Origin: a virus
Virus genome (UHGV): UHGV-0209654
Strand: one strand, 5' to 3'
Length of the DNA: 41,774 nt
In this document: positions 1 to 41,774 of the stretch, one piece after another
Position numbering within the stretch: position 1 is the stretch's first letter
Layout: each line of letters opens with the position of its first letter
Program-made: the position numbers and the translations under genes
The notes under the pieces: model-generated
Seen by the model: only the letters and a program-made list of their open reading frames with translations
Told to the model about the DNA's origin: nothing
The model's database searches: none

Positions 1-6
1 ATACTA

Positions 7-432
7 ATGGGATTATATGAACAGATACGAGACATCGCAAAAAGTAAAGGTTACTCCGTTAATAAACTTGAAAAGGAATTAGGTTTTGCCAGAAGCTCTA
101 TTAACAAATTTAATAAAAATAAACCTAGTGTTGAAAAGCTGCAACAAATTGCTGACTTACTTGAGGTCTCTCTTGACTACCTACTATCAAATACAGATGA
201 AACCATAAAAGAAAAAGCCCCAACGCTTACCGCCCGGGACGAAAGAGATATTGAAAAAATATTAAACAATACTCGCGAACAGCTTCTTTCCCAGGAAGGT
301 CTGATGTTTGATGGTGATCCAGCAAGCCCAGAAGCTATTGACTCTATTCTTTCTGCAATGCAAATCGGTATGGAAATGGCTAAAAAGAAAAACAAGGAAA
401 AGTACACCCCTAAAAAATATAAGAAGGATTAG
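7..432 (+). CDS. XRE-family HTH transcriptional repressor (ImmR/CI-like, 141 aa)
   Basis: N-terminal Cro/CI-type HTH (KGYSVNKLEKELGFARSSINKFNKNKPSVEKLQQIADLLEVSLDYLL). Immediately followed by ImmA-type peptidase. Same strand as integrase, as in immR-immA-int modules. Confidence 0.8.
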   Translation: MGLYEQIRDIAKSKGYSVNKLEKELGFARSSINKFNKNKPSVEKLQQIADLLEVSLDYLLSNTDETIKEKAPTLTARDERDIEKILNNTREQLLSQEGLMFDGDPASPEAIDSILSAMQIGMEMAKKKNKEKYTPKKYKKD

Positions 433-435
433 CCT

Positions 436-858
436 ATGGATATAAAGAAAAAGGCTGACGCTTTGGTCCGCAAGCACCAGACACGTAACCCCTTTGAACT
501 TATTCTAGGACTTAATGTTATCCTTGTCTTTGCCCCGTTGACAGGAGTACGTGGGTTTTACCAATATTTTCAAAGAAATAATATCATCTATATAGATGAG
601 AATCTGCCACCACACGAACAGGCTTTTGTTTGTGCTCATGAGCTTGGACATATGTTTCTGCATAAAAAAGCCAATGCTATTTTTATGGATACACGTACGC
701 ATTTCAATACTCACCGATACGAATTGGAAGCAAATAAGTTTGCAATGGATTTTCTTGTCGGAGACGATGCTCTTTCTGAATATCAGGAATATACCACAGA
801 TCAGCTTGCACGGATTTTGGGGTATCAGAAAGAACTTATAGAATTAAGGTTGAAATGA
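436..858 (+). CDS. ImmA/IrrE-family zinc metallopeptidase (anti-repressor protease)
   Basis: HEXXH motif (CAHELGHMFLH) with downstream Glu (YELEANKF). 4-nt gap after XRE gene. Classic XRE-ImmA pair. Confidence 0.8.
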   Translation: MDIKKKADALVRKHQTRNPFELILGLNVILVFAPLTGVRGFYQYFQRNNIIYIDENLPPHEQAFVCAHELGHMFLHKKANAIFMDTRTHFNTHRYELEANKFAMDFLVGDDALSEYQEYTTDQLARILGYQKELIELRLK

Positions 859-882
859 TTTTTTGCATATGAGGATATTATT

Positions 883-1740
883 ATGGATAAAATAATTACT
901 ATGCCACCTGCATTAAACATTAACAAAGATGCCTATCAATTTTTAGGGAAATTGCAATATGATATTTATTCTTGTGAAGAACCTTCTATTGTATTAGACT
1001 TCACTCCCTGCACATTTTCAGATGCTGCATTTACTGCCTATTTTGGCGCACTAAGATCATTAGCTCAAAAATGGGAAAAAAATGTTAAGTTTAAAACTAC
1101 AGCTGGTAATCTTCAACGTTATTTCCTTAATTCAGGCTTATATGACCACTTTACTTCATCAACAATAAAACACGCAAACAAAAACTCTATTCCATTCACA
1201 CAAGTAAACTTAGACGATGATAGTCTAGTGGATTATATTGGAAATATTCTTGATCTTGCCCCTATTACTTTAAGCGAAAAATGTCGTGATTCATTATTCA
1301 AGAATATATATGAAATATTTACTAATGCAGTAGAACATTCCAATTCTCAGTTTGGTGTTTTTGCATGCGGCCATTGGATGCCAACTAAAAAAAAGCTTGT
1401 TTTCTCTGTTTGCGATACCGGGCTCGGTATACCGCGAACAATAAAAAGAACAAATTCAACATTTTCTTCCAACCAGGCTCTGCTGTGGGCTTTAAAACGA
1501 GGCAATTCCACCAAGCAGTTATCCGATGGTGTTCCACGAGGACTTGGCTTATCTGATCTAAAAGATTTTATTAAATTAAACAATGGAGATTTGAATATTT
1601 TTACAAATGATATATACTACAATTGTTCTACCGAAGAAACTACAACTTCTCTGCGTTATGATATTCTTGGAACTTTAATAACCCTTACCATCACCGCAGA
1701 TTATAACCATGTGTATATATTAAAGGAGGAACGCTCATGA
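883..1740 (+). CDS. GHKL/HATPase_c-type ATPase (anti-sigma-factor-like Ser kinase fold), 285 aa; cargo module 1, component A
   Basis: Bergerat-fold motifs: N-box NAVEHSNS, G1 box VCDTGLGIP, G2 box GLGLSDL. RBS GAGGAT 9 nt upstream. AT-rich relative to phage backbone. Confidence 0.6.
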   Translation: MDKIITMPPALNINKDAYQFLGKLQYDIYSCEEPSIVLDFTPCTFSDAAFTAYFGALRSLAQKWEKNVKFKTTAGNLQRYFLNSGLYDHFTSSTIKHANKNSIPFTQVNLDDDSLVDYIGNILDLAPITLSEKCRDSLFKNIYEIFTNAVEHSNSQFGVFACGHWMPTKKKLVFSVCDTGLGIPRTIKRTNSTFSSNQALLWALKRGNSTKQLSDGVPRGLGLSDLKDFIKLNNGDLNIFTNDIYYNCSTEETTTSLRYDILGTLITLTITADYNHVYILKEERS

Positions 1741-2090
1741 CTACAATAACAATTTCAAATATTTCAAAAGAAGCAGCATCAAAAACTAAAGGTATTTTAT
1801 TAAAAGAACAATTAATTCCTCTTATCGAACAACATGAAGCTGAAATATGCGTTGATTTTTCGGGAATTTCAAGGTTTGCATCACCTTTTTTTAATAATAG
1901 TTTTGCTGCCCTTGCTTTAATCTATGGTTTTCAAACCATTGACAATATTAAAATAAGTAATCTCAGTGAAGTTGGACGCGATACCTATCAGACATCAATA
2001 GCTAATGCCAAGATTATTTCAGAAAATCAGACACAAATAAATGAAATTAACCAAATTATCGATACTGCACCAAAGAAGGTACTCCCATGA
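1737..2090 (+). CDS. STAS-like small protein (DUF4325-like, 117 aa); cargo module 1, component B
   Basis: Size and pattern (ICVDFSGISRFASPFFNNSF) resemble STAS-like DUF4325 proteins that pair with GHKL ATPases. Start overlaps upstream stop (ATGA), i.e. translationally coupled. Confidence 0.5.
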   Translation: MTTITISNISKEAASKTKGILLKEQLIPLIEQHEAEICVDFSGISRFASPFFNNSFAALALIYGFQTIDNIKISNLSEVGRDTYQTSIANAKIISENQTQINEINQIIDTAPKKVLP

Positions 2091-2683
2091 TGCAATGCAA
2101 TAAAATTATCAATATTGAAACTTTTTCTTCCATTAATAACAACAAAGCGTTTTTCTTAGATACTAATGTGCTTTATTGGTATGTATATCCTCGATGCGGA
2201 ATACAAAGCGATTCCCGTTTAAAAATTCAAGCTACGCCGTATTATGACTTCGTTGACAAACTTGTTGCTGATGGAAATCCACTCTTCACTTCCATTTATA
2301 ATATAACAGAAATGCTACATGTTATCGAAAAAAGAGAGTACGATTTATTCAAGCTTGGGCATCCCGAAGCTGAGTGGAGCATAAAAGACATTCGAAGAAT
2401 GCCAAAAGAAAGGGAAGCCTTAAAAAGAAATTTATGTACTGCAATGTCTAATGTAAACAATATTTGTAATGTCATGGATTTTAATTTTACTTATTCCATT
2501 CTAAATCAATTTGTATTAGATTTAGAAAAACACCATTGTGATACATTTGATTATGCAATATTAAAAAACTGCATTAAAGAACAACAGCTAAATGTTATTT
2601 CCGATGACAGTGATTTTACTACCATGCATAAGATAAATCTTTTCACAGCCAACGCAACAGCTTTAAATTCATTTAAAAATTGA
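2087..2683 (+). CDS. PIN-domain nuclease (198 aa); cargo module 1, putative effector
   Basis: N-terminal PIN signature FFLDTNVLYWY. Further acidic residues including C-terminal ISDDSDF. Start overlaps upstream stop (coupled). Confidence 0.55.
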   Translation: MMQCNKIINIETFSSINNNKAFFLDTNVLYWYVYPRCGIQSDSRLKIQATPYYDFVDKLVADGNPLFTSIYNITEMLHVIEKREYDLFKLGHPEAEWSIKDIRRMPKEREALKRNLCTAMSNVNNICNVMDFNFTYSILNQFVLDLEKHHCDTFDYAILKNCIKEQQLNVISDDSDFTTMHKINLFTANATALNSFKN

Positions 2684-2693
2684 TCACAAAATG

Positions 2694-2740
2694 CAAAACC
2701 GCCCGGTGCTACCAACACCGAACGGCTTTACATAGATTTT
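2694..2740 (+). terminator. Possible intrinsic terminator after the 3-gene cargo operon
   Basis: Imperfect GC-rich stem AAACCGCCCGGTG...CACCGAACGGCTTT followed by a moderately T-rich tail. Confidence 0.3.
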
Positions 2741-2875
2741 CTCTTGCCAGTCTCCCGGCCAGATATAAATCAGACTTGAACACCTGAATTATATCATCTC
2801 CAGAACTTCTGCGCAAGGGGCGTCTTTTTTGTACCCATTTTTCATAAAATAAAGCAAATACCAGGAGATGATAAC

Positions 2876-4402
2876 ATGAAAAAAGAAGAAGACACTGTAA
2901 AAACAGCTGCGCTCTACATCCGCGTCAGCACCGATAAACAGGAAGAACTGTCCCCGGACTCCCAGAGGCGCCTGCTCTTAGACTATGCCAAAAGCCACAA
3001 TATGATCGTGTCCAACCAGCACATCTACACGGAAAATGGTATTTCCGGCCGGAAGGCGGATAAGCGGCCAAAGTTCCAACAGATGATCGCTGCCGCCAAG
3101 TCTGACGAGCATCCCTTTGATGTGATCCTGCTGTGGAAGTTTTCCAGGTTCGCCCGCAATCAGGAAGAAAGCATCGTCTATAAGTCCATGCTGCGGAATA
3201 AATGCCATGTGGATGTGGTCAGTATCTCCGAGCCACTGATTGAAGGCCCATTCGGCGGCCTGATCGAGCGCATTATTGAGTGGATGGATGAATTTTACTC
3301 TATCCGACTTTCCGGTGATGTTACCAGGGGAATGACAGAGAATGCTCTGCGTGGTGCCTACCAGTGTCGGCCGCCTCTGGGATACCGCATTCCCCACCAC
3401 AAAGCTACTCCGGAGATCATTCCAGAAGAAGCCGCCATCGTTCAGCTGATCTTCGATAAATATGTAAATGAAAAGATGTCCTTATTCGCTCTAACCAAAT
3501 ATCTGAATGCCCAGGGATACAAAACCAGCCGTGGAAAACCCTTTGAAAAGCGTTCCCTGGAGTACATTATCCAAAATCCCGGCTATGCAGGAGATATCCG
3601 CTGGAACCGGACCATAAACGAAACCAATGAAATACGTGATCGGTCTGAGTGGATCATCCGTCCCGGTCACCACCCGGCTATTATCAGCAAAGAACTCTTT
3701 GAGCAGGCTCAAGAGCGTTTTAATAAAGAATACACACCCAGAAATGCCAAGCCTTCCGAAGTGACCAAGCATTGGCTCTCAGGGCTTCTAAAATGCTCCG
3801 GCTGTGGTCGGTCCCTTTCTTCCTGCGTAGTCCACAGAAAGTCACTACCGGATACTTTCTATTTCCAGTGCTACGGATACTTAAAAGGCAAATGTTCCAC
3901 TAACTGCTATGTCAATGAAAGTGTGATCGGCCCTGCTGTTTTAAACGCTCTTAAGGATGCCCTTAACAACGGATCCGTTTCTTACTCCCTGCGCCAGCGT
4001 CAGACAGACCATGCTCCAGATGCTGAAATTAAAAATATTGAAAAGAAATTGTCTCGACTGGACTCAAAGGAACTTCGTGCAAAAGAAGCTTACATAGATG
4101 GAATTGACACCATAGAAGAATACCGGGCTAACAAAGAACGTATCAGCCAGGAACGAACAGAACTGGAAGAACAGCTAGCTAAACTCACCCAGGTACCAGA
4201 AGAACCGGAAGACAATACCAGGAAAATGCTGCAGAGCATCTCCTCTATCCTGGACATCCTGCAGTCTGACTCCTTCACTCCCCAGGAGAAAAATGCAGCC
4301 CTGAAAAGCATTGTAGAGAAGATCACCTACGACCGGGCTAACAGTCACATTGACGTAGATTTTTATTTGACCGAAAATCCAGAAATGCCCGCAAACCCTT
4401 GA
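2876..4402 (+). CDS. Large serine recombinase (phage integrase), 508 aa
   Basis: N-terminal resolvase catalytic domain (ALYIRVSTDKQ...S...R). Recombinase domain and Cys-rich zinc-ribbon region (CSGCGRS...C...C). C-terminal coiled coil. RBS AGGAG. Confidence 0.9.
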   Translation: MKKEEDTVKTAALYIRVSTDKQEELSPDSQRRLLLDYAKSHNMIVSNQHIYTENGISGRKADKRPKFQQMIAAAKSDEHPFDVILLWKFSRFARNQEESIVYKSMLRNKCHVDVVSISEPLIEGPFGGLIERIIEWMDEFYSIRLSGDVTRGMTENALRGAYQCRPPLGYRIPHHKATPEIIPEEAAIVQLIFDKYVNEKMSLFALTKYLNAQGYKTSRGKPFEKRSLEYIIQNPGYAGDIRWNRTINETNEIRDRSEWIIRPGHHPAIISKELFEQAQERFNKEYTPRNAKPSEVTKHWLSGLLKCSGCGRSLSSCVVHRKSLPDTFYFQCYGYLKGKCSTNCYVNESVIGPAVLNALKDALNNGSVSYSLRQRQTDHAPDAEIKNIEKKLSRLDSKELRAKEAYIDGIDTIEEYRANKERISQERTELEEQLAKLTQVPEEPEDNTRKMLQSISSILDILQSDSFTPQEKNAALKSIVEKITYDRANSHIDVDFYLTENPEMPANP

Positions 4403-4470
4403 TTTATGCGGGTTTGCGGGCATCTATACGCACTGGCAATTTGGTTGACCAGATTGTAAGTGCGTATAGG
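4385..4470. other. Candidate attP region: 14-bp GC-rich inverted repeat spanning the int stop codon, then an 11-bp inverted repeat pair with 24-bp spacer
   Basis: ATGCCCGCAAACCC(4385-4398)/GGGTTTGCGGGCAT(4410-4423). CTATACGCACT(4424-4434)/AGTGCGTATAG(4459-4469). Sits between int and the lysis genes, the canonical attP position. Confidence 0.35.
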
Positions 4471-4570
4471 GGATTTTTCCTTAGATTTTGGCAGAATTTT
4501 TCTATATTTTCATCATAAATCAGGTGTTGAAATTTGGCAAGATATAACCGATGATCAGATGTGTGATTTT

Positions 4571-5338
4571 CTATTTTACAAGGCCTGGATACTGTAAGGC
4601 GCCGTCCTGATCCGGTGTCAATGTTACCGGATCCGTTGCCATGCGGCCGTCTTGATCCAGGTAGTACCACTTGCCGTTAATCGTCTGCAGGCCTTTAAGC
4701 ATAGCACCATCAGATCCAAGGTAATACCAAGACCCTTTGTACTGGTACCAGGTGTCATGGACCATCATGCCGGCACCGTTGAACCAATACCAGAGTTCTC
4801 CATCCTTGTGCCAGTCATTAGAAACATATTTTCCTGAGCCGTCTTTTAAATAGAAGCGCCGGCCTCCATTTTCCTGCTGCCAACCTGTTTTTACTGTAAC
4901 GGGAGTTAAAAAGAGCTTCCTCTCTTCCTGACGTCTGCGGATGAGGCCAGATAATACCTTTCCGCCAGCTTTATTATACTCCAGGATTTTGGCTGCTATC
5001 TCAGAACGGGTACGAGTACCTTTAGCCGTCAATCCGTCAATACTTCCGATGTTATACGCAAAAGATACCAAGGCATCAAACTCTGGCTGCGTCCAGTTGT
5101 AAGCACTATACTTGTCCACTTTTGGACCATACTTTTTATCAACAGACTGGCGCAACCATTCATCTGCCGTTTCCTGGCTGATCCGCAGACCTTGGCAGAT
5201 TGTTGTTCCGGTGATTGCTTTGTCTGCGTTTGTGGTGCCGTATCCGATGGTCCAGACACCTACGGTATCCTGGTAGGCGGTCAGGCGGCAGCCTTCAAAT
5301 TTTTTTATGAGATTTAATCCATTATCTGATATTTTCAT
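4571..5338 (-). CDS. Endolysin: GH24 lysozyme domain + C-terminal cell-wall-binding (choline-binding-like YG) repeats
   Basis: FEGCRLTAYQDTVGVWTIGYG catalytic E/D/T triad region. C-terminal repeats WYYLGSDGAML / KWYYLDQDGRM. Confidence 0.85.
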   Translation of the reverse strand: MKISDNGLNLIKKFEGCRLTAYQDTVGVWTIGYGTTNADKAITGTTICQGLRISQETADEWLRQSVDKKYGPKVDKYSAYNWTQPEFDALVSFAYNIGSIDGLTAKGTRTRSEIAAKILEYNKAGGKVLSGLIRRRQEERKLFLTPVTVKTGWQQENGGRRFYLKDGSGKYVSNDWHKDGELWYWFNGAGMMVHDTWYQYKGSWYYLGSDGAMLKGLQTINGKWYYLDQDGRMATDPVTLTPDQDGALQYPGLVK

Positions 5339-5353
5339 AGCATTTCCTTTCTA

Positions 5354-5367
5354 TTGCGACGTCACAA
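5354..5367. repeat. Palindrome copy A (TTGCGACGTCACAA, 1 mismatch to TTGCGACGTCGCAA), 14 nt upstream of endolysin RBS
   Basis: Read directly. Lies in the 70-bp gap between the ORF6N gene stop and the endolysin start. Confidence 0.9.
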
Positions 5368-5407
5368 TTAAAAGAGCGCCCCTCTATATGAAGGACGCCC
5401 CAAAAAC

Positions 5408-5965
5408 TTACATTAATTGTCTTTTCATTTTTTCGGCTAACACACTGGTTGCTGCTTTTTTTATTGCTTTACTATGGCCTATTCGAAATGCTTTTTCCAT
5501 TTCATCTAAAGCCTCTAAAGGGAGCATTTCCAAAACCTCTCGAAACAAAGGTGCTATATCATACCCTTCCTTAACCTGTTCTACCGTTTTTGCTGGAACC
5601 GGTACTATTTCCTTTTTCTCTGGTCGTTTTTCCTTGGCCCGAAAATAAAAATCAACCAGGTAATCATATACTTCCCATGCTTTGTCCGTGTTTAAGGACT
5701 TAGCATGAAGAAGAGCTCCTTTTTCAGTCCAGAGGTATAGGTGAGATGTCCTATTTGCGACCAGGTGAACATTATTCACCTGGTTCTTGAAAGCTCTCAA
5801 CTCATCACCTGTAAGTGATATGTAATGTTTTCCTTCAACAAAGCGTTCTCTATTATTAGAGAAATTCTTTTTTATCACACCTGGAGTAGTTCCATATTCT
5901 TCAGCAATTTGTTTACTGGTTAAAACTCTAATTTCTTTTACTTCTACTGTCTGCGGTAACTGCAT
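5408..5965 (-). CDS. ORF6N-domain protein (phage antirepressor-like N-terminal domain), 185 aa
   Basis: N-terminal region (IRVLTSKQIAEEYGTTPGVIKKNFSNNRERFVEGKHY) resembles ORF6N/KilA-N-type phage-associated DNA-binding domains. RBS GAAAGGAG. Own promoter with TATAAT. Confidence 0.5.
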   Translation of the reverse strand: MQLPQTVEVKEIRVLTSKQIAEEYGTTPGVIKKNFSNNRERFVEGKHYISLTGDELRAFKNQVNNVHLVANRTSHLYLWTEKGALLHAKSLNTDKAWEVYDYLVDFYFRAKEKRPEKKEIVPVPAKTVEQVKEGYDIAPLFREVLEMLPLEALDEMEKAFRIGHSKAIKKAATSVLAEKMKRQLM

Positions 5966-5996
5966 GATAAAACTCCTTTCAAATTTTAGTTCTTGA

Positions 5997-6040
5997 AAGA
6001 AGTTTCCTGCTGCATTATAATATTTACAGAAGGAAACTTC
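5997..6040 (-). promoter_or_regulatory. Promoter/operator for ORF6N gene: 11-bp inverted repeat AGAAGTTTCCT/AGGAAACTTCT bracketing a TATAAT box
   Basis: IR arms 5997-6007 and 6030-6040. 22-bp spacer contains ATTATAAT, about 50 nt upstream of the start at 5965. Confidence 0.4.
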
Positions 6041-6046
6041 TACCCA

Positions 6047-6093
6047 AAACAGTCGTGTGTGCTTTGGTCGGTGCTACGACTGTTTTATTTTTC
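6047..6093. terminator. Bidirectional intrinsic terminator (stem AAAACAGTCGT/ACGACTGTTTT) overlapping the RHH gene stop
   Basis: 11-bp stem, T-tract ATTTTTC on + and UUUUG on the - strand reading. Separates the RHH transcript from the ORF6N gene. Confidence 0.5.
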
Positions 6094-6249
6094 TACTAAC
6101 TTCTTAATCCCTCGACTTATTGCCTCTGTTCTGTTCACACCTTCTTCTTCACAATATTTTTCCAATATTTCTTTATCCTCATTACTTATGCGAATACTCA
6201 ATTTATTCGGTCTGGGATTATCCGTTGGTCTGCCTGTCCTTGGACTCAT
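6085..6249 (-). CDS. Ribbon-helix-helix (CopG/Arc-like) small DNA-binding protein, 54 aa (not in ORF track, <60 aa)
   Basis: MSPRTGRPTDNPRPNKLSIRISNEDKEILEKYCEEEGVNRTEAISRGIKKLVEK: beta-strand then two helices. RBS GAGGTGAG 6 nt upstream. Confidence 0.55.
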   Translation of the reverse strand: MSPRTGRPTDNPRPNKLSIRISNEDKEILEKYCEEEGVNRTEAISRGIKKLVEK

Positions 6250-6266
6250 ATTCTCACCTCACTTTT

Positions 6267-6309
6267 GTCGGGCATAAATTTATTATATATTATGTCGGGC
6301 AAAAGTCAA
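6267..6309 (-). promoter_or_regulatory. Sigma-A-type promoter for RHH gene (TTGACT-N16-TATAAT) with two direct repeats TGCCCGACA (candidate autoregulatory operators)
   Basis: -35 at 6304-6309 and -10 at 6282-6287 on the - strand. Direct repeats at 6267-6275 and 6293-6301 flank the -10. Confidence 0.5.
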
Positions 6310-6336
6310 GGGATTTTTTCTCTTACAAATGGTATC

Positions 6337-6365
6337 TTGAAAAGATTTTCTGCATATGCTATAAT
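6337..6365 (+). promoter_or_regulatory. Consensus promoter TTGAAA-N17-TATAAT driving a short + strand transcript (candidate antitoxin sRNA)
   Basis: -35 at 6337-6342, -10 at 6360-6365. Divergent from, and about 28 nt away from, the RHH promoter. Confidence 0.5.
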
Positions 6366-6371
6366 GCCGTT

Positions 6372-6454
6372 AGGCAAAAAGAAATAAGTTTCCATGTTGG
6401 ACACAAAAGCGAAAGCCCCTGAGTGGTCGAGACTCAGGGGCTTTCTTCCTTTTT
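6372..6454 (+). ncRNA. Candidate approx 80-nt sRNA (RNA II-like type I antitoxin) ending at the terminator
   Basis: From predicted TSS to the intrinsic terminator. Contains AAAGAAAUAAGUUUCCAUGUUGGACAC, nearly identical to the + strand sequence across the toxin SD/start (6558-6590), hence antisense to the toxin TIR. Confidence 0.45.
6412..6454. terminator. Strong bidirectional intrinsic terminator (AAAGCCCCTGAGT...ACTCAGGGGCTTT + T-tract)
   Basis: 13-bp GC-rich stem followed by CTTCCTTTTT on +. Minus-strand reading gives stem + CGCUUUUGUGU. Shared by the convergent toxin mRNA and sRNA. Confidence 0.7.
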
Positions 6455-6486
6455 AAGCAGTTAGGCATCTGCAGGCTGGTTACCGA

Positions 6487-6573
6487 CTATTTGCCGCCGT
6501 CCAACCATTTGATGATGTAGTGGCAAACTACACCAGCCGCAACAGCGACAATAAAAGAAATAAGATTTTCCAT
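6487..6573 (-). CDS. Fst/Ldr-like type I toxin peptide, 28 aa (not in ORF track)
   Basis: MENLISFIVAVAAGVVCHYIIKWLDGGK: short polar N-terminus, one TM, charged C-terminus ending WLD..K like Fst-family toxins. RBS AAAGGGGGTG. Extended -10 (TGTTATAAT) upstream. Confidence 0.5.
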   Translation of the reverse strand: MENLISFIVAVAAGVVCHYIIKWLDGGK

Positions 6574-6657
6574 GTCAGACACCCCCTTTCCTTACCGGGT
6601 ATAGGGGCGGTAACCTAGACATTATAACATATGCATGATTTTTATTCTACTGATTTA

Positions 6658-6671
6658 TTGCGACGTCGCAA
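6658..6671. repeat. Palindrome copy B (TTGCGACGTCGCAA, perfect)
   Basis: Read directly. Between holin stop and toxin promoter, just upstream of the -35 region of the toxin promoter. Confidence 0.9.
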
Positions 6672-6722
6672 ATGGCAGCCATGACCCGGACTGCCTGCGG
6701 GAGATAGTCGGATCACCTCCTT

Positions 6723-6986
6723 CTACTTCTTGCTTGCCTGTTTGATGACCTGGTGCGCTCCGGTTGCGGCCAGACCGGATACAATACCAATAGCTGCAGC
6801 GTTGATCACATCTGTGGCTGGAAACTCTGGCATAAGATACATGCCAGCTACTCCCAGGATGCCGCCGGTCAATCCGCATACTACCGGGATAACCTCATCC
6901 TTGACCTTAGTGGTTGCCTTACATGCCATGCCGCCCAGGTAACAGATTGCTGTGATCGCTGTTACGCTTCCAATTCCAAAATCCAT
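6723..6986 (-). CDS. Holin-like membrane protein (87 aa, 2-3 predicted TM segments)
   Basis: Gly/Ala-rich hydrophobic segments (ITAICYLGGMA, LTGGILGVAGMYL, AAIGIVSGLAATGA) and charged C-terminal tail KQASKK. Lysis-cassette context. Confidence 0.55.
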   Translation of the reverse strand: MDFGIGSVTAITAICYLGGMACKATTKVKDEVIPVVCGLTGGILGVAGMYLMPEFPATDVINAAAIGIVSGLAATGAHQVIKQASKK

Positions 6987-6988
6987 AT

Positions 6989-7330
6989 CTATACCTCCTG
7001 TTCTGCCGGCTCATATGGTAAAGCCAGACATCTGTTATAAAGATCTTCTCCGGTTCCATTTCCACCCAATGCTTTATATGGCCTGAACATATACTCCAGA
7101 TTGTCTCTGTCTTCCAAGGTACAATATTTTCTTTTTAAATAAAATGTACATGCCTGGTAAAGACGGTCATGGAGGAGTGCCAGAACTCCTGCATTGATAG
7201 CATTTGTTCTGGCACGTTCTGCCTTTAACTGTTTGGATAATTTATGATATGCTCCAGAAAGCAATACAGAGATGATCCCAAACACCCATGAAACCCAATG
7301 CACAGATATGTACTGCATGATTGATTCCAT
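6989..7330 (-). CDS. Membrane protein, possibly second holin/lysis-associated (113 aa)
   Basis: Single N-terminal TM (WVSWVFGIISVLLSGAY). RBS GGAGGAATAAGTC. Directly upstream of holin. Confidence 0.4.
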   Translation of the reverse strand: MESIMQYISVHWVSWVFGIISVLLSGAYHKLSKQLKAERARTNAINAGVLALLHDRLYQACTFYLKRKYCTLEDRDNLEYMFRPYKALGGNGTGEDLYNRCLALPYEPAEQEV

Positions 7331-7333
7331 GAC

Positions 7334-7465
7334 TTATTCCTCCGTGATCAGATCTTCGCACTCCAGATCGATCAAGACCTGCTTTACCTGTGGCTTGATC
7401 TTTTCTGGTACCTGTGCGTAGGTTTTCTTTCCCTTAACAATAAGGGTTGCATAAATGATTGCCAT
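7334..7465 (-). CDS. Small conserved phage protein (43 aa), paralog 1 (not in ORF track)
   Basis: MAIIYATLIVKGKKTYAQVPEKIKPQVKQVLIDLECEDLITEE. Strong RBS GGAAGGAGGTGGAG. Paralogous to the next small gene. Confidence 0.5.
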   Translation of the reverse strand: MAIIYATLIVKGKKTYAQVPEKIKPQVKQVLIDLECEDLITEE

Positions 7466-7505
7466 AGTCTCCACCTCCTTCCTCAGTAATAAAAAGAGCA
7501 GCAGC

Positions 7506-7607
7506 CTAAGCATTTAATAATGCCTCAACTTCTGCTCTGATCTTCACAGGCACATCTTCAATATTAATTTTCCCTTTGCGGATCAGATCTGCATATACTC
7601 TTGCCAT
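7506..7607 (-). CDS. Small conserved phage protein (33 aa), paralog 2 (not in ORF track)
   Basis: MARVYADLIRKGKINIEDVPVKIRAEVEALLNA. RBS GAAGGAGGTGAGG. Start overlaps the stop of the upstream gene (TAATG). Confidence 0.5.
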   Translation of the reverse strand: MARVYADLIRKGKINIEDVPVKIRAEVEALLNA

Positions 7608-8035
7608 TATGCCTCACCTCCTTCATAAAGCTCTACAATTGCCAGCTGGGTATTTGTCACTTCTTCCTCTAATGCTGCATATTTTTCACGCAAGTCCGGA
7701 AGACGAAACTCTGCAATCAGAACGGTACCTGTTATATCTTTATACTCATACACTGCATTGCCCTCTGAATCAGTACCTGTCTGGTTTTTCTCAACTCTAA
7801 TTACATAATCCTTCTGTCTGGTCATGCGACCAGCATATACCAAATCTGTCCTGGATGCCATTGTGTCCCCATTTTCATCTAAAAGCAAAATAGATTTAAC
7901 GCCTGACATCACAGTTTCAACTTCTTCAAAGGTCTGCTCTCCTGGCTGAAAGATAATACATCCTCCATCCTGCTGCAGCTGATATCCGTCAGCTACTAAT
8001 TCATAACTCTGAGTTCCGATTTTGATAGATTCCAT
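7607..8035 (-). CDS. Hypothetical phage protein (tail-fibre-associated), 142 aa
   Basis: ORF with RBS AAAGGAGATAGAAC. Terminator hairpin (AAGGCC..GGCCTT) upstream at about 8076-8093. Confidence 0.5.
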   Translation of the reverse strand: MESIKIGTQSYELVADGYQLQQDGGCIIFQPGEQTFEEVETVMSGVKSILLLDENGDTMASRTDLVYAGRMTRQKDYVIRVEKNQTGTDSEGNAVYEYKDITGTVLIAEFRLPDLREKYAALEEEVTNTQLAIVELYEGGEA

Positions 8036-8192
8036 AATGTTCTATCTCCTTTCTGATTTGATTTTGTGTATAATAAAAGGCCCTTTTAGGCCTTGGATTG
8101 TTGTTTCTATGAAATTGGCTTAGTTTTATAGTAATTTAGAAACTCTTGGAACAAACAAACTCAACACAGATAATCATATTTCCAAGGTAGTC

Positions 8193-8375
8193 TTGAATGC
8201 TAATAATAATGGAGTAACGTTTACGATTGATGGCGTTCCTTATACTTCACCAATAATGGTTGCGGGAAAGAGCATTACTAGAATGGAAATTGATACAACA
8301 TTATCTAAATTAACCCTTGTTTTCTTTTATGATGGACAAATCATAAAACGGTATGTATCCTTGTCAGCATCTTAA
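8193..8375 (+). CDS. Small opposite-strand ORF in AT-rich gap of tail-fibre region (60 aa), possible moron
   Basis: ATG with weak RBS AAGGTAG. Lies in a 330-bp AT-rich gap between - strand genes. Beta-rich sequence. Confidence 0.3.
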   Translation: MNANNNGVTFTIDGVPYTSPIMVAGKSITRMEIDTTLSKLTLVFFYDGQIIKRYVSLSAS

Positions 8376-8426
8376 TTTATCAGTTGCAGAGACTTGTATT
8401 CCAATAGCAAACAATCTTTTTGTAGA

Positions 8427-8996
8427 TTAAGCCGTACCAAAAATTATCATAGTTACCCATTTTTTTCCGGAAAATGTAGAACCAGCTGTTGCAATTTTTA
8501 AATTATTTCCGTCTTTTACTGCTGTAAAATTGTAAACACCGCTATCTTCAACTTTTGTTTGACATATACCGCTAGCATATGTAGGAATGCTTCCAAAAAT
8601 AGATTGAAGTGTCTTAGTTGCTACTCCATTTGTAAAGGTAAACTCTTCGATAATTAAAACAATTGTTGTAGTTTTAACTTTTATTTTAAAATATCCCGAA
8701 TCTAAATTACTATTTTGTTTAGCAATCGCAGTCACCACATCCGCTGCACTGTCTGGCAATTTCGATACATCACCGATCTTCTGATTTACAGAATACAACG
8801 CTGCCATACTGGCAATCTTATCCGGATCATTAACGATCTGGCTTACTACTGCTGCTGCAATGGCTTCAATGGCATCACTGTTTCCTTTTATTCCTTCCTC
8901 CATATGTGTCAGTCTTTCCGCTGATAATGGCGTACTGGTATCAGGCTTATTTTTCCAAAGCTGTTTTACATAAGCCGTAAAGCTGCTTAATTTCAT
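8427..8996 (-). CDS. Tail fibre / receptor-binding protein candidate (189 aa) with compositionally distinct C-terminal half
   Basis: 3' half of gene (8427-8700) visibly AT-richer than 5' half. Last tail-fibre-region gene before the lysis cassette. Confidence 0.45.
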   Translation of the reverse strand: MKLSSFTAYVKQLWKNKPDTSTPLSAERLTHMEEGIKGNSDAIEAIAAAVVSQIVNDPDKIASMAALYSVNQKIGDVSKLPDSAADVVTAIAKQNSNLDSGYFKIKVKTTTIVLIIEEFTFTNGVATKTLQSIFGSIPTYASGICQTKVEDSGVYNFTAVKDGNNLKIATAGSTFSGKKWVTMIIFGTA

Positions 8997-9217
8997 GTTT
9001 CTATTCCTCCTTCAGTTGGATAAATATCTTTTGATGGATACAGGTCTGTATCTGGATGCAGGGTAAACAGATCCTCTCCAGGATAAAGCGTGGTTGCCGG
9101 ATATAAGGTTGTCTGTGGATACAGGGTATAAATTTCAACCTCGATCTTTATCTTCCCGCCTGCAGTCACCGGGTTTGGCGTGATCGATACTGATTGGATA
9201 TAAATACTGTCTGCCAT
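8993..9217 (-). CDS. Small tail-fibre-region protein with LYP peptide repeats (74 aa)
   Basis: Repeats TTLYP/ATTLYP/DLYP/DIYP, mirrored by DNA repeats (ggatacagg). Confidence 0.4.
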   Translation of the reverse strand: MADSIYIQSVSITPNPVTAGGKIKIEVEIYTLYPQTTLYPATTLYPGEDLFTLHPDTDLYPSKDIYPTEGGIET

Positions 9218-9483
9218 TATTCAGCCACCACCTCTATACATTCCATCAAAATCTCTTCTGCTACTTTATAGGTGAAATAAAGGCGATAGGTCACACGTTT
9301 TTGCGGAGCTATCATGGCACGGATCACATCCCCATTGATCTCACATTCACCCTGGGCTTCGGTTTCATAGTTGCCTTTAAGTTCCCAGGTGGCATCCCGG
9401 ATCGTGAAGGGAGCCTGATCTCTTGCGTGTATCCGAAGTCCAATGCTTTTATTTTCACCTACATAGAAATGGACCCGTTGCAT
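9217..9483 (-). CDS. Hypothetical phage structural protein (88 aa)
   Basis: ORF in tail-fibre gene run. Start overlaps the upstream stop. Confidence 0.45.
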   Translation of the reverse strand: MQRVHFYVGENKSIGLRIHARDQAPFTIRDATWELKGNYETEAQGECEINGDVIRAMIAPQKRVTYRLYFTYKVAEEILMECIEVVAE

Positions 9484-9788
9484 CTTTTTCCTCCTTCCAC
9501 TAACAGTTCCGTATAAATCTGCGGTGCTACAAGTTCAGCCTCCCATTCCGTTTCAAGAAGCTGTCCATAGTAAGGAACCGGCTCCACATGAGCACACAGC
9601 AATGCTGTATTGACTACAAACAACATCTTTGCTATATATGCCTGATTACCAGCCTCATCCTCTGCCAGGATCTCCACCACATATTCCCCGTCCGTATCAA
9701 AGGGGACCGGTACATTCCACCAGTCCCCTTCTGATCGGTTCAGCTCGACTTCACAGCCGTCTACACGGCCAAAAACACGTTTGACCAT
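9459..9788 (-). CDS. Hypothetical phage structural protein (109 aa)
   Basis: ORF in tail-fibre gene run, acidic. Confidence 0.45.
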   Translation of the reverse strand: MVKRVFGRVDGCEVELNRSEGDWWNVPVPFDTDGEYVVEILAEDEAGNQAYIAKMLFVVNTALLCAHVEPVPYYGQLLETEWEAELVAPQIYTELLVEGGKRCNGSISM

Positions 9789-9800
9789 TATAGCCTCCTA

Positions 9801-10715
9801 TTAGTCGGTAACCTCCACGCTGATCACATAGGTCTTGCCACAGTCTACTGGGTTTGGATTGATCGTTACAGACTTGATCACAGGCGCTGTTGTATCTACT
9901 GTTACGGTTCTGGTAACGGTTGTAGTCTTACCTGCAGAGTCTTTCGCAACAACTGTAATGGTATTTGTACCAGTAACCAGTGTCAGTGCCTTACTAAAGG
10001 TACCATCAGATCCGACTGTTACTGTTTCCGCAGTACCACTGTTCAGCTTGACTGTTACTGTAACAGGGCTGGAAGTTGCGTCATTGGTAGTACCGGTAAC
10101 AGTAACCGCAGTCTTGTTGGTAACCAGTTTATCTGCCGGAGCTGTGATAGAAAGTGTAGGTGGTACAGTATCGATCTTGAATGTAACGGTCTTCTGTGTA
10201 GCCGCATTTCCATCAAAGTCAGATGCATCGATCTTAATTGTATGGCTGCCATCTGCCAGAGCTGTAGTTGGAGTATAAGTACACTCATATCCACCTGTAA
10301 CAGCTGTTTTAGTAATGCTGTCACCTGTAACCTTGCTGCCACTGTCAATGGTAATACCAATAGTTGCAGGATTAACACCAGAATCCGCATCTGTTACTTT
10401 CCACTTAATAGTTGGCTTATTGTTGGTGATATAAGATCCTGCTGTTGGACTGGTAATGGTAATAGCCGGTGCAACTTTCTCTTTTACTTTTAATTTCAGA
10501 CTGACTCCCAAGGTCGTATCTGAATCCGTCTTTGTCGTTGTATTTCCAGCCACATCCGTTGCCTTGACCGTTACCGGATAATAATGCCCGTCATTGATGG
10601 TATAACTGGACTTAGATGGAGCTGTGATCGTAGCTTCATATTTTCCTGTGCTGGAATTTAATGTTAATGTAGTTGTTACGCCATTAATGATGGCCTGTAC
10701 TGTTTTTACTGCCAT
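9801..10715 (-). CDS. Tail fibre protein with tandem bacterial Ig-like domains (304 aa)
   Basis: Thr/Val-rich beta repeats (TVTVKLNSGTAETVTVGSDGTF..., TITVVAKDSAGKTTTVTRTVTVDTTAP) typical of Big/Ig-like folds. Confidence 0.6.
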   Translation of the reverse strand: MAVKTVQAIINGVTTTLTLNSSTGKYEATITAPSKSSYTINDGHYYPVTVKATDVAGNTTTKTDSDTTLGVSLKLKVKEKVAPAITITSPTAGSYITNNKPTIKWKVTDADSGVNPATIGITIDSGSKVTGDSITKTAVTGGYECTYTPTTALADGSHTIKIDASDFDGNAATQKTVTFKIDTVPPTLSITAPADKLVTNKTAVTVTGTTNDATSSPVTVTVKLNSGTAETVTVGSDGTFSKALTLVTGTNTITVVAKDSAGKTTTVTRTVTVDTTAPVIKSVTINPNPVDCGKTYVISVEVTD

Positions 10716-10867
10716 TATTTTATCTCCTTCTTTTTATCTGTTTTTTCTAACCCACGTACAACAACCGCTGCATTACTGAGCAGCGCCGCCTGATCCGGGC
10801 CGGTTACAATAAGATGATCAAAAATATAGAGCAACGTTGCCCGCTGCTCCTCTGATAAGTTATACAT
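10715..10867 (-). CDS. Small protein (50 aa) tightly coupled between tail spike and Ig-like fibre genes (not in ORF track)
   Basis: MYNLSEEQRATLLYIFDHLIVTGPDQAALLSNAAVVVRGLEKTDKKKEIK. Start overlaps the stop of the 699-aa gene. Stop overlaps the start of the next gene (TAATG). Confidence 0.4.
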   Translation of the reverse strand: MYNLSEEQRATLLYIFDHLIVTGPDQAALLSNAAVVVRGLEKTDKKKEIK

Positions 10868-12959
10868 GTGCTTCCTTTCTGATCAGGCTTTTCAGCCTGT
10901 CAATTTCCTCCTGCTGGCTCTGCATAGCAGCTACCAGCAGGGGAATGTAATTGGTATACGGGATGGTAAAATATCTTCCACTATGTCCATACAGAGGAAG
11001 GTTTAACCCCTGTTTTCTGCATATCCTGCGGACATCCTGAGCAATAAAACCTATACCTTCATGGTCTGTCCGTTTCATATTGTAGGATACCGGCTGGAGC
11101 TGTTTGATGATCTGAAGTGCTGTTCCTGTATCTACTTTATGGATATTTTCCTTTAATCTTCGGTCTGAGTACTCATCTATTGTCCCAATGATCGTATTGG
11201 CTCTGAGCTTGTCACACCCAATGGTATTGGCGCCTATATCCGCCATGGACGCATAACAATCTACAGAAAAAGTATCCCTGCATGTAAATCTGGATGCAAG
11301 TACGTTTTCACCATAAATGGTAGCACCTGTAGCAGTGGTACCGATCTCTATATTTTTTGCAAGGACTTTACCATTCTGATCTACCGTAAACTGACCATCA
11401 CCAACATTGATACTTCCCTTGAACAGACCTTCCACTACGGTCAGTTTCCCGTCTGCAGTCAAGGAAGAATAGGTGGACGTCCAGCTAAAGCGATTGCCTT
11501 TAATATCAATGCCGCCACTTTCAATGGATAATTGAGCCGATACTTCTCCCTTTTTAACCATCAGTTTTATGTTCTCTGCCGTCATCGTGATTTGAGAAGA
11601 TAATTCTCCTTCTGCAGCAGACGCTCGTTTTACTTCTGCGGCGATCTGTTCTGCAGTGATCGTCAGTTTTGCCTCTGTCCGTTTTTCCAGATCTACCAGG
11701 TTTGCTGATACTTCATCTACATTTTTCTTTAAATATGCAGCCTTGCCTTTTAAGCGGATAATGTCCGCGTTGGTCCCCTGCTCTTCCTTTCGTATTTCTT
11801 CACCTGTTGCGCTATAGGTATCCTGTAAGGCATGGATCCCTTTCATCGTCCTCTTAATGATGTAAGAAACAATTGTCCCTTCTTCCGACTTGATCAAGCC
11901 GGCATCTCCCAGTTCTAAATATGGCAAGCCTTTTAGCAGATTACATTCGTAAGGAACATAAGGTCGGCTGCTCACCATTCCATAAATCCCCGCTGCGATC
12001 TGCTGTAATTCATCTGCGCCCTTGCCGTATAGCAGGAAGTTACCTTCTACTACCAGACAATTACCGGTTCCATAGATCGCACCAATATCCTCTTCTTCCT
12101 GGCGGATTTGTACCGCTTCAACGGCTTTTACCGTGTAATCTTCAAAAACACAGGATTTATACAGATTTTGTGAAATTGTTTCATCATAGACCTGCTCATT
12201 CATTTCACCTGGAACAAGAGGATATAATTCATCTGACGGATACAGATTTTCAGCTGGTGCCAAAATATAATTCGGTTGCAATGCAATATGCTGTAAAATT
12301 CCTTCCCGGTCAAAATGGCCAAACACACCATTCATCTGTTCACATGCAATCAAAGTATCCCGACCAGACAATTCTTCTACACTCATTGTCTTTTCAATCA
12401 AAATACTGTCATTTGGAAGATAAGATGGAACCTTTTCCGTCACACCAACGTACTGACATAAACTGGATCTGAATTCTTTCAATGTCATTGGAAACAAAAG
12501 ATTGTTATACCACTGTGCCACATTTACATCAAATAGAGACATCTGGTCCAGACCCACAATATCCAGGTATTTTCTATCTGTTTCTTTTTCTGCGGATTTA
12601 ATGATATATACTCCTAAAGGCATCCGATATCCATTAGGATATATATCATCACCTGGAAACAGGCCTGCTTCTGGCCATATTCCCTCCAGGATCTGATAAA
12701 CTTTCATTCTGGCTTCTTTTACAACTTCCGTAACATTAAGAAGTGTAATTTTTAACTGTGATGCCTCGCAGCTTCCAAATTCCAGATTTTCATTACTGGA
12801 CAATGCCTCATCCAGTTCCATTGTTTCCGCTTTTATGTTACTGCTTGAAAGATGCAGGTAAGGTTCTTCTTCTCCTTTGTGATAAAAGTCCAGGATCAGC
12901 TGTTTATCTGTACTGTCTGCCCGATACAGTTCTTTTAATCGTTCATCCACATTTAACAT
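10860..12959 (-). CDS. Tail spike / tail fibre protein with C-terminal intramolecular-chaperone auto-processing (peptidase S74-like) domain, 699 aa
   Basis: C-terminus SDRRLKENIHKV...GIGFIAQDV...PLLVAAMQSQQEEIDRLK matches the endosialidase chaperone (S74) motif family. Follows TMP and small tail protein. Confidence 0.65.
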   Translation of the reverse strand: MLNVDERLKELYRADSTDKQLILDFYHKGEEEPYLHLSSSNIKAETMELDEALSSNENLEFGSCEASQLKITLLNVTEVVKEARMKVYQILEGIWPEAGLFPGDDIYPNGYRMPLGVYIIKSAEKETDRKYLDIVGLDQMSLFDVNVAQWYNNLLFPMTLKEFRSSLCQYVGVTEKVPSYLPNDSILIEKTMSVEELSGRDTLIACEQMNGVFGHFDREGILQHIALQPNYILAPAENLYPSDELYPLVPGEMNEQVYDETISQNLYKSCVFEDYTVKAVEAVQIRQEEEDIGAIYGTGNCLVVEGNFLLYGKGADELQQIAAGIYGMVSSRPYVPYECNLLKGLPYLELGDAGLIKSEEGTIVSYIIKRTMKGIHALQDTYSATGEEIRKEEQGTNADIIRLKGKAAYLKKNVDEVSANLVDLEKRTEAKLTITAEQIAAEVKRASAAEGELSSQITMTAENIKLMVKKGEVSAQLSIESGGIDIKGNRFSWTSTYSSLTADGKLTVVEGLFKGSINVGDGQFTVDQNGKVLAKNIEIGTTATGATIYGENVLASRFTCRDTFSVDCYASMADIGANTIGCDKLRANTIIGTIDEYSDRRLKENIHKVDTGTALQIIKQLQPVSYNMKRTDHEGIGFIAQDVRRICRKQGLNLPLYGHSGRYFTIPYTNYIPLLVAAMQSQQEEIDRLKSLIRKEAHV

Positions 12960-12970
12960 AAGCTGCCTCC

Positions 12971-13381
12971 CTAATATTCTGTCAACTGAATATCAAATGG
13001 CTCATAGACCATATCCAGTTTTCTTTCATTCACATGAGAGATCGTATATTCAATATCTGCGATATAAAATACTCCTGACTTATAATCCATTTCCTCATCG
13101 TTCCAATACGTGACAGATACCTTTCTTTCCCGCTCTCCTCCTGACACGATCCCCGCATCTATGATCGCTTTAACGACTATCTTTTCACCCAGATACAGTT
13201 TCCGGATCGGTACTGTCAGGCTCGTCTTATAATTCGGCGATGTCTGACGGTGGAGCAATGCCGTTGCATCACGGGATGCATCCAGTTCCAGTCTCTGATT
13301 GGGTGTACTTTTATATTTCTCCAGATACTTATTCGGAAGGACGGTATTTCCAAACTTTATAAGCCATCCTTTAAAAGCCAT
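12971..13381 (-). CDS. Tail component (distal-tail-like) protein, 136 aa
   Basis: Immediately downstream of tape measure. Position-based call. Confidence 0.4.
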   Translation of the reverse strand: MAFKGWLIKFGNTVLPNKYLEKYKSTPNQRLELDASRDATALLHRQTSPNYKTSLTVPIRKLYLGEKIVVKAIIDAGIVSGGERERKVSVTYWNDEEMDYKSGVFYIADIEYTISHVNERKLDMVYEPFDIQLTEY

Positions 13382-13393
13382 AGTCCTTTCTCC

Positions 13394-16300
13394 TTACATA
13401 AGCAGCGGATTTTTTCCCGTCTGCTTTCTTGCCAACCGGTTACGTTTTACCACATTTTCATACACTACCTTTCCATCCAGATTGATCATCAGCTGAATAT
13501 CTCCACCCAGTCCAGCACCTGCCTCTTTCAAAGCTTCCAGCAATGCCTGCTTGATCGTAGACAATGGAGAGACAACTTCTGCTTCCCGGTTGTTGTCTCC
13601 AAGGATCGCCGCAAATTCTCCGGCCTGTCTTGGAACAACGGTTCCTGTAGCCAGTCTAGGAAGTTTCATCGATGAGACATTAAATCCAAAATGCTGACCA
13701 CCGGCAAGGGGCACCCAGTCCGGTACATCAAAACTGATACCATTTAAACCTTCCACAATATGATTGATCGCAACTTCTACTGTGGAAATGATCCCGTTAA
13801 AAACACTCTTAAATATATCTTTTATACCATTTAAGGCCTTTTCCATATCTCCGGTAAATACGCCCTGTATAAACTCCAGGATGCCGTTTAAAGCGTCTGT
13901 TACACCTTGGGCTGCAGTGCTTACTACTGCAAGAAGCGCAGTAAAAAATCCTCCAACATTTTCAATGGCTGCACCAATAAGCGGGGCAAAACTCTGAACG
14001 ATCCAGTTTAAAAGCGACTGCAGTACCTGGTTCCATAAGACGGTTAGGGTATCTGCAACGTTTCCGAATAATTCTACAAAACTTTTAATAAATGGCTGCA
14101 AATATTGGCTTTTGACTTCTGTAAATTTATCTGCCACTTTCTGAAGTGCCGGCAATATGTATGTTTCAAATGCTTCCAGAGCGCTTTTGTGGATTTCTGT
14201 AAGTCCCTCTGTAAATGCGTCAAACATAGGTGCTACATGCTCATCATATGTCTGGTTTATCTGATCAAACGCATCTGTAAACAGATCTTTAAGATCTCCC
14301 ATTATCTGAGCAGCAACTCCCAGAAGCCCGTCAAATGCCTGTTTAAAACCGGCCGTATTATTTGTAAGAGGCGTCAGCAGGGCGTTTAAAAGATCCCACC
14401 CAAGCTTGGCAAACACTTCTGTCAAACCCATGAAGGAGTTGGAAAAAAAGCCGATCAGATTTGCAGTAAATGTTTGCCCGTTTTCATCTGCAAAGACACT
14501 GAATACTTCTGCGAAAGCTGCGGAAAAATTTGCCACAATATCTGCTATGTCCCCGGTTATATCAAACATGTCTATGATATATTGCTTGATCCGTTCCTGA
14601 GCTTCTTCCAGATACTTTGCAGTGCCACCGACCAGGTTTGCTGCCAGCGTAATACCAACTGAAGCAACAGCCCCTGCGATTACGCCTAAATCATAGACCA
14701 TTTTATTTCCCCAGGTACTTGCTGCAGCCTGGACTCGCGGATCTGAAAAAATATCAGACAGGCTTTCCTTAATACTCTGAAGCCCTTTCTGGATCGTAGC
14801 AAACCGGGAAGTAGTATCTCCTAATCCTACCTTAAATCCTTTGGTGAATAGACTAGACAGATCACTCCATTTCTTTTTTAATGCATCCAGGGCTTTTGAC
14901 AGTGAACTGGATACTGCCACTGTTTCAAACATCTGGGACGGATCTATTCCGGAACCACCGCCTCCGCCACCTGCATTATTTTGACTTAGGACATTTAATT
15001 TATCAAAAGCTGCCAGACTATTCTTTGCATCTTTTGCTGCGCTTCCTGTCTTTTTAAGACTTTTTGCATAATCTTCCTGGGTCTTCTTAGCTTTCACAAA
15101 GGTGGATTTCCCTGTTAATGCCGCTACCAGTTGCCCGATCCAGGCCAGTGCCTGGGCTATCGCATCAATCAATGCAGTGATTGCCGGTACCGCAACACTT
15201 AAAATGGGAGCAAAACCGGCTGCCAGGCTGTTCTTTAAATACAATAAAGAAGAGGACAGACCGGATAATGTCTGGTTTGCGCTTCCGGAATATCTTGCAA
15301 GGTTTTGAAAGCCTTCCTTTGTCGCGCTCATCACTGCCATTACCGCCTGCATGACAAAACGCATCATCATCATACGGCTGATTCGGCCTAAAAGCTGCAT
15401 CCCTTTCCCTGAGTTCTTCGCCGCTTTACCAGCGCCATTTACAGAGTCCCTTAATTTATCCGCGGATGCTTTTGCTTTCTTCTGTCCGGCATCTGCACTT
15501 AAAAGGGATTTTTTGTATTCATTCTCTGCCTGGATCACCTGTTGCAGTTGAACATAGGTCTGATCATAATCTGCATCTCCAAGTGATATTCCCTGCTGCT
15601 CCATTCCCAGTAGTTTACTTCTGAGTGCTTCCTTCTGTCCTTCAAAAGAGTCTGCGTCAAACTGAACCGGGATTTTAACAGGAGTGGTAAGGTTCTTTTT
15701 ATAAGTGTTCAATTCGGACTGTGCCTGGTTTAAAGCTTTATAGGTACTGTCATACAAGGCATCACCAAAGCTTTTTCCCTGGCTTTCCAGGTCTTTGAGT
15801 TCTTTCTTTAAACGATCAATCTTCCCCTGCAGGGAGTCCGCCGGAAAAATAACTGCGTCTGGCGTTGGATTAGTCAGTTCCTGCTTATAATCTTTTAAAG
15901 CCTGCTTGACTTTTTCCAACTTCAGATAAGCCTCATCATATTTTTCGTCACCAAAGTACATCCCCTGGCTTTCCAGGTCTTTGAGTTCTTGCTTCAATTC
16001 GCTGATCTTCTGTGCAAATTCATTGGTTGCCTTTTCCGCTTCCTCTTCTCCGGATACATACTTATCAATAAATTCTATTGCCGCAGGATCATAACCATAT
16101 GCTGAAGGATCGTCTACCTTTACCCGTCTGGCAGGTGTCGGCTCCTGTTCCTGGTATTCCCCACGATCTACTTTGATGGCATCCATCTGTTCCTGCAGGC
16201 TTTTGGTCTGTCTTTCTGCCTGTTTAGCTGACTCTGTTACCTGATCAATTCCCTCAGCTGCCTTGGAAGACTGGGCTGCTGCTGTTTCTGCCGCCTGGCC

Positions 16301-16492
16301 CACATTATTAAACACATTTGAAATATTGTCAGAAAGCCTGTCAACTGCTTTAGTGAGTCTGTCAAAAGCTTTTTCCAGTGTTCCGGTTCCTTTTTCCAGT
16401 CCAGAGGTATCAATTTTTGTATCAAATTTCAGACTGCCATCAGCTGCCATATCCTCACCTCTTTTCCAGGCATCAAAATAAGACGCTGTCAC
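13394..16492 (-). CDS. Tail tape measure protein (1032 aa)
   Basis: Very long coiled-coil-rich ORF between tail chaperones and tail tip genes. Gly-run GGGGGGSG. Hydrophobic segment. Tandem internal repeats. Confidence 0.85.
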   Translation of the reverse strand: MTASYFDAWKRGEDMAADGSLKFDTKIDTSGLEKGTGTLEKAFDRLTKAVDRLSDNISNVFNNVGQAAETAAAQSSKAAEGIDQVTESAKQAERQTKSLQEQMDAIKVDRGEYQEQEPTPARRVKVDDPSAYGYDPAAIEFIDKYVSGEEEAEKATNEFAQKISELKQELKDLESQGMYFGDEKYDEAYLKLEKVKQALKDYKQELTNPTPDAVIFPADSLQGKIDRLKKELKDLESQGKSFGDALYDSTYKALNQAQSELNTYKKNLTTPVKIPVQFDADSFEGQKEALRSKLLGMEQQGISLGDADYDQTYVQLQQVIQAENEYKKSLLSADAGQKKAKASADKLRDSVNGAGKAAKNSGKGMQLLGRISRMMMMRFVMQAVMAVMSATKEGFQNLARYSGSANQTLSGLSSSLLYLKNSLAAGFAPILSVAVPAITALIDAIAQALAWIGQLVAALTGKSTFVKAKKTQEDYAKSLKKTGSAAKDAKNSLAAFDKLNVLSQNNAGGGGGGSGIDPSQMFETVAVSSSLSKALDALKKKWSDLSSLFTKGFKVGLGDTTSRFATIQKGLQSIKESLSDIFSDPRVQAAASTWGNKMVYDLGVIAGAVASVGITLAANLVGGTAKYLEEAQERIKQYIIDMFDITGDIADIVANFSAAFAEVFSVFADENGQTFTANLIGFFSNSFMGLTEVFAKLGWDLLNALLTPLTNNTAGFKQAFDGLLGVAAQIMGDLKDLFTDAFDQINQTYDEHVAPMFDAFTEGLTEIHKSALEAFETYILPALQKVADKFTEVKSQYLQPFIKSFVELFGNVADTLTVLWNQVLQSLLNWIVQSFAPLIGAAIENVGGFFTALLAVVSTAAQGVTDALNGILEFIQGVFTGDMEKALNGIKDIFKSVFNGIISTVEVAINHIVEGLNGISFDVPDWVPLAGGQHFGFNVSSMKLPRLATGTVVPRQAGEFAAILGDNNREAEVVSPLSTIKQALLEALKEAGAGLGGDIQLMINLDGKVVYENVVKRNRLARKQTGKNPLLM
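15496..15995 (-). repeat. Three tandem 62-63-codon repeats inside tape measure gene
   Basis: Protein repeats ELKDLESQG(M/K)(Y/S)FGD...YK..L. DNA repeat tggctttccaggtctttgagttctt at about 15783 and about 15968. Confidence 0.5.
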
Positions 16493-16497
16493 GCGCC

Positions 16498-17064
16498 TCA
16501 GCCTAATAACTTATTCCAATAGTCAATTTCTTCCTGTTCTTCTTTCGTATACCGTTTCTTAAGGTCACAGATCTTTTTATTGTTTCTACGAAATTCTCTT
16601 TCCCATTTTTCCAGGTGCTTACCTTTTGCCATTTTCTGCCGGATCCCCAGTACGGTGGAAAAGATACCTTCCCGGATTTCCATGAAATATCCCACAAAGG
16701 TCCACCAGTGAATATATGGGACGGATCTTACTTCGCATCCGGCCACCTGGTTGATAGCCGGAAACAGGATCGGCTCATCCTGCTCCCAGTCCATCACCTT
16801 GACCGGCATTATATCCTCTTCATCTTCCTGGTCACAGTCCAGGAACCAGAGCGCCTTTTTAGCTGCCTCTTCATAAAGTTCCTTTGGCATATCTGTCCAG
16901 CCTTCATACAGGATCTTACACATAACCACGTGAGCTTCTTCTACCGTAAGCTCTGGATCATTAAACGCCTGCATGATCACCAGGATATCCCTGTAGTCCG
17001 TTCTGATCTTCCATTCCTTTTTGCCTACCTTAAGAGTGACAGGAAGCTGGCCTAACCGGATCAT
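16498..17064 (-). CDS. Gp15-like tail assembly chaperone-type protein (188 aa)
   Basis: Position between tail chaperone and TMP. Resembles Firmicutes phage Gp15 family. Start overlaps upstream stop (ATGA). Confidence 0.5.
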   Translation of the reverse strand: MIRLGQLPVTLKVGKKEWKIRTDYRDILVIMQAFNDPELTVEEAHVVMCKILYEGWTDMPKELYEEAAKKALWFLDCDQEDEEDIMPVKVMDWEQDEPILFPAINQVAGCEVRSVPYIHWWTFVGYFMEIREGIFSTVLGIRQKMAKGKHLEKWEREFRRNNKKICDLKKRYTKEEQEEIDYWNKLLG

Positions 17065-17507
17065 TTTGTATAGCCGGCCGTATACTTCTGGATCCGCTTA
17101 TTGCTTGCCTCTACTCCGGCTTTCATGTTTTTCTTGATGATCGGCATCAGACCGTTCATAACGGACTCAAACAGGAGCTTTCCGCCTTTTACTGGTGAAA
17201 ATGGAGACTGACCATTAAACAGCGTGTCATAAACGTCTGCGTTAAAAATAGCATTAAAACAGTCTTTTACGCCCTGCTCTGCTTTCTTCCACTCAATACT
17301 TGCATTTTCATCTGTTGGATCTACGGTACCGTCCTCCAAAAGCTTGACGTTGCCCTGAAGCTCATCTTTCACATGCCCCAGCTTCTCCATTTCATCCATG
17401 CAGCGCTGCCACATATTCAGATCAGAAGGATTAATCCGGATCACACGGTCCGGATCATCATTTATCATGTACTCCTTATAACCTTCATCAAATTTAAGGC
17501 TTTCCAT
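17061..17507 (-). CDS. Tail assembly chaperone (148 aa)
   Basis: Acidic small protein between major tail protein and TMP. Confidence 0.5.
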   Translation of the reverse strand: MESLKFDEGYKEYMINDDPDRVIRINPSDLNMWQRCMDEMEKLGHVKDELQGNVKLLEDGTVDPTDENASIEWKKAEQGVKDCFNAIFNADVYDTLFNGQSPFSPVKGGKLLFESVMNGLMPIIKKNMKAGVEASNKRIQKYTAGYTK

Positions 17508-17518
17508 ATATAGTCTCC

Positions 17519-18037
17519 TTATTCACTGTCAGGTGTAAACGTCTTTGTTTCTAAGGCAAAAGTTCCCTTTACTCTGTTGCCTGTATGATGTACATTAAAC
17601 GGGATCTGATAACCGGTGGTATCTCCGCCATAGCTTGACACTTCAATAATCACATCTTCGCGATATGCCACATAAGAGCCTGCTGCTCCAGATGCCGACT
17701 CCCAAAGGTGTACTTCAACAACGGTAGTTTTTAAGTCATCCAGGGTCTGACGTTCATCAATGATCCCCTGAAGCCGTTCAAACATAGGATCACCCACAAC
17801 CGCATAAAACGGATCTGCCGTAGCCTGTGGCTGGTAGCTGTCCAATGTAACGGATGTTTCACCCAGAATATTGTTCTTGGTATCCACATTGGCATTCATT
17901 TCTACGTTGTATTCTTCCAGGTCTTTTCCTAAACGGACATAAGCTGTTTCCTTTGTGCCCGGAAGAGCAGAGTCAATAAAGTTACCCATGAATTTTCTTT
18001 TGATCTTCTGTCCTGCAATAGGTGCTTTATCTGCCAT
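17519..18037 (-). CDS. Major tail protein (172 aa)
   Basis: Position and size. Resembles phi13/TP901-like major tail proteins. Confidence 0.65.
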   Translation of the reverse strand: MADKAPIAGQKIKRKFMGNFIDSALPGTKETAYVRLGKDLEEYNVEMNANVDTKNNILGETSVTLDSYQPQATADPFYAVVGDPMFERLQGIIDERQTLDDLKTTVVEVHLWESASGAAGSYVAYREDVIIEVSSYGGDTTGYQIPFNVHHTGNRVKGTFALETKTFTPDSE

Positions 18038-18493
18038 TTATTCTTCCTCACTTTCTACTTTGTACTGGGCATAGATCTGCAGCTGATACATAACGCCCTG
18101 ATCAACGGTATCTCCCATCAGGCCCATGCTCATGGCATTGGCTGTGGTTGCCTTTAAAAATGTGGCCTCTTTCACTTCATCACCCACATTTACTTCTATT
18201 CCACTCTCTTCTGGAAGCTGCTCTAGCCAATAGGCCAGTTCCAAAAGGAAATTGCTGTTTGCCAGCCGGTTGTAATCTGTAAAGGACTGTCCCACTGCAT
18301 ACATAACAAAGTTATGCCTGCGGATCTGATTACCCAGGATATCTTCTTTCACCAGGCTGTCACCATTGCTGGACAGGCCGTAATTAACCGGATCCGGTTC
18401 TGTAAAATCAATGTGAATATCATCACCGGTCAGAAACTCGGATATCTTGGGATATTCCGTTAGTTTCTGACGCATATATTCAATGATCGTCAT
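18038..18493 (-). CDS. Tail terminator / tail completion protein (151 aa)
   Basis: Position between head-tail joining proteins and major tail protein. Confidence 0.45.
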   Translation of the reverse strand: MTIIEYMRQKLTEYPKISEFLTGDDIHIDFTEPDPVNYGLSSNGDSLVKEDILGNQIRRHNFVMYAVGQSFTDYNRLANSNFLLELAYWLEQLPEESGIEVNVGDEVKEATFLKATTANAMSMGLMGDTVDQGVMYQLQIYAQYKVESEEE

Positions 18494-18915
18494 ATCCTGC
18501 CTCCTCTGCTAAGCACTGCCTGCGCCGCCTGAAGGATATCATCCTTATGATCTGCTTTCATACGTTCAAACCATTTCTTTCCGCGCATAGGAGCACCAGC
18601 ATAAGTCAGCTCTTTTCCTGTTGGTACCTTGATCTCATTTTTCTTCGCCCAGGCACTTCCAGTTGTTGGTGACACATAAAGGATGCCTTCATACAGGTAA
18701 TGAGCAAACGGACCGGGAGTATCAATCTGGCCTGAACCGATTGTAGTGGCAGCCACCATCAGGTGTTTCAGCTCGCCGGCCTGACGCCTTGGCATATAAT
18801 CACTCATATAGCGCATACATTCACTGTCGATTGCTGCTTGCACAGGTCCATTTTCAGCAACTTTATGTCTACGCCGCATTTCTGCCGTAGAAAGCATTTT
18901 TATAACTATTTTCAT
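18490..18915 (-). CDS. HK97 gp10-like head-tail joining protein (141 aa)
   Basis: Size, position and sequence character. Confidence 0.5.
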   Translation of the reverse strand: MKIVIKMLSTAEMRRRHKVAENGPVQAAIDSECMRYMSDYMPRRQAGELKHLMVAATTIGSGQIDTPGPFAHYLYEGILYVSPTTGSAWAKKNEIKVPTGKELTYAGAPMRGKKWFERMKADHKDDILQAAQAVLSRGGRI

Positions 18916-18926
18916 GGTTACACCTC

Positions 18927-19349
18927 CTACTTACAGGACAGCTCATAATGCTGGACCGCTTCACTACCATACAACCGTTCATCCACAGTTGTAACTGTTA
19001 CATATCCATGGCTTGCTTTCAACGCTGCCAGTGACTTTGACATGGTTTCCTGACTGCTGCAGTCTATTTCGTCTTCAACGATACCTTTTACAGCCAGATC
19101 CTTTCCCTGGGTAAACGTAAGTGGATTGCAAAGACTTTCCAGCGGGATTACCAGAAGAACTGACGCTGCATCACGCTGGCCTGTTTTTAGAAAAGTAGAC
19201 TGCCTCACATCTTCCCAATAAACATCTTCAACCGGTATCCGGATGTATCGCATATCCTTGCCGCATTTGTGGTATAAATACAAGGTTACATCTGCATTAG
19301 TAAACATCAGCACACCCCCTGATAGCATAAACCGGTATTTTCCAGCCAT
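18927..19349 (-). CDS. Head closure / head-tail adaptor protein (140 aa)
   Basis: Position-based. Confidence 0.45.
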   Translation of the reverse strand: MAGKYRFMLSGGVLMFTNADVTLYLYHKCGKDMRYIRIPVEDVYWEDVRQSTFLKTGQRDAASVLLVIPLESLCNPLTFTQGKDLAVKGIVEDEIDCSSQETMSKSLAALKASHGYVTVTTVDERLYGSEAVQHYELSCK

Positions 19350-19678
19350 TTCTTAACGATCTGGTTTTGCTTCCTTATGGCAGCTTCTGTTAATTCCTGC
19401 GAAGATCCATAGGAAGCCGAATAAGTTCCGATCTTTTCAGAAGTCTTTCCGGATGCATTTTTTTCCGTCTTTTCCTGCCGACAGATAACCTCTGCCAGTT
19501 CACAGCAGCATAATTTTGCTTCTTCCGGAACATCTTCCATAATCGTCAGCCGTCCGAATGTATACTGATCCATGATCTGGCTTGCCTGTCTGGCATAAAA
19601 AGGAAAACCGGAGCTGATGGCCGCTTTCCTTCCAAGAAGATATTCATTTTTATAAAACTCTTCATCTGCATAAACCAT
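19307..19678 (-). CDS. Head-tail connector (gp6-like) protein (123 aa)
   Basis: Immediately downstream of MCP. Confidence 0.5.
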   Translation of the reverse strand: MVYADEEFYKNEYLLGRKAAISSGFPFYARQASQIMDQYTFGRLTIMEDVPEEAKLCCCELAEVICRQEKTEKNASGKTSEKIGTYSASYGSSQELTEAAIRKQNQIVKKWLENTGLCYQGVC

Positions 19679-19699
19679 CAGCTTTTTTCCTTTCTTTTA

Positions 19700-20893
19700 T
19701 CACGCATTTTTGATAAGGGTTACATCCTTCGTTACTGCAGATGCAACCACCGTTACGGTCTCAGTGATCTGACTGTATCCGGTCTTTTTGATCTTTGCCG
19801 GATATGTACCAGGTCGCAGGTTAAATACTGCTTCGCCTGACGCATTGGTCTTTAATCTGGATCCATTTACATCTACAATAGCACCTTCAATTGCTTCCGG
19901 ACTTCCTGCGTTATCCTTTACAGTAAAGGTTACAGTCTGAGTAGTTACCGGTGTTGCCGGTTCCAGATAAGCAAACGGGCAGCCTACACGGTCCTCATCC
20001 ATTCTGGTTGCCGGATTTGGAAGAGCCCAACCCATACGAAATACAATACGCAGAGCTACCATATCCTGCTGAGCCAGGTTATAAACGATATCCTTAGTGA
20101 TCGGATCCTGGATAACTCCCTGGTCAAGGATCTTTACAGTAACGTCCTGACGAATTGCATATACCGCCTGCTTAAAATCACCTACGATCAGCTGAGCAAT
20201 GCTGTTATCATAAGCACCGTTCTGCGGGAAATACATAGGCGCACCGTCCAGTGCGTAATTAGTGGATCCCTGCATGTCGCTCTTAAAAATCGGTGTTCCG
20301 TCCGTTGCCTTGATGCCTCTTAACTTTGCTCTCATACCCATGGCTGCCAGAGCGCCAGTTGCCATGTAACCATCCTCTTCAACTTTGGAGATCACGCCAT
20401 TCTCTCCCAGAAGCAGGTTGTAATAATCCGGAGTAGATCCAGGTGCTACGTTGTTGCCTGCCTGACGTGCCAGGGTGATGATATCGTTCTGCCATACTCT
20501 CGGGCGATTTACACCGAAGATGATCGCAGAGTCTACTCTCTGGCCGATTGCTTCATTTACTCTTGGAGTGATCTCACCAAAAATATCAAACTCCGCATCA
20601 TCTAATACTGCCTCTGGGATCGGCACGATAACAGCCAGCTCAGCTGCATCCAGATATACGTTATCCCAAGCCTGGCGGCTGGTCTGTTTCATACCAGTGT
20701 CACCATCCACCCAGTACGCAGTTGGGAGGAAATCCAATACACGGATCCTGGTCTGGTCACTGGTCATGTTTGGCAGCTTTCGTGCCATGCTCATAAATAC
20801 GGACTGCTTCGGTGCGTCCTGAAAAATGGTAGATACTACCTGTTCGCGGATGATTGCCTCCGCATCAGATCTGCTTGTAATATGTACTGGCAT
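19700..20893 (-). CDS. Major capsid protein (HK97 fold) with C-terminal Ig-like/decoration-type domain, 397 aa
   Basis: Follows scaffold gene. Extra approx 90-aa C-terminal beta domain (TVTFTVKDNAGSPEAIEGAIVDVNG...TGYSQITETVTV). Confidence 0.75.
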   Translation of the reverse strand: MPVHITSRSDAEAIIREQVVSTIFQDAPKQSVFMSMARKLPNMTSDQTRIRVLDFLPTAYWVDGDTGMKQTSRQAWDNVYLDAAELAVIVPIPEAVLDDAEFDIFGEITPRVNEAIGQRVDSAIIFGVNRPRVWQNDIITLARQAGNNVAPGSTPDYYNLLLGENGVISKVEEDGYMATGALAAMGMRAKLRGIKATDGTPIFKSDMQGSTNYALDGAPMYFPQNGAYDNSIAQLIVGDFKQAVYAIRQDVTVKILDQGVIQDPITKDIVYNLAQQDMVALRIVFRMGWALPNPATRMDEDRVGCPFAYLEPATPVTTQTVTFTVKDNAGSPEAIEGAIVDVNGSRLKTNASGEAVFNLRPGTYPAKIKKTGYSQITETVTVVASAVTKDVTLIKNA

Positions 20894-20908
20894 AAATCAA
20901 TTACCTCC

Positions 20909-21442
20909 TTATTCTCTTCCAAAAATACTTCTTAAGGCTTCATTTGCCCTTGTCTTTGTGTCCTCAGTTCCTTTACCGCCCGATCCAGGAGTATAAGAAA
21001 CCACTTTGGGTATCTGTGTGTCCTGAAACAAATAGGCATTGTCTTTCTTGACTGCCTCCAGAGCAGTTTTAATATCCGCTTCCTGGTTCTTGCTGGCTTT
21101 CAGCTTCTCTACATCCAGGAATGGCATTACCGCTTTCAGATCACGGGGCTTGTACCCTTCTGCCGTAGTCTTTAAAAGGTCATTAAAGTCACGATCTGCA
21201 ATCTGCTTCTGGTACTCTGCATCTTTGGCTGCCAGATCCGCAGTCAGCTTGGTAACTTTTCCCTGCAGGTCCTGAATATTGACGCCCTCAAAACTTTTCA
21301 GGGTTGTCTGGGCTGTATCTAACTGAGTCTTATAGTTATCTCTTTCTGTCTTTATGGCTTCAATATCCCTGCCATTCTCAGCCATAATGTTGTCCACCTG
21401 TTCCTTTGACAGGCCCATGTCCTCTAAAAATTTTCTCTTCAT
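20909..21442 (-). CDS. Scaffolding protein (177 aa)
   Basis: Coiled-coil acidic protein directly upstream of MCP. No prohead protease present (SPP1-like head module). Confidence 0.65.
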   Translation of the reverse strand: MKRKFLEDMGLSKEQVDNIMAENGRDIEAIKTERDNYKTQLDTAQTTLKSFEGVNIQDLQGKVTKLTADLAAKDAEYQKQIADRDFNDLLKTTAEGYKPRDLKAVMPFLDVEKLKASKNQEADIKTALEAVKKDNAYLFQDTQIPKVVSYTPGSGGKGTEDTKTRANEALRSIFGRE

Positions 21443-21520
21443 TTTCTTCCTTTCCCACTACGCTTTTTACGGGGTTGCTTCCCTTGTGCTGGTAGTTTTA
21501 CGTCATTCCGGACAATTTTC

Positions 21521-21549
21521 TGCATAAAAATAACACGCATCTCTGCGTG
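21521..21549 (-). terminator. Small intrinsic terminator (CACGCA-TCTC-TGCGTG + U-run on - strand)
   Basis: 6-bp GC stem with T-run on the - strand reading, just after the zinc-ribbon ORF stop. Confidence 0.35.
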
Positions 21550-21550
21550 C

Positions 21551-21694
21551 CTACTGCGCAATCTTGTTACATTTGGTACAACGTCTTACATATCCGCCAT
21601 ACGGACCGGAAGCCCGGCTCCAATGCTTGCGGTAGTGATGGCAGCACTCTTTCTTTTTGAAGAACCTCTGCCTGATCCACGATAAAAGTCCCAT
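21551..21694 (-). CDS. Small Cys/His-rich zinc-ribbon-like protein (47 aa, not in ORF track)
   Basis: MGLLSWIRQRFFKKKECCHHYRKHWSRASGPYGGYVRRCTKCNKIAQ. RBS GAAAGAAGGTG. Palindrome copy C about 19 nt upstream. Confidence 0.35.
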   Translation of the reverse strand: MGLLSWIRQRFFKKKECCHHYRKHWSRASGPYGGYVRRCTKCNKIAQ

Positions 21695-21712
21695 AAGATC
21701 ACCTTCTTTCAT

Positions 21713-21726
21713 TTGCGACGTCGCAA
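21713..21726. repeat. Palindrome copy C (TTGCGACGTCGCAA, perfect)
   Basis: Read directly. Abuts 3' end of the lipoprotein moron gene. Confidence 0.9.
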
Positions 21727-21735
21727 TTTATAGAT

Positions 21736-22119
21736 CTATTTAACTTCAATTTCCGGGATTAACCTTTCAGGATAAAATACCAATTCATAATGATACTTGC
21801 CTGTTCCTTTCGGCTCTGTCTGCTCCATTACATAGCAGGTCCAGTCATTCAGGTAAATATAATCCTTATAATACTGGTCATCACCTGTTTTAATGGTCAC
21901 TATCAGTTCATTTGAACTATTATTGCTAAGAGCCATATAACCTTCGGCCTGGAGCATAACCGTATCCGTTCTTGCATTGGTAACTGTAATTCTGCGATAA
22001 ATATTAAATTCATTCGCATCTTTTGATAAATTATAGTTTACTGTGTGTGCTGTTGAACACCCTGTCATTCCAAACATCACAGATAATGCCACTCCAAATG
22101 CTAAAATCTTCTTTTTCAT
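21736..22119 (-). CDS. Secreted lipoprotein (127 aa), moron inside head module
   Basis: Signal peptide + lipobox LSVMFGMTGC. Sits between minor head protein and scaffold genes with its own upstream hairpin/palindrome region. Confidence 0.7.
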   Translation of the reverse strand: MKKKILAFGVALSVMFGMTGCSTAHTVNYNLSKDANEFNIYRRITVTNARTDTVMLQAEGYMALSNNSSNELIVTIKTGDDQYYKDYIYLNDWTCYVMEQTEPKGTGKYHYELVFYPERLIPEIEVK

Positions 22120-22139
22120 CTTCTTGTCCTCTCTTTCCT

Positions 22140-22183
22140 AAAAATGGGTACAAAAATACCACCGGCCTGATGACTGGTGGTAT
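22140..22183 (-). terminator. Hairpin ATACCACC...GGTGGTAT + U-tract on - strand, immediately upstream of lipoprotein RBS
   Basis: 8-bp stem followed by TTTTTGTACCCATTTTT on the - strand reading. Confidence 0.45.
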
Positions 22184-22206
22184 TCGTAATTTTTATATAT
22201 GCTAAT

Positions 22207-22222
22207 CCAGATAACTATCTGG
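22207..22222. promoter_or_regulatory. Palindromic operator-like site CCAGATAACTATCTGG next to a TATATA(-10-like) element upstream of lipoprotein gene
   Basis: 7-bp arms with 2-bp spacer. TATATAAAAAT on - strand at 22190-22200. Confidence 0.35.
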
Positions 22223-22313
22223 CAGGAGTCACCTCTCCTGCATCTCTTTTGACCCATAGGGTGCGTGGTTGCAACGTATTTTACCACCTCAAACAGTCAT
22301 CTGGATAAAGCCT

Positions 22314-22493
22314 TTAATAACTATGCCATTTACAATTTTTGCAAATTCCTTTCCAATCAGCTTTTTTCTTAAATCGCTCAGGTACTTTGTCCATCTTTAA
22401 CACACCGTCAACTGCATCCACATTTTCGATACAATCAATATCCTCAACCATTTCATCCACAAGAGGACATTTTACAAATCTATCATCTTCCAT
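22314..22493 (-). CDS. Small Cys-containing protein (59 aa, not in ORF track), low confidence
   Basis: MEDDRFVKCPLVDEMVEDIDCIENV...CKNCKWHSY. Start overlaps the stop of the minor head protein gene. Weak RBS. Confidence 0.3.
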   Translation of the reverse strand: MEDDRFVKCPLVDEMVEDIDCIENVDAVDGVLKMDKVPERFKKKADWKGICKNCKWHSY

Positions 22494-24033
22494 GTCTCAC
22501 TATCTCCAATGCTTTCAAAATGTTGTCAGAATACTCTTCCCGCTTAAATGCAGTACGGATAAATGCATCCGATGTTCTTACGTATGCAGCTCCATCTTCA
22601 CTGTAGTACCGCTCGAACTGCCCCTTCCAGACGGTCTCTGAAAATGATGCCCGGCGGATAAAACCTTTTGCTTCGTCAAAAGTTACTTCATGCTGCCGTT
22701 CATCGTTAATGTGTTCGCTGTCAAAGCTGAGTTTTTCAAAATCCACTTTGCTCGGTTCAAGATTAATCTTTCCTCGGAAACCCAATTCCTTTAACTCTGA
22801 TTTTATTATAGCAATTCTCTTCCGTTTTTCAATAGCTTCCAGTTCTTCCTTGGTCGGATTAGCCTCGCCAACCTTCAACCGCTCCCTCTGCTGCCGCAGG
22901 CCCATAGCCTTTGAAAATTCCACATAGGTCTTTTCTGTTAATCGCTTCCTGCATCTGGCAGCAGTCAGGTCATCTTTATCAGCTCTGGCCTTTTCCAGGA
23001 GCTTAATGTCCTGTTTCTGCTTCCGGATCGTGCGTTCCAGCTTCCGCTGATACTGCAGCGCCGCATATGTATCATACTCTTTACCATGAAAGGACTTCTT
23101 TTCATTCTCTTTCCTGTTCTGCTCCACAAGCCACTCATCTGTGTATTTACGTTTTGAAATACCAGGAATAAAAGGAAAACGGATGTGGTAGCAGTTGATC
23201 CCAGCAAATCCCAGCATCTCTCCCAAACCACAGACAGTACGCATTTCAGCGGAGCTATATACTTTACCCTGCCAGCTTTGGTGGTTCATGTATCCAGTTC
23301 CTGTATTACGGGCTCCTAAATGCCATTCAACTTCCCAGTAGTCCGTTCCCAGCTCTTTTGCGTTATGCTCATTCACCTTATCGGTCATCTGCGCAATGCC
23401 TGTCATAACAGCTCTCCTGGCCGCCACCTCAATACGGTCCGACCTTCCTGATGCATAATCAACCACCCGAACGCCACTGGATGTCATCTCATCGATCACA
23501 TCACCGATTGCCTGGCTGTATGTCTTAGCGCCAGTAGTGATCTTCATCATGGCTTCATCTAAGCTGCGTTCCAGATACTCAGACATAGGAGTAAACACTT
23601 TTTTCCCGTTTCCCATTGGCACATTAAAACCGGTTGTCTTTGTGATATTTTCCATAGGCCTAAGACTATCCGTTGTCTGATCCTTTACTGCCTGCACCAC
23701 CTGTTTTAGCCAGTCATTATCCTCATACGGGATCGCATCCATGCCTACAGCTTTGTAGATCTCACTATTTCTCACATAATCAGATCTTGCTGCAGTTTCA
23801 TAGATCTCATCAATATCGATCCCTGCAGTTTTTACACCTTCCCGTAGGATCTCTTTGATCCGCTTCTTACTCATGCCTATGGCAGTCATACGATTAAGCA
23901 GCCAATCTGTCACCGGCGTGATCTGGGAACATTCCCGGATCCGGTTTACGACCTCTAACATGATATCCATTTCCAATGCTGTCATGGTACGTTCTAATGG
24001 CTTCGGCAACTTTTCAAGTTCTTCCGGCGTCAA
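22483..24033 (-). CDS. Minor head protein (SPP1 gp7 / Mu F-like head morphogenesis protein), 516 aa
   Basis: Immediately downstream of portal. Size and composition typical. Long basic C-terminal extension. Confidence 0.65.
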   Translation of the reverse strand: MTPEELEKLPKPLERTMTALEMDIMLEVVNRIRECSQITPVTDWLLNRMTAIGMSKKRIKEILREGVKTAGIDIDEIYETAARSDYVRNSEIYKAVGMDAIPYEDNDWLKQVVQAVKDQTTDSLRPMENITKTTGFNVPMGNGKKVFTPMSEYLERSLDEAMMKITTGAKTYSQAIGDVIDEMTSSGVRVVDYASGRSDRIEVAARRAVMTGIAQMTDKVNEHNAKELGTDYWEVEWHLGARNTGTGYMNHQSWQGKVYSSAEMRTVCGLGEMLGFAGINCYHIRFPFIPGISKRKYTDEWLVEQNRKENEKKSFHGKEYDTYAALQYQRKLERTIRKQKQDIKLLEKARADKDDLTAARCRKRLTEKTYVEFSKAMGLRQQRERLKVGEANPTKEELEAIEKRKRIAIIKSELKELGFRGKINLEPSKVDFEKLSFDSEHINDERQHEVTFDEAKGFIRRASFSETVWKGQFERYYSEDGAAYVRTSDAFIRTAFKREEYSDNILKALEIVRHGR

Positions 24034-24038
24034 TCAGA

Positions 24039-25427
24039 TCACTCCTCTACGTTTGCTGGTTCAGGAAGGTTCTTCTGGGCCTCTTCCATTGTCTCCCCAT
24101 ACCACTTGCTTCTGTACTCTGCCAAGCTCATTACACCCATGGCAACATCCGCACGATCCGTCTGACGGTCTGCCTCTGCATCCACTACAATGCTGTCATC
24201 CCAGTCAAAGGAAACCTGATAGTCATTGCCCGGTGGTACCAGACCGTACAAGGAAGCCCAAAAATTCATGGCATATACCAAATCTTCCAGAGCAGTCTGT
24301 AAAGCAAGCTGTGTATCTGACACAAAGGTATAGGAGCGCTGCTTGCTGGTCTTGATCTCCGTTGCTGTCTTATCCACATTCTGAGGATCCGAAAGCGTTC
24401 CATAAGCCAGACAGCAGGCAAACTCTATCAACTTCAACTGATTATTAAATCCATTGAATAATGCTGTATCCCGGATCTCCGGAGAAAATGTGTCTATAAA
24501 AGGCTTGTCTGATGCACCGGTGTTATACTCCACGTTGCGGTATAACCTGTCCTGGCCGCCTGGGTACTCAAACTTATCCAGGTCACGGTTATACTTAAGC
24601 ATTGAAGTTGCCACATGCACTGCCAACTGCGTGCCCTCATACTCCCAGCAGATATTGGAATAACGCCTGTCTCCCTCTTTGATCAGCTCCACCGCTCTGG
24701 AATATACGGATACTCCCAATGGGCTTCCCGTATCATCCGCATTTGCAAGTGGTACCTTAAAATACCCAAACAGAAGCCGATCGGCACCCTCCAGCACTGC
24801 TTCCGGCATTAATTCTGACCACCTATCCACTGCATTTACGCTGATCTCGCTTCCAAGGCTGTAGTCATTGGTTGCAACAAAGGCCCTGTTTGTGATCCGG
24901 ATCTGTTCTCCCTGCAGCGTATGGACTTCCAATCTGGTATAGATCTTCTGTCCTTTCCGGAACTGCTCCGTAAACACACACTGTTGGATCTGGCCGGAGT
25001 CGTCAAAAGCAAGAGGGAAGAAACAGTCTGCCTGTACATACTGAATTGCAAGACCTGTTTTTGTAACATACGGTTTTAAAATCAAGCTGCCTTTCGCACA
25101 TCCGTACTCCACATACCTGCGGATATTTTTCAGTACCTTTTTCTGATACTGATCATTCAGATAGGCTGCAGAAGAGCCTCCTGTTATCTCCGACTTCATT
25201 TCCAGGGTTACAAGCCTTGCAACTTCAGAGGCAATAGCCGCCGGCAGCTGCGCACTTTTCACTTTCTTCCGGTCTACCCATGGCGCATTATCCTCATACA
25301 TGGCCGTCCATAACTCTATTCTTCGGGCCATTTCAGAAGTCATGCAAACATCAACCTGTGTATCCGAGTTCTGATTTAAAACCTGCGTGATCGCAGCCAG
25401 CATTTTAGAAAATTTCATTGTTATCAC
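24039..25427 (-). CDS. Portal protein (462 aa)
   Basis: Directly downstream of terminase large subunit. SPP1 gp6-like size. Confidence 0.8.
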   Translation of the reverse strand: MITMKFSKMLAAITQVLNQNSDTQVDVCMTSEMARRIELWTAMYEDNAPWVDRKKVKSAQLPAAIASEVARLVTLEMKSEITGGSSAAYLNDQYQKKVLKNIRRYVEYGCAKGSLILKPYVTKTGLAIQYVQADCFFPLAFDDSGQIQQCVFTEQFRKGQKIYTRLEVHTLQGEQIRITNRAFVATNDYSLGSEISVNAVDRWSELMPEAVLEGADRLLFGYFKVPLANADDTGSPLGVSVYSRAVELIKEGDRRYSNICWEYEGTQLAVHVATSMLKYNRDLDKFEYPGGQDRLYRNVEYNTGASDKPFIDTFSPEIRDTALFNGFNNQLKLIEFACCLAYGTLSDPQNVDKTATEIKTSKQRSYTFVSDTQLALQTALEDLVYAMNFWASLYGLVPPGNDYQVSFDWDDSIVVDAEADRQTDRADVAMGVMSLAEYRSKWYGETMEEAQKNLPEPANVEE

Positions 25428-25429
25428 CT

Positions 25430-26695
25430 CTATTCGTACCGGATAAACCGGCTGATGTCCCGCTCAAATGTGTACTCAAAAGCATCCAGCGTATCAATAT
25501 CACTGGTACCATCATCCAGTCGCACATCTTCCACAAGACTTTTCTTCTCGTCCCACAACGCCGTTGTCAGGGCATCTTCCAGGCTCTGGCACTGATCTTT
25601 TACATAGAAAAAGCGGTGCTGGCTAAGCATCCGCTGCATAAATCGTATTCTGTCATTGATCGTTGTCTTCAAAGCATTCTCGATCCGGATCCACCCAAGC
25701 CCGGCCTTCCTAACCGCTGTCCTCATACCTGCAATCAGCGTCTGCTCTGCACTATCACAATAGACAACTGTGATAAATCCATACAGGTTGATGATCTTCA
25801 GACAAAAGTCTACAAACAACTTTCCCAGCTTATCCGGATCTATGCTGCCATTTACACTCATGTGGCGCTCACTGGCAAGTGCTGTAATACTTTGATAAGC
25901 TCTGGAATATGCAGTGGCAACAAAGGCATGTCCTGATCCTGAACCACCAAAGTCAACGCCAATATTAATCTGTAAAAGGCTTTTGGGCTTCTCATAAATT
26001 GCATATGGGTTAATGCCTCCACTGGATGTCGCGTCACACATCAGTTTATACACAGAGCCTTCCGCAGCTACCCACAAACCACGGATGTACCGATCATACA
26101 GGACCGTTCCTCTGTATTCCTTGCAAAGTTCATCCACAAATACCCGGCTAAGAAATGGATTATCGAAGATCTCATATTTCTGACAGTAAATGTCCGCATC
26201 AGAGTCTAGGAACTTTTTAAACCAATGCTGCGGAGCATCCGGGTTACAGGCCCCGTCAAAACAGGAATACGGCTTATCCAGACGGGATTTAAGCATGTTA
26301 AAGACATCCGGGTTCCAGTCTACAACCTCATCACCGTAACAATACTTTAATGAAGAGCCTCGGATCTTAGATACCTGGCTGACTTTCTCCGCACCCAGGC
26401 AGTAAACATCTTCCCCAAACATAGGACAGATGTTCTGGGAATTGATATCACCTACCAGCTTGGTTCCCCAGATACGCTGTAATGGTTCAATGATGTTTCG
26501 CTGGATCGTGCCTTTAGAAACGCCCAGGATCGCCACTAGACCCTCTTTTCCTCTCCTGGCACGAATTCTCTTAGGGATTACATAATAGTCCATATAGGTC
26601 TTTCCGGAACGTGTCGCACCAACCTTAACATTCCAACGGTGGTTTGCATTCTGGAAAAACTCCTGCTGTTTATCAGAAAATGGCATACTATACAA
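25430..26695 (-). CDS. Terminase large subunit (421 aa)
   Basis: Walker A GATRSGKT near N-terminus. Nuclease-domain acidic residues. Overlaps terS stop. Confidence 0.85.
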   Translation of the reverse strand: MYSMPFSDKQQEFFQNANHRWNVKVGATRSGKTYMDYYVIPKRIRARRGKEGLVAILGVSKGTIQRNIIEPLQRIWGTKLVGDINSQNICPMFGEDVYCLGAEKVSQVSKIRGSSLKYCYGDEVVDWNPDVFNMLKSRLDKPYSCFDGACNPDAPQHWFKKFLDSDADIYCQKYEIFDNPFLSRVFVDELCKEYRGTVLYDRYIRGLWVAAEGSVYKLMCDATSSGGINPYAIYEKPKSLLQINIGVDFGGSGSGHAFVATAYSRAYQSITALASERHMSVNGSIDPDKLGKLFVDFCLKIINLYGFITVVYCDSAEQTLIAGMRTAVRKAGLGWIRIENALKTTINDRIRFMQRMLSQHRFFYVKDQCQSLEDALTTALWDEKKSLVEDVRLDDGTSDIDTLDAFEYTFERDISRFIRYE

Positions 26696-27395
26696 CCCCT
26701 TTGATCTCGCTAAGAACCTGATCCAGACGGCTCAGCTCCTCTTCGTTGTCGGTCCCCTTAAGTTTATCCGTCTGGGCCTTGATCTGAGCTATGCGGGCTT
26801 TCTGTTCATCACTGGCAAGATCCCAGCGTTTGTGCAATAACTCATCATACTGTTTAACCAGGCTGCGAAGCTCCGACTGTGCCCTAGCCTGGGCCTGTAG
26901 GAATTTTCCCTGCTTGTCCCAGGCATGCTGTACCTCCCAGCGTTCTCCGATTATGTTGCCGTCCTTATGCTCAATCTTTTCGATTGTCTTATCATCCCGG
27001 TCACGCACATACATAATTTGTTGCGCCCGGATAATAGCAGCATAAGCAATCTGGATCTGATCCCAGAGGACATCCAGCGGATCTGTCGGCATCTCCTGGA
27101 TAATAGAAACGGTCTCCTCAGGCAAATACTTGCTGAAGAAACCGAATTTTTCTGCTTTCTTATTTCCCGGAGGTCCGCCAGAACTATTATGGTTTCCTGG
27201 CTGAGCGCCCCGTTTACGTTTTTGTGAACGCTCGTTTTTCTTATCCGAACGTTCGTTATCCCATTTATGCGTACACTTCCAACGACGGACCGTCCCTTCC
27301 GGCAGATTTAGTTGACTTGCAATCTCAACCAATTTCTCCCCTTCCAGATACATGGCCTTCGCCTGTTCTATTCTTGGATCCGGCGCTCTGGCCAT
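26688..27395 (-). CDS. Terminase small subunit (235 aa) with N-terminal HTH
   Basis: Directly upstream of terL with overlap. HTH-like LVEIASQLNLPEGTVRRW. Confidence 0.65.
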   Translation of the reverse strand: MARAPDPRIEQAKAMYLEGEKLVEIASQLNLPEGTVRRWKCTHKWDNERSDKKNERSQKRKRGAQPGNHNSSGGPPGNKKAEKFGFFSKYLPEETVSIIQEMPTDPLDVLWDQIQIAYAAIIRAQQIMYVRDRDDKTIEKIEHKDGNIIGERWEVQHAWDKQGKFLQAQARAQSELRSLVKQYDELLHKRWDLASDEQKARIAQIKAQTDKLKGTDNEEELSRLDQVLSEIKGVV

Positions 27396-27451
27396 GTCCG
27401 ATCACCTCTCTTTCGTCGGTTTTGGGTATAGAAAAGGGATGAACATATCTT

Positions 27452-27913
27452 CTATGTATTTCCCATATGCGCTTCATCAATAACAGAATACAATTCTGAT
27501 ATCATTTTGTGAATTTCTAAAAACACCCCAGCTTGTTCTTCTGGTTCCAAATTTCTATTTCCACAATTCATTATATAATCTTCTATTTTTTGAGTTATCT
27601 CTTTTAACTTATTATAAAATGACTTATTGGAGTACTTAAAATAAAGAGCGTCTCTCCTCATATCAGTTAACACATTAACCAGTTCATTTGTATCAACTAA
27701 TCGATCATTCTGAAATCGGATATATTTTCTAGCTGCTGGTATCTTTTCAATAAGGTACGCATCAAAAATTTTATTATAATAGTTAGATTTTAATGTTATC
27801 TCGCTTATTCTTTTAGCCTGATTATAGTTTAATCTAAAAATAACAACTGTAACAAGCATAGAAATAACGGCAATTACTGCTGATGCTAATGTGATTTTTT
27901 CCTGTATAGTCAA
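27452..27913 (-). CDS. Single-pass membrane protein (153 aa); cargo module 2, putative effector; TTG start
   Basis: N-terminal TM ITLASAVIAVISMLVTVVIF. GGAGG RBS 9 nt before TTG. AT-rich island. Confidence 0.5.
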   Translation of the reverse strand: MTIQEKITLASAVIAVISMLVTVVIFRLNYNQAKRISEITLKSNYYNKIFDAYLIEKIPAARKYIRFQNDRLVDTNELVNVLTDMRRDALYFKYSNKSFYNKLKEITQKIEDYIMNCGNRNLEPEEQAGVFLEIHKMISELYSVIDEAHMGNT

Positions 27914-27929
27914 TTATTTTTTCCTCCAT

Positions 27930-28214
27930 CTATTCTAATTTTTTTAATATACTTTGTGATAATGCACTATTTGCCGTTTTTACCTTAGCGTGTTTTTCAG
28001 TTTGTAATAATCCAATTTGACCTACGATTTCAGAAAAAAAGCCTTGCACAAACGAAGAAGCTATTCCAATTATATGGTCCGGAAAAATTATCTCAAAATC
28101 TCTTGATAAATCTAGTCTTCCTTTTACTTGCTTATCATAAATTTCAATTCCAAATTCATACCCTGCTAAATTAGAAATATCCATTTTTAAGTTTAATATG
28201 ACTTTATTTTCCAT
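27930..28214 (-). CDS. STAS-like small protein (DUF4325-like, 94 aa); cargo module 2, component B
   Basis: EIIFPDHIIGIASSFVQGFFSEI parallels ICVDFSGISRFASPFFNNSF of the 1737-2090 protein. RBS AAGAAGGGAA. Confidence 0.45.
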   Translation of the reverse strand: MENKVILNLKMDISNLAGYEFGIEIYDKQVKGRLDLSRDFEIIFPDHIIGIASSFVQGFFSEIVGQIGLLQTEKHAKVKTANSALSQSILKKLE

Positions 28215-28219
28215 AGTCT

Positions 28220-29353
28220 TTATTCCCTTCTTAATGCAAAATTTAAGTTATATGCTGTTCCAGGCAATTTCGTGGAAATTGTTTGAAAAATATTAAAATC
28301 AGGAACATTTTCTATAAAATTATGGCTTTCATTAAATCCTATCCATTTGTCATTATCATATTTCATATACTCTGGTTTAAAAAGCATTACTCTATTTCCT
28401 GTTAAAATATAGCACCAATGACCATCTGATTTTTCTTCAAGTGACTTAATAAGTGAAGTCAGTCCCGTTCCACCTGTATGTTTCTTTTTTATACTCCCGG
28501 AAATTTTATGCTGAAAAGATGCAATAGTAAAAAAATCATTTTCTGAATAATCCTTACCAAAATATTTTGAATGATTTTCTTTTGCTATTAATAAGCTTTT
28601 ATAACGCTCAGATAACTGATTTTGCAATAAAACTTTATTTTTTAAGGATTCATAAAAAAGTTTATCTGAAAAATTAACTATACAAGCATTTAAACCAAAA
28701 CAGCTATTTTTAGTTTCTGTATTTAGATATTGCTTGGTAATATCTAAATCCACCAAACATTCCGACTCAGCATGTTCATTAGCATTACCGATTAACTCTA
28801 CCATTACTTCTGCTAATTCTTCACATGCAGACCTTTCAATTTCATTATTTTGTAAGAAGCATCGAATATCTGTCATCAATATAGATAGATACTCTTTTTT
28901 CTTAGATGGTTTTATAATTTTTCTATAATGATTTTGATTTATATCAAATGCAAATCTTTGTTTATAACGTTCTATTTTTTCTTCATTACCATCTAGTAAT
29001 ATCAGTGGCGAAAATCGTATTCCTTCTGACCATATCGTATGTTCCGCTGTAAAAAAAATTGCAATTTGTTGTTTACGTTCGGATAATAAATAATTACAAA
29101 TACACTCAAGTAAAACATACACTAGTTTATCATGAAAATAAAATCGTCCTAGATAGATCTCGATTGGAATTTTAATATTTGGATACTTATCTATTACATA
29201 ATCAATAAAATAAATAATTTGTTTTAGTTCATTTCCTGTAAATACTTCTGAACTAATTCTAAAAATAGCTTTGCCATTTTTAAAGCATATTTTATGTTTA
29301 TTGAAATTATGTGAATTTTTATTATTATCAATTAATAATCTTTGATTAAGCAT
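28220..29353 (-). CDS. GHKL/HATPase_c-like ATPase (377 aa from ATG at 29353); cargo module 2, component A
   Basis: N-box ELIGNANEHAES and G2-type box KKHTGGTGLTSL. ORF-track start 29458 would run into the tRNA. ATG 29353 has RBS AAGGGGA. Confidence 0.5.
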   Translation of the reverse strand: MLNQRLLIDNNKNSHNFNKHKICFKNGKAIFRISSEVFTGNELKQIIYFIDYVIDKYPNIKIPIEIYLGRFYFHDKLVYVLLECICNYLLSERKQQIAIFFTAEHTIWSEGIRFSPLILLDGNEEKIERYKQRFAFDINQNHYRKIIKPSKKKEYLSILMTDIRCFLQNNEIERSACEELAEVMVELIGNANEHAESECLVDLDITKQYLNTETKNSCFGLNACIVNFSDKLFYESLKNKVLLQNQLSERYKSLLIAKENHSKYFGKDYSENDFFTIASFQHKISGSIKKKHTGGTGLTSLIKSLEEKSDGHWCYILTGNRVMLFKPEYMKYDNDKWIGFNESHNFIENVPDFNIFQTISTKLPGTAYNLNFALRRE

Positions 29354-29400
29354 AATATCCCCTTTTTTCTTTTCATCATACTCCAAAATACGACAAAAGA

Positions 29401-29426
29401 AAAGCACCCATCTCACGACAGGTGCT
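29401..29426 (-). terminator. Hairpin AAGCACC...GGTGCTT with U-tract on - strand between tRNA and cargo island
   Basis: 7-bp stem, 12-nt loop, TTCTTTTG after the stem on the - strand reading. Confidence 0.35.
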
Positions 29427-29464
29427 TCCAAAAAAGGGGAAGTACAAAATAACAACAAAAATCA

Positions 29465-29536
29465 TTGGAACGGAAGGAATTGAACCCTCGACACGCTGGA
29501 TATAAGCCAGCTGCTCTACCACTGAGCTACGTTCCA
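29465..29536 (-). tRNA. tRNA with anticodon UAU (reads AUA; Ile-type), 72 nt, no encoded CCA
   Basis: Hand-folded cloverleaf: acceptor TGGAACG/CGTTCCA, D-arm GCTC-AGTGGTA-GAGC, anticodon stem GCTGG/CCAGC with loop CTTATAT, T-arm GAGGG-TTCAATT-CCTTC. Confidence 0.6.
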
Positions 29537-29656
29537 CGGGGGAGGCAACAAGCTTTCGCCTGCTGCCTAGTGGGGTTTGACGTAAGCCGTTGGCTGTATG
29601 CCTTTGGCTCCTAGAATACATATTACCATTAAAAATCCGGACATTGTGGGACATTT

Positions 29657-30118
29657 TTAAACTTTTTCAAAAAATCTCTGGATCCTTTTTCTTACATTCT
29701 CATCTGTATACTTGATCTTCCGCCCTGGGAATGTACTGTTCATGCTTCTGGCTATTGCCACATAGGATAAACCGTCAATGCAGAACATCCTCATCATGAT
29801 CCGAAGCTCTGCCTTCGGAATACTGTCTATGTATTCTTCTGCCTGTGAGGTAAGTTCCAGTAACTCGGCTTCTTTCAATTCCAGGATCTTTTTATATCGT
29901 TCCCTTGCAGACTGTTTTCTCCAATACACCGGATCCGGAATACCAGTTACCTTAATCGGACCAATCGTTAAGTCCTTTCTACTCCCCCTGACCGTATCAG
30001 CCACGATCGGTGGATGCTCCAGGAACTTATCCAGCCTCTTAATTCTCTCCCGTAAATCTTTTATCTCCTCTTTCATCTCGCAATACTGGACCAGTATTTC
30101 TTTGTCCAACGGTATCAC
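29657..30118 (-). CDS. Putative late-gene transcriptional activator (ArpU/RinA-like, sigma-70 region-4-type HTH), 153 aa
   Basis: C-terminal HTH-like RIMMRMFCIDGLSYVAIARSMN. Location upstream of terS is typical for Firmicutes phage late activators. Confidence 0.5.
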   Translation of the reverse strand: MIPLDKEILVQYCEMKEEIKDLRERIKRLDKFLEHPPIVADTVRGSRKDLTIGPIKVTGIPDPVYWRKQSARERYKKILELKEAELLELTSQAEEYIDSIPKAELRIMMRMFCIDGLSYVAIARSMNSTFPGRKIKYTDENVRKRIQRFFEKV

Positions 30119-30492
30119 CTCATTCCTGCTCTTGGTTTGTATGTACGTTCTCCCAGAAGATATTCCTCTTCCCTCCTCTGCTGTCCTAGAAGCTGCCTCA
30201 GACGGTTTAAGGTATCCCTGTTCTTCTGATCCTCGAAAAACTTCACCAGCTTCTCATTCATCTTTGCCATATCTTTATTGATCCGTCTGGTTCTCCGACT
30301 CTGCTGAAGCCTTGTTGCAGCCCGGTTCCTTTCGTTCCGGTCCTTGGCAAATTCCATTTCATGAAGGAAGTCCTGGAGACGTTTGTCCTCTTCAACAACT
30401 TTATCGCAAGCATACCTGTATTCTAACGTACATTCATCGTAGTAGCTTAGAAACTCTTCCAAGGCCTGCGCTGGTGTCTTTCTCTTACTCAT
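30115..30492 (-). CDS. Hypothetical phage protein (125 aa), basic
   Basis: RBS AAGGAGAG. Start overlaps the next gene. Confidence 0.5.
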   Translation of the reverse strand: MSKRKTPAQALEEFLSYYDECTLEYRYACDKVVEEDKRLQDFLHEMEFAKDRNERNRAATRLQQSRRTRRINKDMAKMNEKLVKFFEDQKNRDTLNRLRQLLGQQRREEEYLLGERTYKPRAGMR

Positions 30493-30596
30493 CTGGTACT
30501 CTCCTTAACTCTGGATCCACGCAGAGGCTTGTCCCCGCATAAGCTGGCATCCTGGCTGACCGGGTTGTAGGCTTCGGTCCATTGATTATATCCTTA

Positions 30597-30743
30597 TCAG
30601 CTGCGGCTATAGTACTGCGCCTTTGCAACTGGTTTGCTTTCCTCTGGGCATCTGACTTTACTAATCCCATTCTTTGCATCCTCTCCCTTCTTGCGCATGG
30701 TGGCTATTACATACTCCACGTTGGGATTTGCTCGTTTCCACAT
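30597..30743 (-). CDS. Small basic protein (48 aa, not in ORF track), low confidence
   Basis: RBS GAGGG 8 nt upstream. Preferred over the overlapping 30485-30679 ORF, which lacks a properly spaced RBS. Confidence 0.25.
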   Translation of the reverse strand: MWKRANPNVEYVIATMRKKGEDAKNGISKVRCPEESKPVAKAQYYSRS

Positions 30744-30753
30744 AGCTTACCCT

Positions 30754-30927
30754 CTAATCCGGATCATCTGATCCATCATCATTCTCATACGTTTCAAAAT
30801 TCTCCACCAACATCTTCACGAATTTCTCATAGGATTCCGCTTCTTCAGGAGTCAATTCTTTATTGGCAACCCTTGGTGGTTCAAGCATGATGATTCCATA
30901 TTTCTCACGAATTTCTTCTCTTGTCAT
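30754..30927 (-). CDS. Small acidic protein (57 aa, not in ORF track)
   Basis: MTREEIREKYGIIMLEPPRVANKELTPEEAESYEKFVKMLVENFETYENDDGSDDPD. Strong RBS GGAGGTAAAAC. Confidence 0.4.
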   Translation of the reverse strand: MTREEIREKYGIIMLEPPRVANKELTPEEAESYEKFVKMLVENFETYENDDGSDDPD

Positions 30928-30940
30928 GTTTTACCTCCAT

Positions 30941-31017
30941 AAAATCTTAATTGAATTTTCTCACTCTAACTCAACTCGCAATTGAATTAAATCGAGTTAA
31001 ATTGAATTAAAAATCTC
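30941..31017. repeat. AT-rich iteron-like cluster (3x approx TTAATTCAATT on - strand) left of the 31075-31549 gene pair
   Basis: AATTGAATTAAAT / AAATTGAATTAAAAA / CTTAATTGAATT read directly. Confidence 0.6.
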
Positions 31018-31074
31018 TTTAACATAAGCTTCTGGAAAAATCTTTTATTAAAATTTTTTCATCAAAATCTTAAT

Positions 31075-31278
31075 TTACCGATGATACCAAATCATCTTGC
31101 CATCAGCCATTTTCAGTTCTACCTTATCAGGATAGTTGCCACTATCTTTGCAAGCATGGAACCTCATATCATGAATTTCCAATGCAACCTTATGGCTATC
31201 CTCACACTTCTTGCACTCGCTTTTGCCCTTATATTTTGTTCCGCAATGCTCACAAACATATAACTGTAAACTCTTCAT
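31075..31278 (-). CDS. Zinc-ribbon small protein (67 aa from internal ATG)
   Basis: CEHCG...CKKC Cys4. RBS AAAGGAAAAG before ATG at 31278. Confidence 0.5.
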   Translation of the reverse strand: MKSLQLYVCEHCGTKYKGKSECKKCEDSHKVALEIHDMRFHACKDSGNYPDKVELKMADGKMIWYHR

Positions 31279-31309
31279 TTCTCGCTTTTCCTTTCTTCTA
31301 ACTCTCAAA

Positions 31310-31549
31310 TTACCAATCAAACTTTGCCATATTCATAAAATCAAGTGACATGGCCCCACCAAAGAGATCATAAGCACCGTCGATAATTTCTGAATCTACT
31401 CCATCCGCTTCCAGCTGATCTTCAAACATTGCATCATTACAGATAGATCCATACGGTGTTCTCGAATGTTTCCTGATATATTTCTTTCCATTGCGTAATT
31501 CCAAAATCTCCGTACAACTGTTTTCTGTAGCCTCGATTGTATATCTCAT
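31310..31549 (-). CDS. Hypothetical phage protein (79 aa)
   Basis: ORF. Start overlaps downstream gene. Confidence 0.45.
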   Translation of the reverse strand: MRYTIEATENSCTEILELRNGKKYIRKHSRTPYGSICNDAMFEDQLEADGVDSEIIDGAYDLFGGAMSLDFMNMAKFDW

Positions 31550-31632
31550 GTATTCTTCCTCCTAAAATTTTAATTTGTATCTTGTGACTATCTCTTGAAA
31601 TGTACCAGAAAATCGCGAGATAAAACCTGTAA

Positions 31633-31722
31633 CTCAATTTAATTTAAGTTAACTCAAATTAAATTGAGTTAACTTTTAATTGCTACGGACATTATTGTCC
31701 TTGCCAAAAATCTTAATTCACC
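31633..31722. repeat. AT-rich inverted-repeat cluster right of the gene pair (GTTAACTCAA-ATTAAA-TTGAGTTAAC hairpin; AAAATCTTAATT motif)
   Basis: 10-bp perfect hairpin. AAAATCTTAATT also at 30944 and 31066. Confidence 0.6.
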
Positions 31723-31867
31723 GCCATATAAATAAACGGTAAAAACAGAAACCACATAATATCGTCCACTGTTCTATGCTGAACCTCCCCATATAGCAAC
31801 AATTCTAATCCCATCCAAATCAAAGCAAGCATTATCCATACATATAATGTTTTTACAATCTTATCCA

Positions 31868-33598
31868 TTAACTTTCCCCTTTCTGTATCTCTTTCAACTT
31901 TTCAATTAACGTAGTCCTGTTCGCCCGGCAATCTCTAAAGAATTTTCCAGGTTCCAGAAGATACTCCTCATTTGCTCCATACCCTTCCTTGTACCTCATG
32001 GCAACATCGGCTTTCCAGTCATAGAGCATGGAGTGATATGTCTTGATAACAAAGCTTGTTCCATCTGGAAGATCATACCGGTAATACCGTTCACCTGTCT
32101 CCTGGTTATCGATCCAGAGTGGCCAGGTCTCATACGCATCAATAAAAGCAGCTCTCTGGTCATTGTTTTTAAGCTGTGGAAGTTCTGGCTGCTTCGGTCT
32201 ATCCTTTTTCTCTTCCAAATCTTCCAGTTCACACAGCATGGAAGCCAAAGCACCTACTTCCAGTTTTTGCCTTCTTATATGCTCATCTGATTTATCAATA
32301 CCAGGAGCTTCCAGGCATTTAGCAAGAAGCTGCTTCTTTCTCTCTAGCAGTTCTCTCAGGAGTTCTATGTCTGTACGTTCTTTCGCTTCATTTGTGGAAG
32401 CTTCTGTATCCGTTTGCGACGTCGCAATTTCCTCCTCTATTCCTGTCACATACAGCCAACCACATCTACAATTGCAGTCTTCCTTACATTCAGCACAGCA
32501 TTTCACTCCATTAGCACCGCAGCAGTTGCAGTTTCCATACTTGCTTTTCCCGGTTATGCACGTCTTGGGCCAACGTTGCTTTTCGGCAACATCTGCAGAT
32601 TCTTCCTGCTGCTCGTTGATAATATCTGCTTTCTCATCAAATTCAGATGACCATGGATCATACATATACAACAGCTCACTGGCAAGCCGACCATATTTAA
32701 GGTGGATTTTTTCATTTCTCACCCGCCAGTCCATTCCACCTGCAAAAGATCGAAAATCAAAACTATATTCCGAATAACCAACGCAATGGTATCCGTACGG
32801 TGCCAGCTCCTCCTGGATCTGTTTTGCTTTCTCCCCAGTGTTCTGCCCAGTACGCATAGCTCTCATTGCCCGTTTAAAATCACCAAGCTGATATTCCTTC
32901 CAGACTTTGATAAACTCTCGGATCGTCATACTGTCCTGAGGTTGCGATGTCGCAATCTCCGCATCTTTCTCTTCCATCAGCTCTGCAACCGGTATTTCCT
33001 GGCTAATAGGCTTACTTGCCACCGGCTGGACCATATTTTCATCCTCTTCCACATCAAACAGCTCCGCTGTTGATGCTTCAAAGCTTTCCGTCCTCTCTTC
33101 CGGCATAACACCAGGGATATCTTTTAGCTCTGTCTGCCCAGGTATTTCTATGTAAGGTATTTCCTTCGGTCTTGTCATGTTCCGGATCTCCCGGACCGTC
33201 ATATCCGGTGTTACCTGCTCCAGCTGCTCATCACTCATGCCAAGCATCTCCTGCAGCTGGCTCTTGCTGAAGTCCTTAAACCTATCATCTATGAGCGGAC
33301 TGTTCCCGCCCCTGGAAAACCTTGTGTTCCTGGTAATGTATCTGGATGTGGCAGAGGCACTGAGACCAAACCTGTCCATGGCATACTCATTGATGTTCTT
33401 ATATCCTGCTTCCAGATACAGTTCATTGTCCCTGATGTGTTTCAGGTAAAACCCTGTAGCGATCACACTGCGTACGGCTGACTGCAGGTTGGACCGGATA
33501 AATACCTCTGCATCTTCCAGGGATACATCCCGGTACCACTCCGCGCCTGTATGTTTTATCACTTCCGGAGTTTCCAGAACTGCTGTATTCTCTTCCAT
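31868..33598 (-). CDS. Large early protein (576 aa) with internal Cys-rich segment and duplicated EIATSQ motif; function unknown
   Basis: Start at ATG 33598 with RBS GGGGGGAAAGGAAA (upstream extension in the ORF track lacks an RBS). 11 Cys in approx 35 aa (CNCCGANGVKCCAECKEDCNCRCG). Contains palindrome copies D and E. Confidence 0.6.
   Translation of the reverse strand: MEENTAVLETPEVIKHTGAEWYRDVSLEDAEVFIRSNLQSAVRSVIATGFYLKHIRDNELYLEAGYKNINEYAMDRFGLSASATSRYITRNTRFSRGGNSPLIDDRFKDFSKSQLQEMLGMSDEQLEQVTPDMTVREIRNMTRPKEIPYIEIPGQTELKDIPGVMPEERTESFEASTAELFDVEEDENMVQPVASKPISQEIPVAELMEEKDAEIATSQPQDSMTIREFIKVWKEYQLGDFKRAMRAMRTGQNTGEKAKQIQEELAPYGYHCVGYSEYSFDFRSFAGGMDWRVRNEKIHLKYGRLASELLYMYDPWSSEFDEKADIINEQQEESADVAEKQRWPKTCITGKSKYGNCNCCGANGVKCCAECKEDCNCRCGWLYVTGIEEEIATSQTDTEASTNEAKERTDIELLRELLERKKQLLAKCLEAPGIDKSDEHIRRQKLEVGALASMLCELEDLEEKKDRPKQPELPQLKNNDQRAAFIDAYETWPLWIDNQETGERYYRYDLPDGTSFVIKTYHSMLYDWKADVAMRYKEGYGANEEYLLEPGKFFRDCRANRTTLIEKLKEIQKGES
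32414..32427. repeat. Palindrome copy D (TTGCGACGTCGCAA, perfect), inside CDS, encodes IATSQ
   Basis: Read directly. Confidence 0.9.
32942..32955. repeat. Palindrome copy E (TTGCGATGTCGCAA, 1 mismatch), inside CDS, encodes IATSQ
   Basis: Read directly. 528 bp (176 codons) from copy D, in frame. Confidence 0.9.
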
Positions 33599-33614
33599 TT
33601 TCCTTTCCCCCCTT

Positions 33615-33890
33615 TTATCTGCGGTCGATCCGCAGGATGAACTCCCGGTTATCCGTATCTTCCACGATAAAATCATCTCCTGCCTTGCACAGCCTCATAT
33701 TGTCCAGCTGCGCGTTGCTCATCGTACACCAGAAGAAACTCACGCGAAGGATGCTCCTCATATAGGCTCTCCTGGCTATGATCTGGTCCTTGTCCATGAT
33801 CTTTGCATAATAGCCGCCGGCTCCCTGGTCAACTCTATGCCTTGCCAGCTCCGCCGCCTGCATTTCTTCCATCTTCTCCATCTGTACCAC
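33615..33890 (-). CDS. Hypothetical protein (91 aa)
   Basis: ORF only. Overlaps neighbours. Confidence 0.35.
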   Translation of the reverse strand: MVQMEKMEEMQAAELARHRVDQGAGGYYAKIMDKDQIIARRAYMRSILRVSFFWCTMSNAQLDNMRLCKAGDDFIVEDTDNREFILRIDRR

Positions 33891-34422
33891 CGCCTAACTG
33901 CAGCCTTCCTGCCGCCATTCTGATCTGATCATCCAATCTCTGTCTGTTCTCCTGTCGGATCCATGGCGGAAGCGCTTCTACCCGCTTCATCTCTTGGATC
34001 TTTGGTCCATATGAGTCGCGGAAGAATGCTCGCTCTGCCATAATGTTTTCGCTTCTGCAGATATTCTGCCAGCCAATGTTTTTTACCACAGTTCTGCATG
34101 GTTCTGGCAAACTTTCCAAGGCTGCTGTTTCCTGCATGTACCCATAAGTCCGTACCGCCTTCAGGACCATTCCCCAGGCATCATCCGTACTTAAGGCTTC
34201 CGGATGTTCTATCTGGGTGCATAACTTTCTGATCTCAGCAGCAGAAGGAAAGAAATTACTTGTAGCCATCAACTGCCTTACTGCGTTCTTGCACTGCTCA
34301 TAGGGGATATCCCCGATCAGTTCGTACCAGATATCCATAGATGCCGCGCTCTTTGTGATCTGGTTCCTGCCATAATACTCTTCCATGGTAGCTGCTAGTG
34401 TTGCAAACTCCCTCTTATCCAT
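33835..34422 (-). CDS. Replication-associated hypothetical protein (195 aa from ATG 34422)
   Basis: RBS AGGAGGTG. ATG overlaps replisome organizer stop. Gly-rich C-terminal tail. Confidence 0.45.
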   Translation of the reverse strand: MDKREFATLAATMEEYYGRNQITKSAASMDIWYELIGDIPYEQCKNAVRQLMATSNFFPSAAEIRKLCTQIEHPEALSTDDAWGMVLKAVRTYGYMQETAALESLPEPCRTVVKNIGWQNICRSENIMAERAFFRDSYGPKIQEMKRVEALPPWIRQENRQRLDDQIRMAAGRLQLGGGTDGEDGRNAGGGAGKA

Positions 34423-35335
34423 TCTCCGCCCACCTCCTGAGCCGTTCTGCCTTATCATCGGTTGCTCTTGCCGCTGTCCTTCCCGACTGGGATTGCATAT
34501 AAAGAGTTTCAAACTTTTCCCGAAACTTCTTGGTACTCCGGATATTTGCTTTCCAGAACTGGTTTGTAACCGCATATTCCAATGCAGCACGGATCTGCTC
34601 CGGTGTCCTGTGGTCAATGCGGAGCATCCTTTCAATGTGGACACACCACTGGGATTTTTCTTCATCCGTTACCGGAACTCTGGATCCTGGGAATCCTTCC
34701 AGACAGGAATGGATCAGGGTATTTACACAGATCATCTCAAAAGAATCCGGAGTAAACATGGTTGCTGCTTCTGCTGCAACGCCACTCTCTTTATTTACTT
34801 TTATTTCTTTTTCTTTACTTTTCTTTTCTTTACTTTTCTTTGTGTCATTTTTCCGGGAATTATCGTTATTCTTCCAGGAATTATCCTCATTTTTCCGGGA
34901 AGAATGAAAAGAAGGGTTCACTTTAATAAAGGGTTCCGTTTCATCCGCTTCCAAAAGCCAGAAACCCTTTATTACCACCGGTGTCTTTTTGGCGCGTTCC
35001 TTGACTGCCAGCTGATACCGTTTCTGTATTCCGGGTGAGGTGAGGATAGTGTCCGACTTGAAAAGTGTGCTGTCCAGTAGTGACCGTTCAAGCAAGAATG
35101 TCAGCACCTGCTCTATGAACCCATCTGAGAGATTCAGGTCTGCTGCCAGGATGAACTTAAAATCGTCATTCCATTCCATGTAGTAGCCTTTTTTGTAAAT
35201 CTCGCAGAGTAAATAGATATATACCGCGATCCCGTTATTGCCAAACCTGGCACGCAGGATCCGGATTTTATTATCCGTGAAAAAATCGACATCAAGAGGA
35301 AAGTAACTAAGACCTGGCTTCTGCTGTCTTGGCAT
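34415..35335 (-). CDS. Phage replisome organizer (N-terminal Lin1244/DUF4373-like domain + DnaD-like C-terminal region), 306 aa
   Basis: N-terminus GLSYFPLDVDFFTDNKIRIL...GNNGIAVYIYLL. Low-complexity KE-rich linker. RBS GGAAGGAAAGGAAA. Confidence 0.6.
   Translation of the reverse strand: MPRQQKPGLSYFPLDVDFFTDNKIRILRARFGNNGIAVYIYLLCEIYKKGYYMEWNDDFKFILAADLNLSDGFIEQVLTFLLERSLLDSTLFKSDTILTSPGIQKRYQLAVKERAKKTPVVIKGFWLLEADETEPFIKVNPSFHSSRKNEDNSWKNNDNSRKNDTKKSKEKKSKEKEIKVNKESGVAAEAATMFTPDSFEMICVNTLIHSCLEGFPGSRVPVTDEEKSQWCVHIERMLRIDHRTPEQIRAALEYAVTNQFWKANIRSTKKFREKFETLYMQSQSGRTAARATDDKAERLRRWAENG
34780..34920. repeat. Short tandem DNA repeats within replisome organizer linker
   Basis: CTTTACTTTTCTTT x2. 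TTCCGGGAATTATC / TTCCAGGAATTATCC / TTCCGGGAAGAATG encoding SRKNEDNS/WKNNDNS/RKNDTKKS. Confidence 0.6.
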
Positions 35336-35693
35336 TTTCCTTTCCTTCCCTTACCTGCTGTCCAGCTTCCCACTCTTTGAAGAGCTGGATCCAGTCTTCT
35401 AATCTCATAGTGACCAGCCATTCTGACCGGTCCCTGCGGTGGAATACACACGGCTTCTCTCCGGTCCTGGTGTCCCTTTTTGACTGTTCCATGGCTTCCT
35501 GGAGGTTGAGCCGTTCCACTCTCTTACATTCTATATGGATGCCTGGGAGACCGATCACATCCGCGTCACCGCTGATCCCGCAGAACTGCTGCCCTCTGCG
35601 GCAGTCATAGCCGTGATCTCTTAACTTTCCGGCCAGTTCTCTTTCTCCGCGTTTTCCTTTTTCCCGTTGTGATTTTCCCATAACGATCCTCAT
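35307..35693 (-). CDS. PD-(D/E)XK-type nuclease (Holliday-junction-resolvase-like), 128 aa
   Basis: Motif arrangement GDADVIG ... IHIECK. Alternative start at M5 with better RBS. Confidence 0.45.
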   Translation of the reverse strand: MRIVMGKSQREKGKRGERELAGKLRDHGYDCRRGQQFCGISGDADVIGLPGIHIECKRVERLNLQEAMEQSKRDTRTGEKPCVFHRRDRSEWLVTMRLEDWIQLFKEWEAGQQVREGKENAKTAEARS

Positions 35694-35702
35694 CTTTCTT
35701 TA

Positions 35703-35745
35703 AAAAGGGGCGGCGGTCAGCGAATTGGGTTCATGGTCCGCCCCT
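35703..35745 (-). terminator. Hairpin AAGGGGCGG...CCGCCCCTT followed by U-tract on - strand
   Basis: 9-bp GC-rich stem, long loop, TTTTTAAAG after the stem on the - strand reading. Confidence 0.35.
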
Positions 35746-35833
35746 TCAGGTACAACACCTCTGGTCATTTAATATCGTGACATATAAAACTGACCTTCAA
35801 GGTAATAAAACAAGCTTTTTCAAATACAATAGA

Positions 35834-36586
35834 TTATCCGATGATAGTAATACGATTTCTGAGTGCCATATCCTGTTCTGACAGGACTAACTCCAGATAA
35901 TCCTTGATCTTTCTTACTGCTTCCGCCTTCCAGATGCCGCCCTCTGCTTCCACCAGTTTAAACTCCGGTGTCCCTCTGTCTCCGATACGGAATACAAACT
36001 GGCTGACCGGCTGTTCTACTTCCTGGAAGGTACGGTAAGGTCTTAACTGGACCGGATTTGGTACGATCGCATCTGCCTTGGCTGCTACTCCCACAGTCAT
36101 AGTTGCCACCTGAGTACAACCGTCATCGGAATAGGTCTGTTCATTCTTTCTTTCAATATTTCCGGCAAGCAGGAGCACTGCATCCAGATCCGCTGTTTTT
36201 GCGAAGTTAGCCTGCAGGCTGATCATAAAACTTTCCTGGTCGTACCACTGATCAAAGTGGAAGCCGGAAACCTGGGCCTCCGTCTCAAGCAGGACCTCTC
36301 TCTTACGTTCCCCATCCAGGGCAGACATCAGCCTGACTTTTGTAGGACTTACTACATGGATGATCATCCTTCTGCCTTCCGTAAACTCTTCCCTGCAGTT
36401 TACAATGTAATCTGCCAGTGCTGAAAGGGTCGTGGCCTTTACAGGATCGGCATAATTAGTCGTATCATATCTTCTCAGTGTCTTGTTGGCATATGTATGG
36501 CCGCAGATCTCCACTACTTCTGTTTTTGCATTTTCCCTGGCAAGATCTTCCACATGCTCCAGGGCATCTTTTAAACCTTCTAACAT
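35834..36586 (-). CDS. Hypothetical early protein (250 aa)
   Basis: RBS AAAGGAGAG. Confidence 0.5.
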   Translation of the reverse strand: MLEGLKDALEHVEDLARENAKTEVVEICGHTYANKTLRRYDTTNYADPVKATTLSALADYIVNCREEFTEGRRMIIHVVSPTKVRLMSALDGERKREVLLETEAQVSGFHFDQWYDQESFMISLQANFAKTADLDAVLLLAGNIERKNEQTYSDDGCTQVATMTVGVAAKADAIVPNPVQLRPYRTFQEVEQPVSQFVFRIGDRGTPEFKLVEAEGGIWKAEAVRKIKDYLELVLSEQDMALRNRITIIG

Positions 36587-36620
36587 CGATCATCTCTCCT
36601 TTACTCATTTATCTTTTTTA

Positions 36621-37046
36621 TCATGCCTGCTGTCTTCTTAAGTCGATCGGCCCGTTCCTTCTGTCCTCAAAGATCTCACCAGTCTCCGGATCCACCCTTC
36701 TGCCGGGGCTGACCTCTTCATAAGCAGCTGCAGGGATCTCCTGTACCGGATTGACCTGTGGAAGCCTGCTTCCCGGCTCTGACATATCAATACGGCCCGT
36801 ACTGGAGTCCTGTCCCACCAGGAACATGGTCTCCGCTTTCTTAAATCCGGCTAACTTAGGCTTCACGTTATACTCTACCTTCAGGTTCCCACGTCCGGCC
36901 GGTTTGAACTTGATATTGATCGTCATTTCCCTGGCAGCTTCCGGATCCATGTTCGGATCCAGGATGTTCCTTCCGATCTGCCTCAGGGCCATGTTGAACT
37001 CCTCATGCAGCCTGCCATTGCCAATGCTGTCAAATGTTATCGCCAT
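36621..37046 (-). CDS. Hypothetical early protein (141 aa from ATG 37046)
   Basis: RBS AAGGAGGTG. ORF-track start 37067 lies inside the RBS. Confidence 0.5.
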   Translation of the reverse strand: MAITFDSIGNGRLHEEFNMALRQIGRNILDPNMDPEAAREMTINIKFKPAGRGNLKVEYNVKPKLAGFKKAETMFLVGQDSSTGRIDMSEPGSRLPQVNPVQEIPAAAYEEVSPGRRVDPETGEIFEDRRNGPIDLRRQQA

Positions 37047-37076
37047 GCCTTGATCACCTCCTTTCATTTCGCCTAT

Positions 37077-37949
37077 TTAGCTGAAAAAATCTGCCGCTGC
37101 ATCGTTCGTTTCCTGCGCAGCATCATCTTCCTGGACTGCAGCATTCTCTTCCTGCGGTACCGCTGCCTCTTCTACTGCATCCGGCTGTACAGTCTCCACA
37201 TAATCCCGGCTTCCGTCCTCACGGATCACTGCCATATCAGAGTCAATGGCGTCCTGAAGGTCAATGCTCATAATGCCCCACTTACTGATCAGCTGGCGGA
37301 GCATGGTCTTGTAGGCCATAGCATCAAAGTCCTTGGCCCAGAAGGTCCAGCTTGTCCCTTTGACTAAATCTTTCTTATAGCCGGGACTATACTTTTTGGC
37401 ATGTGCTTCCATTTTTGCCCTGCTCCAGTACATTGCTTTCCGGAAGCCATTGGTATACTCAAACATTGCATAGTAGCCGATCGTAGGTGCTGCTTCTCTC
37501 TGCTCTTCATTCTGGATCAGGTTCACTTCAATCTCTTCATTCAAAGGGTCAAAGCGTATCAGCTCCCCCTCTTTAATAGAAAGCACGTTCAGTTTCTTAT
37601 ACTGACCAGAACGGATAGCTAACTGAATGTATCCTTTATAGCCTAACTGGAACTGTGCTTCCTTTCCTTTATTGCTATTGTCATATGGAACCATGTAATA
37701 CTGACCAAGCTGAGGTGATGGTGATAAATTTAATGACTCACCTAAAAGAGCTGCATTTAAAAGACTTGAGTTTGTACACTCCTGCAAGGCTGGGTTCGCC
37801 TGAACTGCAGAAACCAGTGCTGAAATAAAACGCGGGCCCACTTTTCCGCCAAGAAGTTTATTGATCTGCTGTTTTGCCGCATCCTGGGTGAGATACACTG
37901 AAAAATCTAATTTACCCTGCCTACTTACCAGACTGTTTTTTACTGCCAT
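37077..37949 (-). CDS. recT: RecT-family single-strand annealing recombinase (290 aa)
   Basis: Size, acidic C-terminal tail and position next to YqaJ-type exonuclease and DUF1351-like gene. Confidence 0.75.
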   Translation of the reverse strand: MAVKNSLVSRQGKLDFSVYLTQDAAKQQINKLLGGKVGPRFISALVSAVQANPALQECTNSSLLNAALLGESLNLSPSPQLGQYYMVPYDNSNKGKEAQFQLGYKGYIQLAIRSGQYKKLNVLSIKEGELIRFDPLNEEIEVNLIQNEEQREAAPTIGYYAMFEYTNGFRKAMYWSRAKMEAHAKKYSPGYKKDLVKGTSWTFWAKDFDAMAYKTMLRQLISKWGIMSIDLQDAIDSDMAVIREDGSRDYVETVQPDAVEEAAVPQEENAAVQEDDAAQETNDAAADFFS

Positions 37950-37964
37950 TTCTATATCCTCCTC

Positions 37965-38861
37965 TTACTGTTTCGGTACCGGCTCAAACCGGATGCCATT
38001 TTCTTTTAAAAATCCTTTTAACTTCGTCAGCTGCTCCCTGGTGGCATAGACCCTGAAGTCGATCACATTGACCGGCTCTTCCACAGTCTCCATTTTGGGA
38101 ACTTCTGTCTTAACAGGTTCTGCTGGAGCTGCCTGTACCGGCTCCTGTCTCCCGGCTGCCATTACCTTCTCAGCTGCAGCTTTCCGCTGTGCTTCCTGCT
38201 CTGCCTTTCTTCTTGCCAGCTCTTCCTGATACAGCCTGCGGTTCTGTTCCTCTGCCTCTAACTGGTTCCTTTTTGCCATGGCAGCACCGATATCATAAGT
38301 CTCCAAAAAGACTTTCTTCATATCACCGGCATAAGGACTGTCCACTTCATTTAAGATAGCCAGACCCTCATCTACCTTCTGGATCAGCGCCAGGATCTCC
38401 TCCTTGATGGACTTCATGGTAGTGGAAGCAAGGGCATATCTTGGCTGCATCACACGTTCAAATGGAAGATACTTGCCAATATCGTGAATGTTATCTTCAT
38501 AGAACTCTCTGACCTTGGCTGTCTTTTCCTCACGTAAGCGCTCTTCATAGCCTTTGACCTGGCCGTCAATGTTATCGATCGCTTTTTTGATAATTGCTGT
38601 AAGATCATCGACTTCTAAACGGAAGGTCTCATAAGGCTCCATAACCTTTTTGCGTACTCTGGATTTCTCTGCTTCCAACGCATCTTTAAACTTATTTAAC
38701 TTTGTTCTGTCTTCTTTAGCCTTTTTGATCATGTCATCTGTATAAACAGATGCTGCATATTCCGCAGAAATAGGCTCTATATAGCTTTTAAGCTCTTCAT
38801 AATTCCACTCGATCCGCTTTAAGAAGCTGTCTTCCGGGTTATAAACTTTCAATTCCAACAT
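37965..38861 (-). CDS. DUF1351-like phage protein (298 aa from ATG 38861)
   Basis: Coiled-coil-rich. Typical partner of RecT modules. RBS AAGGAG. Confidence 0.5.
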   Translation of the reverse strand: MLELKVYNPEDSFLKRIEWNYEELKSYIEPISAEYAASVYTDDMIKKAKEDRTKLNKFKDALEAEKSRVRKKVMEPYETFRLEVDDLTAIIKKAIDNIDGQVKGYEERLREEKTAKVREFYEDNIHDIGKYLPFERVMQPRYALASTTMKSIKEEILALIQKVDEGLAILNEVDSPYAGDMKKVFLETYDIGAAMAKRNQLEAEEQNRRLYQEELARRKAEQEAQRKAAAEKVMAAGRQEPVQAAPAEPVKTEVPKMETVEEPVNVIDFRVYATREQLTKLKGFLKENGIRFEPVPKQ

Positions 38862-38875
38862 GTCTGTTCTCCTTT

Positions 38876-39529
38876 TTACTGTAATGGTGGAAGGACTCTG
38901 TTTGGGCTTGTCCCTGTAACTACACAGTTCCAAAGCCTGCGTTCTGCATCTACCAGAAAACAGATATCATCTTCCACCTCTTCGCGCTCTATAAATCGTT
39001 CTATCGTTTCAAGGCGCATTTCTTCTCCATACCAGCTCTTCAGCTGGGCTTTTAATACTACAAAGTCATATTCTGTTACCGCCAGATAATGAAGGACTTG
39101 GCAGTAATAGTTATCCGGGATCCCTTTTCTCCATTTCTCCCACTGGGAAGACCGCAGGATATTGGATGTTTTGATCTCCAGGATCCCATGTCGTCCGGTA
39201 CTGTCCAGAAGTTCTCCATCCAGAGAAGCGTGCATCCAGGGATATTTTGAATTGATAAACATGTTATTTTCATCATAGGAAACTTTGTATTCCGGATGAT
39301 CCAGTACAAACAATGCTCTGAGATACTTCTCCGCCTCAGTTCCATACTGGACGTAATCTTTATCAGAAATATCTTCCGGAAGCACCAGTCCAACCTTTTC
39401 TTCCCATAACTGCACGTTGTTCTTATATGGATTTCTTCCAACACAGGCAGCCGCATCCGAACCGCCTATATGGTTCTTTCTTCCCTGCAGCCACTCTTCC
39501 CGGCTGTTAAACAGCTTTTTTGTCACCAT
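38876..39529 (-). CDS. YqaJ-type viral recombinase exonuclease (lambda-Exo-like), 217 aa
   Basis: N-terminal IGGSDAAACVGRNPY...LW and PD-(D/E)XK-like core (LDGEL...ILEIKT). Confidence 0.75.
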   Translation of the reverse strand: MVTKKLFNSREEWLQGRKNHIGGSDAAACVGRNPYKNNVQLWEEKVGLVLPEDISDKDYVQYGTEAEKYLRALFVLDHPEYKVSYDENNMFINSKYPWMHASLDGELLDSTGRHGILEIKTSNILRSSQWEKWRKGIPDNYYCQVLHYLAVTEYDFVVLKAQLKSWYGEEMRLETIERFIEREEVEDDICFLVDAERRLWNCVVTGTSPNRVLPPLQ

Positions 39530-39686
39530 TTACATCACCTTCCAGCTTCATAAGTCTGCCACAGTTCGGGCACGGAGTAATCTCACCCAGAAGAGACCAG
39601 TTACGCAGGCCACAGCTGCAGCTTAACAGAAAAAACGGTGATGTGATCTGGATACGGCTGTCTGGGTAGTGCTGCGGGCGGCTCAT
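39507..39686 (-). CDS. Small zinc-ribbon protein (59 aa)
   Basis: CSCG...CPNCG. ATG overlaps upstream stop (ATGA). Confidence 0.35.
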   Translation of the reverse strand: MSRPQHYPDSRIQITSPFFLLSCSCGLRNWSLLGEITPCPNCGRLMKLEGDVNGDKKAV

Positions 39687-40036
39687 GCTTCCACTTCCTT
39701 CAGGTTTTGGTCCCGGATCAGACGCTCTTTCCATTCTATAAGGTCAGTTTCATCTGGAGCTACGATATCCTCATACGTTGGAACTGCCAGGATAAAATCC
39801 CCTACAATGGGATACCCATAAAAGCGGGATCCTGTCCTGTTTAATGGAAGCTGCTTTAAGATGCCTTCTTCATCCACCAGCATCATTACTGGCTTACCAA
39901 AGTAGTCAAACATCCTCTGCGTCTTTACTGTCTCAAACATGCCACCCACAACTTTCTGAATGGCCCTGTAATCATCAAAGTCCACATCAACAACGGTAAT
40001 TTCATTGCTGCTGGTGATCTTTATTGTCTTTGCCAT
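39683..40036 (-). CDS. Hypothetical early protein (117 aa from ATG 40036)
   Basis: RBS GAAGGAGAA. ORF-track TTG start at 40078 is less likely. Confidence 0.45.
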   Translation of the reverse strand: MAKTIKITSSNEITVVDVDFDDYRAIQKVVGGMFETVKTQRMFDYFGKPVMMLVDEEGILKQLPLNRTGSRFYGYPIVGDFILAVPTYEDIVAPDETDLIEWKERLIRDQNLKEVEA

Positions 40037-40217
40037 CTTGCAATTCTCCTTCTCCCTCCGTATAATGAGGGTGTGCAATTATTTTTCTTTTGGACCTTCC
40101 GCAGTTGCAGCTGCCTGGGTCCTTTTTTATGTAGCCTCTGCATGCCTGCAGGCGGCTTCTCTCCATGCACCGGTTCTTCCCGATGCAGGTACCGCACTGG
40201 TCTTTCCACACAGCCAT
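40002..40217 (-). CDS. Cys-rich small protein (71 aa)
   Basis: CGTCIGKNRC...C...CNCG. Start overlaps upstream stop (ATGA). Confidence 0.35.
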   Translation of the reverse strand: MAVWKDQCGTCIGKNRCMERSRLQACRGYIKKDPGSCNCGRSKRKIIAHPHYTEGEGELQDGKDNKDHQQQ

Positions 40218-40402
40218 CACAGCACCTGGACCGCAAGCGCAGCCCCAAGCATCATGAAGACTATCACCCACATGCCACCGACTACAAATGTCTCCGTGAT
40301 GCCTACCCAGTCCACTGGTTTCTTCTTTGGCCTGGTTGCCTGCACTGCCACATAAGACAGCTCCATGCCTGTCCGACCATTGTAGTTTTTGATCTTTGCC
40401 AT
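40217..40402 (-). CDS. Small membrane protein (61 aa), C-terminal TM
   Basis: RBS AAGGAGAG. C-terminal hydrophobic VVGGMWVIVFMMLGAALAV. Confidence 0.4.
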   Translation of the reverse strand: MAKIKNYNGRTGMELSYVAVQATRPKKKPVDWVGITETFVVGGMWVIVFMMLGAALAVQVL

Positions 40403-40804
40403 TGCTTCTCTCTCCTTTCCAAGCTTGTCCACCAAGGCCGCTCTCAGGCGGTCTGGATCACTTCTGTATTAGGAATTGTCAAAAGCGATCTGTAGCAGAT
40501 GCTGTTAACAATATCTCGTCTCTGTTCCTCCGGAAGTTCATCCAGAAGCAATCTCTGTTCTCCAATCCTTACATGATTGGTAAAAGTAATCTCTTTCAAT
40601 ATCACCACCCCTCTCTCTTCATCTGTATGCCTTGGAGCATGTACTTGTTGCTATTAATCTGGCTCCAATGGCAGATCTTCCGTGGTTCTCGATACGGATT
40701 AAGTTTTTTTCACTTTCTCACTCCTTCCCTCTATTGCTTTTCCACTTCTTTCACCATATACTTGTATTTGCCAATACCAAACATCTTTTCGAAAGGAGTT
40801 ATGC

Positions 40805-41224
40805 ATGAAACTGAACCCTAAATGTATCCGTGATTTACTTGAAGTTTTCGAAGAAACTGTTCAGGACGCAAATACCACTTATCACTTCGAATCTATGGAA
40901 GATCTCCAAGAAGACTCACGGCTTACTGAATACACATCTGAGGAACTTGCCTACCACTGTCAGCAACTCTATCTGTCTGGCTTTTTCTATCACGGAAAGC
41001 TTCATCCAGATGGTGGCTTCTCTTTTATAGACATCATGCCGGAGGCTCACGCACTTCTCGCCAATATGAGAATACCTAAAGTATTCAAAATACTTCAAAG
41101 TTTTATCGGCGTTGCAGGAAGCGCCAGCATAGAGCAAATGGCTACAATAGCAACCACAGCAATGACATCCGTGCTTCCGGGAATCATAAATCTGGCACAG
41201 GAGACTCTTCGAAAAACTCCATAA
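40805..41224 (+). CDS. Plus-strand hypothetical protein (139 aa) embedded in the early region
   Basis: Strong RBS GAAAGGAG. Opposite orientation to the flanking early genes. Confidence 0.5.
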   Translation: MKLNPKCIRDLLEVFEETVQDANTTYHFESMEDLQEDSRLTEYTSEELAYHCQQLYLSGFFYHGKLHPDGGFSFIDIMPEAHALLANMRIPKVFKILQSFIGVAGSASIEQMATIATTAMTSVLPGIINLAQETLRKTP

Positions 41225-41387
41225 GCAAATCTTTCTTTCCAGATAAAATCCAGGTTCCGTCCGGCCCTATTGATAAAGAGAAATCCGTCAGTCCAGTTGT
41301 GGAAACGGATTTTCCATTGATCGTCAGGGCCTTTTTTTCTAAATCCAATTCAAGAGTTTTTAGCTTGAATGATTTCACCTCTCTCAC
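41184..41387 (-). CDS. Small early protein downstream of cro-like gene (64-67 aa, GTG start)
   Basis: RBS GGAGG. Directly follows cro-like gene. Confidence 0.4.
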   Translation of the reverse strand: MREVKSFKLKTLELDLEKKALTINGKSVSTTGLTDFSLSIGPDGTWILSGKKDLLMEFFEESPVPDL

Positions 41388-41390
41388 CTC

Positions 41391-41573
41391 CTACTTCAAC
41401 AGCTTCTCAATGGGCACTCCCAAGTAGTCCGCTACTTTCTGAACTTTGCGGATACCGGGCTCATTGTTATTCCATTTGCAAATATAGCTTCGTGGAAATT
41501 CCAATTCCTGCTCTAATTGCATAATCGTTATTCCCTTTTCTTCACAAATCTTTTTGACATTGTCGTATAACAC
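41391..41573 (-). CDS. Cro-like XRE-family HTH protein (60 aa, GTG start)
   Basis: HTH ITIMQLEQELEFPRSYICKWNNNE. RBS GGAGGTG. Faces the operator cluster. Confidence 0.7.
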   Translation of the reverse strand: MLYDNVKKICEEKGITIMQLEQELEFPRSYICKWNNNEPGIRKVQKVADYLGVPIEKLLK

Positions 41574-41594
41574 CTACTTCACCTCCTCGCTATA

Positions 41595-41774
41595 AGATAA
41601 ATTGCGCAAAATTTTGAGATTATAATATTGACTTTATGCGTAAAATATTCTACAATCAGAAGTGCCAACAACTATTAAGAATATTAGTCTTTCGCAAAAT
41701 CTTGCGCAACTTATAATTTTATTATACACAAGATTTTGCGTATGTCAAGGATTAATTGCGCAAAATTTTGAGGT
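41595..41774. promoter_or_regulatory. Genetic-switch region: at least 4 operator-like repeats (T)TGCGCAAAAT(T/C)TTG and divergent promoters (TTGACT-N17-TACAAT on +)
   Basis: Repeats at 41600-41618, 41692-41710, 41730-41742 (inverted), 41751-41770. + strand -35 at 41628-41633 and -10 at 41651-41656. Last repeat ends ...TTTTGAGGT, giving an SD for the ATG at nt 7 if circular. Confidence 0.55.

Follow-up and report, generated by a model that had tools for sequence, protein, structure and literature searches.

The region spanning positions 6337–6680 of the window, by which we mean the whole 41,774-nucleotide stretch analysed here (UHGV virus genome UHGV-0209654), carries what sequence analysis supports well as a type I toxin–antitoxin module of the par/Fst-like kind. 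The antitoxin is probably a convergent small RNA (sRNA) that, according to predicted RNA pairing, blocks translation of a toxin that is a membrane peptide of 28 residues. The module resides in a gut Clostridia prophage, within the interval between the holin and endolysin genes, and this segment of the window is identical to contig NZ_QUCM01000001.1 of Clostridium sp. AM22-11AC.

We place a probability of roughly 0.85 on the reading that the locus encodes an RNA-repressed membrane toxin that stabilizes a prophage or plasmid, with the sRNA lying over the AUG and the mRNA closed by helices. The functional steps of this model are drawn from the analogy with par and from conservation patterns. Transcription from the minus-strand promoter would yield an mRNA of roughly 213 nt encoding a single-helix membrane peptide. 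A helix between its 5′ and 3′ regions (GGUUACCG/CGGUAACC) would close the nascent mRNA, an upstream CCCCU element would hold the Shine–Dalgarno (SD) sequence, and the closed mRNA would be stable yet poorly translated. The plus-strand promoter would produce an RNA of roughly 83 nt that pairs with the mRNA both at the terminator and at the translation start, where, as in par, pairing would block ribosome binding. If the element were lost or sRNA synthesis stopped, the less stable sRNA would decay, the peptide would be made, and membrane damage would kill or arrest the cell. Such a response would help to maintain the element, or might shut out other phages. The module is also a candidate determinant of gut prophage stability or phage exclusion, and it could stabilize plasmids or provide a counter-selection tool in Lachnospiraceae, which are hard to engineer.

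Two predicted convergent transcription units and their relatives

The 28-codon open reading frame (ORF), its strong SD sequence and its extended −10 promoter were all found where the initial annotation had placed them (Table 1). The encoded peptide consists of a hydrophobic stretch at residues 4–21 (Kyte–Doolittle mean 2.42), Trp23 and a short charged tail, DGGK. A public nr record (DAF81868.1, named ‘toxin’) holds a 31-aa form of the peptide, which results from starting the ORF at an upstream GTG. However, this GTG falls within the SD. Among 78 family members, start codons are ATG in 57, GTG in 11 and TTG in 10, and the spacing from SD to start codon is 5–8 nt in most and 12 nt at maximum. 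The position of the GTG and this spacing thus argue for the ATG as the toxin start. The toxin promoter was missed by a promoter scan because it has no good −35 element. Across 80 family loci, the −10 sequence is TATAAT in 49 and carries the TG extension in 59, and the box lies 29–30 nt upstream of GAAAGG in 56.

Table 1. Predicted elements of the module and neighbouring genes, with positions in the window
Feature	Positions	Strand	Details and basis
Antitoxin sRNA promoter	6337–6365	+	TTGAAA 6337–6342, 17-nt spacer, TG 6357–6358, TATAAT 6360–6365
Predicted antitoxin sRNA, ~83 nt	6372–6454	+	Fold, duplex prediction, conservation; ends predicted
Bidirectional intrinsic terminator	6411–6445	both	14-bp stem (8 G-C), 7-nt loop; arms 100% complementary
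Predicted toxin mRNA, ~213 nt	6402–6615	−	Transcription start site ~6614/6615 to end of terminator tail
Toxin promoter, extended −10 TGTTATAAT	6621–6629	−	TATAAT 6626–6621, TG 6629–6628, weak −35
Closing helix, 5′ arm GGUUACCG	6608–6615	−	Minimum free energy (MFE) fold; covariation with 3′ arm
Anti-SD element CCCCU	6603–6607	−	Predicted pairing with AGGGG 6583–6587 of the SD
SD AAAGGGGGTG	6580–6589	−	6 nt 5′ of the ATG
Predicted sRNA target on toxin mRNA	6546–6583	−	SD 3′ end, AUG, codons 2–9; predicted duplex
Toxin ORF, 28 aa, MENLISFIVAVAAGVVCHYIIKWLDGGK	6487–6573	−	ORF translation
Closing helix, 3′ arm CGGUAACC	6478–6485	−	Begins 1 nt past the stop codon; MFE fold, covariation
Hol44-type holin	6723–6986	−	
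RHH protein	6085–6249	−	
ORF6N protein	5408–5965	−	
Lysozyme (endolysin) with choline-binding repeats	4571–5338	−	

The convergent promoter that had been proposed for the antitoxin is likewise present, and it matches the consensus at 11 of 12 positions; its core, ATATGCTATAATGCC, is kept in homologous loci. The predicted sRNA comprises a 5′ segment (6373–6405) complementary to the toxin translation start and a 3′ terminator hairpin with a U tail. As had been claimed, this terminator is common to both RNAs, and it has T tails on both strands (TTCCTTTTT on the plus strand and GCTTTTGTGT on the minus strand). Its stem covaries among loci, with 12 of 12 pairs changed on both sides, and the predicted sRNA and toxin mRNA overlap across it by 53 nt of perfect complementarity. 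No Rfam family matched the antitoxin RNA. A second candidate small RNA on the plus strand (6028–6092) yielded no convincing target.

A blastn search recovered the whole unit, unannotated, on small plasmids of Waltera intestinalis (5.6 kb), Mediterraneibacter gnavus (6.9 kb) and an uncultured bacterium (3.7 kb), on a 225-kb plasmid of C. perfringens, and on one phage-labelled record of 7 kb (Inoviridae). Because a bias towards the sRNA was to be avoided, further loci were fetched by using a pattern for the toxin only, which combined the KWLD codons with an SD motif; invariance of the SD across these loci is therefore by construction. The KWLD motif is also found in relatives that were retrieved without requiring it. 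This pattern returned 14 viral and 98 genome stretches, mostly from Lachnospiraceae and otherwise from other gut Clostridia, and about one third of the stretches are contigs of 4–7 kb, which is the size of small plasmids. The fetched set comprises 80 unique segments of Bacillota plasmids, phages and genomes that represent 70 distinct loci.

When the distinct loci were aligned at the terminator and then inspected, roughly 65 of the 70 were seen to keep the sRNA promoter, the complementary segment and the terminator. The sRNA genes follow a common pattern: TTGNNN-17-(ATATGC)TATAAT, a variable segment with CAT opposite the start codon, and a terminator of 13–16 bp. The same layout is seen in more distant copies carried by plasmids of Enterococcus faecium, Ligilactobacillus salivarius and Mogibacterium neglectum. 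Thus, the par-like arrangement that the initial annotation described for one locus (convergent promoters, a common terminator and a direct repeat) recurs at dozens of independent loci.

A profile search, run with an alignment whose first sequence was a member of 40 aa, found at least 2265 protein clusters (90% identity) at E ≤ 0.01, almost all of them unnamed; one homologue, from Catenibacillus scindens, bears the UniRef name ‘Type I toxin-antitoxin system Fst family toxin’. These loci point to an unannotated family that genome annotation misses and whose members are carried by gut Clostridia and some Lactobacillales, on chromosomes and in prophages as well as on small plasmids. Pfam and NCBIfam do not reach the peptide, and Rfam finds the toxin mRNA in a subset of loci. 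The conceptual gain beyond what is known of par/Fst is small and would be unlikely to surprise a specialist; the use of the family lies in annotation and as a tool.

Predicted pairing of the two RNAs and folding of the toxin mRNA

The sRNA had been said to contain an approximately 85% copy of the sequence spanning the toxin SD and first codons, and a direct repeat of this kind exists. Positions 6376–6404 and 6554–6582 are 72% identical when compared without gaps, and 25 of 29 positions (86%) agree when one 2-nt indel is allowed. Owing to this diverged repeat, the 5′ part of the sRNA is complementary to a stretch that runs from the 3′ end of the SD through the AUG and codons 2–9. With the terminator left out, RNAduplex predicts that this 5′ part and the 5′ region of the toxin mRNA form a duplex of −39.1 kcal/mol, broken by two 2-nt bulges into blocks like DRa and DRb. 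Dinucleotide shuffles gave a mean of −18.1 ± 2.8 kcal/mol and 0 of 1000 reached the observed value, so the proposed pairing at the toxin start holds up as a prediction.

Similar duplexes are predicted at other loci. For 33 diverse loci, the mean energy is −39.7 kcal/mol over 32 bp, and the duplex spans the start codon in all 32 assessable cases. It is always interrupted by a bulge of 2–3 nt near codons 2–3, which leaves two blocks at about −10 to +6 and +8 to +22. This two-block form resembles the DRa/DRb arrangement of par.

The predicted pairing is also specific to each locus. We compared the 150 nt downstream of each toxin with toxin start regions, using 76 partners each, and the best partner was the toxin start region of the same locus in 66 of 76 cases. 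Cognate duplexes among the fetched loci average −53.2 kcal/mol, compared with −34.4 ± 6.8 kcal/mol for non-cognate ones. An alignment of six loci, in which all elements are kept, shows sRNA 5′ segments that track their own toxin start regions through matched variants (GAAATAAG/GAAATAAG, GACAGAAG/GACAGAAG and GATGAGAAT/GATGAGAAT for sRNA/toxin). Recent duplication of the repeat, rather than selection, is unlikely to explain part of this cognate specificity, because the loci have diverged from one another.

The toxin mRNA is predicted to fold with an MFE of −82.5 kcal/mol. To represent its structure among relatives, a closing helix, an anti-SD helix, an ORF hairpin and the terminator were drawn by hand on 35 diverse mRNAs. 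In this structure, 84% of cells are paired, compared with 39–54% when partners are slid, and the covariation score is 0.329 compared with 0.09–0.16, a value as high as which was reached by 0 of 500 shuffles. Covariation in the closing helix is evident at columns 10/159 (UA in 18 loci, CG in 12) and 12/157 (AU in 17, GC in 12). The anti-SD helix is paired in 87.5% of cells in the 35 loci and exhibits no covariation there, both of its sides being nearly invariant. RNAalifold run on a MAFFT alignment of the toxin mRNAs did not recover the 5′ helices. A different local 5′ hairpin, in which GUUACC pairs with GGUAAC 20 nt downstream, is plausible, but the alignment fits it less cleanly.

The mRNA also corresponds to an existing RNA family. 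The Rfam model RF02442 (SpF66_sRNA) matches positions 6402–6614 of the minus strand over its full length (positions 1–239 of 239) with 51.3 bits and an E value of 8.5e-11, where the gathering score is 42 bits. Translation of the model consensus gives MSLILELVLTIIADVIAGIILYFVCKWLDGKE, whose C-terminal part (...IIADVIAGIILYFVCKWLDGKE) includes CKWLDGKE. Since the consensus encodes such a peptide, the SpF66 ‘sRNA’ family is really a toxin mRNA, and from its sequence we infer that it represents pneumococcal fst. Of 19 other loci of the KWLD toxin family, just 3 score above the SpF66 threshold. In the literature, the name SpF66 led only to papers on malaria vaccines.

The holin–endolysin junction and other readings of the locus

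The initial annotation held that the locus had been inserted at the junction of the holin and endolysin genes, and sibling phages bear this out. Phage loci were fetched by holin similarity (80 in total), and those with a holin sharing at least 91% identity with that of the window were tabulated. The spacing between holin and lysin genes is 133 nt in three loci with no toxin, 412–423 nt in 12 loci with one module, 735–796 nt in three loci with two tandem modules, and 1388–1392 nt in two loci that, like the window, carry the module together with the RHH and ORF6N genes. Among phages with holin identities of 97% or more, some carry the module and others lack it. The occurrence of 0, 1 or 2 copies among siblings marks the module as a mobile moron at a variable junction. 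One two-module locus was read from end to end, and there both modules come with a convergent sRNA of their own.

Window position 5352 abuts position 6313 directly in sibling phages, which marks the RHH and ORF6N genes (5353–6312) as a separate insertion; judged by this comparison, they lie outside the toxin–antitoxin module. Phages with roughly 85% identical holins have a spacing of 41 nt and no toxin. Toxin-less phages carry a terminator-like hairpin, GCCCTGAG...CTCAGGGC, at the junction, and the N terminus of their lysin differs.

The module lies on the strand of the lysis genes, in the interval bounded by the holin and endolysin genes. It is unlikely, although conceivable, that the phage has recruited the toxin into its own life cycle, either as a lysis-timing trigger or as a device for abortive infection or superinfection exclusion. 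In the latter variant, the toxin would fire once a rival phage had halted the transcription of host and prophage genes. If such recruitment had occurred, the 0, 1 or 2 tandem modules at the junction would reflect an arms race.

Quite improbable, in our view, is a role for the peptide as a lysis accessory, namely a holin-like or membrane-depolarizing timing trigger that the antisense RNA silences during lysogeny or early infection. The position of the module, bounded by the holin and endolysin genes and on their strand, does fit such a role, and type I toxins are often called holin-like (PMC6563280). In Pfam, the peptide matches only Phage_holin_6_1, and that weakly (E = 0.12), and relatives match Phage_holin_3_3 weakly, but these holin scores fall far under the cut-off. 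Furthermore, the module is found with its own two promoters on plasmids, both large ones and those of 3.7–7 kb, with no lysis genes nearby. Some phages that have 99% identical holins lack it altogether, which indicates that it is dispensable for lysis.

Degenerate copies exist in the family. Three loci encode an altered C terminus ending in WLDGVSHS, and one of these (L013) is without the sRNA promoter or complementarity, its cognate duplex reaching just −29.4 kcal/mol. By extension, the locus in the window could be a decaying relic of an old duplication that has lost expression and toxicity. We regard this as very improbable, since every element in the window is intact, its promoters are of consensus type, and the exact 28-aa sequence is on record on 32 contigs. 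In addition, highly diverged loci still show the ORF, the mRNA helices and the complementarity, with compensatory changes.

That the plus-strand RNA mainly controls another target, for example as a countertranscript in plasmid copy control or as an sRNA acting in trans, with only an incidental match to the peptide gene, can be given hardly any credence. The sub-threshold match to Rfam ctRNA_pGA1 (24.2 bits; gathering score 45) is weak and owes its score to the terminator hairpin. Several copies on plasmids, including plasmids of 3.7–7 kb, lie next to or near rep genes, but the module is also present in phages and chromosomes where no rep gene is close by, and its complementary segment tracks the start codon region of the toxin at each locus.

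Relation to known type I systems

The features described above favour an RNA-repressed membrane toxin that probably belongs to a divergent clade of the Fst/Ldr superfamily. This assignment is based on the RNA model, the Trp signature and the architecture, and not on protein HMMs, which fail. The signature of Fst/Ldr toxins is a conserved Trp between a hydrophobic transmembrane (TM) helix and a charged C terminus (PMC7472228; PMC2887945), and the window peptide has this layout. Most, but not all, Fst/Ldr members also have a P/D/S/T-XXX-G(C) motif within the TM helix. The window peptide has A10-V-A-A-G14 (AXXXG) at this point, whereas the motif reads SXXXG or SXXXS in most of its relatives and DXXXG in the SpF66 consensus, a form reported for one S. 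pneumoniae Fst clade (Weaver 2020, PMC7472228).

The Fst/Ldr likeness that had been noted for the peptide therefore stands as far as the Trp signature is concerned, but it does not extend to the protein models: the suggested check against Fst-family HMMs gave no match to Pfam Fst_toxin or NCBIfam type_I_tox_Fst, formally one of the outcomes that the initial annotation had listed as refuting. Against this outcome stand the Rfam score of the toxin mRNA above the gathering threshold, the Trp signature and the UniRef name of one homologue. For the window peptide, neither PF13955 (Fst_toxin) nor PF13940 (Ldr_toxin) produced a match at E ≤ 10. Fst_toxin matches 3 of 47 relatives, with 14.9 bits at best against a gathering score of 36, and Ldr_toxin matches 4 of 47 (best E = 0.031), all below the cut-off. 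Similarly, NF033608 (type_I_tox_Fst; cut-off 26 bits) did not match the window peptide, and the best-scoring relative is the SpF66 consensus with 18.9 bits. NF047374 (CD_typeI_toxin; cut-off 60 bits) also failed to match it, with weak matches to the TM segment in 28 of 47 family peptides, the best of which attains 21.3 bits over profile positions 2–18 of 51. Searches of the PDB with the single sequence and with a profile returned nothing relevant and did not recover the solved Fst and PepA1 structures. Full-text literature searches based on the Fst sequence, or on KWLD together with toxin, yielded nothing useful.

The closest resemblance in layout is to the par locus of pAD1 from Enterococcus faecalis. 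Features used for this comparison were convergent promoters, a 5′ structure that sequesters the ribosome-binding site (RBS), and a single-TM peptide with a Trp and a charged tail (PMC7472228). Both loci have convergent promoters and a common bidirectional terminator, and in both, direct repeats aim the antitoxin RNA at the SD and start-codon region in two blocks. The predicted toxin mRNA is also like that of par in having a 5′ structure that would sequester the RBS with a helix that uses the extreme 5′ end. In contrast to the PXXXG of pAD1 Fst, the window peptide has AXXXG and its relatives mostly S-XXX-S/G; the window peptide is further distinguished by an invariant KWLD motif and a very short charged tail, and the setting differs in that the module is carried in the lysis region of a prophage and has gut Clostridia as hosts. 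RNA–RNA pairing in par is nucleated by a YUNR U-turn motif in the loop of the toxin mRNA terminator. The loop of the window mRNA, CUCGACC, contains CUCG, which fits YUNR. The motif is not conserved in the family, where it occurs in just 9 of the 42 mRNAs and 2 of the 42 sRNAs.

A second comparison is with the Fst-A/Fst-B loci of S. pneumoniae and with SpF66, whose covariance model the toxin mRNA of the window matches end to end. [quoted passage not shown] Differences from the window locus are the DXXXG of the SpF66 peptide, the sequence around its SD, and the chromosomal, tandem arrangement of the pneumococcal loci.

Prophage-borne systems offer further parallels. Type I modules of C. difficile prophages (for example, CD0977.1–RCd11) have been shown to help maintain the element, and they resemble the window locus in combining a small TM toxin with an antisense RNA in a gut-Clostridium prophage (PMC7699646). 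The C. difficile toxin profile, with 51 positions, is longer than the window peptide. We know of no KWLD motif in C. difficile type I toxins. In B. subtilis, the prophage pairs BsrG/SR4, YonT/SR6 and TxpA/RatA consist of convergent toxin and antisense RNAs that overlap at their 3′ ends, as the two RNAs of the window locus are predicted to do, and no sequence similarity was detected between these systems and the window locus. The B. subtilis antitoxins work mainly via this 3′ overlap and promote RNA degradation, whereas at the window locus a separate direct repeat appears to aim the antitoxin RNA at the translation start.

Modules at the holin-lysin junction

The junction between the holin and lysin genes seems to be a hot spot for recombination. 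Two toxin-sRNA modules lie in tandem within this interval in the sibling phages L133 (3330-3960), L124 and L140, where the toxins are MADSILTFLISVVAGVVSYYICKWLDRDK plus either MDYLISFIVAVAAGVACHYIIKWLDGDK or MESVLSF..., and each module of L133 has its own convergent sRNA, with complementary segments that differ. Degenerate copies are found in L013 (4886-5160), L122 and L138, which carry an altered toxin C-terminus (...WLDGVSHS). Unrelated sequence occupies the place of the sRNA promoter and complementarity in L013, and the cognate duplex, that is, the predicted pairing of the sRNA side of a locus with its own toxin start region, amounts to just -29.4 kcal/mol. The module-free holin-lysin spacer of a toxin-less sibling phage (L125, 3261-3400) retains a terminator-like hairpin, GCCCTGAGTTATCCTCAGGGCTTTTT, that is similar to the terminator of the toxin-sRNA module, and the lysin following this spacer has a different N-terminus (MRNISLCHPRLQK...).

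Promoters of the toxin-sRNA module

Around their -10 boxes (6351-6366 and 6620-6635), the convergent promoters of the module carry sequences that are inverted copies of each other with 94% identity (TGCATATG(C/T)TATAATG). At the sRNA promoter, ATATGCTATAATGCC is kept even in very diverged loci. This conservation exceeds what a -10 box needs, and the sequence may constitute a protein-binding or discriminator element.

The RHH and ORF6N insertion

In sibling phages L007, L009, L010 and L036, the position equivalent to 5352 of the window directly abuts that of 6313, and the roughly 960-bp segment carrying the RHH and ORF6N genes is an insertion separate from the module. The same cassette is again found together with a toxin-sRNA module in L130 and L132. 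The imperfect inverted repeat upstream of the RHH gene overlaps a - strand promoter and looks like an operator for RHH autoregulation. In the region 5993-6092, a second consensus promoter followed by a terminator predicts an RNA of about 65 nt, which would lie between the ORF6N and RHH genes and overlap the 3′ end of the latter; a target duplex sought for this RNA yielded none that was convincing.

Features near the toxin-sRNA module
Feature	Position	Strand	Remarks
ORF6N gene	5408-5965	-	within ~960-bp insertion 5353-6312
Second consensus promoter, TTGAAA-17-TATAAT	5993-6021	+	
Inverted repeat	6000-6012 / 6027-6039		flanks second + strand promoter
Intrinsic terminator and T run	6046-6056 / 6076-6086		downstream of second + strand promoter
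RHH gene	6085-6249	-	within ~960-bp insertion 5353-6312
Imperfect inverted repeat	6254-6277 / 6290-6313		75%; holds TGTCGGGCA(T/A)AA twice
Promoter, TTGACT-16-TATAAT	6309-6282	-	upstream of RHH gene
113-aa ORF	6989-7330		hydrophobic N-terminus; immediately upstream of holin

Other neighbouring features

Searches of Pfam and NCBIfam gave no match for the 113-aa ORF, a candidate second component of the lysis cassette. In the Clostridium perfringens plasmid locus L002, the toxin-antitoxin locus adjoins a THF riboswitch (2232-2333, 91 bits), which resides upstream of the S component of a folate ECF transporter.
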